In this document: in pieces, positions 1 to 64,000 of the stretch
How the letters are laid out: every line of letters starts with the position of its first letter
Position numbering within the stretch: position 1 is the first letter of the stretch
From: Macrostomum lignano
Taxonomy: Eukaryota
Reading direction: 5' to 3'
Length of the DNA: 64,000 nt
NCBI GenBank assembly: GCA_002269645.1
Contig: NIVC01001459.1
Coordinates: forward strand, 1-64,000
Translations under genes and position numbers: made by a program
Notes under the pieces: model-generated
Seen by the model: the letters and a program-made list of their open reading frames with translations, nothing else
Databases searched by the model: none
Told to the model about the DNA's origin: nothing

Positions 1-415
1 TAGAGAGTGGGAGAAGTAGAGAAGTGGAGAAGTATGAGAATGGGAGAAGTAGAGAAGTGGAGAAGTAGAGAGGGGAGAAGTAGAGAAGTGGGGAAGTAGA
101 GAAGTGGAAAAGTAGAGAGTGGGAGAAGTAGAGAAGTGGGAGAAGCAGAGAGGGGAGAAGTAGAGAAGTGGGGAAGTAGAGAAGTTGGAGAAGTAGAGAA
201 GTGGGAGAAGTGGAGAAGTAGAGAAGTGGAGAAGTGGGGAAGTAGAGAAGTGGAGAAGTAGAGAAGTGGAGAAATGGAGAAAGTAGAGAAGTGGGAGAAG
301 CAGAGAGGGGAGAAGTAGAGAAGTGGAGAAGTAGAGAGTGGGAGAAGTAGAGAAGTGGAGAAGTAGAGAGTGGGAGAAGTAGAGAGGAGAAGTAGAAAAA
401 GGAGAGAAAGAGAGG
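1..415. repeat. Purine-rich minisatellite (about 16-17 bp, GGAGAAGTAGAGAAGT-like)
   Basis: Degenerate tandem copies visible from base 1. Confidence 0.9.
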
Positions 416-853
416 AACGTGAGATGAGAATTAGTGTGGTATGTAAGGTGAGAGAGTGCAGGCTATCAGCGAGAGCAGGTCAGTCAGTGAGTCACTGACA
501 GAGAGGAAGTAAAAAGTGTAAGTGGCGCGAGTCTGCAGCTGGCAGCCCTGGGCAGCTACGGGTTCGGCATTGCCATAAATTTCGCCTTATCACCGTAGGC
601 AGTGTGAGGCTCACGGGACTGGAAATGAATGAGCAGGGATGAGTTAGGAGTTGCGGTCTAGCGGTGAGTCCGCCTGCAGTTGCTTTATGCTGAGCGAGTT
701 GGTATTTCGGTCTCAGCACTGCCTGCCTGAGTTAGGCTGAATATAGGGCTGAGATACTCAGCAGTGTTAAAGTTTAATGCTGCTTTAATTTATGTTCATT
801 AATAGCATTAGCTTTCCACAATTCATTGATGAGCTTGCATGGCCTTAATTCTG

Positions 854-2330
<1,477 letters not shown>

Positions 2331-2441
2331 GTATCATCTATCCAATACAGTCCCTCTACTAAACTATTCAGTAGTAAGATAAGAGTTGTGTAGTTAAAAA
2401 AATCCTCAACGATAACCCAACCCGCCCTCCAATTTAACCAG

Positions 2442-2680
2442 GCGAGCCGCACGCAGCCGCTACATGTCTCTGCAGTCGGAGCGTCCCGAGCTCGATCCCC
2501 GGTCGGATGCAGCTGCTCCAGCATCATGGAAGAAGATCCGCTGCTTTCGCAACAGCAGCAGCAGCAGCAGCACGAGAACATTCCTTGACGCTTAGCGGCG
2601 CAGGCTGCAGCACCTTCAGCCGGCACCAGCACCATCAGCAGCCGGTGCTTAACTTGCTCGAGGACCCGCAGTTCAACCAG
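2442..2680 (+). CDS. Candidate upstream coding exon, possibly of the RhoGAP gene
   Basis: aaccag|GC acceptor, open frame (..PGRMQLLQHHG..QQPVLNLLEDPQFNQ), CAG|gtgaaa donor; GC-rich island between repeats; no recognisable domain. Confidence 0.35.
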
Positions 2681-2989
2681 GTGAAACTGGTTGGCCGCTC
2701 GCCAAATCGCTTGCCGCCAATCGCCGCAGCCGCTCGGCAACGCCCCAGCAACCGTTGCTAAGCAGTTTTGGCGGCAACCAGACCAGAACTCTGGCGGTGG
2801 CGGCGACGGCGCCGGCTCGGGAACTGCTGCGGTCTAACAGACGCCATGTGCTGTGAAATTCAGGACTTGATTGAGTTGATTCGTGCGACTAAGGGTTTTA
2901 GATATCATTTTTAGGTCGCGGTGACTGCAAATTACTGAGAGTTAAGGTGAGATTAAGGGAGATAGATGCATCTAGAGATAAGCGAAAAC

Positions 2990-3722
2990 TGTGGGAGATA
3001 AAGGGAGAGACAGTGAGGAGATGAAGGGAGAGCCAGGGAGAGATGAAGGGAGAGACAGTGAGAGATGAAGGGGAGACAGTGAGAGATGAAGGGAGAGACA
3101 GTAAGAGATGAAGGGAGAGACAGTGAAAGATAAAAGGAAAAAACAGTGAGAGATGAAGGGAGAGACAGTGAGAGATGAAGGGGAGAAAGAGGTGAAGGAA
3201 GAGACGGTTAGAGATGAAAGGAGATACAGTGAGAGATGAAGGGAGAGACAGTGAGAGATGAAGGAAGATAGAGTGAGAGATGAAGGAAGATAGAGTGAGA
3301 GATGAAGGAAGATAGAGTGAGAGATGAAGGGAGAGACAGTGAGAGATGAAGGGAGAGACAGTGAGAGATGAAGGGAGAGACAGTGAGAGATGAAGGAGAG
3401 ACAGTGAGAGATGAAGGGAGAGACAGTGAGAGATGAAGGGAGAGACAGTGAGAGATGAAGGGAGAGACAGTGAGAGATGAAGGGAGAGACAGTGAGAGAT
3501 GAAAGGAGAGACAGTGAGAGATGAAGGGAGAGACAGTGAGAGATGAAGGGAGAGACAGGGAGAGATGAAGGGAGAGAAAGAGGTGAAGGAAGAGACGGTT
3601 TAGAGATGAAAGGAGATACAGTGAGAGATGAAGGGAGAGACAGTGAAAGATAAAAGGAAAAAACAGTGAGAGATGAAGGGAGAGACAGGGAGAGATGAAG
3701 GGAGAGATAGAGATGAAGGAAG
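2990..3722. repeat. 22-bp minisatellite (GAGAGATGAAGGGAGAGACAGT)
   Basis: Tandem copies visible. Confidence 0.92.
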
Positions 3723-4504
3723 ACAATTTAGAAACATTTCCGAATTTAGCGCAGTCTCCCCTCATTTATAGTACTTACATGTATAAACCGCAATATTTTC
3801 CATTGTTTGAAAAAAAACAAAGCTATTTTTTGTTATAAAAAAGTAAATTTTCAAATTTTCATACCTATATACTCAAAACCGCTTTTCAAACTTGCTCTAA
3901 CAAAAATTTCAGTTTAATTTGCTTTTCTGCCCAAGTCTAAATTTTTCGCTTCTGCAAATGCTGCTACTAACAGTAATTGAATGTATTTTAATATTTTTAT
4001 TGTTGTCACTAATCTGTCTGTGAACAAAAACAGCTGCTTTTAACTTTCATGCCGAATTGTGAAACTAGAAAAAATTCGCCCCAGACTCACCTAAAAAAGC
4101 ATTTTTGTAAAGCCTTTGCATATAAGCGATTACTAAAACAGCATATCGCACTACTTAATCCTACTTCTATTTGATAGTAGTATAAAATGCGCATCAATAT
4201 TGTTCTATTTGTATTGTGCTAGCTTATTGGCAATAATTTCTTTGGAAAATGATTAAATTTTAGTTCAACTTAATTATGTGAATTAAGTGCATGTTTAATA
4301 TTCGAATTCTCTAAGCTTAATTTTATGAACTTTTTGTCACCGCGCGTTTAAAGTTTAACCAATACAAACTTTTAAATATACTGCCAATATAATGCTGACT
4401 CTGATACTGCAATAATTGCTTTTAACAGCTGCGTACCAGACTCTGCATGGAATAAAATATTTCCTTGCTATTAAAAGATTTTTTTCTTTTTTCTTTGCTC
4501 AAGG

Positions 4505-4710
4505 ACTCACGACTTGAGGGTTGTGGGTTCGATTCCCGATCCCACTGGAACAATTTGTGTCCCTGAGCAAGACACTTAACTCTGCATTGCTTCAGTTCAC
4601 CCAGCTGTAAAATGGGTGCCAGCATTAGCTGGGGTAATTGAGGCTGTGTGTGGCGACCCCCTCCAGTCTTTGGACTGAACAGCCGTACGCAGCCTTCAGA
4701 TGCGCTGCGC
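4505..4710 (+). mobile_element. tRNA-derived CORE-type SINE fragment
   Basis: B-box-like GGGTTCGATTCCC at about 4526, then TGTGTCCCTGAGCAAGACACTTAAC...CAGCTGTAAAATGGG, resembling the MIR/CORE domain (TGTGACCTTGGGCAAGTTACTTAAC...CATCTGTAAAATGGG). Confidence 0.7.
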
Positions 4711-4754
4711 AATAGCTGCGGCTGAGCTGTCGGTTGCACATCTGCCCATTAGTA

Positions 4755-5515
4755 GATCCTCAGATCCTCAAATCCTCAGATCCTCATCCTCAGATCCTCA
4801 AATTCCCTGATTCTCAAATTCTCAAATTCTCAGATCCTCAAATCCTCAGATTAATTAGTCCTCAAATCCTTAAATTCTCAAATTCTCAGATCCTCAAATC
4901 CTCAGATGCTCAAATCCTCAGATTAATTAGTCCTCAAATCCTTAAATTCTCAAATTCTCAGATCCTCAAATCCTCAGATCCTCAAATCCTCAGATGCTCA
5001 AATCCTCAAATTCTCAGATCTTCAGATCCTCAGATGCTCAAATCCTCAAATTCTCAGATCTTCAGATCCTCAGATGCTCAAATCCTCAAATTCTCAGATC
5101 TTCAAATCCTCAGATGCTCAAATCCTCAAATTCTCAGATCTTCAGATCCTCAGATGCTCAAATCCTCCAATTCTCAGATCCTCAAATTCTCAGATCTTCA
5201 GATCCTCAAATTCTCAGATCTTCAGATCCTCAGATGCTCAAATCCTCCAATTCTCAGATCCTCAAATCCTCAGATCCCCCAATACTCAAATCCTCAGATC
5301 CCCGAATTCTCAGATCCCCCAATACTCAAATCCTCAGATCCCCGAATTCTCAGATTCTCAAACTCTCACATCCTCATTCTCAGATCTCAAAATTCTCATC
5401 CTCAAATCCTTAGATGCATGAATCCTCAAATCCTCAAATTCTCAGATCCGCAATTGCTCAAATTCTTAGACCCTCAGATCCTCAGGTCTTTAGATTCTCA
5501 AATCCTCAATTTTTA
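4755..5515. repeat. Degenerate CTCAGATC/CTCAAAT(C/T) satellite
   Basis: Interleaved 8-bp subunits. Confidence 0.9.
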
Positions 5516-6049
5516 GAATTCTTCAGACCCCATGCTGATCTGCCAAACCCATTATATCCCAATTTTCTCCCAAGAATTATCCCGTCATTCATTTTCCTTG
5601 CGAGATTCCCCATTCCATTTTCACGACCCCATCGTTCATTCAGCCATGCAGTTTATCGTTGTGCCGGTTTTAAAGTGAATGGGATTCTATTCCCAAAGCG
5701 ATCAGACTCTGTTGCAGTTGTGGCAGAACTCTAAAAGTACACCACACACTGGCTCGCGCCTGCAGTGTGACATGGTTACTAAAAATTTTTTTCGCTCTAT
5801 CGAACTGAAACTCTGAACCAAACAGCGAGTCATGCCTCTCCCGCGCTCTGTGACAGCTCGGTAATACGCGAGTAGAAAATTTATGACTCAAAAATAACTG
5901 GAGCGAATCAAAAATGGGGTGCCGGCAGTCCAGTGTAGTGGAGCATGGACTTCAATCATTTGACTACTGTCACGACTGCATTGATCGGTATTGTGAATAA
6001 ATAGTCAAAGCTGTGTCAGATGCATCGATCGGTATTGTGAATAAATAGT

Positions 6050-7085
6050 CAAAGCTGTGTCAGATAGAGACATGATTTTGTGTCAGATAGAGCCTCATTT
6101 TGTGTCAGATAGAGCCTCATTTTGTGTCAGATAGAGCCTCATTGTGTCTGCAGATAGAGCCTCATTTTGTCTCAGATAGTGTCTCATTTTGTGTCAGATA
6201 GAGCCTCCTTTTGTGTCAGATAGAGCCTCATTTTGTGTCAGATAGTGTCACATTTTGTGTCAGATAGAGTTTCATTTTGTGTCAGATAGAGCCTCATTTT
6301 GTGTCAGATAGAGCCTCATTTTGTGTCAGATAGAGCCTCATTTTGTGTCAGATAGTGTCTCATTTTGTGAACGATAGAGCCTCATTTTGTGTCAGATAGT
6401 GTCACATTTTGTGTCAGATAGAGTTTCATTTTGTGTCAGATAGAGCCTCATTTTGTGTCAGATAGTGTCACATTTTGTGTCAGATAGAGTTTCATTTTGT
6501 GTCAGATAGAGCCTCATTTTGTGTCAGATAGAGCCTCATTTTGTGTCAGATAGAGCCTCATTTTGTGTCAGATAGTGTCTCATTTTGTGTCAGATAGAGC
6601 CTCATTTTGTGTCAGATAGAGCCTCATTTTGTGTCAGATAGTGTCACATTTTGTGTCAGATAGAGTTTCATTTTGTGTCAGATAGAGCCTCATTTTGTGT
6701 CAGATAGAGCCTAATTTTGTGTCAGATAGTGTCTCATTTTGTGTCCGATAGAGCCTCATTTTGTGTCAGATAGTGTCTCATTTTGTGTCAGATGGGGCCT
6801 CCTTTTGTGTCAGATAGAGCCTCATTTTGTGTCAGATAGAGCCTCATTTTGTGTCAGATAGAGCCTCATTTTGTGTCAGATAGAGCCTCATTTTGTGTCA
6901 GATAGAGCCTCATTTTGTGTCAGATAGAGCCTCATTTTGTGTCAGATAGAGCCTCATTTTGTGTCAGATAGAGCCTCATTTTGTGTCAGAGGGTAGGTTA
7001 TTTAAGTCAGATAGAGCCTCATTTTGTGTCAGATAGAGCCTCATTTTGTGTCAGAGGGATCGGTTATTTGTGTCAGATGGACCTA
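6050..7085. repeat. 22-bp minisatellite (TGTGTCAGATAGAGCCTCATTT)
   Basis: Many tandem copies. Confidence 0.95.
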
Positions 7086-8135
7086 TTACTTGTGTCAGAT
7101 AGAGGCATGACTTGTATCAGGAAATGAATAGTTTGTGTCAGATAACTGAATACCCGCTGCCAAACAGCTTCAATAACTTTGTCTCAGTGACAGAAGAATA
7201 CATGAAAACTTAGAAATGTTCAAGACTGCAAGCTCTCTATATGAGCTGTCAATCAAATTATAAGAATGGCATTCTCTAAGAGTCGCTCCTGCCCCCCCCG
7301 CAGTTTAAAAGTACAAGTCAACAAAAAGCTTCCAATACTTTCTACAGAGAATAAATTCTCCTCATTACTAAGTTGATTTCCTTTTAATCTCTTCTGATTA
7401 TGGGATCGCAGATCTATAAACAGAATGCTCGATAATTTGACTCTGCACTGCACTGTACTGTATTTGCGTGGAGGGTTCGGGTTCGGGCAGTTAGGGAGTT
7501 CTCCCCCAGGCACTGAGATGCATGCGACAGAAAAGTGTTGCGATGTGCAGCCAGTCGCGTTGATAGCAGTACAGGGGGACAGAATGTACACGCGCAGTAA
7601 CCCCCTTCTCGCCTTGAATCTTCCTAACCCTCCCGAGTTCCTCCCTTCTCGACTCAATCTAATCTCTCTCCCCTGAACTGTACATTGGAGAATCTATTTG
7701 AGAGGCTAGAATTTGAGTTGGAAGGGCGAGGGCCTGAAAATTCCTAATTCTCTATTCCCAATATAGTGAAGCTCCGTGTGTTTTTATAACTTGCTGCTTG
7801 GGCAGGTCAAACTGCAAAGTCAGAATATCTCTTGTAATAACTTGTTAAAAAGACGAGACTGAATTTGTGCGCGATTTGTTTAATTCTACATTCTCTTTTA
7901 TCTATAGAGAGGCGACGACAAACAGATAACTTCTTCCGGTGAGATTGCTGTTCTCTTTTATTGCTTTCGTATTTTCTTGCTGGTTGGCGAAAATTCTGCA
8001 CCGGAAATTGCTTTGAACTGCCGCGGTTGCTTGTTTGTGCAGACGGGAAGTAGGTAGAATAGAAGCGGTTAAACTACCTGTATAGGTATCCATTTGCCTG
8101 CATGGCAGTTTAGATATGCTATCTGTTTTGTGTGT

Positions 8136-8138
8136 CTG

Positions 8139-8189
<51 letters not shown>

Positions 8190-8190
8190 G

Positions 8191-8249
<59 letters not shown>

Positions 8250-8250
8250 G

Positions 8251-8325
<75 letters not shown>

Positions 8326-8328
8326 GTA

Positions 8329-8405
<77 letters not shown>

Positions 8406-8430
8406 GTGTCTGTCTGTGTGTCTGTCTGTG

Positions 8431-8477
<47 letters not shown>

Positions 8478-8490
8478 GTGTCTGTCTGTG

Positions 8491-8525
<35 letters not shown>

Positions 8526-8526
8526 G

Positions 8527-8613
<87 letters not shown>

Positions 8614-8626
8614 GTGTCTGTCTGTG

Positions 8627-8661
<35 letters not shown>

Positions 8662-8686
8662 GTGTCTGTCTGTCTGTCTGTCTGCC
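8136..8686. repeat. (TCTG)n microsatellite
   Basis: Direct observation. Confidence 0.98.
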
Positions 8687-8802
8687 CATGACTGTCCCGA
8701 TACTGTAAGCCCCTTCTCATTATCACCCATTATCTCATAGCCTGTTTCTCTTGCACCGCATTTTACAACAGGCTCTGATCACAATTGCAAATTGTAAAAC
8801 AG

Positions 8803-9183
8803 GTTCACTCCAGCCGCGGCAGGAGACCAGAGTTAACAGGGGCGGCAAGTGCGCAGAACAGCCCCACCTCTCCTCCCGATTCGCAATTTGCAGGTATTCA
8901 TGCAGATTGTGGAATTAAGATTGTGGACAGGTTTTGGCGCACGAGCGTCAAAGAAGACAAACAAAGTTTTTGTAGATGTGTGGGGTAGCGGGTCATTACA
9001 GGCAGGTCAGGCCTATAAAGTTTAGGTTTACCGCTGCGGCGGGACATGCACCAATAAGCAAGAACTGTTGTGACATTGTGCAATATTAATTGAACTTCAG
9101 TCTCCTAAAGTAAATTTTGTGATTGCCGAAGATTTTGCAAAAATGTCGCTCAGTGCGTCGCCTTTCTTGACTGGGCAGCCCAG
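8803..9183 (+). CDS. Two candidate small exons (8803-8893, 9111-9183) upstream of the RhoGAP exon at 10.06 kb
   Basis: AG/GT bounded. The chain 2680 (phase 0), 8803-8893 (phase 1), 9111-9183 (phase 2), 10066 stays open (VHSSRGRRPELTGAASAQNSPTSPPDSQFA|VNFVIAEDFAKMSLSASPFLTGQP|SVTTHS) if the AG at 10064-65 is used; no homology support. Confidence 0.3.
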
Positions 9184-9204
9184 GTGAGGTTCGCAATCCT
9201 CTGG

Positions 9205-10020
9205 ATTCAAGTCCCTCAGACCCCAAGGTCCCTCAGACGCTTATGTCCCTCAGACCCCAAGGTCCCTCAGACCCTCAGGTCCCTCAGACCCTCAGGTCCC
9301 TCAGACCCTCAGGTCCCTCAGACCCCAAGGTCCCTCAGACCCTCAGGTCCCTCAGACTCTCAGGTCCCTCAGACCCTCAGGTCCCTCAGACCCTCAGGTC
9401 CCTCAGACCCTAAGGTCCCTCAGACCCTCAGGTCCCTCAGACGCTCAGGTCCCTCAGACGCTCAGGTCCCTCAGACCCTCAGGTCCCTCAGACCCTCAGG
9501 TCCCTCAGACCCTCAGGTCCCTATGACTCTCAGGTCCCTCAGACCCTCAGGTCCCTCAGACCCTCAGGTCCCTCAGACCCTAAGGTCCCTCAGACCCTCA
9601 GGTCCCTCAGACGCTCAGGTCCCTCAGACCCTCAGGTCCCTCAGACCCTCAGGTCCCTCAGACCCTCAGGTCCCTAAGACCCTCAGGTCCCTATGACCCT
9701 CAGGTCCCTCAGACCCTCAGGTCCCTATGACCCTCAGGTCCCTCAGACCCTCAGGTCCCTCAGACCCTCAGGTCCCTCAGACCCTCAGGTCCCTCAGACC
9801 CTCAGGTCCCTCAGACCCTCAGGTCCCTCAGACCCTCAGGTCCCTCAGACCCTCAGGTCCCTCAGACCCTCAGGTCCGTCAGACCCTCAGGTCCCTCAGA
9901 CCCTCAGGTCCCTCAGACCCTCAGGTCCCTATGACCCTCAGGACCCTCAGACCCTTAAACTCCAAACCCTCAGACTCCGGACCCCCAGATTCTTCCAGAC
10001 CCTCAGACCCTCAGGTCCTC
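9205..10020. repeat. 17-bp minisatellite (CCCTCAGACCCTCAGGT)
   Basis: Tandem copies fill the intron up to the acceptor at 10060. Confidence 0.95.
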
Positions 10021-10060
10021 AAATTCTTAAATCTTCAGGGCCTCAGACTCTTACTCTCAG

Positions 10061-27392
<17,332 letters not shown>

Positions 27393-27549
27393 GAGTTCAC
27401 TGATTCATTGGCAGAAATAATTAACACACGAGCTATTTACTATTCTTTTGAATTTTGAAATCAGCTGAGGACCTTTGCGAGATGTGGGTTAAAAGAGATC
27501 TATAGGCCATGAAATTGAATACTTTATATCGATTGAGACTAGACCAGAA

Positions 27550-27845
27550 GACAGAAGGAGAGGAGAGGAGAGGGAGAGAAGAGAGGAGAGGAGAGAGGAG
27601 AAGAGAGGAGAGAAGAGAAGAGAAGAGAGGGGAGGAGAGAGGAGAGGAGAGAGGAGAAGAGAGAAGAGAAGAGAAGAGAAGAGAGGGGAGGAGAGAGGAG
27701 AGGAGAGGAGAGGAGAGGAGAGGAGAGGAGAGGAGAGGAGAGGGAGGAGAGGAGAGGAGATGAGAGGAGAAAGGAGGAAAGAAAAGGAGGGGAGCGGAGA
27801 GGAGAGGAGACGGAGGAGAGGAGAGAGGATAGAAGAGGGGAGAGT
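27550..27845. repeat. GAGAG/GAGAA pentamer-type purine tract
   Basis: Direct observation. Confidence 0.9.
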
Positions 27846-28544
27846 GCAAGCAGACAAAGGCAGACAGTGCAAAACAGCCACACTTACATGCAAGTAGTCC
27901 GTGGTCAGCCACCTCACAGATCAGTATCACAGAGTTAGAAACTATTATTAGAAAACGTGGAAACCCCCAAAACCAGAGACAGTTGCTGATTAGGAAAATA
28001 TTTATTGAATTTCACCAACTACCAGTGCGTATCGCTCTAATTATTGTTTTTATTGAACTGCATAACCTCTGTGCAATCTGTCTGGCTAATTTTGCTTCCA
28101 GTTCCGCGAGTCTGTCACACTGCCAGCATAGTCATTTTTTTCGCTTTTAAAATAAATAAATTCGAAATTTAACAGACCGACAATCCTCTGCTGCAATAAT
28201 CATAGTTTTTGCAACTCACAATATCGCTGAATTTCTCTGTGTAAATAACAGCTTGCATAGTTGCCAATAATGAGATATATTACATTATATAACATTTAAA
28301 ACTGTTAAGATTTTTATTTATTTACCGGTAGGAAAACATTTTTATTGTTTTTTTCCTGAAACCAAATTCTGCTTTTTATAGAAAAGACGTGCTTTAATCA
28401 AGTTTAAGTACCGCTTTATACTACTAAGCTAGTTCGTGTCAAGTAGTATTTGCGCCTCAAGATTTACTCGTTAATTAATAAATAAATATTAATTATTTTT
28501 GTTCTCATCAATTCCAACGGTAACGCCTGTTCTCTGTGAGTCTT

Positions 28545-29865
28545 ACATTTGTCCTGTCAATGTCCTCTCTGTGTCCTGCCAATGTCCTCCCTGTGTCCTG
28601 CCAATGTCTTCCCTGTGTCCTTCCAATGTCCTCCAGCTGTGTCCTTCCAATGTCCTCCCTGTGTCCTTCCAATGTCCTTCTGTGTCCTTCCAAAGTCCTC
28701 CCTGTGTCCTTCCAATGTCCTCCTTGTGCCCTTCCAATGTCCTCTCTGTGCCCTTCCAATGTCCTCTCTGTGTCCTTCCAATGTCCTCTCTGTGTCCTTC
28801 CAATGTCCTCTCTGTGTCCTGCCAATGTCCTCCCTGTGTCCTTCCAATGTCCTTCTGTGTCCTTCCAAAGTCCTCTCTGTGTCCTTCCAATATCCTCCCT
28901 GTGTCCTGCCAATGTCCTCCAGCTGTGTCCTGCCAATGTCCTCCCTGTGTCCTTCCAATATCCTCCCTGTGTCCTTCCAATATCCTCCCTGTGTCCTGCC
29001 AATGTCCTCCCTGTGTCCTTCCAATGTCCTCCCTGTGTCCTTCCAATATCCTCCCTGTGTCCAGCCAATGTCCTCCCTGTGTCCTGCCAATGTCCTCCCT
29101 GTGTCCTTCCAATGTCCTCCCTGTGTCCTGCCAATATCCTCCCTGTGTCCTGCCAATATCCTCCGTGTCCTGCCAATGTCCTCCAGCTGTGTCCTGCCAA
29201 TGTCCTCCCTGTGTCCTACCAATTTCCTCCCTGTGTCCTACCAATTTCCTCCCTGTGTCCTTCCAATGTCCTTCTGTGTCCTTCCAAAGTCCTCCCTGTG
29301 TCCTTCCAATGTCCTCCTTGTGTCCTTCCAATGTCCTCTCTGTGTCCTTCCAATGTCCTCCCTGTGTCCTTCCAATATCCTCCCTGTGTCCTTCCAATAT
29401 CCTCCCTGTGTCCTTCCAATATCCTCCCTGTGTCCTGCCAATGTCATCCAGCTGTGTCCTGCCAATGTCCTCCCTGTGTCCTACCAATTTCCTCCCTGTG
29501 TCCTTCCAATGTCCTTCTGTGTCCTTCCAAAGTCCTCCCTGTGTCCTTCCAATGTCCTCCTTGTGTCCTTCCAATGTCCTCTCTGTGTCCTTCCAATGTC
29601 CTCCCTGTGTCCTTCCAATATCCTCCCTGTGTCCTTCCAATATCCTCCCTGTGTCCTGCCAATGTCCTCCAGCTGTGTCCTGCCAATGTCCTCCCTGTGT
29701 CCTGCCAATGTCCTCCAGCTGTGTCCTGCCAATGTCCTCCCTGTGTCCTGCCAATGTCATCCCTGTGTCCTGCCAATGTCCTCCCTGTGTCCTTCCAATA
29801 TCCTCCCTGTGTCCTTCCAATATCCTCCCTGTGTCCAGCCAATGTCCTCCCTGTGTCCTGCCAGT
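28545..29865. repeat. About 22-bp minisatellite (GTGTCCTTCCAATGTCCTCCCT)
   Basis: Tandem copies with higher-order variants. Confidence 0.95.
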
Positions 29866-30084
29866 GCCATACCCGTGTCATTTCTGTGTGCCTTCCAGTG
29901 TCATCTTTTAAGTTATCTGGCATACACGTGTCATTCCTCTCATACCTGTGTCATCCTTACGTAGTTTTGGGAGTTTGTGAACTCCAGTATAATTAAACTA
30001 AGTTAATCTAATGAAAATCAGAACATAAAAAGAGTCTAATAAACAGTCGAAGTTCTCACGCACTGGCTCTGGGAAGTGAGCTAG

Positions 30085-30255
30085 AGGACGAGAGGGGAGA
30101 GGAGGAAAGGAGGGGAGTGGAGAAGAGGGGAGCGGAGAGGAGGGGAGAAAGGAGGAGAGGAGGGGAGCGGAGAGGAGGTGGGCGAAGAGGAGAGGAGAGG
30201 AGGGGAGAAGAGAAGAGAGAGGGGAGGAGAGGAGAGGAGAGGAGGGGAGATGAAA
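30085..30255. repeat. GA-rich tract
   Basis: Direct observation. Confidence 0.85.
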
Positions 30256-30829
30256 GAAAAATGGGAGAAAAATACAACACTAATACACAGGATGAATCCC
30301 ATTCATGCCAAAGTATCCTCAATGACTTGATGACGTCAACAATGATGAATCCTGAAGACCCGGTTAGTGACATGTCCCTTTTATCACGGAAATTGGTGAA
30401 GACCAAAAAAAAACAAAAAAACAAGAAAACTTCTCAACTTCTCAAAAATTTTAAGATTTTGCAAACCACAAAAGTTTTGCTGAATAAAAAAAGTGTACAA
30501 AAACGCTAAGTTGATCGTGTAAAATTGTGTATTTTTATAACTTCTACTGGCCTTTATAAATAGAAAAAAGCAAATCATCTATACAACTTCATATTTTTAT
30601 CAATGTAATGTATACATAAAGTTGATGAACCTGTAAACAATAAAATACGCGTTTTCTTCTACTGACAGTAGCAATATAAGATTTTTGAAATAGAAATTTA
30701 TATGGAAGACAATAGATTTTAAAAATATTTATAAAAGAAACTATGCATAACTAAGGAACGTATTCGTATTATTTTTTAGGCCAAATACGGAGAGAGAATG
30801 TTGTAAATACTACTTTCATATTGCTAACG

Positions 30830-31535
30830 CGTGATAGATAAGGAGATGGGGTGTTAGATAAGCAGATGGGGTGTTAGATAAGCAGATAGGGTGTTAGATA
30901 ATCAGATGGGGTGTTAGATAAGCAGATGGGGTGTTAGATAATCAGACGGGGTGTTAGGTAAGCAGATGGGGTGTTAGATAATCAGACGGGGTGTTAGATA
31001 ATCAGATGGGGTGTTAGATAAGCAGATGGGGTGTTAGATAAGCAGATGGGTGTTAGATAATCAGACGGGGTGTTAGGTAAGCAGATAGGGTGTTAGATAA
31101 TCAGATGGGGTGTTAGATAAGCAGATGGGGTGTTAGATAAGCAGATGGGTGTTAGATAATCAGACGGGGTGTTAGGTAAGCAGATAGGGTGTTAGATAAG
31201 CAGATGGGGTGGTAGATAAGCAGATGGGTGTTAGATAATCAGACGGGGTGTTAGGTAAGCAGATAGGGTGTTAGATAATCAGATGGGGTGTTAGATAAGC
31301 AGATGGGGTGTTAGATAAGCAGATGGGTGTTAGATAATCAGACGGGGTGTTAGGTAAGCAGATAGGGTGTTAGATAAGCAGATGGGGTGGTAGATAAGCA
31401 GATGGGGTGTTAGATAAGCAGATGGGTGTTAGATAATCAGACGGGGTGTTAGGTAAGCAGATAGGGTGTTAGATAAGCAGATGGGGTGGTAGATAAGCAG
31501 ATGGGGTGTTAGATAAGCAGATGGGATGTTAGATA
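30830..31535. repeat. 20-bp minisatellite (GATAAGCAGATGGGGTGTTA)
   Basis: Tandem copies. Confidence 0.95.
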
Positions 31536-31594
31536 ATCGGCTTATTGCTCCAGTAAAATCGCTACAAAAGTTCCAAAGAAGTATGCGAAAGGTT

Positions 31595-32563
31595 CTAAAT
31601 ATGGTAGGTAGGCTTGTACATCTGATCAAATCGTCCCAGGTGCTTAGCAACCAGCTCGTCAATCAGGAGGCTGTCCGCCTCATCAAAGTATCCACGCCAG
31701 TCGCCAACCTCGCCGCGTCGATAAAAACCGGTGCCCCGACCTTCGCCCTGGGCAAACAGGTGGCCCATATCGCTGCCTCGGTCGCGCCTCATCCGGTCGA
31801 ATCCAACGGCATCGCAGATTCCAGTCAACAGCTCCTCAGTGAGCTCGGAAGCACCTTCCGGCATCAAGAATCGATCGAGTTTTCGAATGACCTCAGCTGG
31901 ATTCGCTTTCAACTGCTCGTACTCAACTAGGATGACCCGATCAGCTGGCAGCTCTCCGCTAGCCAGAGAGGCAAGCAGCATCTCATTGTGCTCAAAATAC
32001 GAACCACCATCCAAAGTGCCGGGCACAAAGAGACCTTTTAGAAAGGCTTGAAATTTACCACTGTACTTGTAATCGGCAATCCGAGTGTAGTGATGATACA
32101 GCGATACAGCCACATCCTTTGGATTCCTAATTGGGCAGATGATCTTAACGCCATTAGACTGCAAAATCTGCTTTGGCAGAAGCGGCCAAGGCAGGTGACA
32201 ATTCAACAGCCTTGGAGACGGTTGCGCATTCAAGACTGGCAGCTCAACAAACTCAAGCATCAGCTTCTCCTTGTTCACCGGACGCTGATGGCACTGCCGG
32301 CTGAGCAGGAAGTGGCAGATCTCGTGCAGCCAATGGGTGCCGCATTTCAGGTAGGCCCAGATCAGCACATCATCTTGGCGAGGCTGGAATTCGCTTGGAC
32401 AGTGCAGCTTCTCTAATCTGTCTTCGATTCCCGTGAAGTCAACGACATAGTAACCGCGCCACAGGCGGCATTGAACTTCGTTGGCGTCGGTGTCTTGGCG
32501 AGTTACTTTGCCTTCGATCGGGGCGCCAGTTTGCGGGTCTAGATGGGGCGATTTTGTCGCCAT
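31595..32563 (-). CDS. Cytosolic sulfotransferase (SULT1-like), intronless, 322 aa
   Basis: FQPRQDDVLIWAYLKCGTHW (5'-PSB loop), SPRLLNCHLPW (catalytic His), RNPKDVAVSLYHHY (3'-PB), YEQLK, FYRRGEVGDW. Confidence 0.92.
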   Translation of the reverse strand: MATKSPHLDPQTGAPIEGKVTRQDTDANEVQCRLWRGYYVVDFTGIEDRLEKLHCPSEFQPRQDDVLIWAYLKCGTHWLHEICHFLLSRQCHQRPVNKEKLMLEFVELPVLNAQPSPRLLNCHLPWPLLPKQILQSNGVKIICPIRNPKDVAVSLYHHYTRIADYKYSGKFQAFLKGLFVPGTLDGGSYFEHNEMLLASLASGELPADRVILVEYEQLKANPAEVIRKLDRFLMPEGASELTEELLTGICDAVGFDRMRRDRGSDMGHLFAQGEGRGTGFYRRGEVGDWRGYFDEADSLLIDELVAKHLGRFDQMYKPTYHI

Positions 32564-32849
32564 GGCAACTGAAGCAATCGGGAAAGGGTCTGGCTTGGGT
32601 TTAGCAGGTTCTGCTTATAAACTCTGAGACTCGTAGAAACCAGAGCTATTTATATTGGGAGTATCGTATTTCAGGTTTATTCACAGCTTTGCAATAATAA
32701 TTACCATTATTACAATTGCTGTAGAAGGGTGGAAGAAGTTAAAGGTAGATGATATAAGATCTAGGTTACATAGATATGGAGGTACACATGGCAAATAGGA
32801 TAGATTAGGGAGGAGATGAAGTGTTATATTAATAGATAAACGGATTGCG

Positions 32850-33520
32850 GTGATAGATAAGGAGATGGGGCTTTAGATAAGGACATTGGGTGTTAGATAA
32901 GGACATTGGGTTAGATAAGGACATTGGGTGTTAGATAAGGACATTGGGTTAGATAAGGACATTGGGTTAGATAAGGACATTGGGTGTTAGATAAGGACAT
33001 TGGGTTAGATAAGGACATTGGGTTAGATAAGGAAATTGGGTTAGATAAGGACATTAGGTGTTAGTTAAGGAAATTGGGTTAGATAAGGACATTGGGTTAG
33101 ATAAGGACATTGGGTTAGATAAGGAGAGGAGGTGTTAGATAGGAAGATAGGGTGTGAGATAAGAAAATGGGGTGTTACATAAGGATATAGGCTGTTGGGC
33201 AAGGACATCGGGTGTTAGATATGTAGTTAGGCTATTAGATAAGGAAATGGAGTGTTAGATAAGGACATTGGGTGTTAGATAAGGAAATTGGGTTAGATAA
33301 GGACATTGGGTGTTAGATAAGGACATTGGGTTAGATAAGGACATTGGGTTAGATAAGGAGAGGAGATGTTAGATAGGAAGATAGGGTGTGAGATAAGAAA
33401 ATGGGGTGTTACATAAGGATATAGGCTGTTGGGCAAGGACATCGGGTGTTAGATAAGTAGATAGGCTATTAAATAAGGAAATGAAGTGTTAGATAAGGAT
33501 ATTCGGGTGTTAAATAAAGA
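32850..33520. repeat. 18-20-bp minisatellite (GATAAGGACATTGGG(TG)TTA)
   Basis: Tandem copies related to the 30.8-kb array. Confidence 0.92.
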
Positions 33521-33944
33521 TGAATGACATAACTAAAGGAAAGGTTCGCTAGATGCGATCTTTATAAAAAAGCAAGCAAACAAGTAGATAATTATTACTG
33601 TAACATATAATGATAAGCTGTTACTGAAGCTGGAGCCCACTGAAAGTAAAGCAATGGTTGTTTTTTAATCCTCAACTTGGGATAAGCGCTGATACAGTAT
33701 ATTTATAGTACAAATTTATTAAATGGCGTACAAAGTGAGGCACGTGCCGCAAACTAAACAGTGCAAGCTGTTGCCAAGAATATTACAAATTTTTAGAGAA
33801 AAAAAGCAAAAATTATGGAAATTGCACACAGACTTATGGCAAAGCAGCCTATTGGTTGTCGGTGAGGGCTGGTGAGATTATTTTTGAAAAAAATTAATGA
33901 AATAAATTGCAAATAAACAAAATTTTTAAAGCGCTCTTTTGCCG

Positions 33945-33997
<53 letters not shown>

Positions 33998-34179
33998 TCT
34001 CTCACACGCTTGAGTTCAAAAGTTGGAAATGCAAGTTCTTGAAATAGGCTTGAACTGAATATATGCTAGTTTAATGTGTTGTTAATCTGTTTGCTAAACA
34101 AAAATATTCAGTTAGTGCAATCAGAGCCATAACGAATAAAAGTGATTATTCCTAGATTATCAGTTCCAAATCCTTGATC

Positions 34180-34460
34180 ATGATATATCCCAGTTCACAC
34201 TGATCCCAAATATAGATATATACACGAATCCCAATTCACACTGATCCCAAATATAGATATATACACGAATCCCAATTCACACTGATCCCAAATATAGATA
34301 TATACACGAATCCCAATTCACACTGATCCCAAATATAGATATATACACGAATCCCAATTCACACTGATCCCAAATATAGATATATACACGAATCCCAATT
34401 CACACTGATCCCTAATATAGATATATACACGAATCCCAATTCACACTGATCCCTAAATAT
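34180..34460. repeat. 41-bp tandem repeat (ATCCCAATTCACACTGATCCCAAATATAGATATATACACGA)
   Basis: About 6 copies. Confidence 0.93.
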
Positions 34461-35209
34461 ACATTAATCCCCAAATACAAGAGTCCCTGTACACGTTTCT
34501 AAATAAATAAATTAATATTTCAAACACACTTTGACTCTTCTCACATTGCACTACTCTCAGTAAAGATATTGGCGACTTATTAATGAAAAATATTTTTCTT
34601 ACGAAAAAAAATTAAAATTGAATACAAACATAAGAACGTCTCTCAGTGATCTCCTGTTGGCAAGCCTTGTTATAAGACAGCTTCTGTGTGTGAGTGAGTT
34701 TTAGCGAGTCGATATTTAAAGACACCGCTTACTAACGCCATTAGCTGAGGGTGTTAGGACGCACGCAAATAGAAACACACGGATCGGTTGTATAATCTCC
34801 GATTCAAATATTTTTGTTCAAATCAGATCACAGATATTTTTTACAAAAAAACCGTACAAATTAAAAATAACTGAATTGGATCGAAAGCTTATAAAATGGC
34901 ATTATAACAGAATTCTGTGAGCATAGTCTCAATCTGTTCGAGCGCAAAATTAAAAAGTAAAATATTTATATTTTTAAGAATGACAATGAAGTGTACCAGG
35001 TATTTGAAGGGCAGTGAAGCTGCAAGATGTGTTTCGTGTAAAAGCAAATAGTTTAGTAGCGAGAAAAGCTAATTAGAAAATAAAATTGCTTTTTTTATAA
35101 ATTAAAACACCTTTAGCATATGCGTTTATAAGCTTACATGATATAGAACGCGCTGAAAATGATTAACTACATCGAGCAGGATCTGAGGAAGAAAGAGAGT
35201 GAAAAGGGA

Positions 35210-35670
35210 TTGACGGAGGGTGACGGAGGGTGAAGGAGTGAGGGAGGGTGACGGAGGGTGAGAGGGTGAGGGAGAGTGGAAGGGCGAGGGAGGGTGAGAG
35301 GGTGAGGGAGGGTGAGAGGGTGAGGGAGAGTGGAAGGGCGAGGGAGGGTGAGAGGGTGAGGGAGGGTGAGAGGGCGAGGGAGGGTGAGAGGGTGAGGGAG
35401 GGTGAGAGGGTGAGGGAGGGTGAGAGGGTGAGGGAGGATGGGGGAGGGTGAGGGAGGGTGAGAGGGTGAGGGAGGGTGAGAGGGCGAGGGAGGGTGAGAG
35501 GGTGAGGGAGGGTGAGAGGGTGAGGGAGGGTGAGAGGGTGAGGGAGGGTGAGAGGGTGAGGGAGGATGAGGGAGGGTGAGGGAGGGTGAGAGGGTGAGGG
35601 AGATTGAGAGGGTGAGGGAGAGTGAGAGGGTGAGGGAGGGTACGAGGGTGAGGGAGAGGGTGAGGGCGAG
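35210..35670. repeat. 18-bp purine-rich minisatellite (GAGGGAGGGTGAGAGGGT)
   Basis: Tandem copies. Confidence 0.92.
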
Positions 35671-35868
35671 GGAGCTGTTCAGAAGAGACATGCAGAAAAC
35701 ACAGGCAGTCCAGCACAAACTGAAATTAAAAACAGACCAAGCCAAGAGATTTTACATTGAGACGCAGAGGATAGTCGCAAAGAGGGGGGACAAAGAACTA
35801 TGAGCCAGTTCAGGCTGAGCCGCATAATAAAATAGGAGAGCTGAACAACTGACTCGCTAGCTCTACAT

Positions 35869-38800
35869 TCACTCGCTCGAACCTACATTAAAATCATAAT
35901 CCTGATCGTTTAGCAGCGACTCGATGTAAGCCTCCTCAGGCCAAGGAAAATCCGAATCGAGCATAGCTCCCGGCAGCTGGCTGTCCGGAATGGGGCACCA
36001 GCGGTAGCCCAGCCAGTGCGACACCTTGCCGTAGGGGTCCGCGCCCACCGCCGAGTCGCCTCCTTCGCCAGTGTCTCGGTAAAGACAGCGTTCGGGTACC
36101 TGGGCAGGTGAGGGGGCTGTCTGTCATATATGTCTCATTGTGTCTGTCATATGTGTCTCATTGTGTCTGTCATATGTCTCATTGTGTCTGTCATATGTCT
36201 CATTGTGTCTGTCATATGTGTCATTGTGTCTGTCATATGTGTCTCATTGTGTCTGTCATATGTGTCTCATTGTGTCTGTCATATGTGTCTCATTGTGTCT
36301 GTCATATGTGTCTCATTGTGTCTGTCATATGTCTCATTGTGTCTGTCATATGTGTCTCATTGTGTCTGTCATATGTGTCTCATGGTGTCTGTCATGTGTC
36401 TCATTGTGTCTCATGTGTCTCATGGTGTCTGTCATGTGTCTCATTGTGTCTCATGTGTCTCATTGTGTCTGTCATATGTGTCTCATTGTGTCTGTCATAT
36501 GTCTCATTGTGTCTGTCATATGTGTCTCATTGTGTCTGTCATATGTGTCTCATTGTGTCTGTCATATGTCTCATTGTGTCTGTCATATGTGTCTCATTGT
36601 GTCTGTCATATGTGTCTCATGGTGTCTGTCATGTGTCTCATTGTGTCTCATGTGTCTCATGGTGTCTGTCATATGTCTCATTGTGTCTGTCATATATGTC
36701 TCATTGTGTCTGTCATATATGTCTCATTGTGTCTGTCATATGTGTCTCATTGTGTCTGTCATATGTGTCTCATTGTGTCTGTCATATGTGTCTCATTGTG
36801 TCTGTCATATATGTCTCATTGTGTCTGTCATATGTGTCTCATTGTGTCTGTCATATGTGTCTCATGGTGTCTGTCATGTGTCTCATGTGTTTCATGGTGT
36901 CTGTGATATGTGTCTCATGGTGTCTGTCATATGTGTCTCATGGTGTCTGTCATATGTGTCTCATTGTGTCTGCCTTATCTGTCTCATGGTGTCTGTCTCC
37001 TCTGTCTCATCTGTCTCATGGTGTCTGCCCTACTTGTCTCACAGTGCCTATACAGATAGCATCGATGTTCATCCCCACATGCAACGCTCATCATTCATCA
37101 GATTCCCAATAGTCCAACCTCCAACTTGAGCAGTTCCGGTCCACGCAGCGCAGCCAACCCCACAATGGTATGCGCGCTGACGCAATAGCCATAGACAGCC
37201 AACTCTTCAAGCCTCGGGCACATCCAAGCTATCATCATCAGCGGATCTGGGCGACCCCGGCTCCAAGGCAGGGTCTGCCGACAGCAACAACCGATGTCGT
37301 TCATGCTCTCCACTAGTCTGAGACAGCGCAGCCGGTGAGAGTGCCTGGCGCACACGAAATCAAATAGCGTAGGCGGTAGGCGCTGGCAAAAGTACATGCG
37401 TAGGCGGGTAAGCGGCAGATCGGCAGGCAGGATCGAACGAAAATGTTGCATAGCGCTTGGCGAGTGAAGCTGGAAAAAACAATTTCAAGGGTTAACAACG
37501 TGAGTATGAATGGCTTTTAATGTATGGGCTAAAGCCTCGGCATCTAATTAGTGTCTAGAAAACATCAAGTTACCATGGTAACAGAAGCTTCGCAGCCAAT
37601 TTCGCCTAGAGCGGCCCAACTGCGAATGGCCAGTGCTGGCATCGACGAGGTGACGTCATTATGGACAAATAAGGACAGATGACGCAATAGACCGCCTCGT
37701 GCGAGAGACGCCACCAGCTCCTCAGATACCTTGAAATTAATAAAATAGAATTATATCACTTAAAACAAGAGTAATAAATATATTTTAAAGTCAATCCCTG
37801 GCCCATATCTCAGCTCAGGTAATCAAAATGTCTTAATAACCCTTATCTCAGCTCAGGTAATCAAAATGTCTTAATAACCCTTACCTCAGCTCAGGTAATC
37901 AAAATGTCTTAATAACCCTTATCTCAGCTCAGGTAATCAAAATGTCTTAATAACCCTTATCTCAGCTCAGGTAATCAAAATGTCTAAATAACCCTTATCT
38001 CAGCTCAGGTAATCAAACTGTCTTAATAACCCTTATCTCAGCTCAGGTAATCAAAATGTCTTAATAACCCTTACCTCAGCTCAGGTAATCAAAATGTCTA
38101 AATAACCCTTATCTCAGCTCAGGTAATCAAACTGTCTTAATAACCCTTATCTTAGCTCAGGTAATCAAAATGTCTAACCCTTATCTCAAAACAGGTTACG
38201 AAAATGCCAAACCTGATTCAAGTCCAAACTCAGCCTCGTCAGTCTGAAGCATCTCAGCAAGCGGTTGTCAATAAATGGCACACGAGAACTGATTGGATCA
38301 GATCGCAACGAAGCGAGATGCAGAGATTTCAGACATTCGTGCTGCTGCAAATGATGCAACAATTTGTTCTGCCAACCATCAAAGCAGTCAGTTAGGCCCA
38401 GTGACAGGTGACGCAGTTGATGCGAGTGACAGATGAGAGACAATAGGCTGCGACAGAGTCTGCATGGTTAAGGTTAAAGAGGGAAAATATTACATTTATT
38501 CACAATAACTCATATTTACTTGATTGATTACTTAAACTTTAAATTACATATTCTTATAATTCATAATTCATATTAATCTTTAAACTGTTGGGATTTCAAG
38601 ACTTCTATCAATTGTCAAATTTGTAAACATGGAGTCCATAGATCTTTGAAAATTCCGTGGGTATCTGATTGTAAAATTAAATAGCACTGCAATTCCGATG
38701 CTTATGAAAACTCAGCAAGCTACATATTCAGAATTCAATAGAATGTACATTTATTATTGAATAAAATCCTACAGGATTCTAGATCCAAAGGCCCTAAGCC

Positions 38801-41194
38801 CCTAGCTGTCACACTGCCCAATGGAAATGGTAGGACTTCTATTACCTTGTGTCCTTGGTGATAAACCCAAATGCCATTATCTCTGACAGGAAAAACTAGG
38901 CCTGATTTACTATGCATGATACATACCTAGCACATCAGAAACGTCTATTTAGCTACCAAAGATCACTTGAAGGTGCACCTTTATTATATCTAGCTATAAA
39001 GCCAATCTTCCTTGATATGGTATGGAGGCTCTGCCTTTGAGCAATATGCAAAAGTAAGCCTTGAATATGTTCTATTGATCGTTGCTACATTACAATACAC
39101 ACTAATTATGAACTATGTACTGCCTAGAATATCTGCTAACCAATATTCTAATGATCTACACTGGAGCCCCATCCTTAAGAGCTACTCTATGCCAATGTCA
39201 TCAGATGCTACTAGGCCATTGCATATAGACCCTAGGCCATAATGCACCCATTCCTCTAGTCCTAGCCTTATTGCAACCAAGCAACTATGCTAAAACCAAG
39301 CCTAGATTGCCACTTTGACTGAGTGCCTTATCACTGATCTGAGACCTGCAGGCACTGCATTGATACCTAAAGCTACTGTTGCCTACCTTTCCCACATTTA
39401 CAAAGTGTATGTGCAAAAGGTCTCCTTTCTATATCCTAATCTATAGAAATAATGAAGTAGGGCATGATATCTGTAAAGTGACTACTGATATTAACCTCTT
39501 TTTGTAACTAATCAGGTAAATTTTATTATTTTGTTTTAATATGCATGTTTATTTTTTTAAACTCACAAAATTTGTTTAAAATCATGCTAGCCAATGGCAT
39601 TATAGCTCATCTTATTATATAAAGGCTATCACCTGGCCAAAATAAATAGCATCTAATTTCTTGCTCTCAAAGCTTGCAACTTATCAAAACCAAAGTTTTC
39701 TAATGAACCTTCCACTTACTTCTGTCAGTTATTTTGGGGAAATTCAAAGCCATAAGAGCTTGAAATAGGGAATTATAGAAGTCATGGAGACCTAGAATAG
39801 GAGTCTGAATAGAGAAATATTGAGGTCATAAAGGCCCAGAATACAAATACAAATTAGCTATATTGGCTCAAGTAGGATTAGACAATAGGCACAAAAGTAA
39901 GGGAGATATGAACCAACTAGAAGCCTGTAGCTAAACATCCTTGGTCCCTAGGAAATGCCATTACTTTTAGGATTCAAATTAGAACATAGTGTTTTACCCA
40001 CTCAGGTACTAACCATTACTGTAAACTTTCTAAGAAAGTCAAGCAGAAATAAGTATCAATGGTGAAATTCTTAGCCAAGAATCAAGAACTGCAACTACTT
40101 AGTAGCATTTTTAAGGAATTTATCAGTAGGAAGAAGTAGACCTAGCACAATTGGTAGATTCTATAGGATCTTCATAGAAAAGATTACTAGTACTAGTAAA
40201 ACTTGGTGACAATAATGAGATCATTTAGGAGTGAACAAACAGACCTAGTACAACTTGGTGACAGCTATAGGATAAGTTACTACAGAATAGTCAGATTTTG
40301 CATAATGATAATAAAGAGAAAACATTTACAAAAGTTATAAAAACATAACATAATGTAAGTTAACACATAAGTTATAAAAAATAATAAAAATATAATTCTA
40401 TTAAAGTAAAAAATGCAAGCATTCTATTAACTGCAGTAGGCCTATAGGAATAGAAAGAAAAAAATTATTGCTAACTATTTCTAAATGCAATTATACTAAG
40501 ATTAAGAAGTTAGATGTCATCATCTAGACAATAATTTTAGTATATAGATTTATTTTTCGAAAATCTGCAAAAATCTTACAAGAATCTTGCAAGAATGTTT
40601 GGCTAATGTTTATTAGCCAAACATTATAGAAGTCATAGCCATTAAGACCTACTTTATATATATATATTATATAATCTTGACTACAGCAATGACATAAAGT
40701 TTGGCTAAACTAAAAATGCATGTCCAAAGGTCAATAAAAAAGGTATGATAGGCATAGGCTTATTGTTGAACAAACCTTTGCATTGTGTCACATGAAGACC
40801 ATTCAGAAGTAGCCAACTGAAGACCAGAATTAGAAGGTCTCAATGAGAATGATTGCAAACCATCACTGTTAACTAGAGCGCATGTAGTTGCAATTTCGTA
40901 CAAGGACTCAATACAACCTTCACAGTGTGAATTGAAGTGAACTGTAAGGTGTTGAACAGCTTTTAATGACATAAACTTGTCGAATTGATGAAGAGAAGCA
41001 TGGTGATTTTCATAGCAATCTTGAGCAAAATCTACATAAGCAGATCGCCATATTCTCTTAACAGTGTAGGAAGCTCGACGCCAGTTATAACACACAATAC
41101 CAAAGTTTCTCGCATCAGTGTTTGGCAGTAAACTTAACACTTGCTGTAAGACGTTGTGTGGCAGCAGTTCCCATCTGCTTTGCAAACTTTGCAT
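35869..41194 (-). CDS. FBXO33-like: F-box protein, FBXO33-like, about 467 aa; exons 41194-40776, 38459-38213, 37729-37574, 37469-37119, 36099-35869
   Basis: F-box WELLPHNVLQQVLSLLP..FGIVCYNW. C-terminal DPLMMIAWMCPRLEELAVYGYCVSAHTIVGLAALRGPELLKLEV matches the recalled FBXO33 segment DPLVLLAWRC..GYTVWAHNLIAIARLRGSDLKVLEV; LRHLSLFVHN. All junctions GT-AG and in frame. An extra 5' exon is possible. Confidence 0.85.
36120..37040. repeat. 21-23-bp minisatellite (TGTGTCTGTCATATGTGTCTCAT) in the last FBXO33 intron
   Basis: Tandem copies. Confidence 0.95.
37805..38188. repeat. 38-bp tandem repeat (CTTATCTCAGCTCAGGTAATCAAAATGTCTTAATAACC) in an FBXO33 intron
   Basis: About 10 copies. Confidence 0.95.
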
Positions 41195-41764
41195 TGCCTA
41201 AGAATCCAACGACGGTTGAAAACAATAGTTTTCAAACTAGTGCAAGCAACTAAGTAATATTGGCTGGCTTTTTAGTACTTAGAACACTTTAGATGAGCAG
41301 CACATCGATTCGGGTTAATAAAGAAGATAAAGTTCGCTACCTCCACTGCTTCTGTTTTTTGTTCTTGGAAAGCAAAAAGTTAAAATCCTCTTTAAGAATA
41401 TTGTATACTAAAACAAAATACATAAGTAATGGCATTTCTAAGTAGTGATTTACAGAGTAACTTCAAAAAGATGCTAATATATTGTATATCTTCAGGAATT
41501 CACACCTTTTGTATGCAGTCTAGCGGCACGTCCAGCAGGCACCTAGACTGTAGTATACGTAGGCAATCTAATCTTTTTTTACTGTGCAGATGAAAGGCGG
41601 TGGCACACAAGACGTCTGCAGGCAGCTGATGCCTTTCTCCCAGCTGGTTTCATAACCCGTACATTCTTCAGGCTGAGAGCGGACGTCCAGAGCAAAAATC
41701 TGGACGCTCTGTTTGATTATGTAGATGACTGCACATGGCTCCGGAGCCCACACAGCCTCTGTTC

Positions 41765-42050
41765 TCCCCATCTCTCCCCTTTTCCCTCCTCCCTCTCCTC
41801 TCCTTTTTCCCCTCCTCTCTCTCCTCTCCTTTCCACTCCTCTCTCCTCTCTTTTCTCTCTAGAGGAGAGAAAACAGGGAGGCGAGAGATGCGATGAGAGA
41901 AAAGATAGAAGAGGAGAGGAGAGAAAACAAATAGAGAGGAGAGAGGAGAGGGGAGAGAGCTGAAGAGAGAAAAGAAGAGATCAGGGAAGGGAGAAGAGAG
42001 AAGAGAAGAGAGAGCAGATAAAAGAGAGAAGAGAGAGAGGAGAGAGAAGT
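41765..42050. repeat. Adjacent polypyrimidine then polypurine tract
   Basis: CT-rich to about 41860, GA-rich after. Confidence 0.8.
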
Positions 42051-43023
42051 TCTTAAACTTCAGATTTTAGAATGTATAAATGCAAAAAGCTCCGAGGATT
42101 GGAATTTAGCGGGTTCAAAATCAGATTCAAAATAAAGTTTCAACAGCTTGTTTTCTTATAATACTAAACGGTAATATTGCTTTGAAGAAAGGGAAACTGC
42201 ATTTAAATCTATTTATTTTCAGCAATTAAGGCTGAACACTAGTTTTATAATTAGATATTAAAAACTTATTAGTACGAGTATATCTGAACTATAAAACACT
42301 AGTTTATAATTTAGATATAAACATATACATGTATCAATTGAGAAACTGAGAAACTTTCAATGCAGAAACTGCACGATACCCAACTTTGAATCGCGGTAAG
42401 CACACAAGGACACAGTGTCAACATTTGTTTACAGGCAGTAATCAAATGCACCCGTTAAAAACTTATTTTAAATTGACGTATTTAAACAAAAATCCAAATA
42501 TCATTCAACAAATTCCTTGTGATTTTAACCACTCTTAGGTAAATCGATTTTTTGCTGCATGCAGCAGTTGCTTATTTTTGCGGCTAAATTTCCCTCAAAA
42601 GGGCCGTTTTAGAGATTTTTGGCATTGGTTGAATACAAAAGTGCTATCAAATTCCCGTTCTTCTTATTTCATCGTTAAATTTCATATTTTCCACGCATTT
42701 TGACATCTGACACAAATCAAGGTACCAAAACATGTAAAATTTTCGAGCAATTCTTTATCGAAACTTAAGTCATCCAACACTGTTCCCCTGACCTTACTAT
42801 TAACTAGATCCCTTCAATCATAACTGTAGACATTAGTCTAGTTTATTCATCCATGGGCCATTCGAGGCAATATTAAAGTGAAACAATCAACAACAAACAA
42901 ATTACGCAGCCCCGCATGTAAGGTCACAGTTAAAGCAGGGTGCGTCAGATGGCGCGCCGCAGAGCGGCGAATGTATAAGAGAGGTCGAACATTGAGAAAT
43001 ATTGAGAACATTGAGATCAACGG

Positions 43024-46000
43024 TCAATAGACGTACATATTACAAGGTTCATAATAAATGTAATCATTATGGCGTCGGAATTGGACCCGGCGCCCGCTAC
43101 AGGTCGCTCTAGGTGATGAGTCCACCGGTTCCTCTGGTTTGGCGGCTTTTTCCGGCTGTGGGTTCGCGGCCGGCTGAACAGCAGGCTTCGGAGACGACAG
43201 TCGCGCCGGCTTGAGGCGATCGATAGAGACAGATTCGGGGTTGCCTGACGGTAGGAAAATAACGAAGAACTTGTCGGTTCGCTGTTTCACGCGATACGGC
43301 CCTGAGTACGGCACCTCAAGCGGCGACCGCACGCGATCGACCCGAACCCAAACGAATTCAGCCATTTTCAGGTCCTTGGGTACGTAGCTTCGTGGTTCGT
43401 GCGTCGGTAGCTCTGTCAGCATTTCCTGCAGCCGTGTCCGAATGTCCGTTGGGGCGAGTGGTTCGGAAGTTAGAACGCGCGGAACCATTGGAAGCTCGCC
43501 GGTAACCCTGGTGAACGGTGATACTCCTTGGTCGTCAGGTGCGACGTGCATCGCGAGAAGAGCCACAGGTAGGTCTTTCAGTCAGTCATTGCCTCGAGCA
43601 GGTAGCATCGTCTTCAGGGTGCGATGGGCTCGCTCGACCTTGCCATTGGTTTGAGGGTGGTACGCCGTTGTGCGTAATCGATGAAAACCAATTGATGTCG
43701 AGACCGAGTAAAAGAATTCTGATTCGAACTGGCGCCCCCGATCAGTGATTACATACAGTGGCACTCCGTAGCGCGAGACCCAGGACGAGACGAATGCATG
43801 GGCGACTACTTCCGCGGTTATTGATTCCAGTGGTGTAGCTTCTAGCCAGCCAGTCGAGCGGTCAACCGTCGTGAGAAGGTAGCGGGCAGACTGGTGGCCA
43901 ATTAGTCTTAGCATTAGCTGGTGGAAGTGGTCCCACAATATCGATGTGTACCGCCTCAAAGCGATTTGATGGTAGTGCGAAGGCCTGTTGCGGGGAGACA
44001 GTGTGGCGAGTGACTTTACTCCGTTGGCAGTCCAGGCAGTTCCAGCAGTAGGTCTTGATGGACTTGCGCATTCCGAGCCAAAAATAACGTTTTGTGATAA
44101 GTTTTGCTGTTTTACGGAAGCCGAAATGACCAAGTCAATGAAAGGAAGCAATCACGGCGTCGCAGAGAGACGGCGGGATGATCGGGCGAGGATACGGCGT
44201 TGACGTCTCACACCAAACGACGACGTCTTTGTCCAGAGAATACGATCGGATATTTGGTGCAGGTGAGAAGGTCGTTGTGCTTCAGCGATACTGGGCAGAT
44301 CAACAGGGAATTTGACTTGATGGGGCAGCGACTACAGCGGCTGTTGCGATGTTGGACACGTGATCATTCACTGGGAAGTCAGGCAGTCGAGAAAGGGCAT
44401 CAGCTATTACGTTGTCTGCACCGCGAATGTACTGGACATCTGCCACGTTCTCGGACAAGACGGTCAAGTAGCGCTGATTGCGATCTGATGTAGTGGTGCG
44501 ATTGGCGTGGAAGGCCTGAGCTAGTGGTTTATGATCAGTGAACAAGGTCACGCTCAGTCTTTCAATGAGGCTGCGGAAGTGCAACATTGCCAGGTACGCC
44601 GCGAGTAGTTCTCGGTCGAACGTGCTGTACGTCCTTTGAGATGATGACAACTTCTTGCTAAACACGCCAAGAGGTGACGTTCCGGTTGAAGAGGTTTGAT
44701 GCAGAACGGCACCAACACAGTCGACTGAGCCATCAGTGTACAGGTAGTACGCAGTACAGTTGGGGTCCAGATGATGCAGCAATAGTCTCTCTGAGAGAAC
44801 TTGTTTGATGTTTTCGAAAGATTTCTGATGCTGCTCTATCCATTGGAAGTTTCTTGCTGACTGTAGTGATGCAGTGAGTAGGTCTTGCAGCGGACAGATG
44901 CGGTCAGCGAAGTTTGGAACGAATCGGCGGTAGAACCCAACGACGCCGAGGAAGCGCCGGAGTGCGTTCGTATCCGTGGGTGTCGGTCAGTCTGATTATT
45001 TGGATCTTCTTATTCCTTCAGGAGTCACGCGGTGGCCAAGCAAATCTACCTCGGATTGAAAGAACTCGCATTTCTTCAAGTGAACTTGCAGTCCGTGTGT
45101 TTGTAGGCGGTCCAAAACCTGTTCCAAATGCGAGTAGTGGTCTTCCCGAGTCTTCGAGAATATCAGGACATCATCGATGTATGAGATGACGAATGTCAGT
45201 CCGTGAAGAACAGAGTCGATCAAGAAGCGTTGAAAAGTTTGTGCTGCATTCCTTAGACCGAAGGGCATGCATGTGCACTCGAACAATCCAAACGGTGTGG
45301 TGATGGCGGTTTAGCAGATCTCTTCTTCTGCGACTGGAATTTGATGAAACGCGCGAACAAGGTCTAACTTTGAAAACACAGTGCTTCCGTGTAGGTACCG
45401 AGTGAAGGTTTGAATATGTGGAACCGGATAGTTGTCCGGCTTTGTTCGTTTGTTCAATTCGCGATAGTCAGCGCATGGACGCCAGCCAGCTTCCCTTGGG
45501 TGCCATGTGGAGGGGTGACGCCCAAGCGCTTGAGGAAGGTCTGAGGTAGCCGGCATCGATTAGCTGCTGAAACTCCTGCTTTGCAGCCTGCAGTTTTGCA
45601 GGGTGCAGTTGCCGGGGTCGCAAGTGAACCGGTTGTCCACTACCAGTGTCTAGCCGGTGAACAGAGTCATGTTTGACCTCTGAAGCTGGCGGAAGGGCTC
45701 CGCCTTCAACGAAAGAAAAACAATCTGCAAACTTTGTTAACAGCGTACTCGTCCGAGAATCCAGGTTGGGTGGCAGTTCTACCGACACAGTGAACGGGCC
45801 ACAATGAACATTTGAAATTGACAAGGTAACAGTAGACAGTCCTGTTTCTGAGTCTCGAACGTGTTTGCGCTGGCAATCGACGACTAACCCATGGTGAGCC
45901 AAGAAGTCGTAACCTACCTTATATGATGGGTTTTACAACTGAGGTCACGAGAAAGGTCCACTGGAAGGCTCGACGCAAACCGCGGATTGAGACATCCAGT

Positions 46001-46565
46001 AGGACCGACCCGCGAACTGGTATGGCGGCTCCAAGAGCAGTAATTAAACGAATGTTTGTATCTTGAACGAGTGCATTAACGAGTTGAGGTGGAACAATGG
46101 AAACCGAGGCTCTGGTATCCACAAGAAACTTGTTGTAGGTATTGTTGATTTTAACATCCAACTCCAAACAGGTGGTCGATGGTGTCTCGGCACTTCGCAC
46201 CGCGACCTCGGTCGCAGTGCGACTTAGTTTTCCGGCTGTCGAGAAGGTGATGATGAATGCGACTGAGATGGTGTTTTTTCATTGGGATGCAGCACTCGAA
46301 TCGGACGCGAGCTGTCCTTGGGAAACTGACACCAGGGGGCGACACGACCGAGCACGACGGCCATAGTAGAGGTGTGAGCGGCAAGCGACGGGGCATTGGC
46401 CAGGCTTAAATGAGTCTGTTCCAGCGGGCTTACCAGGTGCATGTCGGTGTGGAGCTTGCTCAACGCGCTGCTGGGATGCCCGGTCTGCACCGGTCTGATG
46501 ATCGAATTGTTTCCACGCACGTGAAACCGTGTTGTGCGTCCGCGCTCCAGCCTTGCCCATAACAC
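43024..46565 (-). mobile_element. Degenerate Ty3/Gypsy LTR retrotransposon (gag remnant, protease, RT, RNase H, integrase)
   Basis: FLVDTRASVSIVP (protease); PSSSAWASPLHM, DYRELNKRT, FSKLDL..AFHQIP, MPFGLRNAAQTFQR, YIDD (RT); FSKKLS..YSTFDRELLA, TDHKPL (RNase H); VHIDIVGPLP, TDRGRQFES, TTAYHPQTNGKVERAHRTLK, GPY (integrase). Domain order is PR-RT-RH-IN, with several frameshifts. Confidence 0.93.
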
Positions 46566-48129
46566 TAATATAGACTGGCTGTATTATATATATATTATGG
46601 CAGGCTATGGCAGGCTAGAGCGTGCCGAAACGAGGGTGAAACCAAAGATATTTGCCCGCGGCCGATGTCTATGGCCAAACCAAAAGGCACATATTCTTTA
46701 TATTTATGCCTCTCTTTGAAAACAAGAGGCGAGTAAACAAGTAGAATTAATTTCCAGAATAACAGGGTCGTTCTCAAAATCAGGAATTACGCGATAAAAC
46801 AAGAAAGAAAATTTTCGACCCTGAACCAGCCTTTCATGCAAAACAAGCAACAGGGTAAACGTAGCTGTTGAAAGAAAAGTACTTTATTTATCATTCGAAA
46901 CAGTGAAATTGGTACGGTTGTCAAAGCAACTGTCTACTGAGTCATTTTATCAATTTAATATTTCCATTTCTTCGATGTAACGCTAAGACGGTGTCATGTT
47001 TTGTGAAAAAATTCAATGGGAAAGAAACATCAAAAATAAACAATTTTGCACAGGAAGGAAGAAAAGAACATTAGAATTTGCTTCTTATTAAAGAATGACT
47101 GCTTAGTGATTTGTTCCTTGACTTAAACACAATCTTTCATCACTTAAACGCATGACTGTTCTAGTTACTAGCAGTTGAATTGTACAAATATATTGCTAGT
47201 TTTATAGGTGAAAGCAATGCATATGGCGTCTTTTTGGCGTTTTTTTGTGCCTTGTAATGTGATCTTTGTATTCGTGATGTTTTTATATGGATTAGTGCAC
47301 CACAGTTGTTGCAATATTTTTTTATACAATTAATTGCTACTAAGACAGGCACAAGCCAATAAACGTTGGGACCATAGTTTTGCAACACTGGAATAAGATA
47401 ATGACCAAAAAAAGCAGTAGAGTGGAGAACTGGGTGTCTTACAGGAGCATTTTTGTGCTTTTTTAAATGCATTGCCTCTGAGCCCCACAATTAAGCAAAG
47501 CATCTGAAAAACATGCACTTTTGCACGTGTCAAAATGTTGGGACTGCCATCATGGATCACTGAAAGAACTGATTGGGCCAAATTTTTTGGAGAGTGTTAG
47601 ACTAGGTGTCTTATGGGAGCATTTTTTGCAGTTTTAAATACATTGCCTCTGAGCCCCACAATTAAGTAAAACATCTGAAAAAAACATGCACTTTTGCATA
47701 TGTCAAACCATTGGGACTGCCATCATGGGTCACTGAAAGAACTGATTGGGCTGAATTTTTTGGAGAATGTTTTACTGGGTGTTGTGTAGGAGCATTAATT
47801 TTTTAAAAGAAAATATTGCATATAAGCCACAAAAAATATGTTAACAATTTAGAAACCAGGCAATACATACAAACTATAATTTATGAGTAAGGGATTCAGT
47901 AGCATTTTAAACTTGAAATTAAAATTGATGTTTTAAATTAGATATTAGATCTCAATGACTGAAAGAATATGAATCAAGTGGCTTTACTTGTAGAAATTGG
48001 TCCATCAAAAAGTTTTGGCCATTTGGAAAATTTTACTTTGAAATGTACAGTTTCTTGCAAAAAAATCCGGAATTTGGTGTCCCAATAAGCAAGTAGCTAT
48101 TGGCATTATTTAACTATACTATAGTATAA

Positions 48130-49104
48130 AACTATACGGCGAAGTACCACAAAGAGGTACAGGCGGCGCACTTTGGCGACAAGGATCAGGTGGTACTTCA
48201 TCAAGGCGTGGCCTACATGGCTGGACATCAACCTTGCTCATTCGCAACGGTATCAGGAGAGAGGAGTAAGACGGCGGAGGCCATCGCCGCTCATCTACAA
48301 CCAGTCCTTCGCCACTTTAAGGAGAAGCACGATGTCGATAAGGACGCCTTTAGCCAACTGGACCAGATCGTCATCGTCTCTGATTCGCCATCCAGCCAGT
48401 ATAGAAATCGCAAGATGGTTTTCTTATTCGACCGCCTGATGAAGATCATGAGGGTGTCAAGCTGGCGTTGGATCTACACAGAGGCCGGACACGACAAGGG
48501 TGCTGCGGATGGAGTTGGAGCGGCTATCAAACGCCGCTGCGATGAAGTCGTGGCTAGCCGGCAGGACGTTGTAACACCTCAGGATGTTATGGAAGCCGTC
48601 AGATCGGGTAGCCCTCTGCACATACTCACATGGTTGGTTCAGCCAGAGGACATGAACTATTTCACAAGCATCATCACCTTCGTGGGTGAGGACCTCTGCG
48701 GCATGCCAGGCTCGAAGTCGATGCACGACGTCTCAAGGACTGATGGTGGGCCGATCACTTACCGTCAGCTGTCCTGCATGTGCCCTGATGCAGCAGTAGC
48801 CTGCCCATGCCACGAGATGAAAGTGTGGGCTCCGCTGATGCTGCCGGAGGCGCCAGCTCCTGATACTGCAACGAGTGGACTCGGATGTGGGCGTGGAGGT
48901 GGACGTGGACGCCGAGGTGGACGAGGACGCGGAGGTGGACGTGGACGCCGAGGTGGACGAGGACGCGGAGGTGGACGTGGACGTGCAAGTGGTGATGAAA
49001 AGGCGCTGCTCCCTTATGACTTTTGCAACGAACCTTTGGTAGCTCATCTCATCTCTCTAACTATCCTATATATCCTATATACTAAAAATGAAATCCTATC
49101 CTAA
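48130..49104 (+). pseudogene. 5'-truncated Sola2-type DDD transposase
   Basis: NYTAKYHKEVQAAHF..QVVLH, SDSPSSQYRN, WIYTEAGHDKGAADGVGAAIKR, terminal CxC..CxC. Begins just after a stop, without the DFxENY aspartate. Subtype assigned from recalled motifs. Confidence 0.7.
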
Positions 49105-49204
49105 TTGTACGTGCTTTATACCATTAAAGTAGGGGTTGATTTGCTCACATATATATATTAAATAAAGTTAGGCGCAAATAGTACAAGTAAGGTGAACCAT
49201 TCGT

Positions 49205-50104
49205 ATTTAAATCCGAATGCGGAACGATGTCTCCATCGGCTGCGGCAGAGACAAGGGAGTTGGCCTCTTTGGAGTCGGTATCTCCAGCGGCGTTGAGGTG
49301 GGCGGTGCAGCAGGCTCCGCTGTTGCGGCAGGATGGACTGCGGCAGCGAGCTGTTGTATTAGCTGTTGGTTCTGCTGCATCTTCGCGGTCATCAATGCGT
49401 TGACATCGATGCCAGGAGTTGTCGGGGTGTGGGTGGCAGCAGTGACCGGCGCAGTAGGAGTAGCAGCCAGTTGTTGTGGGCCCCGGTCGGTCCCGGCGAG
49501 GTCGTAGCGGTCGTTAAAGTTGGTGTCAAAGAGGCATCAGGACCAGTGGGGGCTCCAGAACTAGTGCCAGCGGTGGCAGCAACAGCGGTCGGAGTGGGCG
49601 GCATGGTATGCGCCAGAGCAGTAGTGGTTGCAGAAGTGGATGTGTTGTCGCCGGCATCCATCGAGCGCGTAATAACCATGAATTATTTGAAGAGTTGTGA
49701 ACGCTCTGCTACCAAATTTGTCGCTTGGACAACAAACTAATGAGCAGTTAGTAGATGGAGTGTATTTCGTGGCAGTGGAAGCAAAAGGTAAAGCAGAAAG
49801 AAAGGAACATGGACGCGCTTGAGGGGAGCAAAGCTAAGAGAAACCTGTAACGGAGAGAGGAGGTCTTGTACATAGATATAAAAGTGGTAAACGCAAAGGA
49901 TGAGGTCACTATTGCTGGAATTGCTTGGCTAAACGGTAGGGATGAGGTCATAGACAATAAATGTTAGCTGCAACTAATGTGTTAAAGGGACTAAAAGTAC
50001 ATGAAAACGTAAGACGAAGGCGAAAGCCCAAAAGAGGCGAAGTATTGGAGGATTATAATCCGAAACCCATGATGTCGAAACTCGGTCCATCGCATCCTGT
50101 TACA
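49205..50104 (-). mobile_element. LTR retrotransposon 5' fragment: LTR (50104-49719), PBS, gag start
   Basis: TGTAAC...GACA of about 386 bp, then AATT and TGGTAGCAGAG (complementary to the animal initiator tRNA-Met 3' end) at 49714-49704; ORF starting MVITRS at 49679. Confidence 0.6.
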
Positions 50105-51659
50105 TTTCTTTAAACTAGTGTTAAATGCACACTATGTTTAGAATACTATCATTCTTCATGCACTATTTTTATTGATTCAGGGGCAGTCAAGTCCAAGCAT
50201 GACTGTTTCGATAGCTTCATTATATAGTTCCTTCATGCCTACATATACAGATAAATGTTTTTTAATCTACCCATTTCATATTTTCATCAAATTGTTTTCA
50301 GTTGTTTTTGTCCTGCAGTAACGTTTGTAAATCCTTTTGGATTGTAATACTTTAGCATAAACCAGTCAGTATACATGTACTTTTTAAATTTCTTCTAGTT
50401 TAATAATATTGTATCCATTCATAGCAGACTAGAGTATATAGCTGTTTGCAAGACTACATTTCTTGCAAGAATAAAAAATATAAGACAAGAAAATGTCTTA
50501 TTTATAATAAATAATCACATTTAGAGTCAAACAGATAATTCTACAGAATATCAGGCTGCATTCATATGTACCATATATTAAGATGTTCAAACTCCAATAT
50601 TCCATGCATATTTACAATGCAACAAAGCTTTTTGCAATCATATTTCATTTCTGTGCTTGATTTGTTTTGTCTCTTCTTTCCAGTTTTTGCATCTTCTTGC
50701 ACTTTTTGAGACTATACACAATGCACACGAATTTTCTCAGCTCTTTATATGTCATGTGTGCTATATTTAAACTGCCTTTGTAATTTCGTAACTATACTTA
50801 CTATAAAGCTTCTCTATTATACACTACACTCATGCTTTAATTTTTGCTGTAGATGTGTAAATATATTCTTTTTCCGTCTGAAGCAGACTTCTGAGTTAAA
50901 ATATGAGTACATATAGATCGTCCTATAGATTTTTGAATCATCCAAAAGGATAATGTGATACATAAACTTTGCAATCATTCTTGAAACCACAGATATGAAT
51001 TAGCGCCTAGCGGGATACTAAATTTCGCGCATAAATGCACATATCAGTCGTTCACGCTAAGAAATGTAGCTAACAATTTTCAGATAATGTTTTGAATTAC
51101 TATATTTGCGTTTTCCAACGCAATGCGCGTTGTAATTAATTTGTAATACAATGTAAAGCAATGTAATACTTGAGTTAGTACCAGGCTGTTGCGCGACGCA
51201 CAAATTGTTCAAAGTTAAACGAATGCGTATCATAGGTATACAGTCATATTATAACAAAATATGTTGATTTAAGGGTTCGGCGCTGCTTAAACAGAAAATT
51301 AATTAAATGAAATGATCTATTTTAAAAAAATAAATTACTCTATAGACTTTGACGATGATATGCTGGTGTATTTCTAGTTTTCGTGCAATAAAATAATTCC
51401 GATAATAATATTTAAACAAAGCGGCATTTCATGCTGTCCTGACATTTTGTTGTGGTTTACGACACAAAATACGTTTGTTGCATCTATATTGCGTTCTTAG
51501 GTAAAGATTGCGTCACGAATTTTTAAAGAAAAAAACGGAAGCATAAGCAGTGCCTGATTTTGAGAACGACCCAACAGATTAAAACGATACGTGAGCTAAT
51601 AAATATAGCTCGTATTTACGTGTACGTAAAGTAGGGGAGGCATCATTGTCTCAAACATG

Positions 51660-52113
51660 CTAAAAGTTCAGTCTGCTCGATCAGACACACACTTGTTGGG
51701 GGTGATGTTGAAGTTACAGTTTTCGAAATTGCAGTTACCAAACGAATTGGGTGCTTCGCCAACTGGATTGCTAATAGCTATCATGCAGTTCGAAACAGAA
51801 TTTGAACCAGCATCGTATGCTCTTAATGTCGGTTGGCATTCTCTCCTCTATCAGAAACTTTTTGCAACCTTTGAATATGTTGTTCCGTCTGCTTGTCGGT
51901 AGACTTTCCCTTGCTGTCCTCCCCTACCTGTCGCAGAAGATCTTGTTCTTCAGAGGTCAACTCACGCAACAGAGAAATGTCGTCAACGTTGGTTGGATCA
52001 CGGAGTTTCTCGTCGATGAGGCGTTCCTGGTTCTCAGTAAGGACTGTCCATTGGCCGATTGGAACGGTCCTCGCGGTTTGCGAGACAAATGACAAAATCC
52101 AACTCATCGCCAA
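51660..52113 (-). mobile_element. Possible internally deleted Crypton (tyrosine recombinase) relic
   Basis: ELTSEEQDLL..KSTDKQTEQHIQRL resembles the Crypton/DUF3504 N-terminal helix; FGNCNFENCNFNI resembles their C-terminal tails; no catalytic core seen. Confidence 0.3.
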
Positions 52114-52370
52114 TCACACCGCCTATTTCGTTTTCGCGTATTCTGTGGTAGCGCAACATGATGCAAAACCGAAAAATACTGTAGAGAAAGTGGAGAAGTA
52201 ATAGAGGAATGCAAAATACTACATTGAATTAGTAGGGGTCCTTTGTAGACAGTGACAGCGGGCGCGAAATAAAGTCTATGTATAGAAGTAAAGGCGTTTT
52301 TGTCATAGACAGTTGCAGCGGGCGCAACATGTTCTTGAAACGTATTCAAGAATACAAAATTATTCTTGAT

Positions 52371-52782
52371 GAGAATTTGTCTATGGTTAGAATGACTCCG
52401 TCCCCGCACCCCCGCTTGGTGAGAATTTGTCTATGGTTAGAATGACTCCGTCCCCGCACCCCCGCTTGGTGAGAATTTGTCTATGGTTAGAATGACTCCG
52501 TCCCCGCACCCCCGCTTGGTGAGAATTTGTCTATGGTTAGAATGACTCCGTCCCCGCACCCCCGCTTGGTGAGAATTTGTCTATGGTTAGAATGACTCCG
52601 TCCCCGCACCCCCGCTAGGTGAGAATTTGTCTATGGTTAGAATGACTCCGTCCCCGCACCCCCGCTAGGTGAGAATTTGTCTATGGTTAGAATGACTCCG
52701 TCCCCGCACCCCCGCTAGGTGAGAATTTGTCTATGGTTAGAATGACTCCGTCCCCGCACCCCCGCTTGGTGAGAATTTGTCT
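52371..52782. repeat. 50-bp near-perfect tandem repeat (GAGAATTTGTCTATGGTTAGAATGACTCCGTCCCCGCACCCCCGCT(T/A)GGT)
   Basis: 8 copies plus a partial, differing at one site. Confidence 0.96.
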
Positions 52783-52815
52783 CGTCTATGGTGAAAAGCC
52801 TACTAACAATACAAT

Positions 52816-52927
52816 TGTAACCCCTCCTTTTTGGGCAGAAATGGGAGGCTCCTCCGGCAACTAACGGTGCACCTACATGTAGCTGCCCTCGGAGCCTCTC
52901 ATTTCTGCCCGCAAAGGAGGGGTGACA
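52816..52927. repeat. 112-bp inverted-repeat element (37-bp arms, TG...CA ends), MITE-like
   Basis: TGTAACCCCTCCTTTTTGGGCAGAAATGGGAGGCTCC versus the reverse complement of 52891-52927 (4 mismatches). Confidence 0.75.
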
Positions 52928-53628
52928 TTATACAATGTTACTAATTTTGTCACTGAACAACTACTATGCGCACTGAATTAAATTGCGTTACAAGCGTAAT
53001 AACAGTTAAGTAACGAAAGTAATTAATTCTCTACAAATAACTCCGCAAGCTCCGTACCGACGCGACTGGAACCGTCAGCCAACTGCTTGGACCTGTCGAC
53101 CAGAAACGCTGAGAAATCGCATCCCCGTCCCTACCTCATTAGGCTGCGCTGCTGTCTCACAATCCAGAATTTTATTGGCAAATGCGCCCAAAAGAGCAAA
53201 TTATATCTCATATCTTGTCTCTAATCTGCTCCGACTATCTAGTGCCGCATCGGCCCACCAGCGAGTGCCAAAGCTGTGAAATATTGCCATCAATTAAACA
53301 GATCCGCTGCAAACGGTGACAGGCATCGCAGCAGCGCTGAATTATGGGTGCATTAGGGCATAAGCGCTTAGAGAGGCTATGCGGCCTGTGGGCAGTGGCA
53401 TCCCAACGACCGTGACATTCTATTCAAAGTTGTGAAGGATTAATTAATTAAAGCAAAAACTTGGAGCCTCCAATCGACTAAATACACTCGTATAGGCAGC
53501 AGAGCTAAATTCTTCATTGGTTTTTTATGAGCTAATTTTATCCAAAAGTGTAGACATAATATTAAACAGAGCTTTAAAAAGCTATTCGATTTTGGTACAG
53601 CCCTACACTAAAGAGTTCGCTGAGAAGA

Positions 53629-56600
53629 ATGAAATCAGCCGCGAGCAGCAGCTCCGGGGCATCAGAGAGGCCCCGCTCAGCCGTGCGCCAGTTCTGTGGC
53701 TACACGACCGCCCACGGCCTGGGCCGCTTCTCCGAGCAGTCTACCTTTTTCGGCAGGCTCATCTGGGTCTCTTTTCTGCTGGGCACCTACGGCGGCTTTG
53801 TCTATCACCTGTACACCCTGTTCGACAGGTTTGCCCAGGCTCCTGTGCTCACCACAATGACCGTGTCCTCGCTGCCGTTCCAGTTCCCGGATGTGTACAT
53901 CTGCCCGACGCAGGCGAACACCATGAGCAAGGCCATTAAGTCTCTGACCGAATTTGGAGTTACCGATACGGAGTTCCTTACCAAGAGGACCATCGACGAG
54001 AAGATTGGATTTTACGCTTTTGACATTAAAAACAGTGACTTCAACCAGATGACGATGGCACTGCTGAGCGTCCTGGAAAGCACAGAAGAGTCACTGATGG
54101 CGAAGTTTCAGTTTCCAGCACGTGGTGAGCACTCTGCTATTTGAAAACTCTTTGCCAGAGCAGCATTCCATATATCTGAGCTCTTATCTGACAAAATCCC
54201 TATTCAAAATTTGAGCCATGAGAAACTTGCTTTAGGCTTTGAGGATATCGGGCTGCATAAGTTTTCCTCAAAAACATGTTAGAGAACCGAGCCGAGTGTC
54301 GGACAACGCTCTCAGGCGAGGAATACTCTGGCGACGTGAGTTCAGCAGTTGTCTACGGATTTGCCACCATGACAGTCACGTCTGTGAACACCTCGGCATT
54401 CGAGCCCAGTCCGTACAGAGCGCTTAGATCGTGCATACCATGGAATGATGCAGCTCGGATGCTGCATAGTACAAGCGCCAGCCTAGCCAACAGGCTGCTG
54501 TCACTCAAATTTTCCGACGACGAGTCCCGCTGTCGCTCGCCGCCCGGACTGCCGCTGTCTAAGCTTCTGCCGTTTGCATCTCGTGAGTCAAGAAAATTCA
54601 GAGATGAGAAAGTTCTAACAAAAAATAAAGCATCGCACGTTGCTGATTTTCCAGGACCAACGTTACAGCTTATCGACTGCTTCCCAAAAAAGACTGTGGA
54701 TGCATTATTTCTTGTCTGCTCGGAGCTCCAAATCATCACTTATGAATCCTGCGCCGAATGCTGCGCCAGACTCCATTTCCCGTACGTGGCCCTCCAGCCC
54801 CTGTCGTGCCGATGCGGCTTCAGCATCAGCGGCATCAAGAATACGTCCGACACGTGCAACAGTTATTGCAAGAACGACAGCACAAGAGTTTGCGGCTCGG
54901 CTACTAGCGCTACGGTTCTGCAGATTCGGCACAATGGTGAGTGAATCATTCAACCATGTAGGCCCGAGTTCGGAGAGCATCAGGAGGCATTTTAACCGAC
55001 AGCTCAGATCCTATAAATCGTCTGTATTCGTCTAATTTCCTATTTCCTGTTTTTAGCATCAAAGGCGCTGCACATAGGAAACTTCAGCCAGTTGACGCCG
55101 CAGGCGCACGGGCCCTACTGCTTCTTTAGAGATGAGATTGGCAAGCTGAATGCCGGCTTCTGTGAAATCCCCTTTTGCCGAATTTGTAAGTCCAATCCGC
55201 CGCAGTGATGAACTTCATCGCCAAAGTCTCGAGAAAATTAGCTTCTAGGCTCAAACTGCTCACTTTTCAGCCAAATCTAAGACCTACGACTGTGCTGTGA
55301 GCTCATCAGACAAGCACGTAGAGCAGCTGAAGCTCTCTCGGTATACGGGATGGACGAATGTCACCGCCTCCGGCAGACGATGCATGCCTTGGAGTAAATT
55401 GCTGAGAATCGAGGAGCTGGTTAAAACGCGCAGTCAGTACCGCCTGATTTACTTGAAGCTCTCACAATCTAGCAAAAATGCATTCTCAGCTTGAATTCCT
55501 ACCTTCATGCAGTATTCGCCCTGGCTGAGGCTTTGAAAAATATCTACATCCGAGTTCCCGACGAAATCGAGAACAGCGAGGACAACTTCTGCCGCTCAGC
55601 GAGCATTGTGGTCGACTCCGTCCCAAGTTGGGATGAAACTATGATAATGTGAGTTCAAAACTGAGTTCGTGACAAATCTTTGCACGAGTATGAGTTCCAA
55701 GCTTTAAATAAACAGACCAATAAAGCTTTTCTTCCATCTCAGGCGGCACAGCGTCTTTAGCTCAAGCGTGCCAATTTGCATCCCGGAAGACTTTCTCGTC
55801 GGACTGGCGACACCGCAGATTATGGGTTTCGTCTCATTTTTCGAATTGTCGGTAGAGACCTGCGATATACCGAAGTGCTGTGAGTTTTGAGCCTTTTAGA
55901 GAAAAAACTGTAAGACAGCTAATGACTGTTTGAATTTAATCGGCATTTTTAGACACCACTGCCCCCAGCGTGACTAGCGCTATCAGCGATTCGGTTGGCA
56001 GACACCTGCTGGCTCGCCAGTTCGGCAGCGACCTCGGTGTCAGCCTCGTTGAGTGCAGCTTTGCTGGCCAGAAGTGCACCAAGGAAGACTTTGTGAACTT
56101 CGCCCACCCGCAGCTGGGCATGTGTCACCAGTTTCTCAAGCAGCGCTTCACCGCCAACATGAGCAGCACGCAGTTGGCAGAGAGCCAGCTGTCAGTCAAG
56201 TACTTCACGGACTCGACAGACGCAAAGGGACAGACGTTGTCAAATATTGACAAGCTGACGCGGGTGGTGCGAGGAGGCCGCAGTGCTGATGCCAGACAGA
56301 CAGCATTCAAGGTGAGTCTTTGACGGCTGCTTACACTGACACTGAACAGTGCTCACTCTCATACTGAACAGTGCTCACTCTCACACTGAACAGCTGAACA
56401 GTGCTCACTCTCAACTGAACAGTGCTCACTCTCAACTGAACAGTGCTCACTCTCATACTGAACAATACTCACTCTCACACTGAGCAATCACCTGAGCCTC
56501 CATTGCGAACTTGAAGGCCGTCATCGTACCGGAGGGATCCTTCCCATGGGCTTCAAAGAGCATCGACGTGGCCACCGCTCAGCGCATGGACGTGCAGCTT

Positions 56601-57912
56601 AGCTTGAACAAGTACTCGAAACTGTCCAGCGCATCCAGGCCCTGCACGGAGACCACAAAACCGGTCACATATCGACTGCCGTCCTGGAACATGCCACCAT
56701 CGAATGAAAATTTCAAGTACTAATCTGTATCCTGCTTTGGGGAATTAACCTGTGCTAACTTGTGCTAATATCGTTATTACGCTATGAATTCATTTACGTC
56801 GTACTAATACTAACCTTGGCTCCAGAATTGATTGGGCCGCAAAAAGGATCATTTCAACCAACGGCTGGACACGGAAACTGTCGATGCTGCGCGAGACGCT
56901 GCTGAACAACAGCGGCCCAAGGTTAGTAGTGCCAGCAGGTGAAGTGCTCCTGAAGTTATTGTTAACTGCGGAAATTGTCACAACAAACGAAAAGTACTTC
57001 GCAATTTCAGCATCCTGACCGATGCGGGCCGCCTGTTTGACATCCCCGATCGAGGCGATTGCGTCAACACCTACGTCGTGCAGGCCTTCCTTGACAACTG
57101 CAGATGCCTGCCGTCGATTCTGCCCATCAAAGACGAGCTGCTCGCCAATTTCAGTTACTGCTTCAACATCAAGGATGCTGATAACATTTCTGACGACACT
57201 GAGAGGTGCTACATTGATCAGATGTCCCGGATTACACAATATCAATATGAGGCTACAAAACTCTGCAAGCCGCTGTGCAGCACCTTCGAATACACCAGCC
57301 GCTTCATCCCCTACGCCTGGCCGAACCTGCATTTCATGCAGTCGCTCGAGTTCCTGCGGCAGCTGGCTTCGGACTTCGGCTACCGGCACAACATCAGCCG
57401 GCTGAAGGGTGTCTCCAGCCTGTACTATGCATATCTGAGAGCTCAGAGACTCGCAGACACGCCAGTTAGCAAAATCAGCAGCGCCGAGTCTCAGAGCTTT
57501 GATGTGGAGCTGACGGCGCTGGAAAACCGGCTGGCTCAGCTAACCGTCCAGGCTGAGCGGCCATTCGGCCAGGAGGTCTCGGAGGAGCCGGCCTACCCCG
57601 CCAAGAACCTCCTGGCCGACATTGGAGGTAAGAAATCATTTTGAGTGGTTTTGGCATCGGCAGCGCGAATTCCGTCAGTTTCAATCGGATTGCTTTTCAG
57701 GCGCCCTGGGTCTCTGGTCCGGCATCTCCATTCTCACTGTCTGCGAGTTGCTGGAGCTCTTCATCTACCTGGGGCAGGAGCTGGTCCTGAGGATGCGGCG
57801 ACAGCCCTCCAAGAGGCAGCCAGGAGACAACAACGAGCCTGACTTACCGTCTAAGGTAGAGATGGAGTCGGAGATGAACGCGGCTGAGAATGAAAGAGTA
57901 ACTCATTTTTGA
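53629..57912 (+). CDS. DEG/ENaC (ASC family) channel with kringle and WSC insertions, about 1,000 aa; exons 53629-54124, 54262-54936, 55057-55185, 55271-55393 (or 55432), 55513-55648, 55743-55879, 55953-56311, 56517-56716, 57011-57627, 57701-57912
   Basis: FCGYTTAHG pre-TM1 motif, TM1, FPDVYIC, CSFAGQKC..DF..GMCHQF, cysteine-rich thumb (DC..DNCRC..YC..C..CKPLC), LLADIGGALGLWSGISILTVCELLEL (TM2, GxS filter). Exon lengths sum to 3,084 nt with GT-AG junctions. A possible extra 72-bp in-frame intron at 54583-54654. Confidence 0.88.
56335..56485. repeat. About 20-22-bp repeat (ACTGAACAGTGCTCACTCTC) in an ENaC intron
   Basis: About 6 copies. Confidence 0.85.
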
Positions 57913-58018
57913 TTGAAGAGAAATCCTTGCTAAAATTCTGGGGCAGTCAGTGCACGGACGAATGAAGTAGAAGGACGCTGCACTTCCTAATCAAGAAAAT
58001 TTTCTGGACCCTCAAAAG

Positions 58019-58847
58019 GTTCCTGGACACTTCGTCATCTTACCACTTCGTCATCCACTCATTTTTCTAGACACTTCGTCATCTTACCACTTCGTCATCT
58101 ACGATACTATTGTGGACACATCGTCATCTACTCCCTGGACACTTCGTCATCCACTTTGTCTAAAAAACTTAGCTATATGTAACTTCGTCAGCTAAGTTGT
58201 ATCGAGTAGTCATAAATATAGGTGGCTACACTGAGGATTAACTAACTGATTAACTAACTGATAATTAATGAGGATTAACTACGACGGGGGAAGAGCTGGA
58301 GAAGAGAAGAGATCGCGATCGCGATCAGTACAAAATTGAATTTTACTCGCGGTTTAAATCATACAATATCTTGGAATTTTACAGTAAAACAAAAATAACA
58401 ATAAATTGGAAATATGCATGCCTGAATAGCAAAATTAAATGAAACTTAAAAAACATAATAATAAATACACAAAAACACACTATTCATAAACATATTTAAA
58501 TCTACATCGTTACAACTCCACACATGTTTGTGGAAGCGAAGCTAAAATAAAATTACAATGAACACTTGTACACATACAGCGTGCATTTAGATGCCAATCC
58601 CTAAACGTGTATTTAATCCTATATTTTACAGACTATTGATTGAGAAACAATTTACATGCATAAAAAAAACAATCGAATAACAATTTTACAGCTTTGAGAA
58701 ATCTTGGGATGACGAAGTGTCCTCAAAATTTGGTCACTTCGTCATCTAGATTTCTAACAATTTTTTTTGTCTGACGAAGCGTCCAAAAACCATGGTCACT
58801 TCGTCATCTGGATGACGAACTGGTAAGATGACGAAGTGTCCAGGAAC
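58019..58847. mobile_element. 829-bp MITE / non-autonomous DNA transposon
   Basis: TIR GTTCCTGGACACTTCGTCATCTTACCA(C/G)TTCGTCATCCA, about 38 bp; subterminal CACTTCGTCATC repeats at both ends; AT-rich core; no clear TSD. Confidence 0.85.
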
Positions 58848-60759
58848 TAGCTACTACTAGCTACACTAGCTACCGTACATAGGGAATCGGAATTTCCAGC
58901 ACTAAGTTAGTCACCTTCTGGATCTCCACAGTAGCGTAGCCACAAACACTTTGATGCTTGCTTTATTCACCATCCAAAATTCCACAAGCCGATAAAATGT
59001 CTTAGCGCTTAGTGCTGAGAATCTGATGTTTTTTTACCTCACTGAATGCGTTTTTGTGCCGGCAGCCTGCAGTGATAGTGTGTTGCTTTATTTTGCAGCG
59101 CCCTTCCACTTAGGAACAGACCGTGAATGAATGTTAAACTGGATCGCAGATCGCTTATTTAATCTATGAAAGGCAAAATGAGCTTTAGTGATTTTTGCTA
59201 ATTCGCATGCTTGAATCGCTGATATTACACAATATTACATCATAACCTTATCGCATTATGATACACTACATTATTACTTTATGATATCATAGCATGATAT
59301 TCTCCGGTCACTACATAATCTTATTATTGCGTTATCAAATTATTAAATGATGATATTATCACATAACAAGATCATCATATAATACGAGCGTACATTACCT
59401 TTTCGCTTAAACGATACTGGCCTTGCGATTTTCACATAATTAAATACGAGTTTCATTAAAAGTGCCCAAAACCGCGTCCTTTGTCAACACTATTCTTCTT
59501 TAGCTGTCCATAGAATGAATGAAACACCGGAAATTTTGCAGTTCACTCTCAGAACTGAATGTAAGCGCCACGAATAAAAAGCTGCTTTGCCTCCATTTCA
59601 CAGATATTTTTGTTATTGCATTGCAATTATATAATCCTATTAATTCGGAAAAATCTTTTTTCAGCTGACACAAAAAAGTTTTAAAAAATTGCTGCAGTGA
59701 CAAAGCTGAGCTGCTGAGCAAATTTTTCCGAATTAAAAATTGTTTAAAAAATTTGCTTCCTGAAGCGGCTCGCGTGCGGCGAAATGAAGGCCGCATGTCC
59801 TTTAATAATGTGCTGCGGCTGGGCCTTTTACGGCTCTAGTTTATTTGGGCCATAGACAGTTTGAGCAGCAGTGGCTGGCTCTGTCAAAAGAACATGTGTC
59901 CACTACACAACTCCCCCCAGAGCCAGACAATGTGCTCTTGCATTGTGCTCGCTGGGAGCTCAGCTGCTGTGGTAAACGGCTGGGTCAGCTGCGATTACTT
60001 TGCCACTGGAAGCGATGGAACGCAATGGAAGCGACTGGGTTAGAAAAGGGTCACCGAGCTGTATGTATGCTCAGTCTGTATTCCGAGCATCAGTCTGTAT
60101 TTTGAACTTCAGTCTGTATTCTTAGCTTCGGTCTGTATTCTGAGCTTCAGTCTGGGATTCTTCAAAGCTTCAGTCAAATTACATGCACTATTTACTTGTA
60201 CATTGAACTCAAGTAGTGTAATTGGTGCGTGTACACTGTAGAATCAAATGCAATGCGTCACATAGTTTAAAGTGTCGTGTTGGACCACTGTTACGTAACT
60301 ATAAATTTCCTTACGTGACCACTAAGTTCGAATGCATCCATCAATCACATACGACCAGTGTAAAAAAAACGTCCTGTCAATACCGTGCAACTATTCCTCT
60401 AACTAACAGGCTTACGCGCAAACCGATATATCAAATGCGTTTACAGTAGACCAATTACATGTAGGCAATCGTTTTGCCTCATCACACTGTAATGCACCAA
60501 ACCGTTGAACCTTTAGCCTCATCAAATTTGAACTTAATATTGTATATGCTGCACCGAATATGAACCTACTGGCTTTCAAAATGTCCTAAATAAACGAGAC
60601 CTAGATAGGTCGGAAGTTAGCCTGCAACCTCCGCTAAGACTTGGTGACCCGGGAGCAATTAACCTTCTCCAAGGAGGCATGCACTTCTGCGAGTACAAAC
60701 ATGGGCTGCAGTTTGCAACAGTTTGTGCTATCACCCGCTATGCACACCTACTGCGTCTC

Positions 60760-61110
60760 CCTGTCCCTCAGCTAATTCGGGTCGATGTCCGGCTTCGTGG
60801 CCGGCGCGGGAGCGCCCCCTGCCACCCGTCCTGATGATCACGCTCAAGACTTCTTAGAGCAGCTCTCGTTGAGCATATGGAGGCAACAGCGCAGCGTGAC
60901 ACATTGGTCGCCCTCGGAGACCTGAACGCTGTTTTGCGTAGGTCCAATTCAAGCGGTCACTAGCTGCTCGTGACGCCGCGTGAGAATGGCGACACCAAAG
61001 GGGTAGAGGACATCTGGCTAGGCAGGAAATGGTGTCGGCCAACACCCGCTTCCGCAAGCCACCTTGTGGACTGACGAAATTTGTGACCTGCAAACGGAGA
61101 CGGTGGAACT
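60760..61110 (+). mobile_element. Decayed LINE apurinic endonuclease fragment (RTE-like)
   Basis: GAPPATRPDDHAQDFLEQL, then after a frameshift DTLVALGDLNA (GDFNA motif) and MVSANTRFRK. Confidence 0.6.
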
Positions 61111-62907
61111 CGCATGCGCGAATAAAACTGATTCATCGTCTGTTCTGTCTTAGCACAGAAAAGCCGAGACTGCTACATACCCTGTTACGCAAGTGACCTT
61201 GAGTCACGCGACCAATGTATGATCAACTTTATTTAGCATCTGACCTTGAATCACGGCGCTCGCTTGATTTTCAGGTCCAAACAAGTAAGTTGCCCCACGC
61301 TAATGACGTGATTCCCACGTTCCTTACGGAGGTCTTCACGCTTAACAATACAGGCTAGCTGAGCTTGACTCTTCCACCGCGAACTCTTTCTTACCCGCTT
61401 CTAAGAAGAGCCAGCCGTCTTTTTCTCCATTTCAAGCTTTTAAAGGTTTTACAGGTTCGAGCAGTGTCCAGCACTTCAACGAGAGGACGACCGCTTCGAA
61501 AGAAATTTTTTCTACTCGTCGAAGTCTTCATAGAGTCAGTCAGTCCATATTTAAATATCGAATTAGTTTTCATTTAGTAATTGTCCTAGCTATGTGTCGA
61601 AATTGTGAAACGCTAGTAGCAGAGTATTGGCATTGGTTTATTCTCCATCTACTTACAGAAATCTACTTCAATATAACTTGAAATCTTGGTTTATTTGAAA
61701 CTATACAGACTTAAATGCACCTGACGAATGGCAACGAATAGCAACGATTCGTAGCTCTGGCCCTCACCGTCGGGCATAACTTTGATTTCAGTCGGGCACC
61801 CGGCTGCCATATGCATGGACTGAGGCCGCTCGCCGATGGCCACAGCAGGCAGAGCACTTGCCTCCCCCACCTAAGGAAACGGCAAGCACTAGCTCGGATC
61901 ATTGGCCTGCTCAAGCTGTCCCTCCGGTCATGGAAGGCTGTAAATAAACAAGTTCTGATCGCTCGGTCTGATGCTCTGGAATCGAAACTCGCTTCGTTGG
62001 GTGCGTACGAGGGGTGATGATGGTCTTTTTGTTAAGAATCTGAAGTGGAATTTCGAATAAATTAAATTAAGAATGTTTTGAATGTTTTGATTTCTATTGG
62101 AGATGCAATGTTGTGTTACTGGATTGCCAGCAAACTTGGTTAGTCAGTATATACTTTATGGTGGCTAATTTTGTTAACTGCTTAAAAGAAACTGGAAAAG
62201 GCCTGTTTATGCAAAACATTGTTATGGCAGCTATCAATTCAATACGACTCAGTTTGCCGCTCAAATCGTCTTTAATTTTAAGCCACGTTACAGACATCAA
62301 AGCTTCAAAACCTTACTGACCCTATAGTGACTACGCAACGAAATCTGATGCGGTTTCCCGCTTAAAGACCTGCACAACTGTGTTGGGCTGTGGGCCATGT
62401 ATAAACTCAGTGCAAACTTGAATAATTCTCTCGTACATGTAGCTGGAAACACTTTGCACACTATGCATGCAGTTTGGATGCAAAAAGAAAGGCTAGCAGA
62501 AGGATGCCCAACTATTTTTCGCCCGTCGAACTATACATAAGGGTTCCCCCGTCTGACAATAAATGTATTTTTTTGCAGCAGCGTCAGAATGGAAAAACGC
62601 AGGCACAATGGGAAATTCAAGAACACGGCCTAAACTTTTTGTTGCGCACCTTCTCAAACCAATATCAAGTTGCTATCAGCTTTTTGGACCATCAAGATGT
62701 TCAAAGATTTTGCCAGAAGGTCAGATTTCTCCCATATGCGCTATAGTGTATTCAATTCATCCCTATGCGCCAATCGGCACTGCGCCTCAGGGCAGTATTG
62801 CTAGTCGGCAGATTTCAAAACAAAACAGATTCAAACAAAAAAAACAGATAAAAAATAGAGTCACTCATAATAGATCTGTTTTGTAATTTTGATGTATTCT
62901 AGGCCAA

Positions 62908-63657
62908 TCCTATATACTAAAAATGAGTTGTTTGTTTGTACGCAATCGATTAGAGAAAAATTTAGTCCTATCCATTGCAAGCTTCGATGAAAATTTCGGT
63001 CATTTCGGCGAAAAGCCATAATAATCATAATAATTTAAGCAAGGCTAAAGCAAGGACGTGAGGTGGGGGTGGAGAAAGTTTCTTGGAAGTTGGCGGGTTT
63101 ATTAATTGACACCAATGAGGTGGGGCGGATTCCACGTTTGAATTCCCGCCGGTCGTTGCGTTGGCACTAATTTAAATCCGGAGATCGCGCAGACGAATCA
63201 CAACGGAATTATTTCTCCTGTTTTACTCCGACTGCCGGGGTCTTCAAGTTCCGGGGGAGGGTAGTCGTAATCGTAGCTGAGCGGTCGTGTAGCGGCGCGG
63301 TCGTTCAAATGGTAGACGCCGTAGATTCTGACACCGTAAATTAATGCGTCGATCAGTTGAGCTGATTACTTTCAGTAGGTTAGAGCTGCCACCACCGTAA
63401 TTTACGTATTACGGAACGATTAAGTCTCAGAGCTTTCTTTGAGTTGAGAACTTTGGTTGTTTTACGCCCCGTGGGCAAATGACTCAAGGCTATGGCTTAT
63501 GGATCAACGAATAAATATGGCGGAAATTAGTTATTTATTGGATATTATTTATTAAATGTTATTAATTAGGAAGCAGGCAGTAAATTGGTATTGATATTTG
63601 CAGTGCTACGCGAGTGAATCGGGGCGCCGGGGCGCTATTAACAATCGAGTAAACTAG
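62908..63657 (+). mobile_element. Possible non-autonomous Helitron
   Basis: A|TCCTATATACTAAAAATGAGTTGTTTGTTTG 5' end; candidate 3' end with a short GC hairpin and CTAG|T; the hairpin is weak. Confidence 0.4.
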
Positions 63658-64000
63658 TTAAAGCTGGATATGAACTCAGAAAGGAGAGGAAAAAAACGAA
63701 CGAAAAGGAAATTTTTACGCAGAAAATAAAGCAGAATTGCATATAATATACTGAGGATAATAACGGGTCATCCTTTGGTTCAAGCGTTGGGCACGGCAGT
63801 GGATACAAATTTTCGCGGGTTGGACACGGCGCTGGATGGCCTCAAATGTATTAATGCAAAAATACAAAAAAAACAAATTTTGTCCAGCAACTGACAGGCG
63901 TAGATTCACGGAGTGGAAACAAAAATTTCACTGCAGGGATGGTCATTGCTGAACAGGGAAATGTTTCCGACAAAGGAAAAATAAAAAATTAACGTGCAAA

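What the first reader, a model, noticed from the sequence alone, without database searches (positions are those of the whole stretch)
53629..57912. DEG/ENaC channel carrying two kringles and a WSC domain in its extracellular finger region
Seen: between the post-TM1 FPDVYIC strand and the CSF.G..C segment, exons 2-6 add about 400 aa. They contain two complete six-cysteine kringle patterns (K1: AEC..GEEYSG..SCIPW..SRCRSP..GPYC..GFCEIPFC; K2: YDC..RYTGWTNVTASGRRCMPW..DNFCRS..PIC..ETCDIPKC) and an eight-cysteine WSC pattern (IDC..ESCAECC..SCRCG..TCNSYC..RVCGS). Established: this is the variable finger region, where ENaC is activated by proteolysis and FaNaC binds peptide; kringle plus WSC is the Kremen ectodomain pairing; WSC domains are linked to glycan binding and kringles to protein binding. 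Inference: a trimeric ion channel with a built-in receptor ectodomain, possibly gated by glycans, proteins or matrix tethers. I cannot say whether this architecture is already listed in flatworm proteomes, and I know of no functional description.
Basis: partly seen in the sequence, partly recalled or inferred. Interest (0 to 1): 0.9.

Follow-up and report, generated by a model that had tools for sequence, protein, structure and literature searches.

The report
Flatworm sodium channel with kringle-WSC insert
This is an intact gene of the flatworm Macrostomum lignano for a DEG/ENaC-type sodium channel subunit whose outer "finger" carries a 382-residue, cysteine-rich add-on (a WSC domain nested inside one kringle-like domain, followed by a second kringle-like domain); the design is shared by at least seven paralogues in this species, sits unremarked in databases, and puts a receptor-like module on the part of the channel that normally senses the opening signal.

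Summary
Window 53629-57912 (+) assembles into a clean 12-exon, all GT-AG gene of 1041 codons. The product is a DEG/ENaC subunit (Pfam ASC E=3e-38) with the HG motif, FPDVYIC, a Cys-rich thumb and a FaNaC-like G-I-S filter. Exons 2-7 insert 382 residues into the finger.

The WSC domain passes Pfam's cut-off. Both kringles fall below it, but family profiles match canonical kringles end to end (hhalign 97-98%; controls at most 1.4%).

Both kringles are expanded to about 135 residues. A confident AlphaFold model of kringle 2 found no kringle in the PDB, so the kringle fold is unverified.

The window is M. lignano (a neighbouring gene is 99% identical). This gene is an unannotated paralogue, 58% identical to Mlig006056. 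The family has at least seven deep paralogues and keeps 21 of the 22 insert cysteines everywhere. Its GenBank models come from RNA-seq. I found the full insert in no other organism and no paper describing it.

The gating role is inference only. C. elegans EGAS (EGF plus ASC) is a precedent. I rate it a new variant of a known kind, interest about 0.6.

The parts
53629..54124 (+). Exon 1 (aa 1-166, ends in phase 1). It holds the cytoplasmic N-terminus with the HG motif (53713-53718), TM1 (aa 40-62, 53746-53814), the post-TM1 FPDVYIC strand (53884-53904) and the N-terminal part of the finger.
   Evidence: Gene model. Motifs and hydropathy. Aligns to FaNaC residues 5-84 / 67-154.
54283..54582 (+). 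Exon 2 (aa 166-266, phase 1-1). This is the N-terminal two thirds of kringle-like domain 1 (Cys1 at 54297-54299, Cys2, Cys3; motifs C-x5-G-x2-Y-x-G, C-x2-W, RCRSP). It carries a family-specific loop of about 20-30 aa before Cys2.
   Evidence: hhalign of K1 without the WSC exon against canonical kringles: Prob 98.0%, E=3e-13, with controls. It is the most conserved part of the insert (71% identity to Mlig006056; dN/dS about 0.17).
54655..54936 (+). Exon 3 (aa 266-360, phase 1-1). A WSC domain with 10 cysteines, nested in the Cys3-Cys4 loop of kringle 1.
   Evidence: Pfam PF01822 at 36.1 bits alone (cut-off 27.8). The family profile hits yeast Wsc1 7pz2 at E=9.7e-10 and Kremen1 WSC at about 1e-6. 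Nine of the ten Cys are invariant in 7 paralogues; the tenth is lost only in P0006.
55057..55185 (+). Exon 4 (aa 360-403, phase 1-1). The C-terminal third of kringle-like domain 1 (GPYC, FCEIPFC; Cys4-Cys6, with Cys6 at 55176-55178).
   Evidence: Pfam Kringle C-terminal half at 14 bits. hhalign. Aligns to the Kremen1 kringle C-terminus.
55271..55432 (+). Exon 5 (aa 403-457, phase 1-1). Start of kringle-like domain 2 (Cys1 at 55291-55293, RYTGWTNVTASGRRCMPW). The donor is revised to 55432|55433.
   Evidence: Pfam Kringle positions 8-53, E=1.6e-5. tPA kringle 2 hit at E=1.7e-4. Donor choice supported.
55513..55648 (+). Exon 6 (aa 457-502, phase 1-2). Middle of kringle-like domain 2 (DNFCRS, Cys3) with a family-specific predicted helix and strands.
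55743..55879 (+). Exon 7 (aa 502-548, phase 2-1). End of kringle-like domain 2 (Cys4, Cys5, Cys6 at 55876-55878; ETCDIPKC). It includes a variable hydrophobic loop, aa 519-537.
55953..56311 (+). Exon 8 (aa 548-667, starts in phase 1). The last finger helix and the beta-ball (CSFAGQKC at 56054-56077). This is the most conserved segment of the protein.
   Evidence: 80% identity to Mlig006056. Aligns to Aplysia FaNaC 196-227.
56517..56716 (+). Exon 9 (aa 668-734), extracellular domain.
56826..56921 (+). Exon 10 (aa 734-766), extracellular domain.
57011..57627 (+). Exon 11 (aa 766-972). The Cys-rich thumb (57060-57278), palm and pre-TM2 DIGG.
   Evidence: Pfam ASC best stretch, profile positions 298-455. 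FaNaC alignment. Cysteine positions.
57701..57912 (+). Exon 12 (aa 972-1041 plus the stop). TM2 (57703-57777) with the G-I-S filter (57721-57729) and the cytoplasmic tail. A possible alternative donor at 57897|57898 would replace only the last 5 residues.

Best explanation
What is shown. This is an intact but so far unannotated Macrostomum lignano gene for a subunit of a lineage-specific DEG/ENaC subfamily. The channel core is complete: the HG gating motif, two transmembrane helices, the post-TM1 strand, beta-ball, Cys-rich thumb and a FaNaC-type G-I-S selectivity filter. A 382-residue module with 22 cysteines and N-glycosylation sequons is spliced into the finger domain. The module is kringle-like domain 1, with a WSC domain nested in its Cys3-Cys4 surface loop, followed directly by kringle-like domain 2.

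Origin (inferred). The module looks assembled by exon shuffling. The six insert exons total 1146 nt and are bounded by phase-1 introns on both sides. Exons 2, 3, 4 and 5 are each phase 1-1, and the WSC domain is exactly one such exon dropped into a kringle.

How it most likely works (inferred). Three copies of the module crown the trimer at its outer upper corner. In other DEG/ENaCs this region receives the gating input: peptide in FaNaC, protease and ions in ENaC, and proposed matrix tethers in mechanosensory degenerins. The module most likely binds an extracellular partner, a glycan or glycoprotein of mucus or matrix via the WSC domain, or a protein via the kringles. Binding or pulling would then be passed through the finger helices to the pore, making this a Na+ channel with a built-in receptor or tether.

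My confidence is about 0.9 for the architecture and about 0.35 for partner-dependent gating.
For: Gene and architecture:
- One ORF over 12 GT-AG exons.
- The same 11 intron positions occur in paralogue Mlig006056.
- The protein aligns colinearly at 58% identity over 1043 columns with its 1049-aa product.

Domains:
- ASC E=3e-38, and WSC above Pfam's cut-off.
- Both kringles at 97-98% hhalign probability against Pfam-verified kringles, with clean controls.
- PDB profile hits are only WSC and kringle entries.

Transcripts: the GenBank BOX15_Mlig models that carry the full architecture (Mlig006056, Mlig007204/028168, Mlig026586) are ORFs of an RNA-seq-derived, genome-guided transcriptome (PMC5730564). 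The insert is therefore in mature mRNA in the paralogues.

Selection:
- 21 of 22 insert cysteines are invariant in 7 paralogues that are only 31-59% identical overall.
- dN/dS is about 0.27 for the insert and 0.33 for the core; K1a is 0.17.

Topology: the module lies between TM1 and TM2 and has 6 NxS/T sequons.

Position in the finger, and the importance of that corner for gating: and PMC11026163.
Against: - There is no functional, expression or binding data for any family member.
- This particular paralogue has no transcript-derived protein in a database of 5.8 billion clusters.
- The kringles lack the size of canonical kringles, and by inspection of the alignment they also lack the Asp-x-Asp / Trp lysine-binding residues.
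- The AlphaFold K2 model (pLDDT 80) found no PDB match with E below 0.39, so even the kringle fold is unverified.
- The WSC part is the least constrained piece apart from its cysteines (39% identity, dN/dS about 0.6). That is odd for a conserved ligand site.
- C. elegans EGAS channels, the nearest precedent, gave no currents in oocytes (PMC10424705). Extra domains therefore do not by themselves reveal a stimulus.
Confidence: 0.5

Rival explanations
1. The module is a structural or localisation add-on rather than a gate. It would anchor, cluster or shield the channel at a glycan-rich surface, or control assembly and trafficking of particular heteromers among the many paralogues, while gating is set by something else such as pH, a peptide or constitutive activity.
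For: The most conserved parts are K1a and the adjoining beta-ball (71% and 80% identity). That fits a domain packed against the core rather than a free ligand site. The WSC surface evolves fast. Kremen1's KR-WSC-CUB forms a rigid scaffold (PMC5014086). Deep paralogy would suit a code for which subunits assemble together.
Against: The insertion point is the gating-relevant finger corner. A 382-residue mass on the alpha1-alpha3 helices is unlikely to be neutral for gating.
Confidence: 0.25
2. The insert exons are cassette exons. The main product is a conventional channel with exon 1 joined to exon 8, or lacking only the WSC exon, and the long form is a minor or regulated isoform.
For: Exon 1 ends in phase 1 and exon 8 starts in phase 1. 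Exons 2, 3, 4 and 5 are each phase 1-1, so skipping any of them, or all of exons 2-7, keeps the frame.
Against: The transcript-derived GenBank models of three paralogue groups contain all insert exons. The insert is under purifying selection with invariant cysteines. No insert-less close relative appeared in the searches. The short ASC-only hits cover about the length of the region after the insert and look like C-terminal fragments, but they were not aligned.
Confidence: 0.1
3. This particular copy is a silent or recently dead paralogue, even though the family as a whole is functional.
For: It has no match above 59% identity among predicted proteins, although the GenBank annotation is RNA-seq based and discarded novel transcripts below RPKM 0.5. 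The surrounding region is extremely repeat-rich.
Against: 1041 codons without a stop, 22 canonical splice sites, all 22 insert cysteines and all channel motifs are intact. dN/dS against the nearest paralogue is about 0.3.
Confidence: 0.1
4. The module is an autoinhibitory plug that is released by proteolysis, like the ENaC GRIP domain.
For: It occupies the same general region, the finger. The window copy has an RENR motif at the module's N-terminal border.
Against: RENR is not conserved in any paralogue. There is no R-x-[KR]-R motif at either border. A disulfide-locked module of three domains is far larger than the ENaC inhibitory tracts.
Confidence: 0.05
5. The model is an annotation artefact: a separate secreted kringle/WSC gene lying inside an intron of a channel gene.
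For: None beyond the unusual domain combination.
Against: Phases match at both borders. There is no independent start codon with a signal peptide and no stop within exons 2-7. The same arrangement occurs in at least 7 paralogues, including transcript-derived ORFs.
Confidence: 0.03

Closest known systems
Macrostomum lignano BOX15_Mlig006056 (PAA48513.1 / A0A267DGV9) and its paralogues Mlig007204/028168, Mlig013355, Mlig034226/026586, A0A1I8IV52, A0A1I8HN37, A0A1I8FAW6
   Same: They share the TM1-finger-K1[WSC]-K2-ASC-TM2 architecture, the same intron positions and nearly all insert cysteines (21 of 22 invariant), at 31-59% identity.
   Different: The window gene is a distinct paralogue with no annotated counterpart. 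The database entries are unnamed ('hypothetical', 'WSC domain-containing') and I found no paper that mentions them.
[quoted passage not shown]
   Same: They are DEG/ENaC subunits that carry an extra extracellular adhesion-type module (PMC10424705). They are the precedent for a channel plus a built-in ectodomain.
   Different: The module is EGF, not kringle/WSC, and it arose independently. I did not check where the EGF module sits. No stimulus is known for these channels either.
FMRFamide-gated Na+ channels (FaNaC; PDB 7yvb, 8on7)
   Same: They are the best-scoring solved structures for the channel core (E=2.9e-14 and 9e-13). They have the same G-I-S filter and DIGG-x-LGLW pre-TM2 motif. Their ligand pocket is built by the finger helices that are split by the insert here.
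   Different: Similarity is only weak and limited to TM1/beta1, beta-ball and TM2. FaNaC has no inserted domains. The M. lignano genes tested with FMRFamide-type peptides (Mlig049925, Mlig051885, Mlig041003) are not from this family.
ENaC GRIP domain (finger insertion cleaved by furin or prostasin)
   Same: It is a large, lineage-specific finger insertion that controls gating (PMC6197857, listed).
   Different: There are no conserved furin sites here. This insert consists of recognisable shuffled modules, not a family-specific beta-sheet with inhibitory peptides.
Kremen1/2 ectodomain (Kringle-WSC-CUB)
   Same: It combines kringle and WSC domains on one cell-surface protein. The family profile hits Kremen1 WSC at about 1e-6 and its kringle C-terminus.
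   Different: Kremen's domains are in series and include a CUB domain. Here the WSC domain is nested inside kringle 1, a second kringle follows and there is no CUB. The WSC scores higher against yeast Wsc1, so descent from a Kremen gene is not indicated.
MEC-4/MEC-10 touch channel with matrix proteins MEC-1, MEC-5 and MEC-9 (tether model)
   Same: The concept is an extracellular matrix link to the DEG/ENaC ectodomain. The finger corner is a proposed tether site (PMC11026163).
   Different: In nematodes the putative tethers are separate proteins. Here matrix-type domains are part of the channel polypeptide. No mechanosensory evidence exists for the flatworm family.

Membership tests
DEG/ENaC (Pfam ASC, PF00858) | Significant match to the family profile | tested here: met
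   E=3.4e-38, 132 bits against a cut-off of 23.6, in 3 stretches interrupted by the insert. PDB hits are FaNaC, Ppk26, ENaC, ASIC and BASIC only.
DEG/ENaC (Pfam ASC, PF00858) | Two transmembrane helices flanking a large ectodomain, with an N-terminal HG motif | tested here: met
   Hydropathy peaks at aa 40-58 (KD 1.35) and aa 975-993 (KD 1.63). HG at aa 29-30, within the TTAHGLGR motif shared with the paralogues.
DEG/ENaC (Pfam ASC, PF00858) | Post-TM1 FPxxTxC strand, Cys-rich thumb and a G/S-x-S selectivity filter in TM2 | tested here: met
   FPDVYIC at aa 86-92. Seven Cys at aa 783-855. DIGGALGLWSGISILT with G-I-S at aa 979-981, as in FaNaC.
DEG/ENaC (Pfam ASC, PF00858) | Forms a trimeric, amiloride-sensitive cation channel | not testable with these tools
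   Needs expression and electrophysiology.
WSC domain (PF01822) | Profile match above the curated cut-off | tested here: met
   29.5 bits in context and 36.1 bits for the exon alone, against a cut-off of 27.8. Wsc1 7pz2 at E=9.7e-10 with the family profile.
WSC domain (PF01822) | Eight conserved cysteines | tested here: met
   All are aligned with Wsc1 and Kremen1. The family has two additional cysteines. Of the 10, nine are invariant and one is lost only in P0006.
WSC domain (PF01822) | Carbohydrate binding | not testable with these tools
   Needs glycan array or binding assays.
Kringle (PF00051) | Profile match above the curated cut-off | tested here: not met
   K2 scores 23-26 bits and K1 14 bits, against a cut-off of 34.3. 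The precomputed Pfam column lists no kringle for any paralogue.
Kringle (PF00051) | Homology to canonical kringles by a profile-profile method, with six cysteines in register | tested here: met
   K1 minus WSC: Prob 98.0%, E=3e-13, template positions 1-87. K2: Prob 97.2%, E=3e-11. Controls at most 1.4%. All six Cys align in MAFFT with 23 kringles. UniProt names K2 fragments 'Kringle domain-containing'.
Kringle (PF00051) | Compact triple-loop fold of about 80 residues | tested here: inconclusive
   Cys1-Cys6 spans 138 aa in K2, and 230 aa in K1 (about 135 without the WSC exon). The AlphaFold K2 model (pLDDT 80.3) has 3 helices and 3 long strands from the family-specific loops. It has no Foldseek PDB match with E below 0.39.
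Kringle (PF00051) | Lysine-binding pocket (Asp55/Asp57, Trp62, Trp72); this is not a defining feature of all kringles | tested here: not met
   In the hhalign and MAFFT alignments the CRNPDxD loop is replaced by the WSC-bearing insertion in K1 and by a 30-aa loop in K2. PWC becomes PYC in K1 and PIC in K2.
Kremen-type receptor ectodomain | Serial Kringle-WSC-CUB followed by a single TM | tested here: not met
   The order is K1[WSC]-K2 inside a two-TM channel, with no CUB hit.
EGAS-type DEG/ENaC (EGF plus ASC) | EGF domain attached to an ASC channel | tested here: not met
   No EGF hit. This is an analogy of principle only.

The most novel reading that the evidence does not exclude
The family would be a natural receptor-channel fusion. 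The K1[WSC]-K2 crown would bind a defined extracellular glycan or matrix protein, and that binding, or force transmitted through it, would directly open a Na+ pore. This would be a self-tethered mechano- or glyco-sensor, diversified into at least 7 paralogues for different partners. A WSC domain nested in a kringle loop would also be a domain-in-domain arrangement that I have not seen described for kringles (recall only; no literature or structure search was made for it).
Probability: 0.25. Interest if true: 0.85.

Novelty: new variant of a known kind. Interest (0 to 1): 0.6.

Why it matters
How force or extracellular ligands reach the gate of DEG/ENaC channels is still argued. The tether model for nematode touch channels relies on separate matrix proteins whose contact with the channel has not been shown directly.

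This flatworm family has matrix- or receptor-type domains covalently built into the finger, the region that transmits peptide, proton and protease signals in relatives. M. lignano allows transgenesis (PMC5730564); RNAi and in situ hybridisation are, to my knowledge, routine in this animal.

Simple with-and-without-insert and domain-swap experiments could test whether an extracellular anchor can gate this channel class. The locus is also a clear case of exon shuffling, a phase 1-1 WSC exon inserted inside a kringle, which then created a lineage-specific expansion of ion channels.

The limits are that everything functional is inferred, and the sequences have been in public databases since 2016-2017 without comment.

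Tried and rejected

2. A possible 99-nt in-frame mini-intron inside exon 2 (GTGAGT...TTAG, about 54331-54429, seen by eye) was rejected. The paralogues keep this segment as coding sequence with a near-invariant Pro-Tyr (P209 invariant).

3. AlphaFold on the whole insert of Mlig006056 with 5 sequences gave pLDDT 50.7 and was unusable.

4. I tried to deepen that alignment with WSC domains and canonical kringles. MAFFT laid the kringle N-halves over the WSC columns, both whole and split, so I abandoned it. Only K2 could be modelled.

5. Foldseek of the K2 model against the PDB found no kringle and no significant hit at all.

Structure and distribution work therefore used the M. lignano paralogues as proxies.

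7. No synteny was found between the window and the Mlig006056 contig beyond a shared repeat.

8. Literature searches found no description. The terms were ENaC or degenerin with kringle and WSC, Macrostomum with ENaC or kringle, and six Mlig gene identifiers.

9. The idea that the window is another Macrostomum species, raised because the best hit is only 58% identical, was rejected. The neighbouring sulfotransferase is 99% identical to an M. lignano protein. A very close sibling species cannot be excluded.

10. Furin-type activation sites: none are conserved.

Full report
**1. What is in the sequence**

Reading 53000-58800 and translating three frames shows a string of open segments on the + strand. 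They join through canonical GT-AG introns of 72-205 nt into one ORF.

After one correction the model has 12 exons:
- 53629-54124
- 54283-54582
- 54655-54936
- 55057-55185
- 55271-55432
- 55513-55648
- 55743-55879
- 55953-56311
- 56517-56716
- 56826-56921
- 57011-57627
- 57701-57912

It encodes 1041 aa.

The correction concerns exon 5. Two phase-compatible donors exist. The later one (55432|55433) keeps 13 residues (SKLLRIEELVKTR) that every paralogue conserves. The M. lignano gene Mlig006056 splices at the homologous point.

A tblastn of the model on the window finds only this one locus.

**2. Organism and relatives**

The full protein finds only eight database proteins, all from Macrostomum lignano. 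The best is BOX15_Mlig006056g1 (1049 aa), 58% identical and colinear over the whole length.

A single-exon sulfotransferase gene 21 kb upstream in the window (31595-32563, minus strand) is 99% identical to M. lignano BOX15_Mlig009372g2. The window is therefore M. lignano or a very close sibling. The channel gene is a paralogue with no annotated counterpart: nothing above 59% identity was found in 5.8 billion protein clusters, whether I searched with the whole protein or with the insert-deleted core.

Exact mapping of the Mlig006056 protein onto its contig (L001) gives the same 11 intron positions, plus one extra tiny 3' exon.

The GenBank BOX15 models are ORFs of an RNA-seq-based, genome-guided transcriptome (PMC5730564). 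For the paralogues, the complete architecture is therefore supported by mature transcripts.

**3. The channel core**

- Pfam ASC matches at E=3.4e-38.
- With the insert deleted, the best solved relatives are Aplysia FaNaC (7yvb, E=2.9e-14) and Malacoceros FaNaC1 (8on7, E=9e-13). Ppk26, ENaC, ASIC and BASIC follow.
- The HG motif, TM1, FPDVYIC, CSFAGQKC, a seven-cysteine thumb, DIGG-x-LGLW and a G-I-S filter in TM2 are all present.
- Nothing suggests a dead pore.

**4. The insert**

Exons 2-7 add 382 residues between the segments that align to FaNaC1 residues 5-84 and 169-201. That interval is the one containing finger helices alpha1-alpha3, which form the FMRFamide pocket (PMC11026163).

*WSC.* Exon 3 alone scores 36.1 bits against Pfam WSC (cut-off 27.8). 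A profile of the family insert hits yeast Wsc1 (7pz2, E=9.7e-10) and Kremen1 WSC (about 1e-6).

*Kringles.* Pfam is sub-threshold: K2 scores 23-26 bits over its N-terminal half and K1 14 bits over its C-terminal half, against a cut-off of 34.3. Other evidence supports homology:
- The PDB profile search returns only kringle entries besides WSC ones (tPA K2 at E=1.7e-4, plus HGF, ROR1/2, urokinase and plasminogen).
- A scan of 1.84 billion representative proteins returns Pfam-verified multi-kringle proteins at E of about 1e-15 to 1e-22.
- hhalign of the seven-paralogue alignments against 23 canonical kringles gives Prob 97.2% (E=3e-11) for K2 and 98.0% (E=3e-13, template 1-87) for K1 with the WSC exon removed.
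- WSC-versus-kringle, reversed and ten column-shuffled controls give at most 1.4%.
- UniProt already names two K2-bearing fragments 'Kringle domain-containing protein'.

*Nesting.* The hhalign alignment shows where the extra sequence sits. K1 has a loop of about 23 residues before Cys2. It has about 125 residues, the WSC exon plus linkers, between CR-x-P (Cys3) and P-x-C (Cys4). K2 has about 15, 20 and 15 extra residues in three loops.

*Fold.* With canonical kringles in the alignment, AlphaFold models K2 confidently (pLDDT 80.3, pTM 0.71). The model has three helices and three long strands contributed by the family-specific loops. Foldseek finds no PDB match better than E=0.39. I therefore call these kringle-derived modules by sequence and leave the fold unverified. 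The whole-insert model was too poor to use (pLDDT 50.7).

**5. Evidence of constraint**

- Across seven paralogues that are 31-59% identical overall, 21 of the 22 insert cysteines (6 + 10 + 6) are invariant. The other is lost in one paralogue.
- Identity to Mlig006056 by region is: K1a 71%, WSC 39%, K1b 62%, K2 46%, against 62% for the non-insert part and 80% for the beta-ball.
- Nei-Gojobori estimates give dN/dS of about 0.27 for the insert, 0.33 for the core, 0.17 for K1a and 0.6 for WSC. dS is close to saturation, so these are rough.
- The insert has six N-glycosylation sequons and lies between the two TMs.

**6. Origin**

- Exon 1 ends in phase 1 and exon 8 begins in phase 1.
- Exons 2, 3, 4 and 5 are each phase 1-1, and exons 2-7 total 1146 nt.
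- This is the classical signature of extracellular module shuffling. The WSC domain is exactly one symmetric exon placed inside a kringle.
- The same arithmetic means that skipping the WSC exon, or all six insert exons, would stay in frame. Insert-less isoforms cannot be excluded from sequence alone.

**7. Distribution and prior knowledge**

The insert profile finds the complete module only in M. lignano proteins. These are Mlig006056, A0A1I8IV52, Mlig007204/028168, Mlig013355, the A0A1I8HN37 group, A0A1I8FAW6, Mlig034226/026586 and several fragments. Every other hit I checked with Pfam was a multi-WSC or multi-kringle protein. Annotated proteomes of other macrostomids are probably not in these libraries, so genus-level distribution is open.

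Full-text searches found no paper linking DEG/ENaC channels with kringle or WSC domains and none naming these genes. The three M. lignano DEG/ENaCs tested with peptides by Dandamudi et al. are other genes.

A precedent in principle exists. C. elegans EGAS proteins are 'EGF plus ASC domain ion channels', and they gave no currents in oocytes (PMC10424705).

**8. How it probably works**

*Shown:* a complete channel subunit with a disulfide-rich, glycosylated, three-domain module in the finger, conserved by selection.

*From established knowledge:* DEG/ENaCs are trimers. The finger corner carries the FaNaC peptide site and ENaC protease and ion sites, and it is a proposed matrix-tether site (PMC11026163). 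In my recollection, WSC domains occur in fungal wall-stress sensors, Kremen and polycystin-1, and kringles are protein-binding modules.

*Inferred:* the module binds an extracellular glycan or protein and couples that contact to gating.

*Weaknesses:*
- The canonical lysine-binding residues are absent.
- The WSC surface evolves fast.
- No conserved protease sites flank the module.
- There are no functional data.

The main rival is a scaffold, localisation or assembly role. Minor rivals are cassette splicing, a silent copy, a GRIP-like plug and an annotation artefact.

**9. Verdict**

- Observation: confirmed, with corrections.
- Interpretation: the architecture is supported and the mechanism is untested.
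- Novelty: a new, undescribed variant of the DEG/ENaC design, already present but unremarked in M. lignano database entries. The window copy is a new paralogue.
- Interest: about 0.6.

Noticed in passing
window 1-38200: The region is dominated by more than 25 micro- and minisatellite arrays of 0.3-1.5 kb, for example (TCTA)n at 850-2342, (AG)-rich at 20403-21245 and a 22-mer x59 at 28550-29863. This explains the many overlapping six-frame 'ORFs' and the extreme GC/AT skews there.
   Followed up: partly
window 31595-32563 (-): A single-exon cytosolic sulfotransferase gene (PF00685, E=3.6e-42), 99% identical to M. lignano BOX15_Mlig009372g2. It identifies the organism.
   Followed up: yes
window 52365-52782: A near-perfect tandem array of a 50-bp unit (8.4 copies, 99% matches) about 850 bp upstream of the channel's start codon. 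Its function is unknown.
   Followed up: no
window 56341-56483: A 21/22-bp tandem repeat (CTGAACAGTGCTCACTCTCA...) fills most of intron 8 of the channel gene.
   Followed up: no
window 58028-58160 and about 58700-58790: The motif CACTTCGTCATC is repeated just 3' of the stop codon and appears again in inverse orientation about 600 bp further on. This could be the ends of a small transposable element.
   Followed up: no
window 55792-55848 (aa 519-537): The stretch FLVGLATPQIMGFVSFFEL in the Cys4-Cys5 loop of kringle 2 is more hydrophobic (KD 1.49) than TM1 (1.35). It is shortened or missing in several paralogues, so it is not a conserved membrane segment, but it could be a lipid- or ligand-contacting loop.
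   Followed up: partly
window 57897|57898: AGA|GTAACT is a possible donor at the position where Mlig006056 splices to a tiny 13th exon 1.7 kb downstream. If it is used, only the last five cytoplasmic residues would change.
   Followed up: partly
window 4504-4748; L001 19096-19483: This is the only similarity between the window and the Mlig006056 contig outside the channel gene. It is a short repeat with 67-95% translated identity, presumably a shared mobile element.
   Followed up: no
protein P0152 (representative library, organism not given): A 1084-aa protein with seven Pfam kringles followed by a rhodopsin-type 7TM domain. This is another case of kringles fused to a membrane signalling protein.
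   Followed up: no

What the first reader, a model, noticed from the sequence alone, without database searches (positions are those of the whole stretch)
54297..55178. WSC domain nested inside kringle 1 (domain-in-domain insertion)
Kringle cysteines 1-3 (up to CRSPPG, about 54545) are in exon 2. Cysteines 4-6 (HGPYCFF..FCEIPFC) are in exon 3. The whole WSC (54678-54920) lies between them. A canonical kringle has only a few residues between CRNPDG and PWC, so the WSC seems to have been inserted into that loop, not placed in tandem as in Kremen. Kringle 2 has shorter insertions in the same loop, which suggests a tolerant site. A split domain could be missed by standard HMM scans.
Basis: partly seen in the sequence, partly recalled or inferred. 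Interest (0 to 1): 0.72.

Follow-up and report, generated by a model that had tools for sequence, protein, structure and literature searches.

The report
WSC domain nested inside a kringle
A flatworm (Macrostomum-type) sodium-channel gene carries an extracellular kringle split in two by a complete WSC domain on its own exon, a domain-within-a-domain layout that standard annotation misses and that I found only in this flatworm gene family.

Summary
The finding's coordinates run exactly from kringle Cys1 (54297) to Cys6 (55178) of a 12-exon DEG/ENaC channel gene (53629-57912, + strand). Cys1-3 lie in exon 2. A Pfam-valid WSC with 10 cysteines fills exon 3 (54655-54936). Cys3 and Cys4 are 131 residues apart, against 10-11 in ordinary kringles.

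With the WSC deleted in silico, the family profile aligns to reference kringles from Cys2 to Cys6 in register (hhalign 91.6%, P 8e-7; score 40.3 against at most 22.4 in 200 column shuffles). With the WSC left in, only the C-half matches. Pfam alone stays below threshold.

An exhaustive search of 1.84 billion proteins found the layout only in about six Macrostomum lignano paralogue clusters. All keep the 3+10+3 cysteines, and none lacks the WSC.

The WSC exon is symmetric phase 1-1 here and in a paralogue about 33% identical over this region, which fits exon insertion.

A family-only AlphaFold model (pLDDT 72) is confident in both kringle halves and in the WSC. No coordinates were available, so the disulfide pairing is untested. 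Function is inferred: a ligand- or matrix-binding head on the channel's finger region.

The parts
53629..57912 (+). Whole gene: 12-exon DEG/ENaC (amiloride-sensitive sodium channel family) subunit, 1041 aa
   Evidence: Gene model with GT-AG introns. Pfam ASC E 3e-17. PDB hits are FaNaC, ENaC, ASIC and pickpocket. HG motif (TTAHGLGRF) and TM2 G-I-S motif (LWSGISILT) read directly from the translation.
53629..54124 (+). Exon 1: N-terminus, TM1 and start of the extracellular domain; ends in phase 1
   Evidence: aligns to FaNaC residues 67-154
54283..54582 (+). Exon 2 (300 nt, phase 1-1): N-terminal part of kringle 1 with Cys1 (54297), Cys2 (54432) and Cys3 (54531); a 23-residue extra hairpin lies between Cys1 and Cys2
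   Evidence: hhalign register QCxxW / CRxPPG against kringle CQxW / CRNPD; AlphaFold pLDDT 75-92 for model residues 41-100
54583..54654 (+). Intron 2 (72 nt, phase 1, GTGAGT...CAG). It is open and in frame, but its 24 codons are absent from all homologues.
54655..54936 (+). Exon 3 (282 nt, symmetric phase 1-1): complete WSC domain with 10 conserved cysteines, nested in the Cys3-Cys4 loop of kringle 1
   Evidence: Pfam WSC 36.2 bits against cut-off 27.8. Foldseek top hits are yeast Wsc1 (prob 1.00, TM 0.64 on target length) and Kremen1 (prob 0.97-0.98). Nine of the ten Cys columns are fully conserved; P0007 has Ser at one.
54937..55056 (+). Intron 3 (120 nt, phase 1)
55057..55185 (+). Exon 4 (129 nt, phase 1-1): C-terminal part of kringle 1 with Cys4 (55119, GPYCFF), Cys5 (55161) and Cys6 (55176, CEIPFC)
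   Evidence: Pfam Kringle profile 49-79, E 0.05. ROR1 and plasminogen kringles are the top PDB sequence hits. It matches kringle C-halves in Darwinula multi-kringle proteins at 20-31 bits per domain. pLDDT 83-85.
55271..55879 (+). Exons 5-7 (55271-55432, 55513-55648, 55743-55879): kringle 2, with 30 residues between Cys3 and Cys4 and 27 between Cys4 and Cys5
   Evidence: Pfam Kringle E 3.4e-6, 27.7 bits, below the 34.3 cut-off. The profile against PDB gives 50 hits, all kringle proteins, best 4.5e-6. A fragment of a paralogue's kringle 2 is named 'Kringle domain-containing protein' by UniProt.
55953..56311 (+). Exon 8: the channel's extracellular domain resumes (ECSFAGQKCTKEDF motif)
   Evidence: aligns to FaNaC 196-226

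Best explanation
The window encodes a divergent DEG/ENaC channel subunit of a Macrostomum-type flatworm. Its extracellular 'finger' region (between the parts that align to FaNaC residues ~154 and ~196) has been replaced by a 382-residue module of two kringle-derived domains.

Kringle 1 is a discontinuous domain. Its Cys1-Cys3 part (exon 2) and its Cys4-Cys6 part (exon 4) are separated by a complete, independently folding 10-cysteine WSC domain (exon 3). This WSC sits in the surface loop that normally holds 10-11 residues between CRNPD and PWC.

Shown: the linear architecture, its conservation, the exon structure, and the kringle and WSC homologies.

Inferred:
(a) The two kringle parts pack into one kringle-like fold with the usual 1-6, 2-4, 3-5 disulfides, and the WSC projects from it.
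(b) The arrangement arose when a symmetric phase 1-1 WSC exon was inserted into a phase-1 intron of an already divergent kringle, before the family expanded.
(c) The obligatorily juxtaposed kringle+WSC pair, like the tightly packed KR-WSC pair of Kremen, forms one composite binding surface for an extracellular protein or glycan. Through its place in the finger region it tunes or tethers channel gating.
For: Architecture: cysteine coordinates and spacings; Pfam WSC above its cut-off.

Kringle identity of the flanks:
- hhalign of the WSC-deleted family profile against 9 reference kringles gives prob 87.9% and 91.6%, P 3.3e-6 and 8e-7, covering Cys2..Cys6 in register with the gap at the excision site.
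- Empirical control: score 40.3 against a shuffled maximum of 22.4.
- With the WSC retained, only 22 columns match.
- The exhaustive HMM search hits multi-kringle proteins (named Kringle domain-containing by their sources) across profile positions 190-257, which is kringle 1 C-half plus kringle 2 N-half, as at a kringle-kringle junction.
- The only or top PDB sequence hits are kringles, though not significant.

Folding together:
- Each flank has 3 cysteines (an odd number) and the WSC has 10.
- All 6 kringle Cys columns are conserved in every member that covers them. Nine of the 10 WSC Cys columns are too; the P0007 group has Ser at one, plus extra cysteines nearby.
- The AlphaFold2 model from an 11-sequence family-only alignment (no kringle or WSC outsiders) has mean pLDDT 72, pTM 0.62, with 75-92 over the Cys2-Cys3 part and 83-85 over the 20-residue C-half hairpin.
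- Foldseek finds WSC structures first; after them kringles are the only recurring fold, in short weak matches.

Conservation: the same nested layout occurs in P0001, P0002, P0005, P0007/P0153, P0009/P0157 and P0010/P0161, all from M. lignano, down to about 33% identity. No member lacks the WSC.

Exon evidence: exons 2, 3 and 4 are each phase 1-1 (300, 282 and 129 nt). The paralogue P0010 at locus L001 has the same three exons (303, 300 and 123 nt), all phase 1-1. Class 1-1 modules are as a rule inserted into phase-1 introns (PMC3927616).

Function analogy: Kremen1's KR and WSC pack tightly and jointly bind DKK (PMC5014086). Its WSC beta1 and beta5 strands are adjacent and antiparallel, so the domain's termini should be close, as insertion requires. 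That last step is my inference from the paper's description.
Against: - Pfam's Kringle model does not reach its cut-off on kringle 1 even after WSC deletion: 14.3 bits, C-half only, and 3 of 7 family members at E<=1.
- HMM-against-PDB hits for kringle 1 are not significant (E 0.3-3.7).
- The stretch from Cys1 to Cys2 is not covered by any significant alignment and holds a 23-residue insertion.
- The model predicts two helices between Cys2 and Cys3, where canonical kringles have loops. The N-lobe is therefore remodelled.
- Foldseek aligns kringles over only 28-40 residues with probability 0.06-0.23.
- No coordinates were available, so Cys-Cys distances and the contact between the two halves were not measured.
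- No transcript evidence was available for this locus.
- Some M. lignano gene models (P0003, P0004, P0008) lack the C-half exon.
- Nothing here tests function.
Confidence: 0.75

Rival explanations
1. The flanks are not one domain. Exon 2 encodes an unrelated, partly helical cysteine-containing domain, and exon 4 is a leftover half-kringle fused to kringle 2. The kringle-like motifs in exon 2 are convergent or relics, and the halves do not fold together.
For: Pfam and HMM-to-PDB matches touch only the C-half. The model predicts helices between Cys2 and Cys3. Foldseek kringle matches are short.
Against: hhalign aligns CxxW and CRxPPG of exon 2 in register with Cys2 and Cys3 of kringles, together with Cys4-6 of exon 4, far above shuffled controls. 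Three cysteines per flank would leave unpaired thiols in an extracellular domain. All six are invariant in every member that covers them. pLDDT is high in both flanks and pTM is 0.62.
Confidence: 0.1
2. Exon 3 is an optional cassette. Because it is symmetric (282 nt, phase 1-1), skipping it would rejoin the kringle in frame. The main, or an alternative, mRNA may then encode an uninterrupted kringle, with the nested form being a minor isoform or an annotation construct.
For: Exons 2, 3 and 4 are all symmetric, so skipping any of them keeps the frame. Public M. lignano models differ in whether the short C-half exon is included: P0002 has it, while P0004, P0003 and P0008 do not. No transcript data were available here.
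Against: Every homologue that covers the region, from two independent annotations (UniProt A0A1I8... and NCBI PAA...), includes the WSC. Its 10 cysteines and WSC motifs are kept at 24-42% pairwise identity, so it is under protein-level selection. The exon and its phases are conserved in paralogue locus L001. Even a rejoined kringle would carry about 38 extra residues in the loop.
Confidence: 0.12
3. The layout did not arise by insertion. It came from a Kremen-like tandem, kringle-WSC-kringle-kringle, followed by loss of the C-half of the first kringle and the N-half of the second. The present kringle 1 would then be a chimera of two kringles complementing each other around the WSC.
For: The kringle-WSC tandem exists in metazoans (Kremen). 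Kremen1 is the second-best class of structural match. Symmetric exons would make such in-frame exon losses easy.
Against: It needs two precise losses, against one insertion. No intermediate form (full kringle + WSC) was found among 1.84 billion representatives. The WSC being exactly one symmetric exon flanked by same-phase introns is the classic insertion signature (PMC3927616).
Confidence: 0.15

Closest known systems
Kremen1/2 ectodomain (Kringle-WSC-CUB)
   Same: It uses the same two module types on a cell-surface protein. In Kremen1 the KR and WSC pack tightly and together form the DKK-binding face (PMC5014086). Kremen1 is a top structural match of the model.
   Different: In Kremen the domains are in tandem: the kringle is complete (C32-C114, C55-C95, C84-C109) before the WSC starts. 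Here the WSC lies between Cys3 and Cys4 of the kringle. The WSC here has 10 cysteines, not 8. There is no CUB domain, and the carrier is an ion channel, not a type I receptor.
Discontinuous (nested) extracellular modules, e.g. laminin L4 domain inserted in a laminin EGF-like module, and the integrin beta PSI / hybrid / I-like nesting (from general knowledge, not tested here)
   Same: A whole globular domain is inserted into a loop of a small disulfide-bonded or beta-sandwich host domain, which is thereby split in sequence but not in space.
   Different: The host here is a kringle. I know of no described domain insertion into a kringle, and my literature searches found none. The guest is a WSC.
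Class 1-1 module shuffling (Patthy)
   Same: The kringle is a classic 1-1 module. The WSC exon, both kringle 1 exons and the whole exon 2-7 set are flanked by phase-1 introns. The stated rule is insertion into pre-existing phase-1 introns (PMC3927616).
   Different: Shuffling normally places modules between domains. Here the recipient intron lies inside a module.
DEG/ENaC channels with elaborated finger regions (ENaC, ASIC, FaNaC, nematode degenerins)
   Same: Same channel superfamily. The extra sequence sits between the N-terminal part that aligns to FaNaC 67-154 and the CxFxxxxC motif that aligns to 196-226, i.e. the variable finger region. My own knowledge, not tested here: in other members this region binds ligands or is cleaved to control gating.
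   Different: No described DEG/ENaC that I know of, or that my searches found, carries kringle or WSC modules. Among the best 150 hits of the exhaustive search, only the Macrostomum proteins combine them with channel sequence.

Membership tests
Kringle (PF00051), kringle 1 = exon 2 + exon 4 | Match to the family model at the curated threshold | tested here: not met
   Intact: no hit. WSC-deleted: 14.3 bits against cut-off 34.3, profile positions 49-79 only. 3 of 7 family members reach E<=1.
Kringle (PF00051), kringle 1 = exon 2 + exon 4 | Homology detectable by profile-profile comparison, in register over the cysteine framework | tested here: met
   hhalign 91.6%, P 8e-7, Cys2..Cys6 aligned. 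Score 40.3 against a shuffled maximum of 22.4.
Kringle (PF00051), kringle 1 = exon 2 + exon 4 | Six conserved cysteines with motifs CxxW (Cys2), CRNP-like (Cys3), GPWC-like (Cys4) and CxIPxC (Cys5-6) | tested here: met
   CIPW, CRSPPG, GPYCFF and CEIPFC. All six are invariant in every family member that covers them. The Cys4-5 and Cys5-6 spacings (13 and 4) equal those of Kremen1.
Kringle (PF00051), kringle 1 = exon 2 + exon 4 | Canonical loop lengths (about 80 residues, 10-11 between Cys3 and Cys4) | tested here: not met
   131 residues between Cys3 and Cys4 and 44 between Cys1 and Cys2. This is the feature of interest, not an error.
Kringle (PF00051), kringle 1 = exon 2 + exon 4 | Disulfides 1-6, 2-4, 3-5 and the kringle fold | not testable with these tools
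   The model is confident in both halves, but no coordinates are returned. Foldseek's sequential alignment cannot bridge the insert and gives only 28-40-residue kringle matches.
Kringle (PF00051), kringle 2 = exons 5-7 | Match to the family model / to solved kringles | tested here: inconclusive
   Pfam 27.7 bits, E 3.4e-6, below cut-off 34.3. The family profile against PDB gives 50 hits, all kringles, best E 4.5e-6. hhalign gives 92.8% but over 26 columns only.
WSC (PF01822) | Match to the family model at the curated threshold | tested here: met
   32.0-36.2 bits against cut-off 27.8, profile positions 3-81 of 82.
WSC (PF01822) | WSC / PAN-like fold | tested here: met
   Foldseek: Wsc1 7pz2 prob 1.00, TM 0.61-0.64 on target length; Kremen1 prob 0.93-0.98. 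phmmer hit to 7pz2, E 9e-4.
WSC (PF01822) | Eight conserved cysteines (four disulfides in Kremen1) | tested here: inconclusive
   Ten conserved cysteines here. The eight canonical ones plus one extra pair is the likely reading, but the pairing was not tested.
DEG/ENaC (PF00858 ASC) | Match to the family model; two transmembrane segments; HG motif; G-x-S in TM2 | tested here: met
   Pfam ASC 63 bits against cut-off 23.6. PDB hits are FaNaC, ENaC, ASIC and PPK26. AHGLGRF and GISILT read from the translation.
Kremen family | Tandem Kringle-WSC-CUB ectodomain on a single-pass receptor | tested here: not met
   The WSC is nested, not tandem. Pfam reports no CUB domain. The carrier is a two-TM channel.

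The most novel reading that the evidence does not exclude
The kringle[WSC]-kringle head is a new kind of gating appendage for a DEG/ENaC channel. It would be a matrix- or glycan-binding tether built into the finger region, making these channels directly ligand- or force-gated by extracellular material. The symmetric WSC and half-kringle exons would serve as splice-selectable cassettes that switch the head between forms. This would be the first natural case of a kringle acting as a host scaffold for another domain.
Probability: 0.12. Interest if true: 0.8.

Novelty: new variant of a known kind. Interest (0 to 1): 0.55.

Why it matters
Kringles are textbook examples of compact, mobile 1-1 modules that are shuffled whole. 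A kringle that tolerates a 93-residue domain in its Cys3-Cys4 loop, conserved through a family radiation, shows that the scaffold can serve as a host. It also shows exon shuffling acting inside a module rather than between modules.

In practice, the case shows how discontinuous domains escape HMM annotation. Public entries for these proteins list only WSC and ASC.

For ion-channel biology it reveals a lineage-specific DEG/ENaC subfamily whose variable finger region has been replaced by adhesion- or recognition-type modules. This is a natural experiment on how extracellular heads couple to gating, in a flatworm where RNAi and transgenesis are available.

Tried and rejected
- AlphaFold with the first 4-sequence alignment: pLDDT 31, unusable.
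- HMM of WSC-deleted kringle 1 against PDB sequences: only non-significant kringle hits, plus talin noise at E about 0.8-0.95.
- hhalign of kringle 1 against kringle 2 of the same family: no meaningful match (4%). The two kringles are too diverged from each other.
- Genomic look-ups for P0001, P0003 and a window sulfotransferase: not on record. The source species of the window and the missing-exon question for P0003 therefore stay open.
- The second word-indexed protein search, with the family profile, returned only two fragments.
I used exon-wise fragments instead, after checking that hmmbuild kept 350 match states.
- A tandem paralogue in the window: none, only one copy.
- Rfam scan of the window: nothing.
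- A chance sub-threshold Pfam line (a toxin-subunit family, E 0.22, no stretch passing) was treated as noise and not pursued.
- Literature searches for kringle/WSC in DEG/ENaC channels or for nested kringles found nothing relevant.
Full report
WHAT IS THERE

The finding lies in a spliced gene on the + strand of a repeat-rich eukaryotic window. I rebuilt the gene by translating the three frames, choosing GT-AG junctions that keep the frame, and checking each junction against homologous proteins. The result has 12 exons at 53629-57912 and encodes 1041 residues.

Pfam identifies an amiloride-sensitive sodium channel (ASC, E 3e-17) at both ends. Solved FaNaC, ENaC, ASIC and pickpocket channels are the sequence matches. 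The HG motif and the TM2 G-x-S motif are readable in the translation.

Between the N-terminal part (aligned to FaNaC 67-154) and the CxFxxxxC motif (aligned to FaNaC 196-226) the protein has about 460 residues where FaNaC has about 40. Of these, 382 (exons 2-7, 1146 nt) form the module of interest. That exon set is itself bounded by phase-1 introns.

CHECKING THE OBSERVATION

The finding's start and end are exactly the first base of kringle Cys1 (aa171, 54297) and the last base of Cys6 (aa400, 55178). Cys2 is at 54432, Cys3 at 54531, Cys4 at 55119 and Cys5 at 55161.

The WSC match of Pfam (32-36 bits, cut-off 27.8) spans aa274-346, i.e. 54678-54896, entirely between Cys3 and Cys4.

The residue counts between successive cysteines are 44 / 32 / 131 / 13 / 4. 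Kremen1 has 22 / 28 / 10 / 13 / 4, using the disulfide list in PMC5014086.

One detail needs correcting. The WSC has its own exon (exon 3, 54655-54936), and Cys4-6 lie in exon 4 (55057-55185). Intron 2 (72 nt) is open and in frame, but its 24 codons are missing from every homologue, so it is a real intron.

ARE THE TWO FLANKS A KRINGLE?

Single-sequence tools are weak here.
- Pfam sees no kringle 1 in the intact protein. After in-silico deletion of exon 3 it gives only a 14.3-bit match to the C-half.
- A family HMM against PDB sequences returns ROR1, plasminogen and neurotrypsin kringles as its first hits, but at E 0.3-3.7.

Profile-profile comparison is much clearer.
- The WSC-deleted family alignment (3, then 7 sequences) aligns to nine reference kringles.
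- The probability is 87.9% and 91.6% (P 3.3e-6 and 8e-7). The alignment runs from Cys2 through Cys6 in register, with its one long gap exactly where the WSC was removed.
- As a control I permuted the columns of the reference alignment 200 times. The scores had mean 11.5, SD 2.8 and maximum 22.4, against 40.3 for the real alignment. The reversed template scored 9.9.
- With the WSC left in place, only the last 22 columns align (60%).

An independent line comes from the exhaustive HMM search of 1.84 billion representative proteins. After the family itself, the best hits are multi-kringle proteins of the ostracod Darwinula, named kringle proteins by their sources. They match profile positions about 190-257 repeatedly. 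That stretch is the C-half of kringle 1 followed by the N-half of kringle 2, just as at the junction of two tandem kringles (20-31 bits per repeat).

Kringle 2 itself gives 50 PDB hits, all kringles (best 4.5e-6).

THE FAMILY

The closest proteins are all from Macrostomum lignano. The exhaustive search and cluster look-ups give about six paralogue clusters: P0001/P0005; P0002-4/P0008; P0007/P0153; P0009/P0157; P0010/P0161; P0012/P0028.
- Every member that covers the region has the same order: kringle N-part, WSC, kringle C-part, kringle 2.
- Cys3-Cys4 distances are 118-153 residues.
- All six kringle 1 cysteine columns are conserved in every sequence that covers them. Nine of the ten WSC columns are too; one paralogue group (P0007) has Ser at one.
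- Mean pairwise identity is 45% (N-part), 32% (WSC) and 46% (C-part), so the WSC is diverged but clearly maintained.
- No member without the WSC was found, and such a protein would have scored far above the list's cut-off.
- Among the 150 best hits, plus the cluster members fetched with them, only these Macrostomum proteins also contain channel sequence.
- Public names are 'WSC domain-containing protein' or 'amiloride-sensitive sodium channel', with Pfam WSC and ASC only. One fragment of a paralogue's kringle 2 is called a kringle protein.
- The window's own protein is not in the databases. Its best identity over the module is 54%, and 62% over the longer alignment. The window is therefore either an unannotated paralogue or another Macrostomum species. 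I could not decide which.

STRUCTURE

The first AlphaFold2 run (4 sequences) failed with pLDDT 31.

The second run used 11 family sequences and no outside kringle or WSC sequences, so nothing forced a kringle.
- Mean pLDDT was 72.2 and pTM 0.62.
- pLDDT was 75-92 across the Cys2-Cys3 part, 62-81 for most of the WSC (one 10-residue block at 52), and 83-85 for the short beta-hairpin that carries Cys4 and Cys5.
- Such confidence for an isolated 20-residue hairpin, together with the pTM, suggests that it is packed against the rest.

Foldseek against the PDB puts the yeast Wsc1 sensor domain first (prob 1.00, TM 0.64 on target length) and Kremen1 next (0.93-0.98). After them, kringles (ROR1, ROR2, plasminogen K2, apo(a) KIV, neurotrypsin) are the only recurring fold. 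These are short matches of 28-40 residues with low probability, as expected when a sequential aligner meets a discontinuous domain.

The tool returns no coordinates, so the three disulfides could not be checked. That remains the main gap.

The model also predicts two helices between Cys2 and Cys3, and a hairpin formed by the 23-residue insert between Cys1 and Cys2. Kringle 1 is therefore a remodelled, kringle-derived domain rather than a textbook one.

Read against the plasminogen lysine-binding site (my own knowledge), the insert replaces the Asp55/Asp57 position. A classical lysine pocket is thus unlikely.

HOW IT AROSE

Exons 2, 3 and 4 are 300, 282 and 129 nt, each entering and leaving in phase 1.

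In the genomic locus of the distant paralogue P0010 (M. lignano contig NIVC01000440.1, locus L001; about 33% identity to the window over this region) the same three exons are 303, 300 and 123 nt, again all phase 1-1.

A single symmetric exon holding a whole module, flanked by same-phase introns, is the signature of exon insertion. The published rule is that class 1-1 modules enter pre-existing phase-1 introns (PMC3927616).

I therefore favour insertion of a WSC exon into a phase-1 intron within the Cys3-Cys4 loop, before the family radiated. Kringle 2 also has an intron in that loop, but in phase 2, so I cannot claim it is the same ancestral intron.

The alternative is a Kremen-like kringle-WSC-kringle tandem that lost two half-kringles. 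It is not excluded, but it needs more steps and no intermediate was found.

HOW IT MOST LIKELY WORKS (inferred)

The WSC fold has its first and last strands side by side (Kremen1 description). Its ends can therefore leave and re-enter a loop without straining the host.

Nesting locks the WSC against the kringle. In Kremen1 the tandem KR and WSC also pack tightly and together bind DKK. By analogy, kringle 1[WSC] would present one composite surface for an extracellular protein or glycan.

The module replaces the finger region of the channel. In other DEG/ENaC members that region is where ligands, protons or proteases act on gating (my own knowledge). Binding or tethering there could modulate opening.

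I give the architectural claim about 0.85, folding into one kringle-like unit about 0.7, origin by exon insertion about 0.6, and the functional idea about 0.3.

NOVELTY AND VERDICT

Domain nesting and 1-1 exon shuffling are known principles. Kringle-WSC pairing is known from Kremen.

Three things appear undescribed. A kringle serves as host of an inserted domain. Shuffling acts inside a module. A DEG/ENaC subfamily carries kringle and WSC modules. Four literature searches and one paper I read found nothing on these.

It is lineage-restricted and its function is unknown. I rate it a new variant of a known kind, of moderate interest.

Noticed in passing
window 54283-55879 (exons 2-7): The whole kringle[WSC]-kringle module is 1146 nt and is bounded by phase-1 introns on both sides. 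It is therefore itself a symmetric 1-1 exon set dropped into the finger-coding part of a DEG/ENaC gene. No channel outside Macrostomum among the best hits shares it.
   Followed up: partly
M. lignano proteins P0002 vs P0003/P0004/P0008: Otherwise near-identical public gene models differ by presence or absence of the 23-residue kringle 1 C-half (GGPYCFF...VPYC). Its loss would leave three unpaired cysteines. Either a tiny symmetric exon was missed by the predictor, or the exon is really skipped.
   Followed up: partly
window 54583-54654: Intron 2 is 72 nt, in frame and without a stop codon. Intron retention would add 24 residues between the kringle N-part and the WSC without breaking the frame. 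The public model P0005 appears to contain a retained intron at this same junction.
   Followed up: no
window 56339-56483: A 21-22 nt tandem repeat (CTGAACAGTGCTCACTCTCA..., about 6 copies) fills most of intron 8 of the channel gene.
   Followed up: no
window 31595-32563 (-): An intronless 322-aa ORF encodes a cytosolic-type sulfotransferase (Pfam Sulfotransfer_1, E 4e-42). Its exact product is not on record in the public collection.
   Followed up: partly
window 43024-45902 (-): Remnants of an LTR-retrotransposon pol gene (RNase H, integrase core) are broken into separate ORFs. It is probably a degraded element.
   Followed up: no
window 24295-27392 (+): RhoGAP and START domain exons suggest a DLC/STARD-like gene. 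A long TDRQ-coding tetranucleotide-type array sits between the two RhoGAP pieces.
   Followed up: no
window 40760-41194 (-): A 144-aa ORF with an F-box (Pfam F-box-like, E 1.6e-7).
   Followed up: no
window 826-2382, 7900-8740, 11400-12660, 20380-21400, 28500-29990, 36100-37130: Very long micro- and minisatellite arrays give spurious ORFs in several frames on both strands. Together they make up a large share of the window.
   Followed up: no
window 56790-57389 (-): A 199-aa antisense ORF overlaps exon 11 of the channel gene. It is probably a by-product of the G+C-rich coding strand and not a gene.
   Followed up: no
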